Origin: Eledone cirrhosa
Taxonomy: Eukaryota
DNA: 64,000 nt
Direction: 5' to 3'
Assembly (NCBI GenBank): GCA_964016885.1
Contig: OZ024747.1
Coordinates: 33,418,001 to 33,482,000 of the forward strand
Shown: positions 1 to 64,000 of the stretch, piece after piece
Numbering within the stretch: position 1 is the first letter of the stretch
How the letters are laid out: each line of letters opens with the position of its first letter
Notes under the pieces: generated by a model
Told to the model about the DNA's origin: nothing
The model's input: only the letters and a program-made list of their open reading frames with translations
The model's database searches: none
Made by a program: the position numbers and the translations under genes

Positions 1-3000
1 AACCATAACAGAAATAACACTAACAACGTTAACAACAATACATGTAACAAACATAACAGAAATAACACTCACAACGTTAAGAACAATACATGTAACAACC
101 ATAACAGAAATAACACTAGCAACGTTAACAACAATACATGTAACAACCATAACATAAATAACACTAACAACGTTAACAACAATACATGTAATAACCATAA
201 CAGAGATAACACTAGTGACGTTAACAACAATATATGTAACAACTATAAGAGAAATAACACTAACAACGTTAACAACAATACATGTAACAACCATAACAGA
301 AATAACACTAGTAACGTTAAAAACAATACATTTAACAACCATAACAGAAATAACACTAGCAACGCAAACAACAATACATGTAACAACCATAACAGAAATA
401 ACGCTAGCAACGTTAACAACAATACATGTAACAACCATAACAGAAATAACACTAGCAACGTTAACTACAATACATGTAACAACTATAACAGAAATAACAC
501 TTGTAACGTTAGCAACGATACATGTCACAACCATAACAGAAATAACACGAGTAACGTTAACAACAATACATGTAACAACCATAACAGAAATAACATTAGC
601 AACGTTAACAACAATACATGTAACAACCATAACATAAATAACACTAACAACGTTAACAACAATACATGTAACAACCATAACAGAAATATCACTAACAACG
701 TTAACAACAATACATGTAACAACTATAACAGAAATAACACTAACAACGATAACAACAATACATGTAACAACCATAACAGAAATAACACTAACAACGTTAA
801 CAACAATACATGCAACAACCATAACAGAAATAACATTAACTACGTTAACAACAATACATGTAACAACCATGACAGAAATAACACTAACAACGTTAACAAC
901 AATACATGTAACAACCATAACAGAAATAACACTAACAACGTTAACAACAATACATGCAACAGCCATAACAGAAATAACACTAACAAGGTTAACAACAATA
1001 CATGTAACAACTTTAACAGAAATAACACTAACAACGTTAACAACAACCAAAACAGAAATAACACTCACAACGGTAACAACAATACATGTAACAACCATAA
1101 CAGAAATATCACTAACAACGTTAACAACAATACATGTAACAGCCATAACAGAAATAACACTAACAACGTTAACAACAATACATGTAACAACTTTAACAGA
1201 AATAACACTAACAACGTTAACAACAAGCATAACAGAAATAACACTCACAACGGTAACAACAATACATGTAACAACCATAACAGAAATATCACTAACAACG
1301 TTAACAACAATACATGTAATAACCATAACAGAGATAACACTAGTGACGTTAACAACAATATATGTAACAACTATAAGAGAAATAACACTAACAACGTTAA
1401 CAACAATACATGTAACAACCATAACAGAAATAACACTAGTAACGTTAACAACAATACATGTAACAACCATAACAGAAATAACACTAGTAACGTTAAAAAC
1501 AATACATTTAACAACCATAACAGAAATAACACTAGCAACGTTAACAACAATACATGTAACAACCATAACAGAAATAATGCTAGCAACGTTAACAACAATA
1601 CATGTAACAACCATAACAGAAATAACACTAGCAACGTTAACTACAATACATGTAACAACTATAACAGAAATAACACTAGTAACGTTAGCAACGATACATG
1701 TCACAACCATAACAGAAATAACACGAGTAACGTTAACAACAACAATACATGTAACAACCATAACAGAAATAACATTAGCAACGTTAACAACAATACATGT
1801 AACAACCATAACATAAATAACACTAACAACGTTAACAACAATACATGTAACAACCATAACAGAAATATCACTAACAACGTTAACAACAATACATGTAACA
1901 ACTATAACAGAAATAACACTAACAACGATAACAACAATACATGTAACAACCATAACAGAAATAACACTAACAACGTTAACAACAATACATGCAACAACCA
2001 TAACAGAAATAACATTAACTACGTTAACAACAATACATGTAACAACCATAACAGAAATAACACTAACAACGTTAACAACAATACATGTAACAACCATAAC
2101 AGAAATAACACTAACAACGTTAACAACAATACATGCAACAGCCATAACAGAAATAACACTAACAAGGTTAACAACAATACATGTAACAACTTTAACAGAA
2201 ATAACACTAACAACGTTAACAACATCCAAAACAGAAATAACACTCACAACGGTAACAACAATACATGTAACAACCATAACAGAAATATCACTAACAACGT
2301 TAACAACAATACATGTAACAGCCATAACAGAAATAACATTAGCAACGTTAACAACAATACATGTAACAACCATAACATAAATAACACTAACAACGTTAAC
2401 AACAATACATGTAACAACCATAACATAAATAACACTAACAACGTTAACAACAATACATGTAACAACCATAACAGAAATAACACTAACAACGTTAACAACA
2501 ATACATGTAACAACGATAACAGAAATAACACTAACTACGTTAACAACAATACATGTAACGACCATAACAGAAATAACACTAACAACGTTAACAACAATAC
2601 ATGTAACAACCATAACAGAAATAACACTAGCAACGTTAACAACAATACATGAAACAACCATAACAGAAATAACACTAGTAACATTAGCAACAATACATGT
2701 CACAACCATAACAGCAATAACACTAACAACGTTAACAACAACTATAACAGAAATAACACTCACAACGGTAACAACAATACATGTAACAACCATAACAGAA
2801 ATAACGGTAGCAACGTTAACAACAATACATGTAACAACCATAACAGAAATAACACTAGTAACGTTAACAACAATACATGTAAGAACCATAACAGAAATAA
2901 CACTAACAACGTTAACAATAATACATGTAACAGCCATAACAGAAATAACTCTAACAACGTTAACAACAATACATGTAACAACCATAACCGAAATAACACT

Positions 3001-6000
3001 AACAACGTTAACAACAACCATAACAGAAATAACACTCACAACGGTAACAACAATACATGTAACAACCATAACAGAAATAACACTTGTAACGTTAACAACA
3101 ATACATGTAACAACCATAACAGAAATAACACTAACAACGTTAACAACAATACATGTAACAACAATAACAGAAATAACACTAGTAACGTAAACAACAATAC
3201 ATTTAACAACCATAACAGAAATAACACTAACTACGTTAACAACAATACATGTAACGACCATAACAGAAATAACACTAACAAGGTTAACAAAAATATATGT
3301 AACAACCATAACAGAAATAACACTAACAACGTTAACAACAATACATGTAACAACCATAACAGAAATAACTCTAACAAAGTTAACAACAATACATGTAACA
3401 ACCATAACCGAAATAACACTAAAAACGTTAACAACAACCATAACAGAAATAACACTCACAACGGTAACAACAATACATGTAACAACCATAACAGAAATAA
3501 CACTAACTACGTTAACAACAATACATGTAACGACCATAACAGAAATAACACTAACAACGTTAACAACAATATATGTAACAACCATAACAGAAATAACACT
3601 AACAACGTTAACAACAATACATGTAACAACCATAACAGAATAACACTAGCAACGTTAACAACAATACAAGTAACAACCATAACAGAAATAACACTAGCAA
3701 CGTTAACAACAATACATGTAACAACCATAACAGAAATAACACTAGTAACATTAGCAACAATACATGTAACAACCTTAATAAAAATAACACTAGCAACGTT
3801 AACAACAATACATGTAACAACCATAACAGAAATAACACTAGCAACGTTAACAACAATACATGTAACAACCATAACAGAAATAACATGGGCAACGTTAACA
3901 ACAATACATGTAACAACCATAACAGAAATAACACTAGTAACGTTAACAACAATACATGTAACAACGATAACAGAATTAACACTAGTAACGTTAGCATCAG
4001 TACATGTCACGACCATAACAGAAATAACACTAACAACGTTAACAACAATACATGTAACAACCATAACAGAAATAATACTAACACCGTTAACAACAACTAT
4101 AACAGAACTAACACTCACAACGGTAACACCAACACGTGTAACAACCATAACAGAAATAACACTAGTAACGTTAACAACAATACATGTAACAACTATAACA
4201 GAAATAACACTAACAACGTTAACAACAATACATGTAACAACAATAACAGAAATAACACTAGTAACGTTAACAACAATAAATGTAACAACCATAACAGAAA
4301 TAACACGAGTAACGTTAACAACAATACATGTAACAACTATAACAGAAATAACACTAGTAACGTTAGCAACGATACATGTCACAACCATAACAGAAATAAC
4401 ACGAGTAACGTTAACAACAATACATGTAACAACCATAACAGAAATAACATTAGCAACGTTAACAACAATACATGTAACAACCATAACATAAATAACACTA
4501 ACAACGTTAACAACAATACATGTAACAACCATAACAGAAATATCACTAACAACGTTAACAACAATACATGTAACAACTATAACAGAAATAACACTAACAA
4601 CGATAACAACAATACATGTAACAACCATAACAGAAATAACACTAACAACGTTAACAACAATACATGCAACAACCATAACAGAAATAACATTACCTACGTT
4701 AACAACAATACATGTAACAACCATAACAGAAATAACACTAACAACGTTAACAACAATACATGTAACAACCATAACAGAAATAACACTAACGACGTTAACA
4801 ACAATACATATAACAACCATAACAGAAATAACACTAACAACGTTAACAACAACTTTAACAGAAATAACACTTACAACGGTAACAACAATACATGTAACAA
4901 CAATAACAGAAATAACACTAGTAACGTTAACAACAATACGTGTAACAACCATAACAGAAATAACACTAACAACGTTAACAACAATACATGTAACAACCAT
5001 AACAGAAATAACACTAACAACGTTAACAACAATACATGTAACAACCATAACAGAAATAACACTAACAACGTTAACAACAATACATGTAACAACCATAACA
5101 GAAATAACATAACAACGTTAACAACAACACATGTAACAACCATAACAGAAATAACACTAACAACGTTAACAACAATACATGTAACAGCCATAACAGAAAT
5201 AACACTAACAACGTTAACAACAATACATGTAACAACCATAACAGAAATAACACTAGTAACGTTAACAACAACACATGTAACAACAATAACAGAAATAACA
5301 CTAGTAACGTTAACAACAATACATGTAACAACCATAACAGAAATAACACTAACGACGTTAACAACAATACATATAACAACCATAACAGAAATAACACTAA
5401 CAACGTTAACAACAACCATAACAGAAATAACACTAACAACGTTAACAACAACCATAACAGAAATAACACTAACAACGTTAACAACAATACATGTAACAAA
5501 CATAACAGAAATAACACTCACAACGTTAAGAACAATACATGTAAAACCATAACAGAAATAACACTAGCAACGTTAACAACAATACATGTAACAACCATAA
5601 CATAAATAACACTAACAACGTTAACAACAATACATGTAATAACCATAACAGAGATAACACTAGTGACGTTAACAACAATATATGTAACAACTATAAGAGA
5701 AATAACACTAACAACGTTAACAACAATACATGTAACAACCATAACAGAAATAACACTAGTAACGTTAAAAACAATACATTTAACAACCATAACAGAAATA
5801 ACACTAGCAACGTTAACAACAATACATGTAACAACCATAACAGAAATAACGCTAGCAACGTTAACAACAATACATGTAACAACCATAACAGAAATAACAC
5901 TAGCAACGTTAACTACAATACATGTAACAACTATAACAGAAATAACACTAGTAACGTTAGCAACGATACATGTCACAACCATAACAGAAATAACACGAGT

Positions 6001-9000
6001 AACGTTAACAACAATACATGTAACAACCATAACAGAAATAACATTAGCAACGTTAACAACAATACATGTAACAACCATAACATAAATAACACTAACAACG
6101 TTAACAACAATACATGTAACAACCATAACAGAAATATCACTAACAACGTTAACAACAATACATGTAACAACTATAACAGAAATAACACTAACAACGATAA
6201 CAACAATACATGTAACAACCATAACAGAAATAACACTAACAACGTTAACAACAATACATGCAACAACCATAACAGAAATAACATTAACTACGTTAACAAC
6301 AATACATGTAACAACCATAACAGAAATAACACTAACAACGTTAACAACAATACATGTAACAACCATAACAGAAATAACACTAACAACGTTAACAACAATA
6401 CATGCAACAGCCATAACAGAAATAACACTAACAAGGTTAACAACAATACATGTAACAACTTTAACAGAAATAACACTAACAACGTTAACAACAACCAAAA
6501 CAGAAATAACACTCACAACGGTAACAACAATACATGTAACAACCATAACAGAAATATCACTAACAACGTTAACAACAATACATGTAACAGCCATAACAGA
6601 AATAACACTAACAACGTTAACAACAATACATGTAACAACTTTAACAGAAATAACACTAACAACGTTAACAACAAGCATAACAGAAATAACACTCACAACG
6701 GTAACAACAATACATGTAACAACCATAACAGAAATATCACTAACAACGTTAACAACAATACATGTAACAGCCATAACAGAAATAACACTAACAACGTTAA
6801 CAACAATACATGTAACAACTTTAACAGAAAAAACACTAACAACGTTAACAACAACAATAACAGAAATAACACTCACAACGGTAACAACAATACATGTAAC
6901 AACCATAACAGAAATAACACTAGTAACGTTAACAACAATACATGTAACAACCATAACAGAAATAACACTAACAACGTTAACAACAATACATGTAACAACA
7001 ATAACAGAAATAACACTAGTAACGTTAACAACAATACATGTAACAACCATAACAGAAATAACACTAACGACGTTAACAACAATACATGTCACAACCATAA
7101 CAGAAATAACACTAGTAACGTTAGCAACACTACATGTCACAACCATAACAGCAATAACACTAACAACGTTAACAACAACTATAACAGAAATAACACTAGC
7201 AACGTTAACAATAATACATGTAACAACCATAACATAAATAACACTAACAACGTTAACAACAATACATGTAACAACCATAACAGAGATAACACTAGTGACG
7301 TTAACAACAATATATGTAACAACTATAAGAGAAATAACAATAACAACGTTAACAACAATACATGTAACAACCATAACAGAAATAACACTAGTAACGTTAA
7401 AAACAATACATTTAACAACCATAACAGAAATAACACTAGCAATGTTAACAACAATACATGTAACGACCATAACAGAAATAACGCTAGCAACGTTAACAAC
7501 AATACATGTAACAACCATAACAGAAATAACACTAGCAACGTTAACTACAATACATGTAACAACTATAATAGAAATAACACTAGTAACGTTAGCAACGATA
7601 CATGTCACAACCATAACAGAAATAACACGAGTAACGTTAACAACAATACATGTAACAACCATAACAGAAATAACATTAGCAACGTTAACAACAATACATG
7701 TAACAACCATAACAGAAATAACACTAACAACGTTAACAACAATACATGTAACAACCATAACAGAAATATCACTAACAACGTTAACAACAATACATGTAAC
7801 AACTATAACAGAAATAACACTAACAACGATAACAACAATACATGTAACAACCATAACAGAAATAACACTAACAACGTTAACAACAATACATACAACAACC
7901 ATAACAGAAATAACATTAACTACGTTAACAACAATACATGTAACAACCATAACAGAAATAACACTAACAACATTAACAACAATACATGTAACAACCATAA
8001 CAGAAATAACATTAACAACATTAACAACAATACATGTAACAACCATAACAGAAATAACACTAACAACGTTAACAACAATACATGTAACAACCATAACATA
8101 AATAACACTAACAACGTTAACAACAATACATGCAACAGGCATAAGAGAAATAACACTAACAACGTTAACAACAATACATGTAACAACTTTAACAGAAATA
8201 ACACTAACAACGTTAACAACAACCAAAACAGAAATAACACTCACAACGGTAACAACAATACATGTAACAACCATATCAGAAATATCACTAACAACGTTAA
8301 CAACAATACATGTAACAGCCATAACAGAAATAACACTAACAACGTTAACAACAATACATGTAACAACTTTAACAGAAATAACACTAACAACGTTAACAAC
8401 AACCATAACAGAAATAACACTCACAACGGTAACAACAATACATGTAACAACCATAACAGAAATAACACTAGTAACGTTAACAACAATACATGTAACAACC
8501 ATAACAGAAATAACACTAACAACGTTAAAACAATACATGTAACAACCATAACAGAAATAACACTAGCAACGTTAACAACAATACATGTAACAACCATAAC
8601 AGAAATAACACTAACAACGTTAACAACAATACATGTAACAACCATAACATAAATAACACTAACAACGTTAACAACAATACATGTAACAACCATAACAGAA
8701 ATAACACTAACAACGTTAACAAAAATACATGTAACAACCATAACAAAAATAACACTAGTAACGTTAGCAACAATACATGTAACAACCATAACAGAAATAA
8801 CACTAACAACGTTAACAACAATACATGTAACAACCATAACAGAAATAACACTAACAACGTTAACAACAATACATGTAACAACAATAACAGAAGTAACACT
8901 AGTAACGTTAACAACAATACATGTAACAACCATAACAGAAATAACACTAACAACGTTAACAACAATACATGTAACAACCATAACATAAATAACACTAACA

Positions 9001-12000
9001 ACGTTAACAACAATACATGTAACAACCATAACAGAAATAACACTAACAACGTTAACAAAAATACATGTAACAACCATAACAAAAATAACACTAGTAACGT
9101 TAGCAACAATACATGTAACAACCATAACAGAAATAACACTAACAACGTTAACAACAATACATGTAACAACCATAACAGAAATAACACTAACAACGTTAAC
9201 AACAATACATGTAACAACAATAACAGAAGTAACACTAGTAACGTTAACAACAATACATGTAACAACCATAACAGAAATAACACTGGCAACGTTAACAACA
9301 ATACATGTAACAACGATAACAGAAATAACACTAGCAACGTTAACTACAATACATGTAACAACTATAACAGAAATAACACTAGTAATGTTAGCAACGATAC
9401 ATGTCACAACCATAACAGAAATAACACGAGTAACGTTACCAACAATACATGTAACAACCATAACATAAATAACATTAGCAACGTTAACAACAACCAAAAC
9501 AGAAATAACACTCACAACGGTAACAACAATACATGTAACAACCATATCAGAAATATCACTAACAACGTTAACAACAATACATGTAACAGCCATAACAGAA
9601 ATAACACTAACAACGTTAACAACAATACATGTAACAACTTTAACAGAAATAACACTAACAACGTTAACAACAACCATAACAGAAATAACACTCACAACGG
9701 TAACAACAATACATGTAACAACCATAACAGAAATAACACTAGTAACGTTAACAACAATACATGTAACAACCATAACAGAAATAACACTAACAACGTTAAA
9801 ACAATACATGTAACAACCATAACAGAAATAACACTAGCAACGTTAACAACAATACATGTAACAACCATAACAGAAATAACACTAACAACGTTAACAACAA
9901 TACATGTAACAACCATAACATAAATAACACTAACAACGTTAACAACAATACATGTAACAACCATAACAGAAATAACACTAACAACGTTAACAAAAATACA
10001 TGTAACAACCATAACAAAAATAACACTAGTAACGTTAGCAACAATACATGTAACAACCATAACAGAAATAACACTAACAACGTTAACAACAATACATGTA
10101 ACAACCATAACAGAAATAACACTAACAACGTTAACAACAATACATGTAACAACAATAACAGAAGTAACACTAGTAACGTTAACAACAATACATGTAACAA
10201 CCATAACAGAAATAACACTAACAACGTTAACAACAATACATGTAACAACCATAACATAAATAACACTAACAACGTTAACAACAATACATGTAACAACCAT
10301 AACAGAAATAACACTAACAACGTTAACAAAAATACATGTAACAACCATAACAAAAATAACACTAGTAACGTTAGCAACAATACATGTAACAACCATAACA
10401 GAAATAACACTAACAACGTTAACAACAATACATGTAACAACCATAACAGAAATAACACTAACAACGTTAACAACAATACATGTAACAACAATAACAGAAG
10501 TAACACTAGTAACGTTAACAACAATACATGTAACAACCATAACAGAAATAACACTGGCAACGTTAACAACAATACATGTAACAACGATAACAGAAATAAC
10601 ACTAGCAACGTTAACTACAATACATGTAACAACTATAACAGAAATAACACTAGTAATGTTAGCAACGATACATGTCACAACCATAACAGAAATAACACGA
10701 GTAACGTTACCAACAATACATGTAACAACCATAACAGAAATAACATTAGCAACGTTAACAACAATACATGTAACAACCATAACAGAAATAACACTAACAA
10801 CGTTAACAACAATACATGTAACAACCATTACAGAAATATCACTAACAACGTTAACAACAATACATGTAACAACTATAACAGAAATAACACTAACAACGAT
10901 AACAACAATACATGTAACAACCATAACAGAAATAACACTAACAACGTTAACAACAATTCATGCAACAACCATAACAGAAATAACATTAACTACGTTAACA
11001 ACAATACATGTAACAACCATAACAGAAATAACACTAACAACGTTAACAACAATACATGTAACAACCATAACAGAAATAACACTAACAACGTTAACAACAA
11101 TACATGCAACAGCCATAACAGAAATAACTCTAACAACGTTAACAACAATACATGTAACAACTTTAACAGAAATAACACTAACAACGTTAACAACAACCAT
11201 AACAGAAATAACACTCACAACGGTAACAACAATACATGTAACAACCATAACAGAAATATCACTAACAACGTTAACAACAATACATGTAACAGCCATAACA
11301 GAAATAACACTAAGAACGTTAACAACAATACATGTAACAACTTTAACAGAAATAACACTAACAACGTTAACAACAACCATAACAGAAATAACACTCACAA
11401 CGGTAACAGCAATACATGTAACAACCATAACAGAAATAACACTAGTAACGTTAACAACAATACATGTAACAACCATAACAGAAATAACACTAACAACGTT
11501 AACAACAATACATGTAACAACATTAACAGAAATAACACTAGTAACGTTAACAACAATACATGTAACAACCATAACAGAAATAACACTAACGACGTTAACA
11601 ACAATACATATAACAACCATAACAGAAATAACACTAACAACGTTAACAACAATACATGTAACAACCATAACAGAAATAACACTAACAACGTTAACAACAA
11701 TACATGTAACAACCATAACAGAATAACACTAACAACGTTAACAACAATACATGTAACAACCATAACAGAAATACCACTAACAACGTTAACAACAATACAT
11801 GTAACAACCATAACAGAAATAACACTAGTAACGTTAGCAACAATACATGTAACAACCATAACATAAATAACACTAGTAACGTTAGCAACAATACATGTAA
11901 CAACCATAACAGAAATAACACTAACAACGTTAACAACAATACATATAACAACCATAACAGAAATAACACTAACAACGTTAACAACAATACATGTAACAAC

Positions 12001-15000
12001 AATAACAGAAATAACACTTGTAACGTTAACAACAATACATGTAACAACCTTAACAGAAATAACACTAGTAACGTTAACAACAATACATGTAACAACCATA
12101 ACAGAAATAACTCTAACAACGTTAACAACAATACATGTAACAACAATAACAGAAGTAACACTAGTAACGTTAACAACAATACATGTAACAACCATAACAG
12201 AAATAACACTAACAACGTTAAAACAATACATGTAACAACCATAACAGAAATAACACTAACAACGTTAACAACAATACATGTAACAACCATAACAGAAATA
12301 ACACTAACAACGTTAACAACAATACATGTAACAACCGTAACATAAATAACACTAACAACGTTAACAACAATACATGTAACAACCATAACAGAAATAACAC
12401 TAACAACGTTAACAAAAATACATGTAACAACCATAACAAAAATAACACTAGTAACGTTAGCAACAATACATGTAACAACCATAACAGAAATAACACTAAC
12501 AACGTTAACAACAATACATGTAACAACAATAACAGAAGTAACACTAGTAACGTTAACAACAATACATGTAACAACCATAACAGAAATAACACTAACAACG
12601 TTAAAACAATACATGTAACAACCATAACAGAAATAACACTGGCAACGGTAACAACAATACATGTAACAACGATAACAGAAATAACACTAGCAACGTTAAC
12701 TGCAATACATGTAACAACTATAACAGAAATAACACTAGTAACGTTAGCAACGATACATGTCACAACCATAACAGAAATAACACGAGTAACGTTAACAACA
12801 ATACATGTAACAACCATAACAGAAATAACATTAGCAACGTTAACAACAATACATGTAACAACCATAACAGAAATAACACTAACAACGTTAACAACAATAC
12901 ATGTAACAGCCATAACAGAAATATCACTAACAACGTTAACAACAATACATGTAACAACTATAACAGTAATAACACTAACAACGATAACAACAATACATGT
13001 AACAACCATAACAGAAATAACACTAACAACGTTAACAACAATACATGCAACAACCATAACAGAAATAACATTAACTACGTTAACAACAATACATGTAACA
13101 ACCATAACAGAAATAACACTAACAACGTTAACAACAATACATTTAACAACCATAACAGAAATAACATTAACAACATTAACAACAATACATGTAACAACCA
13201 TAACAGAAATAACACTAACAACGTTAACAACAATACATGTAACAACCATAACAGAAATAACACTAACAACGTTAACAACAATACATGCAACAGCCATAAC
13301 AGAAATAACTCTAACAACGTTAACAACAATACATGTAACAACTTTAACAGAAATAACACTAACAACGTTAACAACAACCATAACAGAAATAACACTCACA
13401 ACGGTAACAACAATACATGTAACAAAAATAACAGAAATATCACTAACAACGTTAACAACAATACATGTAACAGCCATAACAGAAATAACACTAACAACGT
13501 TAACAACAATACATGTAACAACTTTAACAGAAATAACACTAACAACGTTAACAACAAGCATAACAGAAATAACACTCACAACGGTAACAACAATACATGT
13601 AACAACCATAACAGAAATATCACTAACAACGTTAACAACAATACATGTAACAGCCATAACAGAAATAACACTAACAACGTTAACAACAATACATGTAACA
13701 ACTTTAACAGAAATAACACTAACAACGTTAACAACAACCATAACAGAAATAACACTCACAACGGTAACAACAATACATGTAACAACCATAACAGAAATAA
13801 CACTAGTAACGTTAACAACAATACATGTAACAACCATAACAGAAATAACACTAACAACGTTAACAACAATACATGTAACAACAATAACAGAAATAACACT
13901 AGTAACGTTAAAAACAATACATGTAACAAACATAACAGAAATAACACTAACAACGTTAACAACAATACATGTAACAACCATAACATAAATAACACTAACA
14001 ACGTTAACAACAATACATGTAACAACCATAACAGAATAACACTAACAACCTTAACAACAATACATGTAACAACCATAACAGAAATAACACTAACAACGTT
14101 AACAACAATACATGTAACAACAATAACAGAAATAACATTAACAACGTTAACAACAATACATGTAACAACCATAACAGAAATAACACTAACAACGTTAACA
14201 ACAATACATGTAACAACCATAACAGAAATAACATTAACAACGTTAACAACAATACATGTAACAACCATAACAGAAATAACACTAACAACGTTAGCATCAA
14301 TACATGTAACAACCATAACAGAAATAACACTAACAACGTTAACAACAATACATGTAACAACCATAACAGAAATAACACTAACAACGTTAACAACAATACA
14401 TGTAACAACCATAACAGAAATAACACTGGCAACGTTAACAACAATACATGTAACAACCATAACAGAAATAACACTAGCAACGTTAACAACAATACATGTA
14501 ACAACGATAACAGAAATAACACTAACAACGTTAAAACAATACATGTAACAACCATAACAGAAATAACACTAGCAACGTTAACAACAATACATGTAACAAC
14601 CATAACAGAAATAACACTAACAACGTTAACAACAATACATGTAACAACCATAACATAAATAACACTAACAACGTTAACAACAATACATGTAACAACCATA
14701 ACATAAATAACACTAACAACGTTAACAAAAATACATGTAACAACCATAACAAAAATAACACTAGTAACGTTAGCAACAATACATGTAACAACCATAACAG
14801 AAATAACACTAACAACGTTAACAACAATACATGTAACAACCATAACAGAAATAACACTAACAACGTTAACAACAATACATGTAACAACAATAACAGAAGT
14901 AACACTAGTAACGTTAACAACAATACATGTAACAACCATAACAGAAATAACACTAACAACGTTAACAACAATACATGTAACAACCATAACAGAAATAACA

Positions 15001-18000
15001 CTAACAACGATAAAACAATACATGTAACAACCATAACAGAAATAACACTGGCAACGTTAACAACAATACATGTAACAACGATAACAGAAATAACACTAGT
15101 AACGTTAGCAACAATACATGTCACAACCATAACAGAAATGACACGAGTAACGTTAACAACAATAAATGTAACAACCATAACAGAAATAACACTAGCAACG
15201 TTAACAAAAATACATGTAACAACCATAACAGAAATAACTCTAGCGACGTTAACAACAATACATGTACCAAGTATAAAGAAATAACATTAACAACGTTAAC
15301 AACAATACATGTAACAATAATAACATAATTAACACTAGTAACTTTAACGACACACATAACAGAAATAGCACTAGAAACGTTAGCAACAATACATGTAACA
15401 ACAAAAACAGAAATAACGATAGCAATGTTAACAACAATACATGTAACAACCATAACAGAAATAACACTAACAACGTCAATAACAATACATGTAACAACCA
15501 TAACAGAAATAACACTAACAACGTTAACAACAACCATAACAGAAATAACACTAGTAACGTTAACAACAATACATGTATCAACCATAGCATAAATAACACT
15601 AACAACGTTAACAACAATACATGTAACAACCATAACAGAGATAACCCTATTGACGTTAACAACAATACATGTAACAACCATAAGAGAAATAACACTAACA
15701 ACGTTAAAAACAATACATGTAACAACCATAACAGAAATAACACTAGCAACGTTAACAACAATACATGTAACAACCATAACAGAAATAACACTAACAACGT
15801 TAACAACAATACATGTAACAACCATAACAGAAGTAACACTAACACCCTTAACAACAATACATGTAACAACCATAACAGAAATAACACTAGCAACGTTAAC
15901 AACAATACATGTAACAACCATAACAGAAATAACACTAACAACGTTAACAACAATACATGTAACAACGATAACAGAAATAACACTAACAACGTTAACAACA
16001 ATACATGTAACAACCATAACAGAAATAACACTAACAACGTTAACAACAATACATGTAACAACCATAACAGAAATAACACTAACAACGTTAACAACAATAT
16101 ATGTAACAACCATAACAGAAATAACACTAACAACCTTAACAACAATACATGTAACAACCATAACAGAAATAACACTAGCAACGTTAACAACAATACATGT
16201 AACAACCATAACAGAAATAACACTAGCAACGTTAACAACAATACATGTAACAACCATAACAGAAATAACACTAACAACGTTAACAACAATACATGTAACA
16301 ACCATAACAGAAATAACACTAACAACGTTAACAACAATACATGTAACAACCATAACAGAAATAACACTAACAACGTTAACAACAACACATGTAACAGCCA
16401 TAACAGAAATAACACTAACAACGTTAACAACAATACATGTAACAACCATAACAGAAATAACACTAACAACGTTAACAACAATAGATGTAACAACCATAAC
16501 AGAAATAACACTAACAACGTTAACAACAATACATGTAACAACCATAACAGAAATAACACTAACAACGTTAACAACAATACATGTAACAACCATAACAGAA
16601 TAACACTAACAACGTTAACAACAATACATGTAACAACCATAACAGAAATAACACTAACAACGTTAACAACAATACATGTAACAACCATAACAGAAATAAC
16701 GTTAACAACGTTAACAACAATACATGTAACAACCATAACAGAAATACCACTAACAACGTTAACAACAATACATGTAACAACCATAACAGAAATAACACTA
16801 GTAACGTTAGCAACAATACATGTAACAACCATAACATAAATAACACTAGTAACGTTAGCAACAATACATGTAACAACCATAACAGAAATAACACTAACAA
16901 CGTTAACAACAATACATATAACAACCATAACAGAAATAACACTAACAACGTTAACAACAATACATGTAACAACAATAACAGAAATAACACTTGTAACGTT
17001 AACAACAATACATGTAACAACCTTAACAGAAATAACACTAGTAACGTTAACAACAATACATGTAACAACCATAACAGAAATAACTCTAACAACGTTAACA
17101 ACAATACATGTAACAACAATAACAGAAGTAACACTAGTAACGTTAACAACAATACATGTAACAACCATAACAGAAATAACACTAACAACGTTAAAACAAT
17201 ACATGTAACAACCGTAACATAAATAACACTAACAACGTTAACAACAATACATGTAACAACCATAACAGAAATAACACTAACAACGTTAACAAAAATACAT
17301 GTAACAACCATAACAAAAATAACACTAGTAACGTTAGCAACAATACATGTAACAACCATAACAGAAATAACACTAACAACGTTAACAACAATACATGTAA
17401 CAACAATAACAGAAGTAACACTAGTAACGTTAACAACAATACATGTAACAACCATAACAGAAATAACACTAACAACGTTAAAACAATACATGTAACAACC
17501 ATAACAGAAATAACACTGGCAACGGTAACAACAATACATGTAACAACGATAACAGAAATAACACTAGCAACGTTAACTGCAATACATGTAACAACTATAA
17601 CAGAAATAACACTAGTAACGTTAGCAACGATACATGTCACAACCATAACAGAAATAACACGAGTAACGTTAACAACAATACATGTAACAACCATAACAGA
17701 AATAACATTAGCAACGTTAACAACAATACATGTAACAACCATAACAGAAATAACACTAACAACGTTAACAACAATACATGTAACAACCATAACAGAAATA
17801 TCACTAACAACGTTAACAACAATACATGTAACAACTATAACAGTAATAACACTAACAACGATAACAACAATACATGTAACAACCATAACAGAAATAACAC
17901 TAACAACGTTAACAACAATACATGCAACAACCATAACAGAAATAACATTAACTACGTTAACAACAATACATGTAACAACCATAACAGAAATAACACTAAC

Positions 18001-21000
18001 AACGTTAACAACAATACATTTAACAACCATAACAGAAATAACATTAACAACATTAACAACAATACATGTAACAACCATAACAGAAATAACACTAACAACG
18101 TTAACAACAATACATGTAACAACCATAACAGAAATAACACTAACAACGTTAACAACAATACATGCAACAGCCATAACAGAAATAACTCTAACAACGTTAA
18201 CAACAATACATGTAACAACTTTAACAGAAATAACACTAACAACGTTAACAACAACCATAACAGAAATAACACTCACAACGGTAACAACAATACATGTAAC
18301 AACCATAACAGAAATATCACTAACAACGTTAACAACAATACATGTAACAGCCATAACAGAAATAACACTAACAACGTTAACAACAATACATGTAACAACT
18401 TTAACAGAAATAACACTAACAACGTTAACAACAAGCATAACAGAAATAACACTCACAACGGTAACAACAATACATGTAACAACCATAACAGAAATATCAC
18501 TAACAACGTTAACAACAATACATGTAACAGCCATAACAGAAATAACACTAACAACGTTAACAACAATACATGTAACAACTTTAACAGAAATAACACTAAC
18601 AACGTTAACAACAACCATAACAGAAATAACACTCACAACGGTAACAACAATACATGTAACAACCATAACAGAAATAACACTAGTAACGTTAACAACAATA
18701 CATGTAACAACCATAACAGAAATAACACTAACAACGTTAACAACAATACATGTAACAACAATAACAGAAATAACACTAGTAACGTTAAAAACAATACATG
18801 TAACAAACATAACAGAAATAACACTAACAACGTTAACAACAATACATGTAACAACCATAACATAAATAACACTAACAACGTTAACAACAATACATGTAAC
18901 AACCATAACAGAATAACACTAACAACGTTAACAACAATACATGTAACAACCATAACAGAAATAACACTAACAACGTTAACAACAATACATGTAACAACAA
19001 TAACAGAAATAACATTAACAACGTTAACAACAATACATGTAACAACCATAACAGAAATAACACTAACAACGTTAACAACAATACATGTAACAACCATAAC
19101 AGAAATAACATTAACAACGTTAACAACAATACATGTAACAACCATAACAGAAATAACACTAACAACGTTAGCAACAATACATGTAACAACCATAACAGAA
19201 ATAACACTAACAACGTTAACAACAATACATGTAACAACCATAACAGAAATAACACTAACAACGTTAACAACAATACATGTAACAACCATAACAGAAATAA
19301 CACTGGCAACGTTAACAACAATACATGTAACAACCATAACAGAAATAACACTAGCAACGTTAACAACAATACATGTAACAACGATAACAGAAATAACACT
19401 AACAACGTTAACAACAATACATGTAACAACAATAACAGAAGTAACACTAGTAACGTTAACAACAATACATGTAACAACCATAACAGAAATAACACTAACA
19501 ACGTTAACAACAATACATGTAACAACCATAACAGAAATAATACTAACAACGATAAAACAATACATGTAACAACCATAACAGAAATAACACTGGCAACGTT
19601 AACAACAATACATGTAACAACGATAACAGAAATAACACTAGTAACGTTAGCAACAATACATGTCACAACCATAACAGAAATGACACAAGTAACGTTAACA
19701 ACAATAAATGTAACAACCATAACAGAAATAACACTAGCAACGTTAACAAAAATACATGTAACAACCATAACAGAAATAACTCTAGCGACGTTAACAACAA
19801 TACATGTACCAAGTATAAAGAAATAACATTAACAACGTTAACAACAATACATGTAACAATAATAACATAATTAACACTAGTAACTTTACGACACACATAA
19901 CAGAAATAGCACTAGAAACGTTAGCAACAATACATGTAACAACAAAAACAGAAATAACGATAGCAATGTTAACAACAATACATGTAACAACCATAACAGA
20001 AATAACACTAACAACGTCAATAACAATACATGTAACAACCATAACAGAAATAACACTAACAACGTTAACAACAACCATAACAGAAATAACACTAGTAACG
20101 TTAACAACAATACATGTATCAACCATAGCATAAATAACACTAACAACGTTAACAACAATACATGTAACAACCATAACAGAGATAACCCTATTGACGTTAA
20201 CAACAATACATGTAACAACCATAAGAGAAATAACACTAACAACGTTAAAAACAATACATGTAACAACCATAACAGAAATAACACTAGCAACGTTAACAAC
20301 AATACATGTAACAACCATAACAGAAATAACACTAACAACGTTAACAACAATACATGTAACAACCATAACAGAAGTAACACTAACACCCTTAACAACAATA
20401 CATGTAACAACCATAACAGAAATAACACTAGCAACGTTAACAACAATACATGTAACAACCATAACAGAAATAACACTAACAACGTTAACAACAATACATG
20501 TAACAACGATAACAGAAATAACACTAACAACGTTAACAACAATACATGTAACAACTTTAACAGAAATAACACTAACAACGTTAACAACAACCATAACAGA
20601 AATAACACTCACAACGGTAACAACAATACATGTAACAACCATAACAGAAATATCACTAACAACGTTAACAACAATACATGTAACAGCCATAACAGAAATA
20701 ACACTAAGAACGTTAACAACAATACATGTAACAACTTTAACAGAAATAACACTAACAACGTTAACAACAACCATAACAGAAATAACACTCACAACGGTAA
20801 CAGCAATACATGTAACAACCATAACAGAAATAACACTAGTAACGTTAACAACAATACATGTAACAACCATAACAGAAATAACACTAACAACGTTAACAAC
20901 AATACATGTAACAACAATAACAGAAATAACACTAGTAACGTTAACAACAATACATGTAACAACCATAACAGAAATAACACTAACGACGTTAACAACAATA

Positions 21001-24000
21001 CATGTAACAACCATAACAGAAATAACACTAACAACGTTAACAACAATACATGTAACAACCATAACAGAAATAACACTAACAACGTTAACAACAATACATG
21101 TAACAACCATAACAGAATAACACTAACAACGTTAACAACAATACATGTAACAACCATAACAGAAATAACGTTAACAACGTTAACAACAATACATGTAACA
21201 ACCATAACAGAAATACCACTAACAACGTTAACAACAATACATGTAACAACCATAACAGAAATAACACTAGTAACGTTAGCAACAATACATGTAACAACCA
21301 TAACATAAATAACACTAGTAACGTTAGCAACAATACATGTAACAACCATAACAGAAATAACACTAACAACGTTAACAACAATACATATAACAACCATAAC
21401 AGAAATAACACTAACAACGTTAACAACAATACATGTAACAACAATAACAGAAATAACACTTGTAACGTTAACAACAATACATGTAACAACCTTAACAGAA
21501 ATAACACTAGTAACGTTAACAACAATACATGTAACAACCATAACAGAAATAACTCTAACAACGTTAACAACAATACATGTAACAACAATAACAGAAGTAA
21601 CACTAGTAACGTTAACAACAATACATGTAACAACCATAACAGAAATAACACTAACAACGTTAAAACAATACATGTAACAACCATAACAGAAATAACACTA
21701 ACAACGTTAACAACAATACATGTAACAACCATAACAGAAATAACACTAACAACGTTAACAACAATACATGTAACAACCGTAACATAAATAACACTAACAA
21801 CGTTAACAACAATACATGTAACAACCATAACAGAAATAACACTAACAACGTTAACAAAAATACATGTAACAACCATAACAAAAATAACACTAGTAACGTT
21901 AGCAACAATACATGTAACAACCATAACAGAAATAACACTAACAACGTTAACAACAATACATGTAACAACAATAACAGAAGTAACACTAGTAACGTTAACA
22001 ACAATACATGTAACAACCATAACAGAAATAACACTAACAACGTTAAAACAATACATGTAACAACCATAACAGAAATAACACTGGCAACGGTAACAACAAT
22101 ACATGTAACAACGATAACAGAAATAACACTAGCAACGTTAACTGCAATACATGTAACAACTATAACAGAAATAACACTAGTAACGTTAGCAACGATACAT
22201 GTCACAACCATAACAGAAATAACACGAGTAACGTTAACAACAATACATGTAACAACCATAACAGAAATAACATTAGCAACGTTAACAACAATACATGTAA
22301 CAACCATAACAGAAATAACACTAACAACGTTAACAACAATACATGTAACAACCATAACAGAAATATCACTAACAACGTTAACAACAATACATGTAACAAC
22401 TATAACAGTAATAACACTAACAACGATAACAACAATACATGTAACAACCATAACAGAAATAACACTAACAACGTTAACAACAATACATGCAACAACCATA
22501 ACAGAAATAACATTAACTACGTTAACAACAATACATGTAACAACCATAACAGAAATAACACTAACAACGTTAACAACAATACATTTAACAACCATAACAG
22601 AAATAACATTAACAACATTAACAACAATACATGTAACAACCATAACAGAAATAACACTAACAACGTTAACAACAATACATGTAACAACCATAACAGAAAT
22701 AACACTAACAACGTTAACAACAATACATGCAACAGCCATAACAGAAATAACTCTAACAACGTTAACAACAATACATGTAACAACTTTAACAGAAATAACA
22801 CTAACAACGTTAACAACAACCATAACAGAAATAACACTCACAACGGTAACAACAATACATGTAACAACCATAACAGAAATATCACTAACAACGTTAACAA
22901 CAATACATGTTACAGCCATAACAGAAATAACACTAACAACGTTAACAACAATACATGTAACAACTTTAACAGAAATAACACTAACAACGTTAACAACAAG
23001 CATAACAGAAATAACACTCACAACGGTAACAACAATACATGTAACAACCATAACAGAAATATCACTAACAACGTTAACAACAATACATGTAACAGCCATA
23101 ACAGAAATAACACTAACAACGTTAACAACAATACATGTAACAACTTTAACAGAAATAACACTAACAACGTTAACAACAACCATAACAGAAATAACACTCA
23201 CAACGGTAACAACAATACATGTAACAACCATAACAGAAATAACACTAGTAACGTTAACAACAATACATGTAACAACCATAACAGAAATAACACTAACAAC
23301 GTTAACAACAATACATGTAACAACAATAACAGAAATAACACTAGTAACGTTAAAAACAATACATGTAACAAACATAACAGAAATAACACTAACAACGTAA
23401 ACAACAATACATGTAACAACCATAACATAAATAACACTAACAACGTTAACAACAATACATGTAACAACCATAACAGAATAACACTAACAACCTTAACAAC
23501 AATACATGTAACAACCATAACAGAAATAACACTAACAACGTTAACAACAATACATGTAACAACAATAACAGAAATAACATTAACAACGTTAACAACAATA
23601 CATGTAACAACCATAACAGAAATAACACTAACAACGTTAACAACAATACATGTAACAACCATAACAGAAATAACATTAACAACGTTAACAACAATACATG
23701 TAACAACCATAACAGAAATAACACTAACAACGTTAGCAACAATACATGTAACAACCATAACAGAAATAACACTAACAACGTTAACAACAATACATGTAAC
23801 AACCATAACAGAAATAACACTAACAACGTTAACAACAATACATGTAACAACCATAACAGAAATAACACTGGCAACGTTAACAACAATACATGTAACAACC
23901 ATAACAGAAATAACACTAGCAACGTTAACAACAATACATGTAACAACGATAACAGAAATAACACTAACAACGTTAAAACAATACATGTAACAACCATAAC

Positions 24001-27000
24001 AGAAATAACACTAGCAACGTTAACAACAATACATGTAACAACCATAACAGAAATAACACTAACAACGTTAACAACAATACATGTAACAACCATAACAGAA
24101 ATAACACTAACAACGTTAACAACAATACATGTAACAACCATAACAGAAATAACACTAACAACGTTAACAAAAATACATGTAACAACCATAACAAAAATAA
24201 CACTAGTAACGTTAGCAACAATACATGTAACAACCATAACAGAAATAACACTAACAACGTTAACAACAATACATGTAACAACCATAACAGAAATAACACT
24301 AACAACGTTAACAACAATACATGTAACAACAATAACAGAAGTAACACTAGTAACGTTAACAACAATACATGTAACAACCATAACAGAAATAACACTAACA
24401 ACGTTAACAACAATACATGTAACAACCATAACAGAAATAACACTAACAACGATAAAACAATACATGTAACAACCATAACAGAAATAACACTGGCAACGTT
24501 AACAACAATACATGTAACAACGATAACAGAAATAACACTAGTAACGTTAGCAACAATACATGTCACAACCATAACAGAAATGACACGAGTAACGTTAACA
24601 ACAATAAATGTAACAACCATAACAGAAATAACACTAGCAACGTTAACAAAAATACATGTAACAACCATAACAGAAATAACTCTAGCGACGTTAACAACAA
24701 TACATGTACCAAGTATAAAGAAATAACATTAACAACGTTAACAACAATACATGTAACAATAATAACATAATTAACACTAGTAACTTTAACGACACACATA
24801 ACAGAAATAGCACTAGAAACGTTAGCAACAATACATGTAACAACAAAAACAGAAATAACGATAGCAATGTTAACAACAATACATGTAACAACCATAACAG
24901 AAATAACACTAACAACGTCAATAACAATACATGTAACAACCATAACAGAAATAACACTAACAACGTTAACAACAACCATAACAGAAATAACACTAGTAAC
25001 GTTAACAACAATACATGTATCAACCATAGCATAAATAACACTAACAACGTTAACAACAATACATGTAACAACCATAACAGAGATAACCCTATTGACGTTA
25101 ACAACAATACATGTAACAACCATAAGAGAAATAACACTAACAACGTTAAAAACAATACATGTAACAACCATAACAGAAATAACACTAGCAACGTTAACAA
25201 CAATACATGTAACAACCATAACAGAAATAACACTAACAACGTTAACAACAATACATGTAACAACCATAACAGAAGTAACACTAACACCCTTAACAACAAT
25301 ACATGTAACAACCATAACAGAAATAACACTAGCAACGTTAACAACAATACATGTAACAACCATAACAGAAATAACACTAACAACGTTAACAACAATACAT
25401 GTAACAACGATAACAGAAATAACACTAACAACGTTAACAACAATACATGTAACAACCATAACAGAAATAACACTAACAACGTTAACAACAATACATGTAA
25501 CAACCATAACAGAAATAACACTAACAACGTTAACAACAATATATGTAACAACCATAACAGAAATAACACTAACAACCTTAACAACAATACATGTAACAAC
25601 CATAACAGAAATAACACTAGCAACGTTAACAACAATACATGTAACAACCATAACAGAAATAACACTAGCAACGTTAACAACAATACATGTAACAACCATA
25701 ACAGAAATAACACTAACAACGTTAACAACAATACATGTAACAACCATAACAGAAATAACACTAACAACGTTAACAACAATACATGTAACAACCATAACAG
25801 AAATAACACTAACAACGTTAACAACAACACATGTAACAGCCATAACAGAAATAACACTAACAACGTTAACAACAATACATGTAACAACCATAACAGAAAT
25901 AACACTAACAACGTTAACAACAATAGATGTAACAACCATAACAGAAATAACACTAACAACGTTAACAACAATACATGTAACAACCATAACAGAAATAACA
26001 CTAACAACGTTAACAACAATACATGTAACAACCATAACAGAATAACACTAACAACGTTAACAACAATACATGTAACAACCATAACAGAAATAACACTAAC
26101 AACGTTAACAACAATACATGTAACAACCATAACAGAAATAACGTTAACAACGTTAACAACAATACATGTAACAACCATAACAGAAATACCACTAACAACG
26201 TTAACAACAATACATGTAACAACCATAACAGAAATAACACTAGTAACGTTAGCAACAATACATGTAACAACCATAACATAAATAACACTAGTAACGTTAG
26301 CAACAATACATGTAACAACCATAACAGAAATAACACTAACAACGTTAACAACAATACATATAACAACCATAACAGAAATAACACTAACAACGTTAACAAC
26401 AATACATGTAACAACAATAACAGAAATAACACTTGTAACGTTAACAACAATACATGTAACAACCTTAACAGAAATAACACTAGTAACGTTAACAACAATA
26501 CATGTAACAACCATAACAGAAATAACTCTAACAACGTTAACAACAATACATGTAACAACAATAACAGAAGTAACACTAGTAACGTTAACAACAATACATG
26601 TAACAACCATAACAGAAATAACACTAACAACGTTAAAACAATACATGTAACAACCATAACAGAAATAACACTAACAACGTTAACAACAATACATGTAACA
26701 ACCATAACAGAAATAACACTAACAACGTTAACAACAATACATGTAACAACCGTAACATAAATAACACTAACAACGTTAACAACAATACATGTAACAACCA
26801 TAACAGAAATAACACTAACAACGTTAACAAAAATACATGTAACAACCATAACAAAAATAACACTAGTAACGTTAGCAACAATACATGTAACAACCATAAC
26901 AGAAATAACACTAACAACGTTAACAACAATACATGTAACAACAATAACAGAAGTAACACTAGTAACGTTAACAACAATACATGTAACAACCATAACAGAA

Positions 27001-30000
27001 ATAACACTAACAACGTTAAAACAATACATGTAACAACCATAACAGAAATAACACTGGCAACGGTAACAACAATACATGTAACAACGATAACAGAAATAAC
27101 ACTAGCAACGTTAACTGCAATACATGTAACAACTATAACAGAAATAACACTAGTAACGTTAGCAACGATACATGTCACAACCATAACAGAAATAACACGA
27201 GTAACGTTAACAACAATACATGTAACAACCATAACAGAAATAACATTAGCAACGTTAACAACAATACATGTAACAACCATAACAGAAATAACACTAACAA
27301 CGTTAACAACAATACATGTAACAACCATAACAGAAATATCACTAACAACGTTAACAACAATACATGTAACAACTATAACAGTAATAACACTAACAACGAT
27401 AACAACAATACATGTAACAACCATAACAGAAATAACACTAACAACGTTAACAACAATACATGCAACAACCATAACAGAAATAACATTAACTACGTTAACA
27501 ACAATACATGTAACAACCATAACAGAAATAACACTAACAACGTTAACAACAATACATTTAACAACCATAACAGAAATAACATTAACAACATTAACAACAA
27601 TACATGTAACAACCATAACAGAAATAACACTAACAACGTTAACAACAATACATGTAACAACCATAACAGAAATAACACTAACAACGTTAACAACAATACA
27701 TGCAACAGCCATAACAGAAATAACTCTAACAACGTTAACAACAATACATGTAACAACTTTAACAGAAATAACACTAACAACGTTAACAACAACCATAACA
27801 GAAATAACACTCACAACGGTAACAACAATACATGTAACAACCATAACAGAAATATCACTAACAACGTTAACAACAATACATGTAACAGCCATAACAGAAA
27901 TAACACTAACAACGTTAACAACAATACATGTAACAACTTTAACAGAAATAACACTAACAACGTTAACAACAAGCATAACAGAAATAACACTCACAACGGT
28001 AACAACAATACATGTAACAACCATAACAGAAATAACACTAGTAACGTTAACAACAATACATGTAACAACCATAACAGAAATAACACTAACAACGTTAACA
28101 ACAATACATGTAACAACAATAACAGAAATAACACTAGTAACGTTAAAAACAATACATGTAACAAACATAACAGAAATAACACTAACAACGTTAACAACAA
28201 TACATGTAACAACCATAACATAAATAACACTAACAACGTTAACAACAATACATGTAACAACCATAACAGAATAACACTAACAACGTTAACAACAATACAT
28301 GTAACAACCATAACAGAAATAACACTAACAACGTTAACAACAATACATGTAACAACAATAACAGAAATAACATTAACAACGTTAACAACAATACATGTAA
28401 CAACCATAACAGAAATAACACTAACAACGTTAACAACAATACATGTAACAACCATAACAGAAATAACATTAACAACGTTAACAACAATACATGTAACAAC
28501 CATAACAGAAATAACACTAACAACGTTAGCAACAATACATGTAACAACCATAACAGAAATAACACTAACAACGTTAACAACAATACATGTAACAACCATA
28601 ACAGAAATAACACTAACAACGTTAACAACAATACATGTAACAACCATAACAGAAATAACACTGGCAACGTTAACAACAATACATGTAACAACCATAACAG
28701 AAATAACACTAGCAACGTTAACAACAATACATGTAACAACGATAACAGAAATAACACTAACAACGTTAACAACAATACATGTAACAACAATAACAGAAGT
28801 AACACTAGTAACGTTAACAACAATACATGTAACAACCATAACAGAAATAACACTAACAACGTTAACAACAATACATGTAACAACCATAACAGAAATAACA
28901 CTAACAACGATAAAACAATACATGTAACAACCATAACAGAAATAACACTGGCAACGTTAACAACAATACATGTAACAACGATAACAGAAATAACACTAGT
29001 AACGTTAGCAACAATACATGTCACAACCATAACAGAAATGACACAAGTAACGTTAACAACAATAAATGTAACAACCATAACAGAAATAACACTAGCAACG
29101 TTAACAAAAATACATGTAACAACCATAACAGAAATAACTCTAGCGACGTTAACAACAATACATGTACCAAGTATAAAGAAATAACATTAACAACGTTAAC
29201 AACAATACATGTAACAATAATAACATAATTAACACTAGTAACTTTAACGACACACATAACAGAAATAGCACTAGAAACGTTAGCAACAATACATGTAACA
29301 ACAAAAACAGAAATAACGATAGCAATGTTAACAACAATACATGTAACAACCATAACAGAAATAACACTAACAACGTCAATAACAATACATGTAACAACCA
29401 TAACAGAAATAACACTAACAACGTTAACAACAACCATAACAGAAATAACACTAGTAACGTTAACAACAATACATGTATCAACCATAGCATAAATAACACT
29501 AACAACGTTAACAACAATACATGTAACAACCATAACAGAGATAACCCTATTGACGTTAACAACAATACATGTAACAACCATAAGAGAAATAACACTAACA
29601 ACGTTAAAAACAATACATGTAACAACCATAACAGAAATAACACTAGCAACGTTAACAACAATACATGTAACAACCATAACAGAAATAACACTAACAACGT
29701 TAACAACAATACATGTAACAACCATAACAGAAGTAACACTAACACCCTTAACAACAATACATGTAACAACCATAACAGAAATAACACTAGCAACGTAAAC
29801 AACAATACATGTAACAACCATAACAGAAATAACACTAACAACGTTAACAACAATACATGTAACAACGATAACAGAAATAACACTAACAACGTTAACAACA
29901 ATACATGTAACAACCATAACAGAAATAACACTAACAACGTTAACAACAATACATGTAACAACCATAACAGAAATAACACTAACAACGTTAACAACAACAC

Positions 30001-33000
30001 ATGTAACAGCCATAACAGAAATAAAACTAACAACGTTAACAACAATACATGTAACAAATATAAAGAAATAACACTAACAACGTTAACAACAATACATGTA
30101 ACAACAATAACAGAATTAACACTAGTAACTTTAACGACACACATAACAGAAATAGCACTAGCAAGGTTAGCAACAATACATGTAACAACAAAAACAGAAA
30201 TAACGATAGCAATGTTAACAACAATACATGTAACAACCATAACAGAAATAACACTAACAACGTCAATAACAATACATGTAACAACCATAACAGAAATAAC
30301 ACTAACAACGTTAACAACAATACATGTAACAACCATAACAGAAATAACACTAACAACGTTAACAACAATACATGTAACAACCATAACAGAAATAACACTA
30401 ACAACGTTAACAACAATACATGTAACAACCATAACAGAAATAACACTGGCAACGTTAACAACAATACATGTAACAACCATAACAGAAATAACACTAGCAA
30501 CGTTAACAACAATACATGTAACAACGATAACAGAAATAACACTAGTAACGTTAGCAACAATACATGTCACAACCATAACAGAAATGACACGAGTAACGTT
30601 AACAACAATACATGTAACAACCATAACAGAAATAACACTAGCAACGTTAACAAAAATACATGTAACAACCATAACAGAAATAACACTAGCCACCTTAACA
30701 ACAATACATGTAACAAATATAAAGAAATAACACTAACAACGTTAACAACAATACATGTAACAACAATAACAGAATTAACACTAGTAACTTTAACGACACA
30801 CATAACAGAAATAGCACTAGCAACGTTAGCAACAATACATGTAACAACCATAACAGAAATAACACTAACAACGTCAATAACAATACATGTAACAACCATA
30901 ACAGAAATAACGCTAACAACGTCAACAACAATACATGTAACAACCATAACAGAAATAACACTTGCAAAGTTAACAACAATACATGTAACATCCATAACAG
31001 AAATAACACTAACAACGTCAATAACAATACATGTAACAATCATAACAGAAATAACACTAACAACGTTAACAACAACCATAACAGAAATAACACTAGTAAC
31101 GTTAACAACAATACCTGTAACAACCATAACAGAAATAACACTAACAACGTTAACAACAACCATAACAGAAATAACACTAGTAACGTTAACAACAATACAT
31201 GTAACAACCATAACATAAATAACACTAACAACGTTAACAACAATACATGTAACAACCATAACAGAGATAACACTATTGACGTTAACAACAATACATGTAA
31301 CAACCATAAGAGAAATAACACTAACAACGTTAACAACAATACATGTAACAACCATAACAGAAATAACACTAGTAACGTTAAAAACAATACATGTAACAAC
31401 CATAACAGAAATAACACTAGCAACGTTAACAACAATACATGTAACAACCATAACAGAAATAACACTAACAACGTTAACAACAATATATGTAACAACCATA
31501 ACAGAAATAACACTAACAACCTTAACAACAATACATGTAACAACCATAACAGAAATAACACTAGCAACGTTAACAACAATACATGTAACAACCATAACAG
31601 AAATAACACTAGCAACGTTAACAACAATACATGTAACAACCATAACAGAAATAACACTAACAACGTTAACAACAATACATGTAACAACCATAACAGAAAT
31701 AACACTAACAACGTTAACAACAATACATGTAACAACCATAACAGAAATAACACTAACAACGTTAACAACAACACATGTAACAGCCATAACAGAAATAACA
31801 CTAACAACGTTAACAACAATACATGTAACAACCATAACAGAAATAACACTAACAACGTTAACAACAATAGATGTAACAACCATAACAGAAATAACACTAA
31901 CAACGTTAACAACAATACATGTAACAACCATAACAGAAATAACACTAACAACGTTAACAACAATACATGTAACAACAATAACAGAAATAACACTTGTAAC
32001 GTTAACAACAATACATGTAACAACCATAGCAGAAATAACACTAACAACGTTAACAACAATACATGTAACAACAATAACAGAAATAACACTAGCAACGTAA
32101 ACAACAATACATGTAACAACCATAACAGAAATAACACTAACAACGTTAACAACAATACATGTAACAACGATAACAGAAATAACACTAACAACGTTAACAA
32201 CAATACATGTAACAACCATAACAGAAATAACACTAACAACGTTAACAACAATACATGTAACAACCATAACAGAAATAACACTAACAACGTTAACAACAAC
32301 ACATGTAACAGCCATAACAGAAATAAAACTAACAACGTTAACAACAATACATGTAACAAATATAAAGAAATAACACTAACAACGTTAACAACAATACATG
32401 TAACAACAATAACAGAATTAACACTAGTAACTTTAACGACACACATAACAGAAATAGCACTAGCAAGGTTAGCAACAATACATGTAACAACAAAAACAGA
32501 AATAACGATAGCAATGTTAACAACAATACATGTAACAACCATAACAGAAATAACACTAACAACGTCAATAACAATACATGTAACAACCATAACAGAAATA
32601 ACACTAACAACGTTAACAACAATACATGTAACAACCATAACAGAAATAACACTAACAACGTTAACAACAATACATGTAACAACCATAACAGAAATAACAC
32701 TAACAACGTTAACAACAATACATGTAACAACCATAACAGAAATAACACTGGCAACGTTAACAACAATACATGTAACAACCATAACAGAAATAACACTAGC
32801 AACGTTAACAACAATACATGTAACAACGATAACAGAAATAACACTAGTAACGTTAGCAACAATACATGTCACAACCATAACAGAAATGACACGAGTAACG
32901 TTAACAACAATACATGTAACAACCATAACAGAAATAACACTAGCAACGTTAACAAAAATACATGTAACAACCATAACAGAAATAACACTAGCCACCTTAA

Positions 33001-36000
33001 CAACAATACATGTAACAAATATAAAGAAATAACACTAACAACGTTAACAACAATACATGTAACAACAATAACAGAATTAACACTAGTAACTTTAACGACA
33101 CACATAACAGAAATAGCACTAGCAACGTTAGCAACAATACATGTAACAACCATAACAGAAATAACACTAACAACGTCAATAACAATACATGTAACAACCA
33201 TAACAGAAATAACGCTAACAACGTCAACAACAATACATGTAACAACCATAACAGAAATAACACTTGCAAAGTTAACAACAATACATGTAACATCCATAAC
33301 AGAAATAACACTAACAACGTCAATAACAATACATGTAACAATCATAACAGAAATAACACTAACAACGTTAACAACAACCATAACAGAAATAACACTAGTA
33401 ACGTTAACAACAATACCTGTAACAACCATAACAGAAATAACACTAACAACGTTAACAACAACCATAACAGAAATAACACTAGTAACGTTAACAACAATAC
33501 ATGTAACAACCATAACATAAATAACACTAACAACGTTAACAACAATACATGTAACAACCATAACAGAGATAACACTATTGACGTTAACAACAATACATGT
33601 AACAACCATAAGAGAAATAACACTAACAACGTTAACAACAATACATGTAACAACCATAACAGAAATAACACTAGTAACGTTAAAAACAATACATGTAACA
33701 ACCATAACAGAAATAACACTAGCAACGTTAACAACAATACATGTAACAACCATAACAGAAATAACACTAACAACGTTAACAACAATATATGTAACAACCA
33801 TAACAGAAATAACACTAACAACCTTAACAACAATACATGTAACAACCATAACAGAAATAACACTAGCAACGTTAACAACAATACATGTAACAACCATAAC
33901 AGAAATAACACTAGCAACGTTAACAACAATACATGTAACAACCATAACAGAAATAACACTAACAACGTTAACAACAATACATGTAACAACCATAACAGAA
34001 ATAACACTAACAACGTTAACAACAATACATGTAACAACCATAACAGAAATAACACTAACAACGTTAACAACAACACATGTAACAGCCATAACAGAAATAA
34101 CACTAACAACGTTAACAACAATACATGTAACAACCATAACAGAAATAACACTAACAACGTTAACAACAATAGATGTAACAACCATAACAGAAATAACACT
34201 AACAACGTTAACAACAATACATGTAACAACCATAACAGAAATAACACTAACAACGTTAACAACAATACATGTAACAACAATAACAGAAATAACACTTGTA
34301 ACGTTAACAACAATACATGTAACAACCATAGCAGAAATAACACTAGTAACGTTAACAACAATACATGTAACAACCATAACAGAAATAACTCTAACAACGT
34401 TAACAACAATACATGTAACAACGATAACAGAAATAACACTAGTAACGTTAGCAACAATACATGTCACAACCATAACAGAAATGACACGAGTAACGTTAAC
34501 AAAAATACATGTAACAACCATAACAGAAATAACACTAGCGACGTTAACAACAATACATGTAACAAATATAAAGAAATAACACTAACAACGTTAACAACAA
34601 TACATGTAACAACAATAACAGAATTAACACTAGTAACTTTAAGGACACACATAACAGAAATAGCACTAGCAACGTTAGCAACAATACATGTAACAACAAA
34701 AACAGAAATAACGATAGCAATGTTAACAACAATACATGTAACAACCATAACAGAAATAACACTAACAACGTCAATAACAATACATGTAACAACCAGAACA
34801 GAAATAACACTAGTAACGTTAGCAACAATACATGTAACAACCATAACAGAAATAACACTAACAACGTTAACAACAATACATGTAACAACCATAACAGAAA
34901 TAACACTAACAACGTTAACAACAATACATGTAACAACCATAACAGAAATAACACTGGCAACGTTAACAACAATACATGTAACAACCATAACAGAAATAAC
35001 ACTAGCAACGTTAACAACAATACATGTAACAACCATAACAAAAATAACACTAGTAACGTTAGCAACAATACATGTAACAACCATAACAGAAATAACACTA
35101 ACAACGTTAACAACAATACATGTAACAACCATAACAGAAATAACACTAACAACGTTAACAACAATACATGTAACAACCATAACAGAAATAACACTGGCAA
35201 CGTTAACAACAATACATGTAACAACCATAACAGAAATAACACTAGCAACGTTAACAACAATACATGTAACAACCATAACAGAAATAACACTAGTAACGTT
35301 AGCAACAATACATGTAACAACCATAACAGAAATAACACTAACAACGTTAACAACAATACATGTAACAACCATAACAGAAATAACACTAGTAACGTTAGCA
35401 ACAATACATGTAACAACCATAACAGAAATAACACTAACAACGTTAACAACAATACATGTAACAACCATAACAGAAATAACACTAACAACGTTAACAACAA
35501 TACATGTAACAACCATAACAGAAATAACACTGGCAACGTTAACAACAATACATGTAACAACCATAACAGAAATAACACTAGCAACGTTAACAACAATACA
35601 TGTAACAACCATAACAGAAATAACACTAGTAACGTTAGCAACAATACATGTAACAACCATAACAGAAATAACACTGGCAACGTTAACAACAATACATGTA
35701 ACAACCATAACAGAAATAACACTAGCAACGTTAACAACAATACATGTAACAACGATAACAGAAATAACACTAGTAACGTTAGCAACAATACATGTAACAA
35801 CCATAACAGAAATAACACTAGCAACGTTAACAAAAATACATGTAACAACCATAACATAAATAACACTAGCCACCTTAACAACAATACATGTAACAAATAT
35901 AAAGAAATAACACTAACAACGTTAACAACAATACATGTAACAACAATAACAGAATTAACACTAGTAACTTTAAGGACACACATAACAGAAATAGCACTAG

Positions 36001-37895
36001 CAACGTTAGCAACAATACATGTAACAACAAAAACAGAAATAACGATAGCAATGTTAACAACAATACATGTAACAACCATAACAGAAATAACACTAACAAC
36101 GTCAATAACAATACATGTAACAACCATAACAGAAATAACACTAACAACATCAACAAAAATACATGTAACAACCATAACAGAAATAACACTAGTAACGTTA
36201 GCAACAATACATGTAACAACCATAACAGAAATAACACTAACAGCGTTAACAACAATACATGTAACAACCATAACAGAAATAACACTAACAACGTTAACAA
36301 CAATACATGTAACAACCATAACAGAAATAACACTAGTAACGTTAGCAACAATACATGTAACAACCATAACAGAAATAACACTAACAGCGTTAACAACAAT
36401 ACATGTAACAACCATAACAGAAATAACACTAACAACGTTAACAACAATACATGTAACAACCATAACAGAAATAACACTGGCAACGTTAACAACAATACAT
36501 GTAACAACCATAACAGAAATAACACTAGCAACGTTAACAACAATACATGTAGCAACGATAACAGAAATAACACTAGTAACGTTAGCAACAATACATGTCA
36601 CAACCATAACAGAAATGACACGAGTAACGTTAACAACAATACAAGTAACAACCATAACAGAAATAACACTAGCAACGTTAACAAAAATACATGTAACAAC
36701 CATAACAGAAATAACACTAGCGACCTTAACAACAATACATGTAACAAATATATAGAAATAACACTAACAACGTTAACAACAATACATGTAACAACAATAA
36801 CAGAATTAACACTAGTAACTTTAAGGACACACATAACAGAAATAGCACTAGCAACGTTAGCAACAATACATGTAACAACAAAAACAGAAATAACGATAGC
36901 AATGTTAACAACGATACATGTAACAACCATAACAGAAATATCACTAACAACGTCAATAACAATACATGTAACAACCATAACAGAAATAACACTAACAACA
37001 TCAACAAAAATACATGTAACAACCATAACAGAAATAACACTAGTAACGTTAGCAACAATACATGTAACAACCATAACAGAAATAACACTAACAACGTTAA
37101 CAACAATACATGTAACAACCATAACAGAAATAACACTAACAACGTTAACAACAATACATGTAACAACCATAACAGAAATAACACTGGCAACGTTAACAAC
37201 AATACATGTAACAACCATAACAGAAATAACACTAGCAACGTTAACAACAATACATGTAGCAACGATAACAGAAATAACACTAGTAACGTTAGCAACAATA
37301 CATGTCACAACCATAACAGAAATGACACGAGTAACGTTAACAACAATACAAGTAACAACCATAACAGAAATAACACTAGCAACGTTAACAAAAATACATG
37401 TAACAACCATAACAGAAATAACACTAGCGACCTTAACAACAATACATGTAACACATATAAAGAAATAACACTAACAACGTTAACAACAATACATGTAACA
37501 ACAATAACAGAATTAACACTAGTAACTTTAACGACACACATAACAGAAATAGCACTAGCAACGTTAGCAACAATACATGTAACAACAAAAACAGAAATAA
37601 CGATAGCAATGTTAACAAAAATACATGTAACAACCATAACAGAAATAACACTAACAACGTCAATAACAATACATGTAACAACCATAACAGAAATAACACT
37701 AACAACGTCAACAACAATACATGTAACAACCATAACAGAAATAACACTTGCAACGTTAACAACAATACATGTAACATCCATAACAGAAATAACACTAACA
37801 ACTTCAACAACAATACATGTAACAACCATAACAGAAATAACACTAGCAACCTTACCAACAATACATGTAACAAATATAAAGAAATAACACTAACA
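1..37895. repeat. Tandem satellite array, 48-bp monomer with 36-bp and 47-bp variants and higher-order repeats; runs off the left edge of the window
   Basis: Consensus AACAACCATAACAGAAATAACACTAACAACGTTAACAACAATACATGT repeats head-to-tail with no inserted foreign sequence. It ends abruptly at ...GAAATAACACTAACA|TACATTTTATC (~37895). Confidence 0.99.
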
Positions 37896-37964
37896 TACAT
37901 TTTATCAAGTGTAGAGGAAAAGTTGTCATGTCTATTGACACAAACTCTAGAGTTCTCCCAACCC

Positions 37965-38185
37965 CTTATTTGGCAGGTTTTCTATGGCTGAATGTCCTTT
38001 CTATTACCAACCACTTTACAGCATGTACTGGGTGCTTTTATTGTCTAGGTCACCAACAGTAGGGATGCTGTTATGTCCATGACAACTAAAATGTCATCCC
38101 AACTCATTATTTGGCATGCTTTCTATGGCTGGATGCCCGCCCTAATACCAACCACTCTACAGTGTGCACCGGATGCTTTTTGTTG
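37965..38185 (-). mobile_element. Two tandem degenerate fragments of an RTE-related 3' tail / SINE
   Basis: TTTCTATGGCTG(A/G)ATG..C...CTA.TACCAACCACT.TACAG at ~37979 and ~38120 is the reverse complement of GTGGTTGGTGTTAGGAAGGGCATCCAGCTGTAGAAA in the RTE 3' UTRs at ~48475 and ~60984. Confidence 0.7.
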
Positions 38186-38426
38186 CATATTTTTATATTA
38201 GATGATGTATAATACTTATGACAAGTAAAATCAGACAAAATATTTAAATATTTGTTATAATTAAATAATTAATATAGTTTGTCAATATCCCTTCATTATA
38301 TGTACCTCAGAAACATTATCAATGCAAATGGGTATACAATGGACATAAGATTAAATTAAATCATAGAATAATTTAAATATATGTCAACAATATAAACAGG
38401 TATATATGTGTATATCAATACAGATA

Positions 38427-39116
38427 TACTTGGCATGGCAATAAAGTCCTTAGAATAACCCTTTAAATGAAAATGCACAAAATATTGAAACTAAAATTTA
38501 TTTATTCTGCAAAACATAATCTCCACTGAATGCTATAATATCTTTACAGTGCTTATGCAAAGCATTTAATCTTTCTGGAATCATTCTTTCGGCAATTGTC
38601 GAAATAATGATTCCATTTCTTTCTTTATTCCAGTAACATGTGCAATGCAACGCAATGATTGTTTTGATTCTGCATCAATGATCTTTGAATGAGTTGAACG
38701 TTGGCATCAATAGCGGTTGTGCAAGGACGGCCAGAAGGAGGAGCATCAATAAGTGATGATCTACTGCCATCTTTGAATTGTTTCATCCAATGATAAATGG
38801 TTGAATTTGCTGGAACGTTGTTAATTCCATTCTCCTTCAATTGTACAATAATATTTGTTGCTTAGTTGCCTCATTTCCATTCAATGAAAACATATGCTCT
38901 ATCATTTTCTTGACTTAAATCCATTTGATGCATGTATTATAAACTCACAAGGTTGACAATGAAATGAATATGCATGGGCCAATGACAAAACACATCATTC
39001 ATACAGAATATCACACGTGTACAACAAAGTCCAAATTCCAACTAATATTAACTACATTTACTGCTATATATGGCACACAGCCTACTTTTCTAAAGACTTA
39101 ATTGCCACGCTAAGTA
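38427..39116 (-). mobile_element. Internally deleted Tc1/mariner DNA transposon
   Basis: TIRs TA-CTTGGCATGGCAATAAAGTCCTTAGA (38427-38454) and TCTAAAGACTTAATTGCCACGCTAAG-TA (39089-39116), with TA at both ends and a transposase remnant inside. Confidence 0.9.
38625..38925 (-). pseudogene. Mariner transposase N-terminal HTH fragment (stops, no DDD domain)
   Basis: STIYHWMKQFKDGSRSSLIDAPPSGRP matches the mariner W..F..G..S..D.PRSGRP motif. Upstream MDLSQENDRAYVFIEWK is interrupted by stops. Confidence 0.85.
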
Positions 39117-39191
39117 TATGTACATGTGAATATCAATATAGATCAGTATAAATGTGTATATCAAAACAGATAGGTATAAATGTGTGTATAT

Positions 39192-39237
<46 letters not shown>

Positions 39238-39279
39238 AATACAAATATTAATAAAATAGATGTTCTTTTGATCAATTAC

Positions 39280-39332
39280 ATTTTATTATACATATTTCGG
39301 ATGTACAACAGTACGTCCTCATCAGACAAAAT
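39280..39332 (-). ncRNA. Type I minimal hammerhead ribozyme motif (Penelope pLTR)
   Basis: Minus strand reads ATTTTGT CTGATGA GGACGTAC-TGTT-GTACATCC GAAA TATGTA TA^ATAAAAT. Conserved core; stems I and II pair. Confidence 0.85.
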
Positions 39333-40613
39333 ATAATGATAGATGACATACCCTGAGATGTTAAATGGTTAAGATTTAATCAAGGTAGTGATTAACCCAA
39401 GAAAAATTTAACATTTATACCCTAATAATGAGAAAATGCGAAAACGTAATAAATTCAATAGAGAAAGTGCGAGTAAGAAAAACGTTGCTTAACAGTTATA
39501 TATATATTAAGGTGTATGATACTAGAATTTATGAATAAATGGGGGTAATATGTTGAAGGAGATTTATTTTTGCCGAAAGTTAAACGGTTAATTTTGAAAA
39601 TATTTAATTTATTGGTATTATAGATTCAAGATTTTGATTTTATTTTTTTTAAATTGCTGGTTATTTATATATTAGTTTTATAAATTCTATATGTGTGTTA
39701 ACATTTCAAAGCTTCTGAATTTCATGAGGGTAACATTTATAGGATTTATCTGGCCAAGAGGAGTGAGAGTTTATACTGTTGATTATTTTCCTAAATGTAA
39801 GCTTTAACGGAGATATTGAGCGTATTAGGTATGTAAAGCTTGTGAAGTACTTATTGTTAGAAATATTTAAATAACGATTATGTATATATATATATATTAA
39901 TGAGCCAGTATATTTTAGGTAAATGATAACAAAATAATAGATTGATGCATGTTAAGGTTAAATATACACCTATATATAAATGCATTTAAACAGGGTGTAA
40001 ATGCAATAATTATTCTTAGTTCAAAGTAAACATAATCAAGAAATTTAACTAAAAATTTAGAAGTTAACTAAAAATTATATATAGTAATATATAGGGAGGT
40101 ATAAACAGAGATATATATTAGGTATTAGTGATACAGTATATTTTAGGTAAATGATAACAGTTATATAATAAAATTCTACGTGTTACAGTTAAATACATAT
40201 ATATATAAGAGAAACAATAATAAATGCATGGATAATTCAGAGTTCAAAATAATGTCTATAATAATTTATAGTTTGGATATTTGCTCTATATTTGAATCAT
40301 GGATATATAAATGTAATAAGTATAGAACATATAATTACATACATATTATAATATATTATAAATAGGAGATAAAAAAACGCATTAAGAAATTTGCAGTTAT
40401 AAATAAGATCCGTAAAAATGCATGGGTTGGATATTAAACTAAAATTTAAAACTTATAAAGGAAGATAGATAGAGAAATACAGAAATAAAGAAATAAAGAA
40501 ATATTGGTATTGATCAAAGTTAATAAAATAATGTTATGTGTGTCAAAGATCCGGCATGTTATTGAACAAGTGTCTTTCAGTCGAGCGTTATTTCTTCTGT
40601 AGGTAGTTATGAG

Positions 40614-40800
40614 ATAATTCTTTCTACTTTAGGCACAAGGCCAGCAATAACCCGGTGCATTACTGGTACTTTTATTTTATCGACCCCGTAAGGATGAAAG
40701 GCAAAGTCAACCTCGGCGGGATTTGAACTCAGAACGTAAAGGGACGTAACTATGCTGGAAAGCATGGCGTCCGACCCTCTACCGATACTGCCAATCCACA
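40614..40800 (-). mobile_element. tRNA-type SINE copy (family also at 42866, 50652, 50860, 61571) inserted in the Penelope element
   Basis: Shared TTTCTACTTTAGGCACAAGGCCAGCAAT...TACTGGTACTT..TTTATCGACCCCGTAAGGATGAAAGGCAAAG; Pol III B-box GAGTTCAAATCCC on the minus strand. Confidence 0.85.
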
Positions 40801-40929
40801 ATGCAATATTAAAGGTCATTAATGTTTTTCCCTGTTGATTATATATATCTGACAACCAAGTTTTTAATGGTTTAATGCTAGACTCTCTTTTTTTCTCGTT
40901 TTGTGGGAGGCTAAGAATGTGGATGTAGC

Positions 40930-41957
40930 TTTATGGAGGCAACTAGAGAATAATTCACTTTTTTTGTTAATTAGGGTCTCATATTTATTAATAATCAACA
41001 GGGTCTCCATTGTACAGAGCCCGCAGTTATTTGATATACTAGAGTTGCGCTAAATTCCACAGTTACAAAGTTTTGTCCAAAGAATGGAGTATTTTAAATT
41101 TTTCTCTTTTAATGACCATATGAGCTGAGATAAAGACGTGGATGATTTTCTCTTTGAGTTCGAGAATGAGCATTTATGGTTCGCAAATCGGGTTTTAAAT
41201 GTGTAAGAAGTTGATCCTATGTAGTTGTATGTGTTGTGATCAGTTTTTACGGTGCATTTATAAACCAAATTATTATCTAGACAATTATTTTGCAAAGGGC
41301 AATCAGTTTTATTTCTACAATTACATTTTGGTTTAGTATTATTTATGTTAACTCTATTATTAAGATCAATATGTTGGTTTTGTTTTAGGATTTTATTGTT
41401 TAATTTGGCAATGTTTTGGGCCATGTTCATAGTTGTAGAATGGGAGAATTTAACGGTATGTCTATTAAAAATGGAATGGTATTTATGTTGAGTAGGGAAA
41501 GAGGTGTCAAGAGCGTTAAAGAATAATTTTGCAATTGGTGTTTTAACTGCGACCGAAGCAGGGGGGGGGGGGGGTGCAAAGCAAATGACTGATTTAGTTC
41601 TAGTTCGTATCCTAGATTTATTTGGCATATGGGTGTTTGAATTATAATTATTAGAGTTTCTCTTATATATGTTATTATTTTTATTAAGTATAGTACTTGG
41701 ATTATTGTTATCTACATATTCTATATTATTCGTATATCCTGCTCTTTTTAATGCATTGTTCTAGTATTCAGCATTTTGATAGAATATATCCTTATTGGCT
41801 GATATGTTTTTAATTCGTTTTTGCACACTATTTAATATAGCTTTTTTTTTTTTACAGATTTAGGGTTATTTGAATGGTTACTAACATAGTTTAAGTTTTC
41901 ATTGGGCTTATGAAAAGGGTAATAGAAGCCAGTGTTTAAGTTAAAGGTAACTTTAAA
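40930..41957 (-). pseudogene. Penelope-like RT thumb + Zn-knuckle + GIY-YIG endonuclease remnant
   Basis: CNCRNKTDCPLQNNC, LVYKC...YNYIGST..FKTRFANHKCSF, then CGLCTMET...KKSELFSSCLHK in another frame. Stops and frameshifts present. Confidence 0.9.
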
Positions 41958-42330
41958 AAAAAAAAAATCTTGAATCTTCACCCTATAATACCATAAATTA
42001 AATATTTTCAAAATTAACCGTTTAACTTTCGGCAAAAATAAATCTCCTTCAGCATATTACCCCCATTTATTCATAAATTCTAGTATCATACACCTTAATA
42101 TATATATAACTGTTACATTAAGCAACGTTTTTCTTACTCGCACTTTCTCTACTGAATTTATTACGTTTTCGCATTTTCTCATTATTAGGGTATAAATGTT
42201 AAATTGTTCAGGGGTTAATCACTGCCTTTTTTCATTATTAGGGTATAAATGTTAAATTGTTCAGGGGTTAATCACTACCTTGATTAAATCTTAACCATTT
42301 AACATCTCAGGGTATGTCATGTATCATTAT

Positions 42331-42371
42331 ATTTTGTCTGATGAGGGCGTACTGTTGTACATCCGAAATAT
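42331..42371 (+). ncRNA. Hammerhead motif of the inverted pLTR, split by an insertion (3' part at 43594-43604)
   Basis: ATTTTGT CTGATGA GGGCGTAC-TGTT-GTACATCC GAAATAT, then foreign sequence. TATAATAAAATG resumes at 43594. Confidence 0.75.
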
Positions 42372-42865
42372 CATAATCTATAAAGCTCAGTGTGTGGTCA
42401 TGCTCCTTTTTTATAGAAATCTACGATATAGAATTTCTTCAATTGAAATTTACAATTCAGTATTCGAAATAGTTTCGATTGCGTCTTGGCGCATCTTATT
42501 TTTTCAATTTCACCCACAATTACGCAAAAAATAGATAAAACTCAATATTTTACGATTTTTCTCTGTCATTTAAACTGCTAAACTCTTTCCACTACCATTC
42601 AAAATCTATACAACTTCATACTTTCTGCTATTTTCTCTTTCCAAGCTTGATGGTGATACTGTCCATTTTAGTCTCTCCCTCATTTTGTTACTTTCTCTTT
42701 TATACTTCAAATTATTACATTTCATACGAAACGACAATTATTCAAAAGCAACAGATACATTTATTCAACAACAAGCGATAAATCTTTTTTAAAACCTCTT
42801 TTCCAAACGCATACAAACACACACTCACTCCAACAACAACAACAACAACAATCTGCCTTTTATAG

Positions 42866-42924
42866 ATAATTGTTTCTACTTTAGGCACAAGGCCAGCAAT
42901 TACCCAGTGCATTACTGGTACTTT
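42866..42924 (-). mobile_element. Truncated SINE tail (same family as 40614)
   Basis: ATAATTGTTTCTACTTTAGGCACAAGGCCAGCAATTACCCAGTGCATTACTGGTACTT. Confidence 0.8.
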
Positions 42925-42947
42925 GTTATAGATAATGATAAACAATA

Positions 42948-43317
42948 ATATCCTCTATGAGGTCACTAAACCTGCTAGAAACAGCAGCTAACTCTCCCCC
43001 ATACCACACCCCTCCCTACTGTCTTAAATTTAGAAAACACATATCCTCTATGAGGTTACTAAACCTGCTAGAAACAGCAGCTAACTCTCCCCTATATCAC
43101 ACCCATTCCTACTGTCTTAAATTTAGAAAACATATCTTCTATGAGGTCACTAAACCTGCTAGAAACAGCAGCTAACTCTCCTCCATATCACACCACTCCC
43201 TACTGTCTTAAATTTAGAAAACACATATCCTCTATGAGGTCACTAAACCTGCTAGAAACAACAGCTAATTCTCCCTCATATCACAACCCTCCCTACTGTC
43301 TTAAATTTAGAAAACAC
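42948..43317. repeat. Four tandem copies of a 91-93 bp unit inside the Helitron-like element
   Basis: ATATCCTCTATGAGGTCACTAAACCTGCTAGAAACAGCAGCTAACTCTCCC...CTACTGTCTTAAATTTAGAAAACAC starts at 42948, 43041, 43132 and 43225. Confidence 0.95.
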
Positions 43318-43813
43318 ACAGACAACCATGCAGAACAACTCCATCGCAGCTCTGTTGTTCGGCTGGCATCGTCTATGCGCGTGTTGCGCAAGTACTGTGA
43401 AACAATAAATTTCAACACTTTTTTGCACAGAGATAATATCCATAGGCGAAACTACAATTGTCACTGCTGGCGCAGCTCCTGCTTCCAGGTCTGCAATTCA
43501 TTCACCCAGTGCCTGGCAGACAAAAAAGTGATGCCATAAAATGGGTGGTGCAACCTAACTTTGGTAACTTAATGACCCCGAGCAACGCCGGGCTATAATA
43601 AAATGTAATTAATCAAAAGAATATCTATTTTATTAATATTTGTATTTTAATATTAATAACTCTGGAAAATTATTTCTCGTAGAGTGCTTCCAATCTACTT
43701 TAAAACTCATTCTTTGACATACTCATTGAATCTTGTTTAACTATTTAATATATATATAATGGTCACTTATATTATGGTACGTCAAAATTATTTATAAAAC
43801 TGTTTATATATTG

Positions 43814-43879
43814 TATTTTATCTGACGAAGGCATGCCATATTTTTAATATGGTATCCCTGAAATATGTATAATGAAATA
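43814..43879 (+). ncRNA. Type I hammerhead ribozyme motif in a short orphan module
   Basis: TATTTTAT CTGACGA AGGCATGCCATAT-TTTTA-ATATGGTATCCCT GAAA TATGTA TA^ATGAAATA; 8-bp stem I. Confidence 0.8.
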
Positions 43880-43967
43880 AATATGGTTTTATAAATATAG
43901 TTTCCATTTGTTTAATATCGTATATATATATCAATATGAATGAATATTTGTATATATATATGTATAT

Positions 43968-44016
43968 GCTCCCTGATGATTTCTTACGAATGAAACAGTT
44001 CTAGTCCTGTAGAAGC
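43968..44016 (+). ncRNA. Type I hammerhead ribozyme motif (partly degenerate)
   Basis: GCTCC CTGATGA TTTC-TTAC-GAAT GAAA CAG-TTCTAGTC-CTG TA^GAAGC; one mismatch each in stems I and II. Confidence 0.65.
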
Positions 44017-44110
44017 TCTTCTACATTAAAACTTTTATACTATGCTATGTATTGAGTACCTTACTTACTGTGGTTACCTCCGATTCAACCCGGAATAACT
44101 TATATATATA

Positions 44111-44830
44111 GGTCAAATCCCATCAACTCTTAGCGATGTAGACGATTTGGCCATCAGAATCTACTCTAGAACAGATCTGCAAAACTTTCTGAATGTACTG
44201 GCCAAACATGCAGTAAAGACAGGCTTACACATCAACATCTCCAAAATGAAGTGTATGACAACTAATAAAACAATGTCAATCCTCACAATCTACAACCAGT
44301 AAATTGCTCTAGTTACAGCGTTTGTATATCCCGGTCACAAGCTATCATCAAACAACAATGGAATGGTCACTGTGCAGTATCAGATTGGTCAGGAACAAAG
44401 AAGTGCTCACATCAAAAAAAGAGTTTTTTATCATTTGAAGGCTAAGATCTTTGACACTTAAATTCTACCAGTTGTGTTATATGGCCTTGATTGTCTTAAC
44501 TGGATGACAAGGTCACTTCAGAAGCTCTCTATATTCCAGAACCACATCATGCGACTTATGACTAACGAACGACTCAGTGACCATCTCTCTATCAATGAAC
44601 AACTCAACAAGTTTAAACCAATCACATCAGTTATCAAGTCAAATGTATGGTCATATCAAAAGATCAACTCATGGTGTGAGTAATTTATGCCGAGAAGGAA
44701 AGTTAGCTGGTAAGAGAAACAAGGGTCAACAGCCAAAACGCTGGCTTGATAATGTCAACTGTGGTTTGGACTTGGCATTTGTTCTTTAAACTCTGTGAAG
44801 AAGAATATCTCATGTTGTAACAGGCGAAGT
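44111..44830 (+). mobile_element. Degenerate 3' fragment of an RTE-like LINE (RT C-terminus)
   Basis: Broken frames read DDLAI, KTGLHINISK, ILPVVLYGLDC, YGHIKR and EGKLAGKRNKGQQPKRWLDNV. Confidence 0.75.
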
Positions 44831-46082
44831 GAGCATCTATATATCAATATAGATATATATGTATATCAATATAGATATATATATATATGCATGAGTGCAT
44901 GTCTGTATAGTATGGAGTTATATGTTAACACTAATAATACAGAACGATTTTAAGCCCAACATGAGCTCATGTATAGGTAAAATATTCTGAATTATTTATA
45001 GAAAATTTAGAAACTTCAAGAGAATATATTTACTATGAAAAATTGTCTAACGAATTGGTCGTAAAAGCTCCTTAACAGATTCTATTCAGAGGTTTTATGC
45101 CCATAGTAAAAAAAATATACATTGAAGTTTCTAAGTTTTCAATAAATACATATACACTCAACGTTTCTAAAAAGAGATCATACTAAATTATGTTTTGTAC
45201 ATCTACGGTTTACTTGATAAGTGTGAAGTGAAGCTAAAATCTTCTACTTGTTATTTTGTAAATTACAAAATTGAGGTTTGGGATAAAAACTAGCCGCCAA
45301 TGATCCTTTTGAAGGAGAACAAGGAATTGTTTTGTTGAGCTAAAATCTACAATAAATATATTTTCATAGATTAAAGAAATTAATATGTATTGAGTACTGT
45401 ACTAATTTAAAATTAGTCTTTTTAGTTATTAAATTAGGAAAATTTACATATATATACACAAACATACATACATGCATGCACACAAGCATACATACATATC
45501 TGCATACATACATACATGATAGTTGTAACTCGATTTTTATTAATGCCATTGCTTGATACTTAAGCATGAACATCACAGACGTGGCTTTTAGTCCTCCTAC
45601 AGTCAGCAATACCATGATTCACAAAAAATGTCACATATAAAAATGATGCCTAAGCTTGAAGCTTTTTTCAGTGAAGAAAGTTTTTGCATGGGGCCAATCC
45701 CACTCTCTGAACATCGAATGCATTTACCCAAAAAGAAGAACTGGTCTACATCATTGGATGCAAATTAAGTCGCAGAGAAAAGAGAAATGTCTTAATAACG
45801 ACTAGGAGTCTTTCACTCCACAAAAAAAAATAAAGAATTCTTTATTAGATGGCTGTTGACTTTGTTTTTCATCCCGCAGGGTGTCCAAAATCACCCTCCT
45901 TACCAAGCAAATTTGGTGGGGTTGCCAGTTTAGTTGCCAATGGCCCAACCATGCACAGGTTGTAATGGGTTACATGTTACCAGTAGCACTGATGGGCGAC
46001 CTGACATACATACATACATGCATATATATATATATGTAAATGCAGTTGGTACATATGTTTATACATCTAACAATCACAAGAT

Positions 46083-46112
<30 letters not shown>

Positions 46113-46117
<5 letters not shown>

Positions 46118-46227
46118 AAAATGTTCAAGACCCCGATGGCAGTGCTTGAGTCGTTTCAACGGCTAGTCCAGAAATAGCTGTTGAAACGGCTCGACCACTG
46201 CCGTCGGGGTCTTGAACATTTTCCTAT
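46113..46227. repeat. Near-perfect inverted repeat (53-bp arms, 9-nt loop) between (TA)n tracts
   Basis: ATAGGAAAATGTTCAAGACCCCG...AACGGCTA / TAGCTGTT...CGGGGTCTTGAACATTTTCCTAT; 5 mismatches. Confidence 0.95.
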
Positions 46228-46303
46228 TACCCACTCTACTACCCTAAGTATTGAGCACTCTGATGCATTATGGTCCACCTGGTTCCTTACCACACTTCCT
46301 TCG

Positions 46304-46356
<53 letters not shown>

Positions 46357-47424
46357 CATACATGAATGCATACAAACATATATGCACACCCATATATATG
46401 GGGTTTGTACATACATGTGTATACACCCAACAGCCACAAGATTCATATATACATACATACACTTGCCAACAATCTATTTATAACATGACATTTGAAACTA
46501 TCATTAGGAGACTAAAACATTTTTAGCTGTGTTTGACCTCCAAAACCTATCAATTTAATGCAAGACGTAATAGTTAATTTTGCCAAGAATTTGATACAGA
46601 CAATAGATAATCATATATATTTGAACACAGAATACTTATTTGTATGCAACAAATTCTTCTGGTCTTATAATCTTATTGACTTTTTCAAGCTGTCACTGGT
46701 GAAAAGATTTCCGATGCATTGCCACTTGTATTCTTGAATTTATTTAACTAGTAATGTTTTACAATTAGTTACTTTCCTTGCTGTAAACATCTTTTTAAAT
46801 GGGAAATGGCGCTTGTCATATTGAGAGGCCATTTGTCTGACTAACTTAAAATCAGAGTTTTCTGCATCTTTATGCTTTGAAATCTCTGCTCCACTATTCA
46901 TCTTAATGCTTTGAATATAACCTACCAACCTAGTATACAATACACTTCTACTTGATATTTACTTTTGTTATTTACAGTGCTTGCTGTATGAGTCAGTAGT
47001 AGTTTTAATTCATTGCGTTTCCTTGAGCTCTTTGGTAGAACATTCTTGTGAATTTTTGAAGAGTTTTTACATTTATTATTTTCTTGTTTGAGATTTAATT
47101 GATGAATATCAAGTTTTCAGTAGTTTTGTGCAAATGTAAAGTGCTGTGAACTCTACACATGCCATAGGATCAGGGTTGAAAGGTCAAGATATAGCAGTCA
47201 CTGTAATGCCAGTGGCACAAAATACAAGAGCTGTTAAAATGGGTGGATGAACTCATTCCAATCACCATCCATCCATCCTAACAATGGATTAGATAACCGC
47301 ACCAACCCTCAATTCACCCAAACCAAATAGAACTTGGTGAAGCTCAACCAGGGAGGGGTTCCTCCAACAGGAGTAAGAAGACCCTGGATTGGATTATTAA
47401 CATAAAGAGAATTAGAATACGCAT

Positions 47425-48642
47425 ACTGAGGAGAAATTCCAAACATGGAAGTAGGGACTAGAAAGAAAGGGTTAACCTGACTATGGTCATCGTAAGTAGA
47501 TGAGAAAACAGAACCCAGATCCTCTCAGGGAAATGGTCTTGCTCTGTATGTAGGAAAGGTGTATGTAGGAACTCCATCCTCTGCCCCAAATGCAAACAAT
47601 GGGCACACAAGAGATGTAGTGGATCTCAGGTAGTTTAACTAAGAACGTAGGCTTCACATGTAGCAGCTGTGCTGGGACAGCAAGCAGCTAACGACCGCAG
47701 GAAACAAGTACCACCAAACACTGAGAGGGCTCTGTAGAAACAGTAGACAGCTTCTGCTACCTAGGTGACCGAATTAGCAGCAGAGGTGGGTGTTCGGAAA
47801 GTACAATATCCAGGGTAAGAACGGGATGGAAGAAGTTCAGGGAGTCACTGCCACTGCTAGCTGCAAAAGGCTTTTTCCTCAAAATGAAAGGCAGACTGTA
47901 TGATGCGTGTATATGAAGAGTAATGTAACATGGAAGTGAGACCTGGGCGCTGTCTGTAGAAGACTTATGTTGATTAGAAGCTTGCATTGCATGCTCTGAT
48001 GGATGTGTAATAGTAATATACACGAACGTCAAAGCATAAACGAAATGAGAAGGAGACTGAGCATAAGAGGAATCAAACGCTATGTGCAGGAGAGGAGGTT
48101 GTGTTGGTATGGCCATGTGATGCGTATGAAGGATGACAGTTGGATAAAAAGGTGCAGAGTACTAGAAGTCGATGTAAGCCGCGGAGTGGCGAGACCCAAG
48201 AAGACCTGGGATGAGGTGATAAAGGCCGACCTTACCCAATTGCACCTCACAAGGTTGATGACACACGACCGTGACCTCTGGCGACACGCAGTAATACAGA
48301 GTACCCGACCTCCCACAGGGACAAGCCAAAGCTGAAGCATATAGATAATATGCCCCCACACCCTCCCACTGCAAAGTGGCCGTCGAGGTGTGACGGCAAA
48401 AAAGCACCCATCACTCACTGTGAAGTGGACGTGTAGGCGCCACAGAAAAAAAGCACCCAACACTCACTGCAAATGAGGTTGGTGTTAGGAAGGGCATCCA
48501 GCTGTAGAAATCAAGCCAGAATCAGTTCCCGTATGAGCAAAACAAGGTCTGCCGACCAGACACTGCCCACAACAGGACAACTCATCTAACCCATGCTAGC
48601 GTGGAAGAACAGACATAAAACAATGATGCTGATGATGATGAT
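47425..48642 (+). mobile_element. 5'-truncated, degenerate RTE-clade LINE with (GAT)n tail
   Basis: Collinear with 59845-61132. ERRLCWYGHVMRMKDDSWIKRC...RPKKTWDEVIKADL; 3' UTR GGTGTTAGGAAGGGCATCCAGCTGTAGAAA; ends GATGATGATGAT. Confidence 0.9.
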
Positions 48643-48796
48643 ACTGCCCAGACATAAAATTTGAAATTTAAATGATACATTTGTCATCTAATATTATATC
48701 CATTTAGAGATGTCACTTGTATCTTCGACAACCATTCTATCAGTTTTAGGTGGTTCATCTGCTCTATTGCATTTTTATTCTTAGACACAGTCTAGT

Positions 48797-48995
48797 GTAG
48801 CGTCACTCAACCTTATTACCCTTGCAGGACCCTTGAACTAACTTCCGTGTCTCAGGGAACCCCTGCATAAAAATTATTATACACTATTATTAATATCTAA
48901 ATGCATTAGCTTATTCATCTGCGTTTCTCATGAAAACCCCTAGCAACCCCTTGCAGAAGCCTAGGGTTCTACAGAACACTGATTGAGAAATATTG
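48797..48995. mobile_element. Degenerate hAT (Charlie-like) MITE
   Basis: Ends resemble CAGTGTTTCTCAACC / GGTTGAGAAACACTG (seen: TAGCGTCACTCAACC ... GATTGAGAAATATTG). TCTAG on both flanks; internal GAACCCCT motifs. Confidence 0.5.
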
Positions 48996-49363
48996 ATCTA
49001 GTGATATACAGGGCTGGCCAGACGAAGCATACTCTGAATACCTATCTTGTCATTTAAGATGGTGGAAAACACTGAAAGCTGTCTGAATTCGTGTTCATCT
49101 ATTCCAATCATGAAATACAAAATACAGTCACTTATATAGATATTTAGAGCTGATTGGCAAGTTAAATCTGTCTGAAAAACTAAATTAGACATCTTCGTAG
49201 TCTTTAATTGGACACTATGTTCACATCAATCATGGACAACTTTCAAATTTAAGAGAGCAAAATAGAAATCCCCAATTGTCAGTTGAATTCTTATATAAGA
49301 AATATGTTTTTTTCAGAGGAAAAATAAATCAGAATCATTCACTTTAGATACTTATTTATACTA

Positions 49364-49565
49364 TATCAGGGCTGGCTGAAAAGTTTATGGGCTGACTATG
49401 AAGGAATGATGCTAGATCTGTGAAATATTGCATGCATTAATTAAAACTTTTCTTATTAATAACTGTATTGTTTCTTTCCAGGGACTATGTTGAAACATAT
49501 ACCTCATTTGGTCATTCCATGAGAGTATCTTGATCAGCCTATGCACTTTTTAGCTTATCCTTCTA
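49364..49565. mobile_element. Mariner-derived MITE
   Basis: Imperfect TIRs AGGGCTGGCTGAAAAGTTTATGGGCTGA / TCAGCCTATGCACTTTTTAGCTTATCCT with TA flanks. Confidence 0.6.
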
Positions 49566-50194
49566 TATATATTTTGATAGAAAAACCACTGCAGAAAATA
49601 TATCAAGGTTTTTTAAAATTACCTAAATATATTCTAGATTAAGAAGAATATTTCCATTACAGGAAATTATGAGCAAATATGTTTTCTAAATTACTATACC
49701 AAGATCTTAAGTAATAATTATACATTCAGCACAGAATAAATTGTATAATCAAAGGAAAATTTCTGATTTGAGAATCATCAGGAAATATTTAAGCTTATAC
49801 ATTATTAAAAAAGTAAAACAAGAATCCCTATGCATTGCCTGAATATATTACTTCTGTGTTTAGTGTAGTTGATGTTATGCTAGTAGAAATTTTCTGCCAA
49901 AATAATATAACATATGTATTTCCTTTTTAATTTTTTGTTTTTGTTTATGCAAGCAGGGGTGTGTGTTCTTTACAATTATTCTTCAAATATGAATTAAAAG
50001 TTAGGCAAACATAGAGGGGTAACTATTATAAAGATACTACTTTGGTACTATTGAAAGTTAGGCTTCAGTTCTATATACCACAATATTTCTAGATCATCTC
50101 ATCTTGGGCAGAGTTAGTGAGAGCTGACCTAACATTGCTGAGACTCAGAGAGGAGATGACAAAGGAACACGGTGATTGGAGAGATGTTGTGCTG

Positions 50195-50256
50195 AGAAGG
50201 ACCCATCCAACCCATACAAATGTGGAAAAATGAACATAAAATCGATGAAGATGATA
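50195..50256 (+). mobile_element. RTE-type 3' tail fragment
   Basis: CATCCAACCCATACAAATGTGGAAAAATGAACATAAAATCGATGAAGATGAT resembles the RTE ends at 48584-48642 and 61080-61132. Confidence 0.6.
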
Positions 50257-50651
50257 TATATATCTGTGTATGTGTGTGTGCGTGTGAATTATATGAGGGG
50301 TCCAGAAACCTGAACTGCCACAGGTCCACGAACTTCTACCTCTAGTCCTGAGTATAGTTGTTTGCAGTAATCTTTATATATTCTTTCATCATATAACAAA
50401 AATTAGAATTGTAAGGAGAAAACTTATACTAGTATTATATAAGTAACCTCTGTCGATTTCTGACAGTGAGTTTTCCAAGTGTGTCATCAATAGAATGGCC
50501 TCTTCATAAAGTTTGTATATAATTAGCTAAATATTCAAACCCATGTGTTCTTTGATCAACAAATTAGACAAATACTAAATACTGATTAATCAGCCTTTGT
50601 TAAATAGCTAATACTTATTAATCAGTTTCGTATTATCTATAATGTAATAAT

Positions 50652-50842
50652 TGTTTCTACTTTTGGCACAAGGCCATCAATTACCAGTATTACTGGTACT
50701 TTATTTTATCGACCCCGTAAGGATGAAAGGCAAAGTTAACCTCGTCGGGATTTGAACTCAGAATGGCAAGGGCCGTAACTCTATGCATCAAAGCATGGCG
50801 TCCGACCCTCTACCGTTACTGCCAATCCACCGCCCTTCTTAC
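50652..50842 (-). mobile_element. Full-length tRNA-type SINE with 17-bp TSD
   Basis: TSD ATCTATAATGTAATAAT at 50635-50651 and 50843-50859; B-box on the minus strand. Confidence 0.9.
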
Positions 50843-50859
50843 ATCTATAATGTAATAAT

Positions 50860-51070
50860 GGTTTATAATTTAAGTAGAAGGCCAACACTTTTTGGCGAGG
50901 GGAAAGTCAATTAAATTGACCCCAGTGTATTACTGGTACTTTATTTTATCAACCATGTAAGGATGAAAGGCAAAACTAACCTTGGCGGGATTTGAATATA
51001 GAATGTAAAAAGATGTAACTGCAAAGCATGGTGTCCAACGCTCTACCGATTCTTCCAATCTACTGCACTT
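50860..51070 (-). mobile_element. Older diverged SINE copy of the related family
   Basis: TACTGGTACTTTATTTTATCAACCATGTAAGGATGAAAGGCAAAACTAACCTTGGCGGGATTTGAA, with an extra internal segment. Confidence 0.8.
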
Positions 51071-51674
51071 ACCTATGAATAATAATTGGAAACAATAATT
51101 GCTGATTATCAAAACTGATACAAATTTAGTTACAAAATGGCTGATATGACTGCTGCTAATTAATCGGTGCAACCCTACTTTTAACAATTTTGATTGAGAT
51201 TTAACATGATACAGTATGTGACAAGGCTGGTCATATAAATCATAATCTGTTTGATGGCTTTGGCACAGTATGTGACAAGGTGGGGTCATTTGAATTACAA
51301 TCTATTAGCTGGTAGTTACTGTCTATCCAAAACTTTGTTTAACTCAAAGCTAGAGTAAGACAGCTAAGATCCCACAATTGGATGAAACTCAAAAACTCAT
51401 GACAGGGGAGTAATATTTCTATCCTAAATCTATTCCTAATTCATTCCATACATGTGTTAACTTTCTTAACACTGCATTATAGTAAGAACATAGAATATTG
51501 TCAAGGGTGCACCTGTTGCTGCTGATTTTTCATTATGATGATGGTGATGGTGATGATATATGTGAGAAGCTAACAAGGAATAAGTAAAACACCTGTAAAT
51601 ACATTCCTATCTACAAATAGCATACAAACCACAGTAATTTGCGAAAATAGGCAATCTGGAAAGGTCATATATCA

Positions 51675-51723
51675 CACAAACACACACTCACATACACTCA
51701 CACACACACATATATATATATAT

Positions 51724-51771
<48 letters not shown>

Positions 51772-52165
51772 GCATACACATTATATATACGCATACACAT
51801 TATATGTACACACACACATGTATATATATATATATATATATAATATTGTGTGTGTTAGAAAGAGTATCACATTAATATTTCATGTTGGAGTGAGTTACAT
51901 TTGCTGTTGTTTCCTGTCATTTGGTAACTGCAATATAACTGTATGTTAAAGTCATGAAAAAGTAATATAGTTCTTCTACTGTTGGAAAATATTGTTAGTT
52001 TGGTAAGGATTTCATTTCAAATGTGATTTACTATAAATACATTAGCAATATGAAGTGTGTGTCAGAAGTCAGAACAGGTTACAATGCACGGTTTAAGCAT
52101 TCTCATAAACTAGAAAAACTCTTAAAAACTTTTGAAATTTCTACAGAGCATATTTTCATTTCCAT

Positions 52166-52223
<58 letters not shown>

Positions 52224-52276
52224 TGTATGTATGTATGTATGTATGTGTGTGTGTGTGTGTGTATGTGTGTGTGTGT

Positions 52277-52323
<47 letters not shown>

Positions 52324-53366
52324 TGTGTGTGCATACTTATATTGGTGAAGGTGTGTATGAGAGAGAAATAGGGAGAAAAGAGTTAGAAGAGAAAGAGAAA
52401 GAGATAGTTCTCATTATAAAGATACAGTTAGGTCTCATTGACACATTACCATATATACTTCAATATAAGCTGAGGATTATGGTCTCAAAATCAATAGTGA
52501 AATGGAGTGGGGGCGTCGGCTTATATACACCATCTAAACGATGTGTGACCATAACAGATATCAGGCATTTGATAAGCCATGTTTTACACAACTATCAAGT
52601 CATTTGGGTGACCTTAGTAGAGTTATGCTATTGTAAGCAATGAAGCTAGGAATTCAGTTTGAGAGTAACATTCTCCCTTTCTTGAACCTAGCATTGAAGC
52701 CTTGAAAATAATCAAAGAATCTGGGTATATTTTATTGTGGCACCACTTTACAGACTGGGATGAGTGCATTTTATTGTGACCAGCACTATCTCTTTACAGA
52801 GTGGGCTGGGTGCATTATACACACACATATACATGTACATACATATATAAACATGTATGTGTGTGTGTGTGTGTGTGCGTGTGTGTGTGTGTGTGTGTAC
52901 ATGCATGTGCATATGTGAATGTGCATATGCGAATGTGTATGTGTGTCTGTATGTGTTTATATATGTGTATGTCTGCATCTCTGAGTATCTTTATATACAC
53001 ACTGTAAAACCAGCTGTGTTGCTTGCAACACATCACAGGATGAAATGTACAAAGAAACACACATGTACACATCCATATACACTTACATATAAACACACAT
53101 GTATATATAATTAATGTTGAAATAACATTTCTCAGGATAACAAGATACATTTAAAGAGTTTATTAAAAAACCTCAATAAACATATCAAAAACAGTTCTCT
53201 AGTTCAGAGTATTGATATATTAAATATTTCATACTCAAATCTAATTAGCACACTAAAATAGTATTTCTGTTACGCACATTAAAATACTTATAGGCAGACA
53301 TCTGTCTGCCTATAAGTATTTGATTTGTGAAGCCTTTCAACTTTGATAAATATACATACACACACA

Positions 53367-53449
<83 letters not shown>

Positions 53450-53460
53450 CATATATATAC

Positions 53461-53491
<31 letters not shown>

Positions 53492-53532
53492 ATATATATA
53501 CATATATATAATATATATATATATACATATAT
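51675..53532. repeat. Cluster of compound (CA)n/(TA)n/(TG)n/(TATG)n microsatellites
   Basis: Tracts at ~51675-51842, 52170-52331, 52818-52970 and 53355-53532. Confidence 0.95.
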
Positions 53533-53543
53533 AATTCGTAGGA

Positions 53544-53761
53544 AAATGGAGAAACTCGGCATAAGGAATCTTTTAAAATAGTAAAATAGAAACCAGCGGC
53601 TAGTTGTGAGTTGACTCAAGTCAACTCACAACTAGCCGGTGGTTTCTATTTTACTATTTTAAAAGATTCCTTATGCCGAGTTTTTCCATTTAGGATATAA
53701 ATCAGCGGCTTGATGTGAGTTGACTCAAGTCAACTCACATCAAGCCGCTGATTTATATCCT
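53544..53761. repeat. Two abutting hairpin-forming palindromes (73-bp and 34-bp arms) with identical apex
   Basis: 53544-53691 (2 mismatches) and 53692-53761 (perfect). Both are centred on TGTGAGTTGACT-CA-AGTCAACTCACA. Confidence 0.97.
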
Positions 53762-53848
53762 TCAAAGTAATGTTTTACCCAACGCCGCTTCATGAGAAAA
53801 ATGGCGTGAATATTACAATACAACACAATAGGAGGGAACATGATAATA

Positions 53849-53894
53849 CTACCACTGATGATGTTGCAGATGTGCAACGAAAGAACTTTGTTAG
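53849..53894 (+). ncRNA. Probable minimal type I hammerhead motif (degenerate)
   Basis: CTACCA CTGATGA-T GTTGCA-GATG-TGCAAC GAAA GAAC TT^TGTTAG. Perfect 6-bp stem II, one mismatch in stem I. Confidence 0.55.
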
Positions 53895-54132
53895 ACTATA
53901 TATATATATATATTTATATCTGTATTTTTAACCGTTGGTCAGTCAAATATAAACGTTGATTGCCAAATATATTAACTATGGAGATATAAAAGATGCAGAA
54001 GTGAAAACCAACCAAAGAGTGAGTGTGTTCTGTTATTATTTCTGGCAATAATATTACAACAATATGACCCTCCCCAAGTATAACAATATTTGTTTCGACA
54101 CACGATTTCATATCAAAAACCTTGCAAAACAA

Positions 54133-54310
<178 letters not shown>

Positions 54311-54353
54311 TATTGAATTTTCCGTTGAAAATTGAAAAAGTCAGAGGAATGAA

Positions 54354-55520
54354 GATGTCTCAATGGGTTCTTTTGACAGTGCTGCCGTGTGTGATTTGGT
54401 CAGCCTATTCCTCCTCTACACACTTAAAGAGAAATTCCCTAACCATACCATTGGGTTTATCGTGACGATAGTCTAATACTTTCCCATACCACTATAGGCC
54501 ATAACTTAGACAGATTCAGGAAAGACTTAATAAAAACCTTCGATAGTTTTAATCTTAAAATTACCATTGGCACAAACCTTTCTAATGTTAATTTTCTAGA
54601 TATAAACCTAGATCTGCCTACTGCTTCTTATAAACCGTACCATAAACCAAATGAAAATTTAAAATATTTAAATAAAGGCTCTTGCCATCCTTCTATAGTT
54701 TAAACAATCTCATCCCCAACATTAGCCGTAGGATCTCCAACCTCTCTTCCTCAGAAGCTATTTTCAATAAGACATCCCCTACTATAATAAAGCCCTTCAA
54801 AATAGTGAATTTAGTGAACCGATTAAGTACATACACAACAATACTAACTCCTTTAAACATAATAATAGGAAAAGAAAAATAATCTGGTTCACACACCCCT
54901 ACTCTTTAGTAGGCAAAATGTAGGCAAAACATTCCTAGATCTCTTAGATAAACATTTCCCTAGAACACATAGATACTATAAGATCTTCAATAGAAACTGT
55001 GTCAAAATCAGCTACTCCTGCGGTCCCTCTATTAAATCTTATATGCTTAATAAGAAAACACCCAGAGAACATCAACATTGCTCCTGTAGAGTCAAAAGTG
55101 AATGCCCATTACAAGGTAAATGCAACAGCAAAGCCATTGTATATGAGACCAAAGTGACACCCACCAGCAACAACCTACCAGCCACCAGCGAACGATATGT
55201 TGGTATGACACAAGATAAATTCAAAACGCGTTATTACCCACATGTCGCATCTTTCCGACATCCCGAAAAAAGATTTACAACAGCTCTGGCTAGCAGAATA
55301 TGGGATTTGAAGGACCAAGGTATCTAATATGAATTAGATTGGTCAATTTTGAACCAATCTAAAGAATATGCAAGAGAAACAGAAGATGTGCACTCTGCAT
55401 AAGTGAAAAATATTGGATTTTACAGAACCTTAAATCACCAAAAACCTGCCTAAATGCAAAAACAGAAATTTTCACCAGTTGCCCACACATGAAATCACAC
55501 TTGCTTTCCAGCTCATATAA
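54354..55520 (+). pseudogene. Penelope-like RT (YRDD) + Zn-knuckle + GIY-YIG endonuclease, frameshifted
   Basis: [27 protein letters not shown] (~54458), VNFLDINLDL, YKPYHKPN, CSCRVKSECPLQGKC, IVYE...YVGMT..FKTRYYPH, CALCISEK. Confidence 0.9.
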
Positions 55521-56872
55521 ACTTAACCCACTTTCAGACACTTATCCTCCATAAACTCTTGTTCTTCACTTTCCTTAACTTACCTTCTTTAGAGACTTCT
55601 CTTTCAGTATCAATTATCTTTTATTTTTATTTTTATTTTTCCTTCACATCCACTAGTGAAACCCCCCCCCTCCTTCTATTTGATTCACTTACTTTATATC
55701 TTAACAATTTTACATATTTTAGTTCCCCCTTTTCTTTCACTACCTGATATCACATGTCACTTATGTTTTTAACTCCAGATATTTTCCGTTGTCCCTCAGC
55801 CGCTTTTATGTATGTTTACTTGCGTATATTTTGTACCCATTTATTCATACGGCTGGTTTTTTTATATATGTATGTGTGTGTCTGTGTGCATATATGTGTA
55901 TACGTGTTCGTATGTGTATACAAACGCATTCGTATGTCTGCATATATCTGTATACGTGTTCGTATATGTATACGAACACATTCGTAAATGTGTGTGTGTA
56001 TGTCTGCGTTTACCTATACGTGTTTTTTATATGTATGTATATATATATATACTTATATATATATGGTCGCGTGCGTGCGTGTGATTAGATTTGCATGTAT
56101 GTGTATATATGTGTATCGTGTGTATGTATGTGTGTTTATGTATGTATGCGTGTATGTGTATGTATGCGTTGTGCATGTGGTTTTTTTGTCTGTACGTATA
56201 TATATATATTTATATATATATATGTGTGTATCAGCTTGTTCACATATATGCATGTTGTCTACATTTTATAAATTTTTTTTCTAGTATTACATTATATATT
56301 ACAACCCCTCCCACTTACTTTCTCTTTGCCTTAATTTTTTATTCTTATCTTATATATTATTTCATTAATTTATCATATTTTATATTTTTATATTTGAATC
56401 AACTTTCAGTTTGACACTGCTTTGAGTTTATACACCCGCTTCCCTGTATATATCACATACATGTATGTGGTTGTGCGTGTGTGTATGTTTATACGCGTGC
56501 GTCCTTTCATTCTTGTATGTGTATATATTTCAACCCTTAGTCCCTGAGTCTGTATGTACGCTAACTCCATTATCTTACAATTCCTTTTTCAACATATATA
56601 TATATATACGTATTTGTGGTCACACATACACTAATATGTTTGCCCTCATGTATGTACTTACGCACACATTTTTTCACTATACATATGCATTTGTACATAC
56701 ACACACATGTAGATTTGTAAGTGCATATACACACATTTATAGACATCCCCTTACTATATTTCTTTATTTTTATTTTTTATACATCTCTTGTATTATTACT
56801 TTTATTTATTTTTTTGCCCGTTAAACTTTTGCCTTTCTTGGGGAGATTTTTCAAATATTTCATTATGTTTTA

Positions 56873-56950
56873 AATTGCCTTGTCTGATAAACGAATGCGG
56901 ACGTGTCTTGTATTCGTCTTATTCGGGAAACCTCTGGTAATGAGGTAATT
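56873..56950 (+). ncRNA. Degenerate hammerhead at the 3' end of the Penelope element
   Basis: AATTGCCTTGT CTGATAA [ACGAAT...ATTCGT] ... GAAA CCTCTGG TA^ATGAGGTAATT. 11-bp stem I; the core G is mutated. Confidence 0.65.
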
Positions 56951-56977
56951 ATACTGTATTGTTTATTATACATTAAA

Positions 56978-57094
<117 letters not shown>

Positions 57095-57256
57095 TTAGAA
57101 TTGGTGCTCTGAAATAGCGATGTATATATGAATGTATGTATAGTATATTTGGCAATATACCGTATGTTTAATTTAAAACATTTAGAAGACCATACGCTAT
57201 TAGTTTAACAGTAGTGACTAAGTAACTTAGTTCTTTCTGGCGAAAGAAGGGAGAGG

Positions 57257-57298
57257 AGCTGACAGTCTGTTTCACGCTGGTTGGCATTCATCAGAGCC
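57257..57298 (-). ncRNA. Type I hammerhead motif, left arm of fold-back
   Basis: Reverse complement reads GGCT CTGATGA ATGC-CAACCA-GCGT GAAA CAGACTG TC^AGCT. Confidence 0.85.
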
Positions 57299-57468
57299 AC
57301 GCACTCCAATGCTTCTGCCGAAAATTATACAAACTGGAATCTTATAGAATTCCAGTAATAATCAGGAGCTGGACCGGCAATTGCTCTGTATAATCAGCTC
57401 CTGATTATTACTGGAATCCTATAAGAACCCAGTTTCTATAAATTTTCGGCAGAAGCATGGGCGTGCAT

Positions 57469-57510
57469 GGCTCTGATGAATGCCAACCAGCGTGAAACAG
57501 ACTGTCAGCT
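57469..57510 (+). ncRNA. Type I hammerhead motif, right arm of fold-back
   Basis: GGCT CTGATGA ATGC-CAACCA-GCGT GAAA CAGACTG TC^AGCT; canonical GUC cleavage triplet. Confidence 0.85.
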
Positions 57511-57650
57511 TCCCTCCTTTCTTTCACTGAAAAGTAGTAAGTGATGTAGTCACTACTTTAGAAGACCATACGCTAACAGTTGTTAGCGTATGGTTTCCTA
57601 AATGTTTTTAATTAATCATATGGTATATTGCCAAATATACTATACATACA

Positions 57651-57793
<143 letters not shown>

Positions 57794-57930
57794 GAAGTAA
57801 TTCCGTCAGAAAGGTGCAGGAAAAAAGAGTGCTCTATGTAGGTTACAGAGCTTATTAGTTATGTTGTAATATAGACTATGCTTCGATCAATCCCGGTTTT
57901 AAAATCCACATTTAATAAAAACACTATGTT

Positions 57931-57995
57931 TTATTCATTCTGACGACTGAAAGCAGATATATCTGCTTTCAAGAAACCACTGGTAAATGAAATAA
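57931..57995 (+). ncRNA. Type I hammerhead motif in a short orphan module
   Basis: TTATTCATT CTGACGA CTGAAAGCAGAT-AT-ATCTGCTTTCAA GAAA CCACTGG TA^AATGAAATAA. Its 3' tail resembles that of the 56873 motif. Confidence 0.8.
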
Positions 57996-58038
57996 TTATC
58001 TTATGTTGTTTATTACATAACTATATATATATATATAT

Positions 58039-61000
58039 CCACTTACGCACCTCAATCTGGACTGCCTGGCGTTATAAAAGACAGATTCTATGAGTCGCTA
58101 ATGCTCACTACCTCCCATTAACCAACAGTGACTACATAATTATTGCTGGCAACCTAAATGGTCATGTTGGACAACATTGTGACGGCCATGGAGGCTACGG
58201 GTTCGGTACCAGAAATGATGAAGGCTTCAGAATTCTGGAATTCTGCGACGCAAATAACCTAACTATCTGCAACACAAACTTCAAAAAACGAGACAATCAC
58301 TTGATCACCTATAGATCAGGGAAACATGCCAGTCAGATAGATTATATCCTTACCAGAAGACGTGACAAAGGTTCGGTTGTAAACACTAAATCCCTCCCCC
58401 ACGAAGAATGCACCTCCCAACATAGCCTCATAGTTAGTGACCTCATTGTCAGGACGAGACATACTCGACAACAGAGGAGGACTGCCCTGAGAAGAAGAAT
58501 ATGGAAGTTAAAGGACCCCACAGCCAGTAACAAATTTAAAAGAATACTACTTGATGCTTTTGACAGTAAGGAAGAGCAATTAGAGACATACAGAATAGAG
58601 GAACAGTGGGAATTCTTGAAAGTTAATCTGCTGAAGGCAACAGATGAAACCTGTGGTTGGAGCAGACCTATAGGCAGGAGGAGAGTAACATGGTGGTGGA
58701 ACAGTAAGGTGTAGGAGTCAATCAAGGCCAAGAAGCAAGCTTGGAAAGTATGGCGGCATGGGGGAAGTAGAGAGCACTACAAACGGCGAGGAGGGAATCT
58801 AGGAGACAAGTCTATCTTACAAGAAGGGAAGCAGAGGAAAGAAAGATCAAGCATGTTCTACAACGCGAGGACCAAAAACGTGAGGTGTTCAGGATTGCTA
58901 GACAATGTGTCAAGGAAAATCGTGATATTGTCGGAGAGAAGTGTGTACGTAATGATGATGGTACACTTGCTGTCTCTGATACTGATAAGAAAGTATCTTG
59001 GATGTGTCACTACGAGAGGCTACTAAATGAGGAATGAGGAGAATAAGTGGGAAAAAGATAGTTTGCCCCCAAATCGATCCAATAGAGGGACCAGCAGTGC
59101 AAGTTGAAGGTATTATAATAAGTAAGGCAATCAAAGAGATGAAGACAGGAAAAGCAGCTGGGCCTTCGGAGATAGTTGCTGAAATGCTGAAAGCATCTGG
59201 ATCAGTGGGACACACTATGGTCTCCTGGATAGTAAACCACGTCATACAGAATGGGGTTATACCAAATGACTGGCGTAGCAGCATCATCATTAATTACTAC
59301 AAGGGTAAAGGAGATGCCTTAGAGAGGGGAAGCTATAGAGGCATTAAATTAATTGACCGGGTCATGAAGATCACAGAAAAAGTTATAGTGCAACTAATCA
59401 GAGAGCGAATTGATCTAGATGAAATGCAGTTTGGGTTTGTGTCAGGTAAAAGTACCACAGACGCTCTTTTCCTTCTACGACAACTTCAGGAGAAGTGCCT
59501 AGCTAAAAGTAAACCTCTATACTTAGCTTTTTTTGACTTGGAGAAAGCCTTTGACAGAGTCCCCCGCTCCATTATCTGGTGGGCTCTTAGAAAACCAGGT
59601 ATTGATGAGTGGCTTGTGAGAGCTATACAAGCCATGTATAAAAAAACAGTCAGCAAGGTTAGAATTAACAACGAATATAGTGAAGAGTTCCACGTAAAAG
59701 TCGGTGTTCATCAGGGCTCTGTCCTAGCCCCCTCCTATTTATTATTGCCCTTCAGGCTATAACAGAGCAGTTCAAGACCGGCTGCCCATGGGAACTTCTA
59801 TACGCAGATGATCTAACGCTCATAGCTGAATCAATGGCGGAACTAGAGAAGAAATTCCAAACTTGGAAGCATGGCCTAGAATCAAAAGGCCTTAAAATTA
59901 ACTTGTCTAAGACTAAAGTTCTAGTATGTAGGAAGGAAAATAGGGCACTGGTCCCCTCTGGGAAATGGCCATGCTCAGTGTGTAGGAAAGGAGTAGGCAG
60001 AAACTCCATTTTATGTCCCAAATGCAAAGTATGGGTGCATAAAATATGTAGTGGGATCACAGGTAAACTAACCAAGAACATAGATTTGATATGTGGTCGG
60101 TGCTCAGGTGAAATAAGTAGTAGCAAGTGCCCACAGGATACTAGCTCCTTCCATTGCCCAGATGGTTCTATAGAAATAGTAGGCACCTTCCGTTACCTAG
60201 GTGACAAAATAAGCAGTGGTGGTGGGTGCTCTGAAAGTACATTAGCTAGCGTGAGAACGGGATGGAAAAAGTTCAGAGAACTTATACCACTATTGGCCGC
60301 TAAAGGTGTCCCCCTAAAAATGAAAGGCAGACTGTATGATGCCTGCATACGAACAGCAAAGTTACATGGCAGTGAGACATGGGCATTGTGTGCAGAGGAT
60401 CTGCACAGACTGGAGAGGAACGAAGCTTGCGTGCTCCGTTGGATGTGTAATAGTAATATACGCGAACGGCAAAGCATAAATGAACTAAGTGAGAAATTAG
60501 GAATAAGAAGGATCAGATGCTGTTTACTTGAGAGAAGATTACGTTGGTATGGTCATGTGATGCGCATGAAAGATGATAGCTGTATAAAAACGTGCAGGGC
60601 GATTAAAATAGACGGAAGCTACGGAGTAGTAGACCCAGAAAAACCTGGGACGATTTGATAAATCCTGACCTTACACACTTACACCTCTCCAAGACAATGT
60701 CACTGGACCGAGATCTTTCGCGCCACGCAGTAATACAGAAGAGCCGCCTTGCCTAAGTACAAAGCGAAACCTACAGTCAGTAGGCTCCTCCTAACCAAAA
60801 ATACACCCCCACCCCACTACCCTTACCCCACCTCCATCTACACCTAAAGATATGTCGGTGCCACAACATCCAGTCCTAAATAAATGAGGTCGTGTAGGTG
60901 TCACGACAAAAAAACGCACAGTCCACGCTGTAATGTGGCCGTGTAGGTAACACGGTAAAAAGCTCCCAGTCCACACTGTAAACGTGGTTGGTGTTAGGAA

Positions 61001-61131
61001 GGGCATCCAGCTGTAGAAAACCCGCCAGACAGTCCTATTTGAGCAAGACAACCAATCTTGCCTCACGTGGGACAACTCCCGTCTAAACCCATGCTAGCGT
61101 GGAAGATAGACGTTAAACGACGATGATGATG

Positions 61132-61132
<1 letters not shown>
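58039..61132 (+). mobile_element. 5'-truncated RTE-clade LINE (APE endonuclease part + RT + 3' UTR, (GAT)n tail) inserted in (TA)n
   Basis: YAPQSG, IIAGNLNGHVG, SQIDYIL, SQHSLIV; GKAAGP, YRGIKL, QFGF, DLEKAFDRV, GVHQGSVL, LLYADDL, RRLRWYGHVMR. Several stops and frameshifts. Confidence 0.95.
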
Positions 61133-61196
<64 letters not shown>

Positions 61197-61258
61197 CTGT
61201 AGAGCAAATATTTACTATTAGTACAGATTAAAGTTTAAGCAAAGAATGGGATCTCAGA

Positions 61259-61418
61259 TTTCAATCAAAATGTATTCTGATTTCTTATACACCTTTTTAA
61301 TTCGCTGCTGACCATATTGCTACAATTGGTGACATAACGTGGAATATTCCTGTACAAAATATTCATCAAATAACTAAAAAAAGGGTATATAAGAAATCAG
61401 AATGCATTTTGATTGAAA
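61259..61418. repeat. About 40-bp inverted repeat with 80-bp spacer (MITE-like)
   Basis: TTTCAATCAAAATGTATTCTGATTTCTTATACACC / GGGTATATAAGAAATCAGAATGCATTTTGATTGAAA. Confidence 0.85.
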
Positions 61419-61570
61419 ATAAACAAGCATGAATAATGCCGAATATGTGACAAAGGTGTATGTGAGCAGGACAGTAGGAAATAATGATCAAGTTCATGAG
61501 TGTTGCAAATATTAACTTTCAGTTACTCATCTTGAAGAAGTAAAAGGTCCTTGTTTCGAATAAGAATAAT

Positions 61571-61756
61571 TGTTTCTACTTTTGGCACAAGGCCAGCAAT
61601 TATCCCAGTGCATTACTGGTACTTTATTTTATCGACCCCGTAAGGATGAATGGCAAATTTAACCTCAGCGGGATTCGAACTCAGAATGGCAAGGGCCGTA
61701 ACTCTATGCATCAAAACATGGTGTTTGACCCTCTACCAATACTGCCAATCCACCGC
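61571..61756 (-). mobile_element. Full-length tRNA-type SINE with 11-bp TSD
   Basis: TSD ATAAGAATAAT at 61560-61570 and 61757-61767; B-box GAGTTCGAATCCC on the minus strand. Confidence 0.9.
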
Positions 61757-62084
61757 ATAAGAATAATGCCATGTTGTGGCATATGAAATGTGCCAGCTAG
61801 TGATGTTCTGAGTTGCTGATGGCGATAGGAGAAGGAGTGCTGGACATGTCTCGGCAGGCTAGAAATCTAGCAGCAACTGAACTGTTCGGTGTAAGTTTTC
61901 GGTTTTTTCAATTACAGTTAGAATAGGTCGTAATTCAATGCTTAAAGTTATGGAATATAATGCCCTAACTTGTTCAAGGGTTAAATTTAGTAAAAAGTTA
62001 GTAAAAAGTTTGTGCTAAAGACAAGTAATATTGATGAGTTATATTCGCCATTACTATAGATATATGTAGCTACCATTTCTCTCT

Positions 62085-62385
62085 GTGGGGGTTTGTGACC
62101 AAGTGGTAAGGGGTTGGACTTGCAATCAAAATGTTGTGGGCTATGTGATTGGATTGGTTTGTATGTTGAGTTCATGAGCAAAAACACTTCATTTTACATA
62201 GCTCTCAGTTGCTTAACACTATGGAAACTGGGATAAGCAACAACATGATGAGACTTGAGACAGACTTTAATCTGCGATGCACTGGTGTCTTGTCCAGGGA
62301 AGAGCCATGTACTCTCAGTCACTTCACTCCACAGAAACCAAGATAAGCCATGTCCTGATGATTCTTTCGAGCTAAGACAGCCTTA
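62085..62385 (+). mobile_element. Old tRNA-derived SINE with V-domain-like core
   Basis: A-box-like GTGACCAAGTGGTAAG head. CTGCGATGCACTGGTGTCTTGTCCAGGG resembles the V-SINE core CTGCGATGGACTGGCGACCTGTCCAGGG (from recall). Confidence 0.55.
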
Positions 62386-63090
62386 AGACTTAGATTGCTC
62401 TCACCATATTTCCCATTCTCTCCAATTACTGCCTCTCTTTATCATAATGAGGTTGCAAAAACCTCTCTAGCATTAGTATCTTGATAAAATGCACACAGTA
62501 AAGTTTGTAACTTATAGTAATGATATCTCAATAAACTGCACCTTATACATTCTGTATGTATATGTGTGTGTATGTATATATGTATGTTTGCATATGTGTG
62601 TATGTATGTATGTATGCATATGTGTGTGTGTGTATGTATGTATATACATATGTGTATGCGTGTATGTATGTATCTATATGCGTATGTGTGTGTATGTGTT
62701 TTTGCAAGTCAGATACCATTTTTCACAGAACATTTCAGGAGTTATTTTATAGGGTTATTTCTCAGTATATACATCAAAACCTTGCTATGATGAATATTGG
62801 TGTACCTAATACATAATATTTATATACATGGTGTTATAAACTTCCCTGCTATGCTACAGGATTATTCAATTATATTGTAGAGAGGTAATAGTGTAATTAA
62901 TAAATCAGATAAAAAACTAAACTAAAATATATAATTTAGAAAAGGAGTTGGTGTTAGATGTTCTATAGAATAATTGGTAATATGTACACCAATCAAGACT
63001 TATGAGACACACTTTCAACATATCTTGGCGACAGAGAGTCACAAGTGGAGAACTCTAGTTCTCCCATGCTGGATATTGTTCATCTTAGAA

Positions 63091-63413
63091 CAGGGGTCCC
63101 CAACCTTTTGGGTCCCCGGGCCGGATAGCCATGCAGCGGTGGCTCCACGGGCCGGATGCAAAATTAATACTACTTATACACAAATAAGTAATCATTTATT
63201 TATCCCTTATGTTAGATTTGAAACAAAATTCAATATTGATACTTAGAGCTGTTCCAAGCAGAAAAATACATTTAAACATTGTTTTATTCGGCAATATCGA
63301 TAGATTGGGTGCGAATTTATTGCAAAACTGTACCCTTTTTAGAACCCTCACAGGCAGGATAAAGGCCTACGTCGGCTGGATGTGGCCCACGGACTGGCGG
63401 TTGGGAACCCCTG
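63091..63413. mobile_element. hAT (Charlie-like) MITE with 8-bp TSD
   Basis: TIRs CAGGGGTCCCCAACC / GGTTGGGAACCCCTG; TSD TCTTAGAA at 63083-63090 and 63414-63421. Confidence 0.93.
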
Positions 63414-64000
63414 TCTTAGAAGGATACATTGTGCGGGACATTGTTACAGGGCAAAAACTAATGTGTCAGCTGTGTTCTTTTATGAAAACCTGTGCACAGT
63501 CATAGAAGTAGAGCTCACTCTGAAACAACATATCTAGATATGCTATATGCTGACACAGGAGGAAATTTAATGGATTTTGGAGTGATAATGCTAGATCGAG
63601 AAAAAATGGAAAGAGTACTGTTCATTGGATCAAGGAAACTCGACTTATGAGTGAGTGACATCAATCAAGAAGCTGGTACATTGTTCAAATCGTACCAAGA
63701 GATTTTGTCTTTTCTGTCTTAATTTTGTCCTTAGAATGTTTGATATCAAATGCAGAAGAGAGGCTGTCATGTTTTTTAAATAACCGAGGATCCTCTCAGC
63801 CCTTCGTTTGAGAAGCTTTCTACATTTGGATGCCCCTCCTATTCTAATATCATCTAGATTATAAGGAAATAAACGTTATTCATACATTACACCATCTACC
63901 TATTACCAAACTTGAGAAGATGATGTGTAATCACTCCCCGCCCATATATATGTGTGTGTGTGTAGTAGTAGTATTAGTATTAATAGGTAGGTAAACATAT

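What the first reader, a model, noticed from the sequence alone, without database searches (positions are those of the whole stretch)
53534..53897. Twin hairpins with a shared apex and arm-mirrored substitutions, followed by a hammerhead: a non-coding module between (TA)n tracts
Seen: two palindromes abut with no gap (73-bp arms with 2 mismatches; 34-bp arms perfect), both centred on TGTGAGTTGACT-CA-AGTCAACTCACA. They are homologous (ATAGAAACCAGCGGCTAGTTGTGAG vs ATATAAATCAGCGGCTTGATGTGAG), yet each of the four differences appears in both arms of its own hairpin. Plain duplication plus drift would break symmetry. A probable hammerhead lies ~90 bp downstream and there is no ORF. Inference: arms are re-templated from each other (fold-back priming or a covalently closed hairpin intermediate with a fixed turnaround sequence, as at protelomerase or parvoviral ends), or the structure is under selection. 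This could be an undescribed non-autonomous, ribozyme-bearing mobile element.
Basis: partly seen in the sequence, partly recalled or inferred. Interest (0 to 1): 0.72.

Follow-up and report, generated by a model that had tools for sequence, protein, structure and literature searches.

The report
Twin hairpins from one transposon scar
The two hairpins are real, but they are pieces of a common old repeat that were likely made perfect by a one-off DNA copying slip at a single back-to-back insertion, and the ribozyme motif beside them belongs to a different, very common Penelope-like jumping gene, so this is not a new mobile element.

Summary
The hairpins are real (73-bp arms with 2 mismatches; 34-bp arms, perfect), and read contigs cross apex 1 and both joints. 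They do not form one element.

The hammerhead lies in the 3' stub (53797-54134) of an abundant Penelope-like family A, which carries RT and GIY-YIG in longer copies.

The hairpin arms are fragments of an unrelated non-coding repeat, family B, which often inserts head to head in (TA)n. Those joints vary; only one other locus shares this apex, a TCGA site with a decayed CpG.

The region reads a, rc(a), rc(b), b. The outer arms a and b match at 25 of 29 positions, like other old B pairs (86%). The inner arms copy them (105 of 107), private alleles and a 42-nt deletion included, and no source copy was found elsewhere.

Best reading: one old imperfect palindrome was corrected in both directions by template switching, which duplicated its apex. 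Re-templating holds; a fixed protelomerase-like turnaround and a new ribozyme element do not. This scan already noted head-to-head Penelope stubs elsewhere in this genome, but no twin. Interest is low.

The parts
53370..53533 (.). (TA)n tract at the left end, the likely insertion target of family B
   Evidence: family B copies commonly start at (TA)n
53534..53616 (+). Arm a: old family-B fragment (ruler positions 51-174, positions 105-146 deleted), starting at the usual tail-less end of the family
53617..53618 (+). Apex 1 (CA); the family majority here is the CG of a TCGA 4-mer, so this is likely a decayed CpG at the original head-to-head joint
   Evidence: column counts at ruler 174-177
53619..53691 (-). 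rc(a): inverted copy of arm a (71 of 73 identical), inferred product of template switching
53692..53725 (+). rc(b): inverted copy of arm b (34 of 34 identical); it begins with the same AGGA that precedes the paired part of arm a
53726..53727 (+). Apex 2 (CA), the same as apex 1 and in the same orientation
53728..53791 (-). Arm b: second old family-B fragment (ruler 174 down to 111), the head-to-head partner of a; it lacks the deletion
53797..54089 (+). 5'-truncated 3' end (pseudo-LTR) of Penelope-like family A, 10 of 305 positions off the family majority; includes the internal TA run after 53897
   Evidence: coding sequence upstream in other copies:
53846..53899 (+). Type I hammerhead motif of the Penelope kind: core CTGATGA, one extra T, 6-bp helix II with G10.1-C11.1, GAAA, 2-bp helix III with an AA loop, predicted cut after CUU
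   Evidence: features compared with PMC4209133 passages
54090..54134 (+). Optional 3' tail of family A (12 of 28 copies end at 54088-54089; 8 of 28 run on to 54124-54135)
54133..54308 (.). (TA)n tract at the right end, the likely target of family A

Best explanation
The locus is a composite of fragments of repeat family B followed by the hammerhead-bearing 3' stub of Penelope-like family A, and the twin hairpins likely arose when one old imperfect head-to-head B insertion (a|b) was re-copied locally into a, rc(a), rc(b), b. Step 1 (inferred from 33 similar pairs): family B inserted into (TA)n as two truncated copies joined head to head, here at a self-complementary TCGA; the arms then drifted about 14% apart, arm a lost 42 nt and the central CG became CA. 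Step 2 (shown as anatomy): a family-A copy landed at the right end with its 3' end in (TA)n and its 5' end on arm b. Step 3 (inferred): during replication or repair the new strand passed the apex, switched template within the 12 identical bases beside it and copied a backwards for 73 nt. It then jumped to b, copied it backwards for 34 nt and re-joined the normal template at the same 12 bases. This needs at least three switches; a 109-bp tandem duplication followed by inversion of the piece between the two apexes gives the same product. Both hairpins are perfect because each inner arm is a young copy, and they share an apex because there was only one. No function is implied.
For: Family A: the 40 best other matches cover only query 257-364 at 94-98% (1434 candidates); the GIY-YIG C-terminus lies collinear upstream in 8 of 28 loci; RT motifs are present in L070; optional tail. 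Family B: 994 candidates at 82-87%; 16 ends with tail and 21 without; 33 other head-to-head pairs with varied joints. Local re-copying: inner arms match outer arms at 105 of 107, against 3057 of 3553 in the 33 other pairs (P = 3e-5 at 0.865); six H1 alleles with family frequency 0.07 or less are in both arms; the deletion is in 0 of 62 other copies; the best other locus is 89% for H1 (5 of 5 candidates scored) and 92% for arm b (40 of 393 scored). One ancestor: a against b is 25 of 29, the family norm; the inner arms are strict subsets of the outer arms; both apexes carry the same minority state (A in 9 of 66 copies) in the same orientation; 12 identical bases flank the apex; H2 ends at a 4-nt inverted microhomology present at 29 of 3618 possible endpoint pairs (noticed post hoc). 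Template switching that perfects inverted repeats and inverts spacers is published (PMC5453318 passages; PMC8604942 abstract).
Against: The ancestral a|b allele was not seen: no contig showed a 109-nt skip and the RAD reads did not cover the locus. The product is not a single event of the four-point model (my derivation), so it needs several switches or two events. No second twin turned up among 74 hairpins in about 343 kb, so the mechanism rests on one case. One independent locus (L072) has the same centre and also a CA/TG apex, so a shared apex can arise independently. Some other B right-hand copies are also cut short at their outer end, which weakens the subset argument. One other pair (L078) is 39 of 39 identical, though with no shared rare allele. 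Genome searches score only the best 40 candidates, so a near-identical source copy is unlikely but not excluded.
Confidence: 0.68

Rival explanations
1. Two separate old head-to-head B insertions, both truncated at the preferred TCGA site, lie side by side, and each was later homogenised arm-to-arm by gene conversion or hairpin repair.
For: L072 shows that the same centre can arise independently. 7 of 50 B ends fall at ruler 170-183. Near-symmetric pairs carry more shared rare alleles near the joint (9 in 206 nt, against 9 in 543 nt for pairs with loops over 60).
Against: It needs two symmetric joints at the same nucleotide with the same CA state, no (TA)n or B end between them, and complete conversion of both. 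Other near-symmetric pairs are only 89% identical in the inner 30 nt and 80-81% beyond, and part of that inner identity was imposed by my search patterns.
Confidence: 0.13
2. The reverse transcriptase of family A built the whole unit in one insertion, by jumping onto transcripts of aged B copies and folding back (or priming from both cut ends), so the hairpins are retrotransposition products.
For: Both outer ends are element 3' ends facing (TA)n. The ages overlap: arm difference is 2 of 107 (95% interval 0.2-6.6%) and the A copy is 3.3% off its majority. Palindromes at Penelope inverted junctions are published and were ascribed to self-priming (PMC3846280 passages).
Against: No donor copy with the alleles of a or b was found. 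Two different aged templates would both have to stop at the same base. A and B share no sequence.
Confidence: 0.12
3. One reading: a non-autonomous ribozyme-bearing element with a fixed hairpin turnaround, as at protelomerase or parvoviral ends.
For: The two apexes are identical, and a third locus has the same centre.
Against: The unit is single-copy (read depth about 10 against over 1e5 for the A part). The joints of family B vary. The hammerhead belongs to family A. There is no protelomerase match in the genome.
Confidence: 0.03
4. Assembly or library artefact (fold-back chimera).
For: Perfect palindromes are a known artefact class (recalled). No single contig spans the whole stretch, and apex 2 is not shown bridged. 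The three runs are one sample and may be the assembly's source.
Against: Three runs each give exact contigs across apex 1 and both joints at steady depth 8-13. The two arm mismatches of H1 are not expected of a fresh chimera.
Confidence: 0.04

Closest known systems
Endonuclease-bearing Penelope-like elements with C-terminal GIY-YIG (Neptune/Nematis type), PMC8557442 and PMC3846280
   Same: Family A has RT followed by a CX4CxxC linker and a GIY-YIG domain, a hammerhead in the 3' repeat, an optional tail, 5' truncation and (TA)n targets. Family B shows the tail, the (TA)n targets, partial tandems and head-to-head pairs.
   Different: Family B has no ORF and no canonical hammerhead that I could find. 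The twin hairpin is made of aged B sequence with private alleles, not of a fresh inverted pseudo-LTR.
Quasi-palindrome correction by polymerase template switching (four-point model PMC5453318; PMC8604942)
   Same: An imperfect inverted repeat becomes perfect, clustered differences are mirrored, and the switch points lie in short homologies.
   Different: Both directions of correction are kept in series, with a net 109-bp gain. That needs at least three switches or two events; the published model covers two switches.
Non-LTR retrozymes (10.64898/2026.07.22.740005, first fifth of the text read)
   Same: A type I hammerhead in a non-coding Penelope-derived stretch.
   Different: There is one hammerhead, no tandem of hammerhead units, and the stub is collinear with a coding element in other copies.
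Protelomerase target sites and parvoviral hairpin termini (recalled)
   Same: Long hairpins with a short turnaround.
   Different: The structure is internal and single-copy, built from a dispersed repeat with variable joints, and there is no protelomerase match in the genome.

Membership tests
EN+ Penelope-like element (family A, 53797-54134) | Reverse transcriptase ORF collinear with the terminal repeat | tested here: met
   RT motifs in broken ORF pieces upstream in L070/L025 and L015. They were recognised by eye; Pfam gave no hit at its curated cut-off for 6 of 6 pieces.
EN+ Penelope-like element (family A) | C-terminal GIY-YIG endonuclease | tested here: met
   P0001. Atlas look-alikes score 0.96-0.97, with GIY-YIG on 13-18% of members (a lead). 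Collinear in 8 of 28 loci.
EN+ Penelope-like element (family A) | Hammerhead in the pseudo-LTR with a base between positions 9 and 10.1, G10.1-C11.1 and a short helix III | tested here: met
   against PMC4209133 passages. Loop 3 is not strictly palindromic in the majority.
EN+ Penelope-like element (family A) | Optional 3' tail and inverted 5'-truncated partner copies | tested here: met
   Tail in 8 of 28 copies, absent in 12; inverted partner at L003/L012.
Neptune/Nematis clades (family A) | CX2-5CxxC linker before the endonuclease | tested here: met
   CTNKKCVIC in P0001; definition from PMC8557442 passages.
Neptune/Nematis clades (family A) | Placement in the RT tree | not tested
   No reference proteins were fetched and no tree was built.
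Hammerhead ribozyme | Self-cleavage | not testable with these tools
   Predicted weak as a monomer: 2-bp helix III, CUU triplet, and a C-C mismatch in distal helix I of this copy.
Penelope-like element (family B) | Tail, (TA)n targets, head-to-head and tandem copies | tested here: met
Penelope-like element (family B) | RT and GIY-YIG coding partner | tested here: inconclusive
   No coding-length ORF in the 611-nt unit (longest stop-free stretch 138 aa on the doubled unit) and no collinear hit with family-A proteins in the loci held. The genome was not searched for a partner.
Penelope-like element (family B) | Hammerhead in the repeat | tested here: not met
   A simple core pattern found none on either strand of one natural unit; no Rfam hammerhead in L081 or L061. 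Naiad elements also lack it.
Non-autonomous mobile element (the whole 53534-53897 module) | Several dispersed copies with shared ends | tested here: not met
Protelomerase or parvoviral hairpin end | Invariant turnaround across copies and a cognate enzyme | tested here: not met
   Joints vary over 33 pairs; PF16684 has no match in the genome. Parvoviral NS1 was not searched.
Template-switch mutation | Ancestral allele from which the switches give the derived allele | tested here: inconclusive
   The ancestor is inferred from family B. It was not seen in contigs or RAD reads.

The most novel reading that the evidence does not exclude
The many imperfect head-to-head Penelope-type scars in this genome are a standing substrate for a recurring double-correction event that keeps both corrected versions of a palindrome in series. 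It would turn aged repeats into new perfect hairpins and give a large natural test set for multi-step template switching in an animal germ line.
Probability: 0.2. Interest if true: 0.45.

Novelty: new member of a known kind. Interest (0 to 1): 0.2.

Why it matters
As it stands this is a neat single mutation in repeat DNA. It shows that mirrored substitutions and a shared apex can arise without selection and without a special element, a point already made for template switching in general (PMC5453318). It also warns against joining a hairpin and a nearby hammerhead into one module in genomes rich in Penelope-like stubs. It would matter more if such twins recur genome-wide, because the known family consensus lets the ancestral state and the switch points be read without an outgroup.

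Tried and rejected
Rfam at gathering score: 0 hits in the window. At E <= 10, 38 sub-threshold matches, mostly hairpin-shaped miRNA models, and no hammerhead; rejected as shape matches.

Pfam on 6 family-A ORF pieces: no relevant family.

RNA: no RNA holder was listed, so expression was not tested.

Ancestral allele: three RAD runs and one contig run did not cover the hairpins; the few reads laid there are other B and A copies. Run X4 did not cover them either.

Symmetric hairpin capping of a staggered break at the apex: considered by reasoning and rejected, because it gives CA in one hairpin and TG in the other, whereas both read CA.

A single four-point event of type 3-1-4-2: does not give a, rc(a), rc(b), b (my derivation).

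General arm-to-arm conversion gradient in B pairs: weak and confounded by my search patterns.

L088 is not family B and was dropped; that search's control also gave 5 matches. Loci that contain the finding itself were left out, and pairs with under 25 nt of overlap were left out.

Literature: five searches ran; no listing described such twins, but only listings and passages of six papers were seen. Earlier scan notes: none for twin hairpins or for arm b. Supplements were not opened; the family lists of PMC8557442 may already name family A or B. Dfam and Repbase were not available.

Full report
Observation. The window lies in a 3.0-Gb animal genome (G000:C7:33418001-33482000). The two palindromes are as described: H1 53544-53691 (73-bp arms, 2 mismatches) and H2 53692-53761 (34 perfect pairs), both centred on GACT-CA-AGTC. 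Block shuffles give no such hairpins (0 in 20 shuffles against 4 real in 38001-64000). Contigs from three runs of one sample cross apex 1, the H1/H2 joint and the joint to the downstream sequence with no differences at depth 8-13. Apex 2 is not shown bridged, and the sample may be the assembly's source. Hairpins as such are common here: 74 distinct ones in about 343 kb of repeat-rich loci, 28 of them with arms of at least 34 bp at 97% or more, and none abutting another.

The hammerhead belongs to family A. Searching the genome with the whole module gave 1434 candidates. The 40 best other matches cover only the last 100 nt or so, at 94-98%. Summed contig depth over most of this part exceeds 1e5, against about 10 over H1. 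In 8 of the 28 loci the C-terminus of an endonuclease lies directly upstream on the same strand. It has a CX4CxxC linker and GIY-YIG-like motifs (Atlas lead, GIY-YIG on 13-18% of members), and RT motifs lie further upstream in L070. Pfam did not call these pieces. The ribozyme motif has the traits listed for Penelope hammerheads in PMC4209133 (passages): a base between positions 9 and 10.1, G10.1-C11.1, a 6-bp helix II and a 2-bp helix III. Activity was not tested. Family A is therefore a Neptune/Nematis-type Penelope-like element by domain order (PMC8557442 passages), and the window holds a 5'-truncated stub 10 of 305 positions off the majority.

The hairpin arms belong to family B. The H1 arm matched four other loci weakly. 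Their flanks revealed a repeat with 994 candidates at 82-87%. It has a 611-nt unit, an optional tail of about 50 nt (16 ends with, 21 without) and (TA)n targets. I found no ORF of coding length, no hammerhead core and no similarity to A. It behaves like a Penelope-type repeat, but its membership is not shown. On the family ruler the window reads 51-175 (105-146 deleted), 174-61, 141-175, 174-111.

No fixed turnaround. The exact 24-nt apex occurs twice in the genome, both times here. One other locus has the same centre (L072), and three other fold-backs within the same 40 nt turn elsewhere. The 33 other head-to-head B pairs have varied joints. In 30 loci chosen on a different part of B, 3 of 50 ends lie at 175-177, 7 at 170-183 and 9 at 274-285: preferred zones, not one site. 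The family majority at the apex is TCGA, and L100 is joined through two TCGA sites. The apex is therefore likely a microhomology joint whose CpG has decayed. The protelomerase family PF16684 has no match in the genome.

The mirrored differences are real and unusual. Arms of the 33 other B pairs match at 3057 of 3553 positions (86%); H1 and H2 match at 105 of 107 (P = 3e-5). One other pair is 39 of 39 but shares no rare allele. H1 arms share nine non-majority alleles, six at frequency 0.07 or less, and a deletion found in 0 of 62 other copies. The best other loci are 89% and 92% (40 of 393 candidates scored). The arms were therefore copied from each other after the sequence had aged, most simply at this locus.

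One ancestor explains both hairpins (inference). Write the outer arms as a and b; the region is a, rc(a), rc(b), b. Arms a and b match at 25 of 29, as an ordinary old pair would, and share 12 identical bases beside the apex. The inner arms hold nothing that the outer arms lack, apart from two substitutions. Removing 109 bp leaves a normal a|b pair that starts at the usual B end in (TA)n. The start of rc(b) coincides with a 4-nt inverted microhomology (29 of 3618 endpoint pairs; post hoc). H2 alone is what classical quasi-palindrome correction would give, and H1 is the correction in the other direction. Such switches are published for human and yeast (PMC5453318 passages; PMC8604942 abstract). 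Keeping both needs at least three switches, or a duplication plus an inversion. Whether the family-A insertion triggered it cannot be told: the ages overlap. The ancestral allele was not observed, and no second twin was found.

Prior work. Inverted truncated partners, tails and palindromic junctions of Penelope-like elements are published (PMC3846280 passages; PMC8557442 passages and section 11). Earlier notes of this scan describe head-to-head Penelope stubs at other places in this genome. I had reached the Penelope reading before that call. Their claim that joints pile up at preferred RNA 5' ends fits my end counts, but I did not test it with RNA. No note described twins.

Verdict. This is a composite of known-type repeats plus a likely one-off template-switch mutation. 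Interest 0.2.

Noticed in passing
window 1-37895: A 38-kb tandem array of a 48-bp unit (about 800 copies, 89% matches). It has stop-free stretches of up to about 1000 codons reading Asn-rich on + and up to about 1200 codons reading Val-rich on -. It may be a satellite whose unit simply lacks stops; coding was not tested.
   Followed up: partly
window 42338 (+) and 39325 (-): Two near-identical hammerhead core motifs of another family face in opposite directions about 3 kb apart, possibly the inverted ends of one Penelope-like insertion.
   Followed up: no
window 46113-46227 and 57325-57441: Two further imperfect hairpins; the first sits between TA tracts and resembles a hairpin family seen in several fetched loci.
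   Followed up: no
L072 1341-1605 and L077 1384-1640: Symmetric family-B pairs whose inner 23-33 bp are nearly identical while the outer arms are about 70-80% alike, a hint of local arm homogenisation; partly imposed by the search patterns.
   Followed up: partly
L109 and L100: Family-B joints that fall on short self-complementary words: a GAGT/ACTC mini-hairpin in L109 and TCGA to TCGA in L100.
   Followed up: partly
family B unit (L081, L084, L106): The unit holds an ATG followed by a splice-donor-like AAG/GTGAGT and a pyrimidine-rich stretch on the presumed sense strand, like the 5' intron of Penelope elements. 5' ends also cluster at ruler 247-258 and 274-285.
   Followed up: no
L085 and L083, beyond the family-B copies: By-eye motifs of a further Penelope/Poseidon-type ORF lie next to B copies; not translated or tested.
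   Followed up: no
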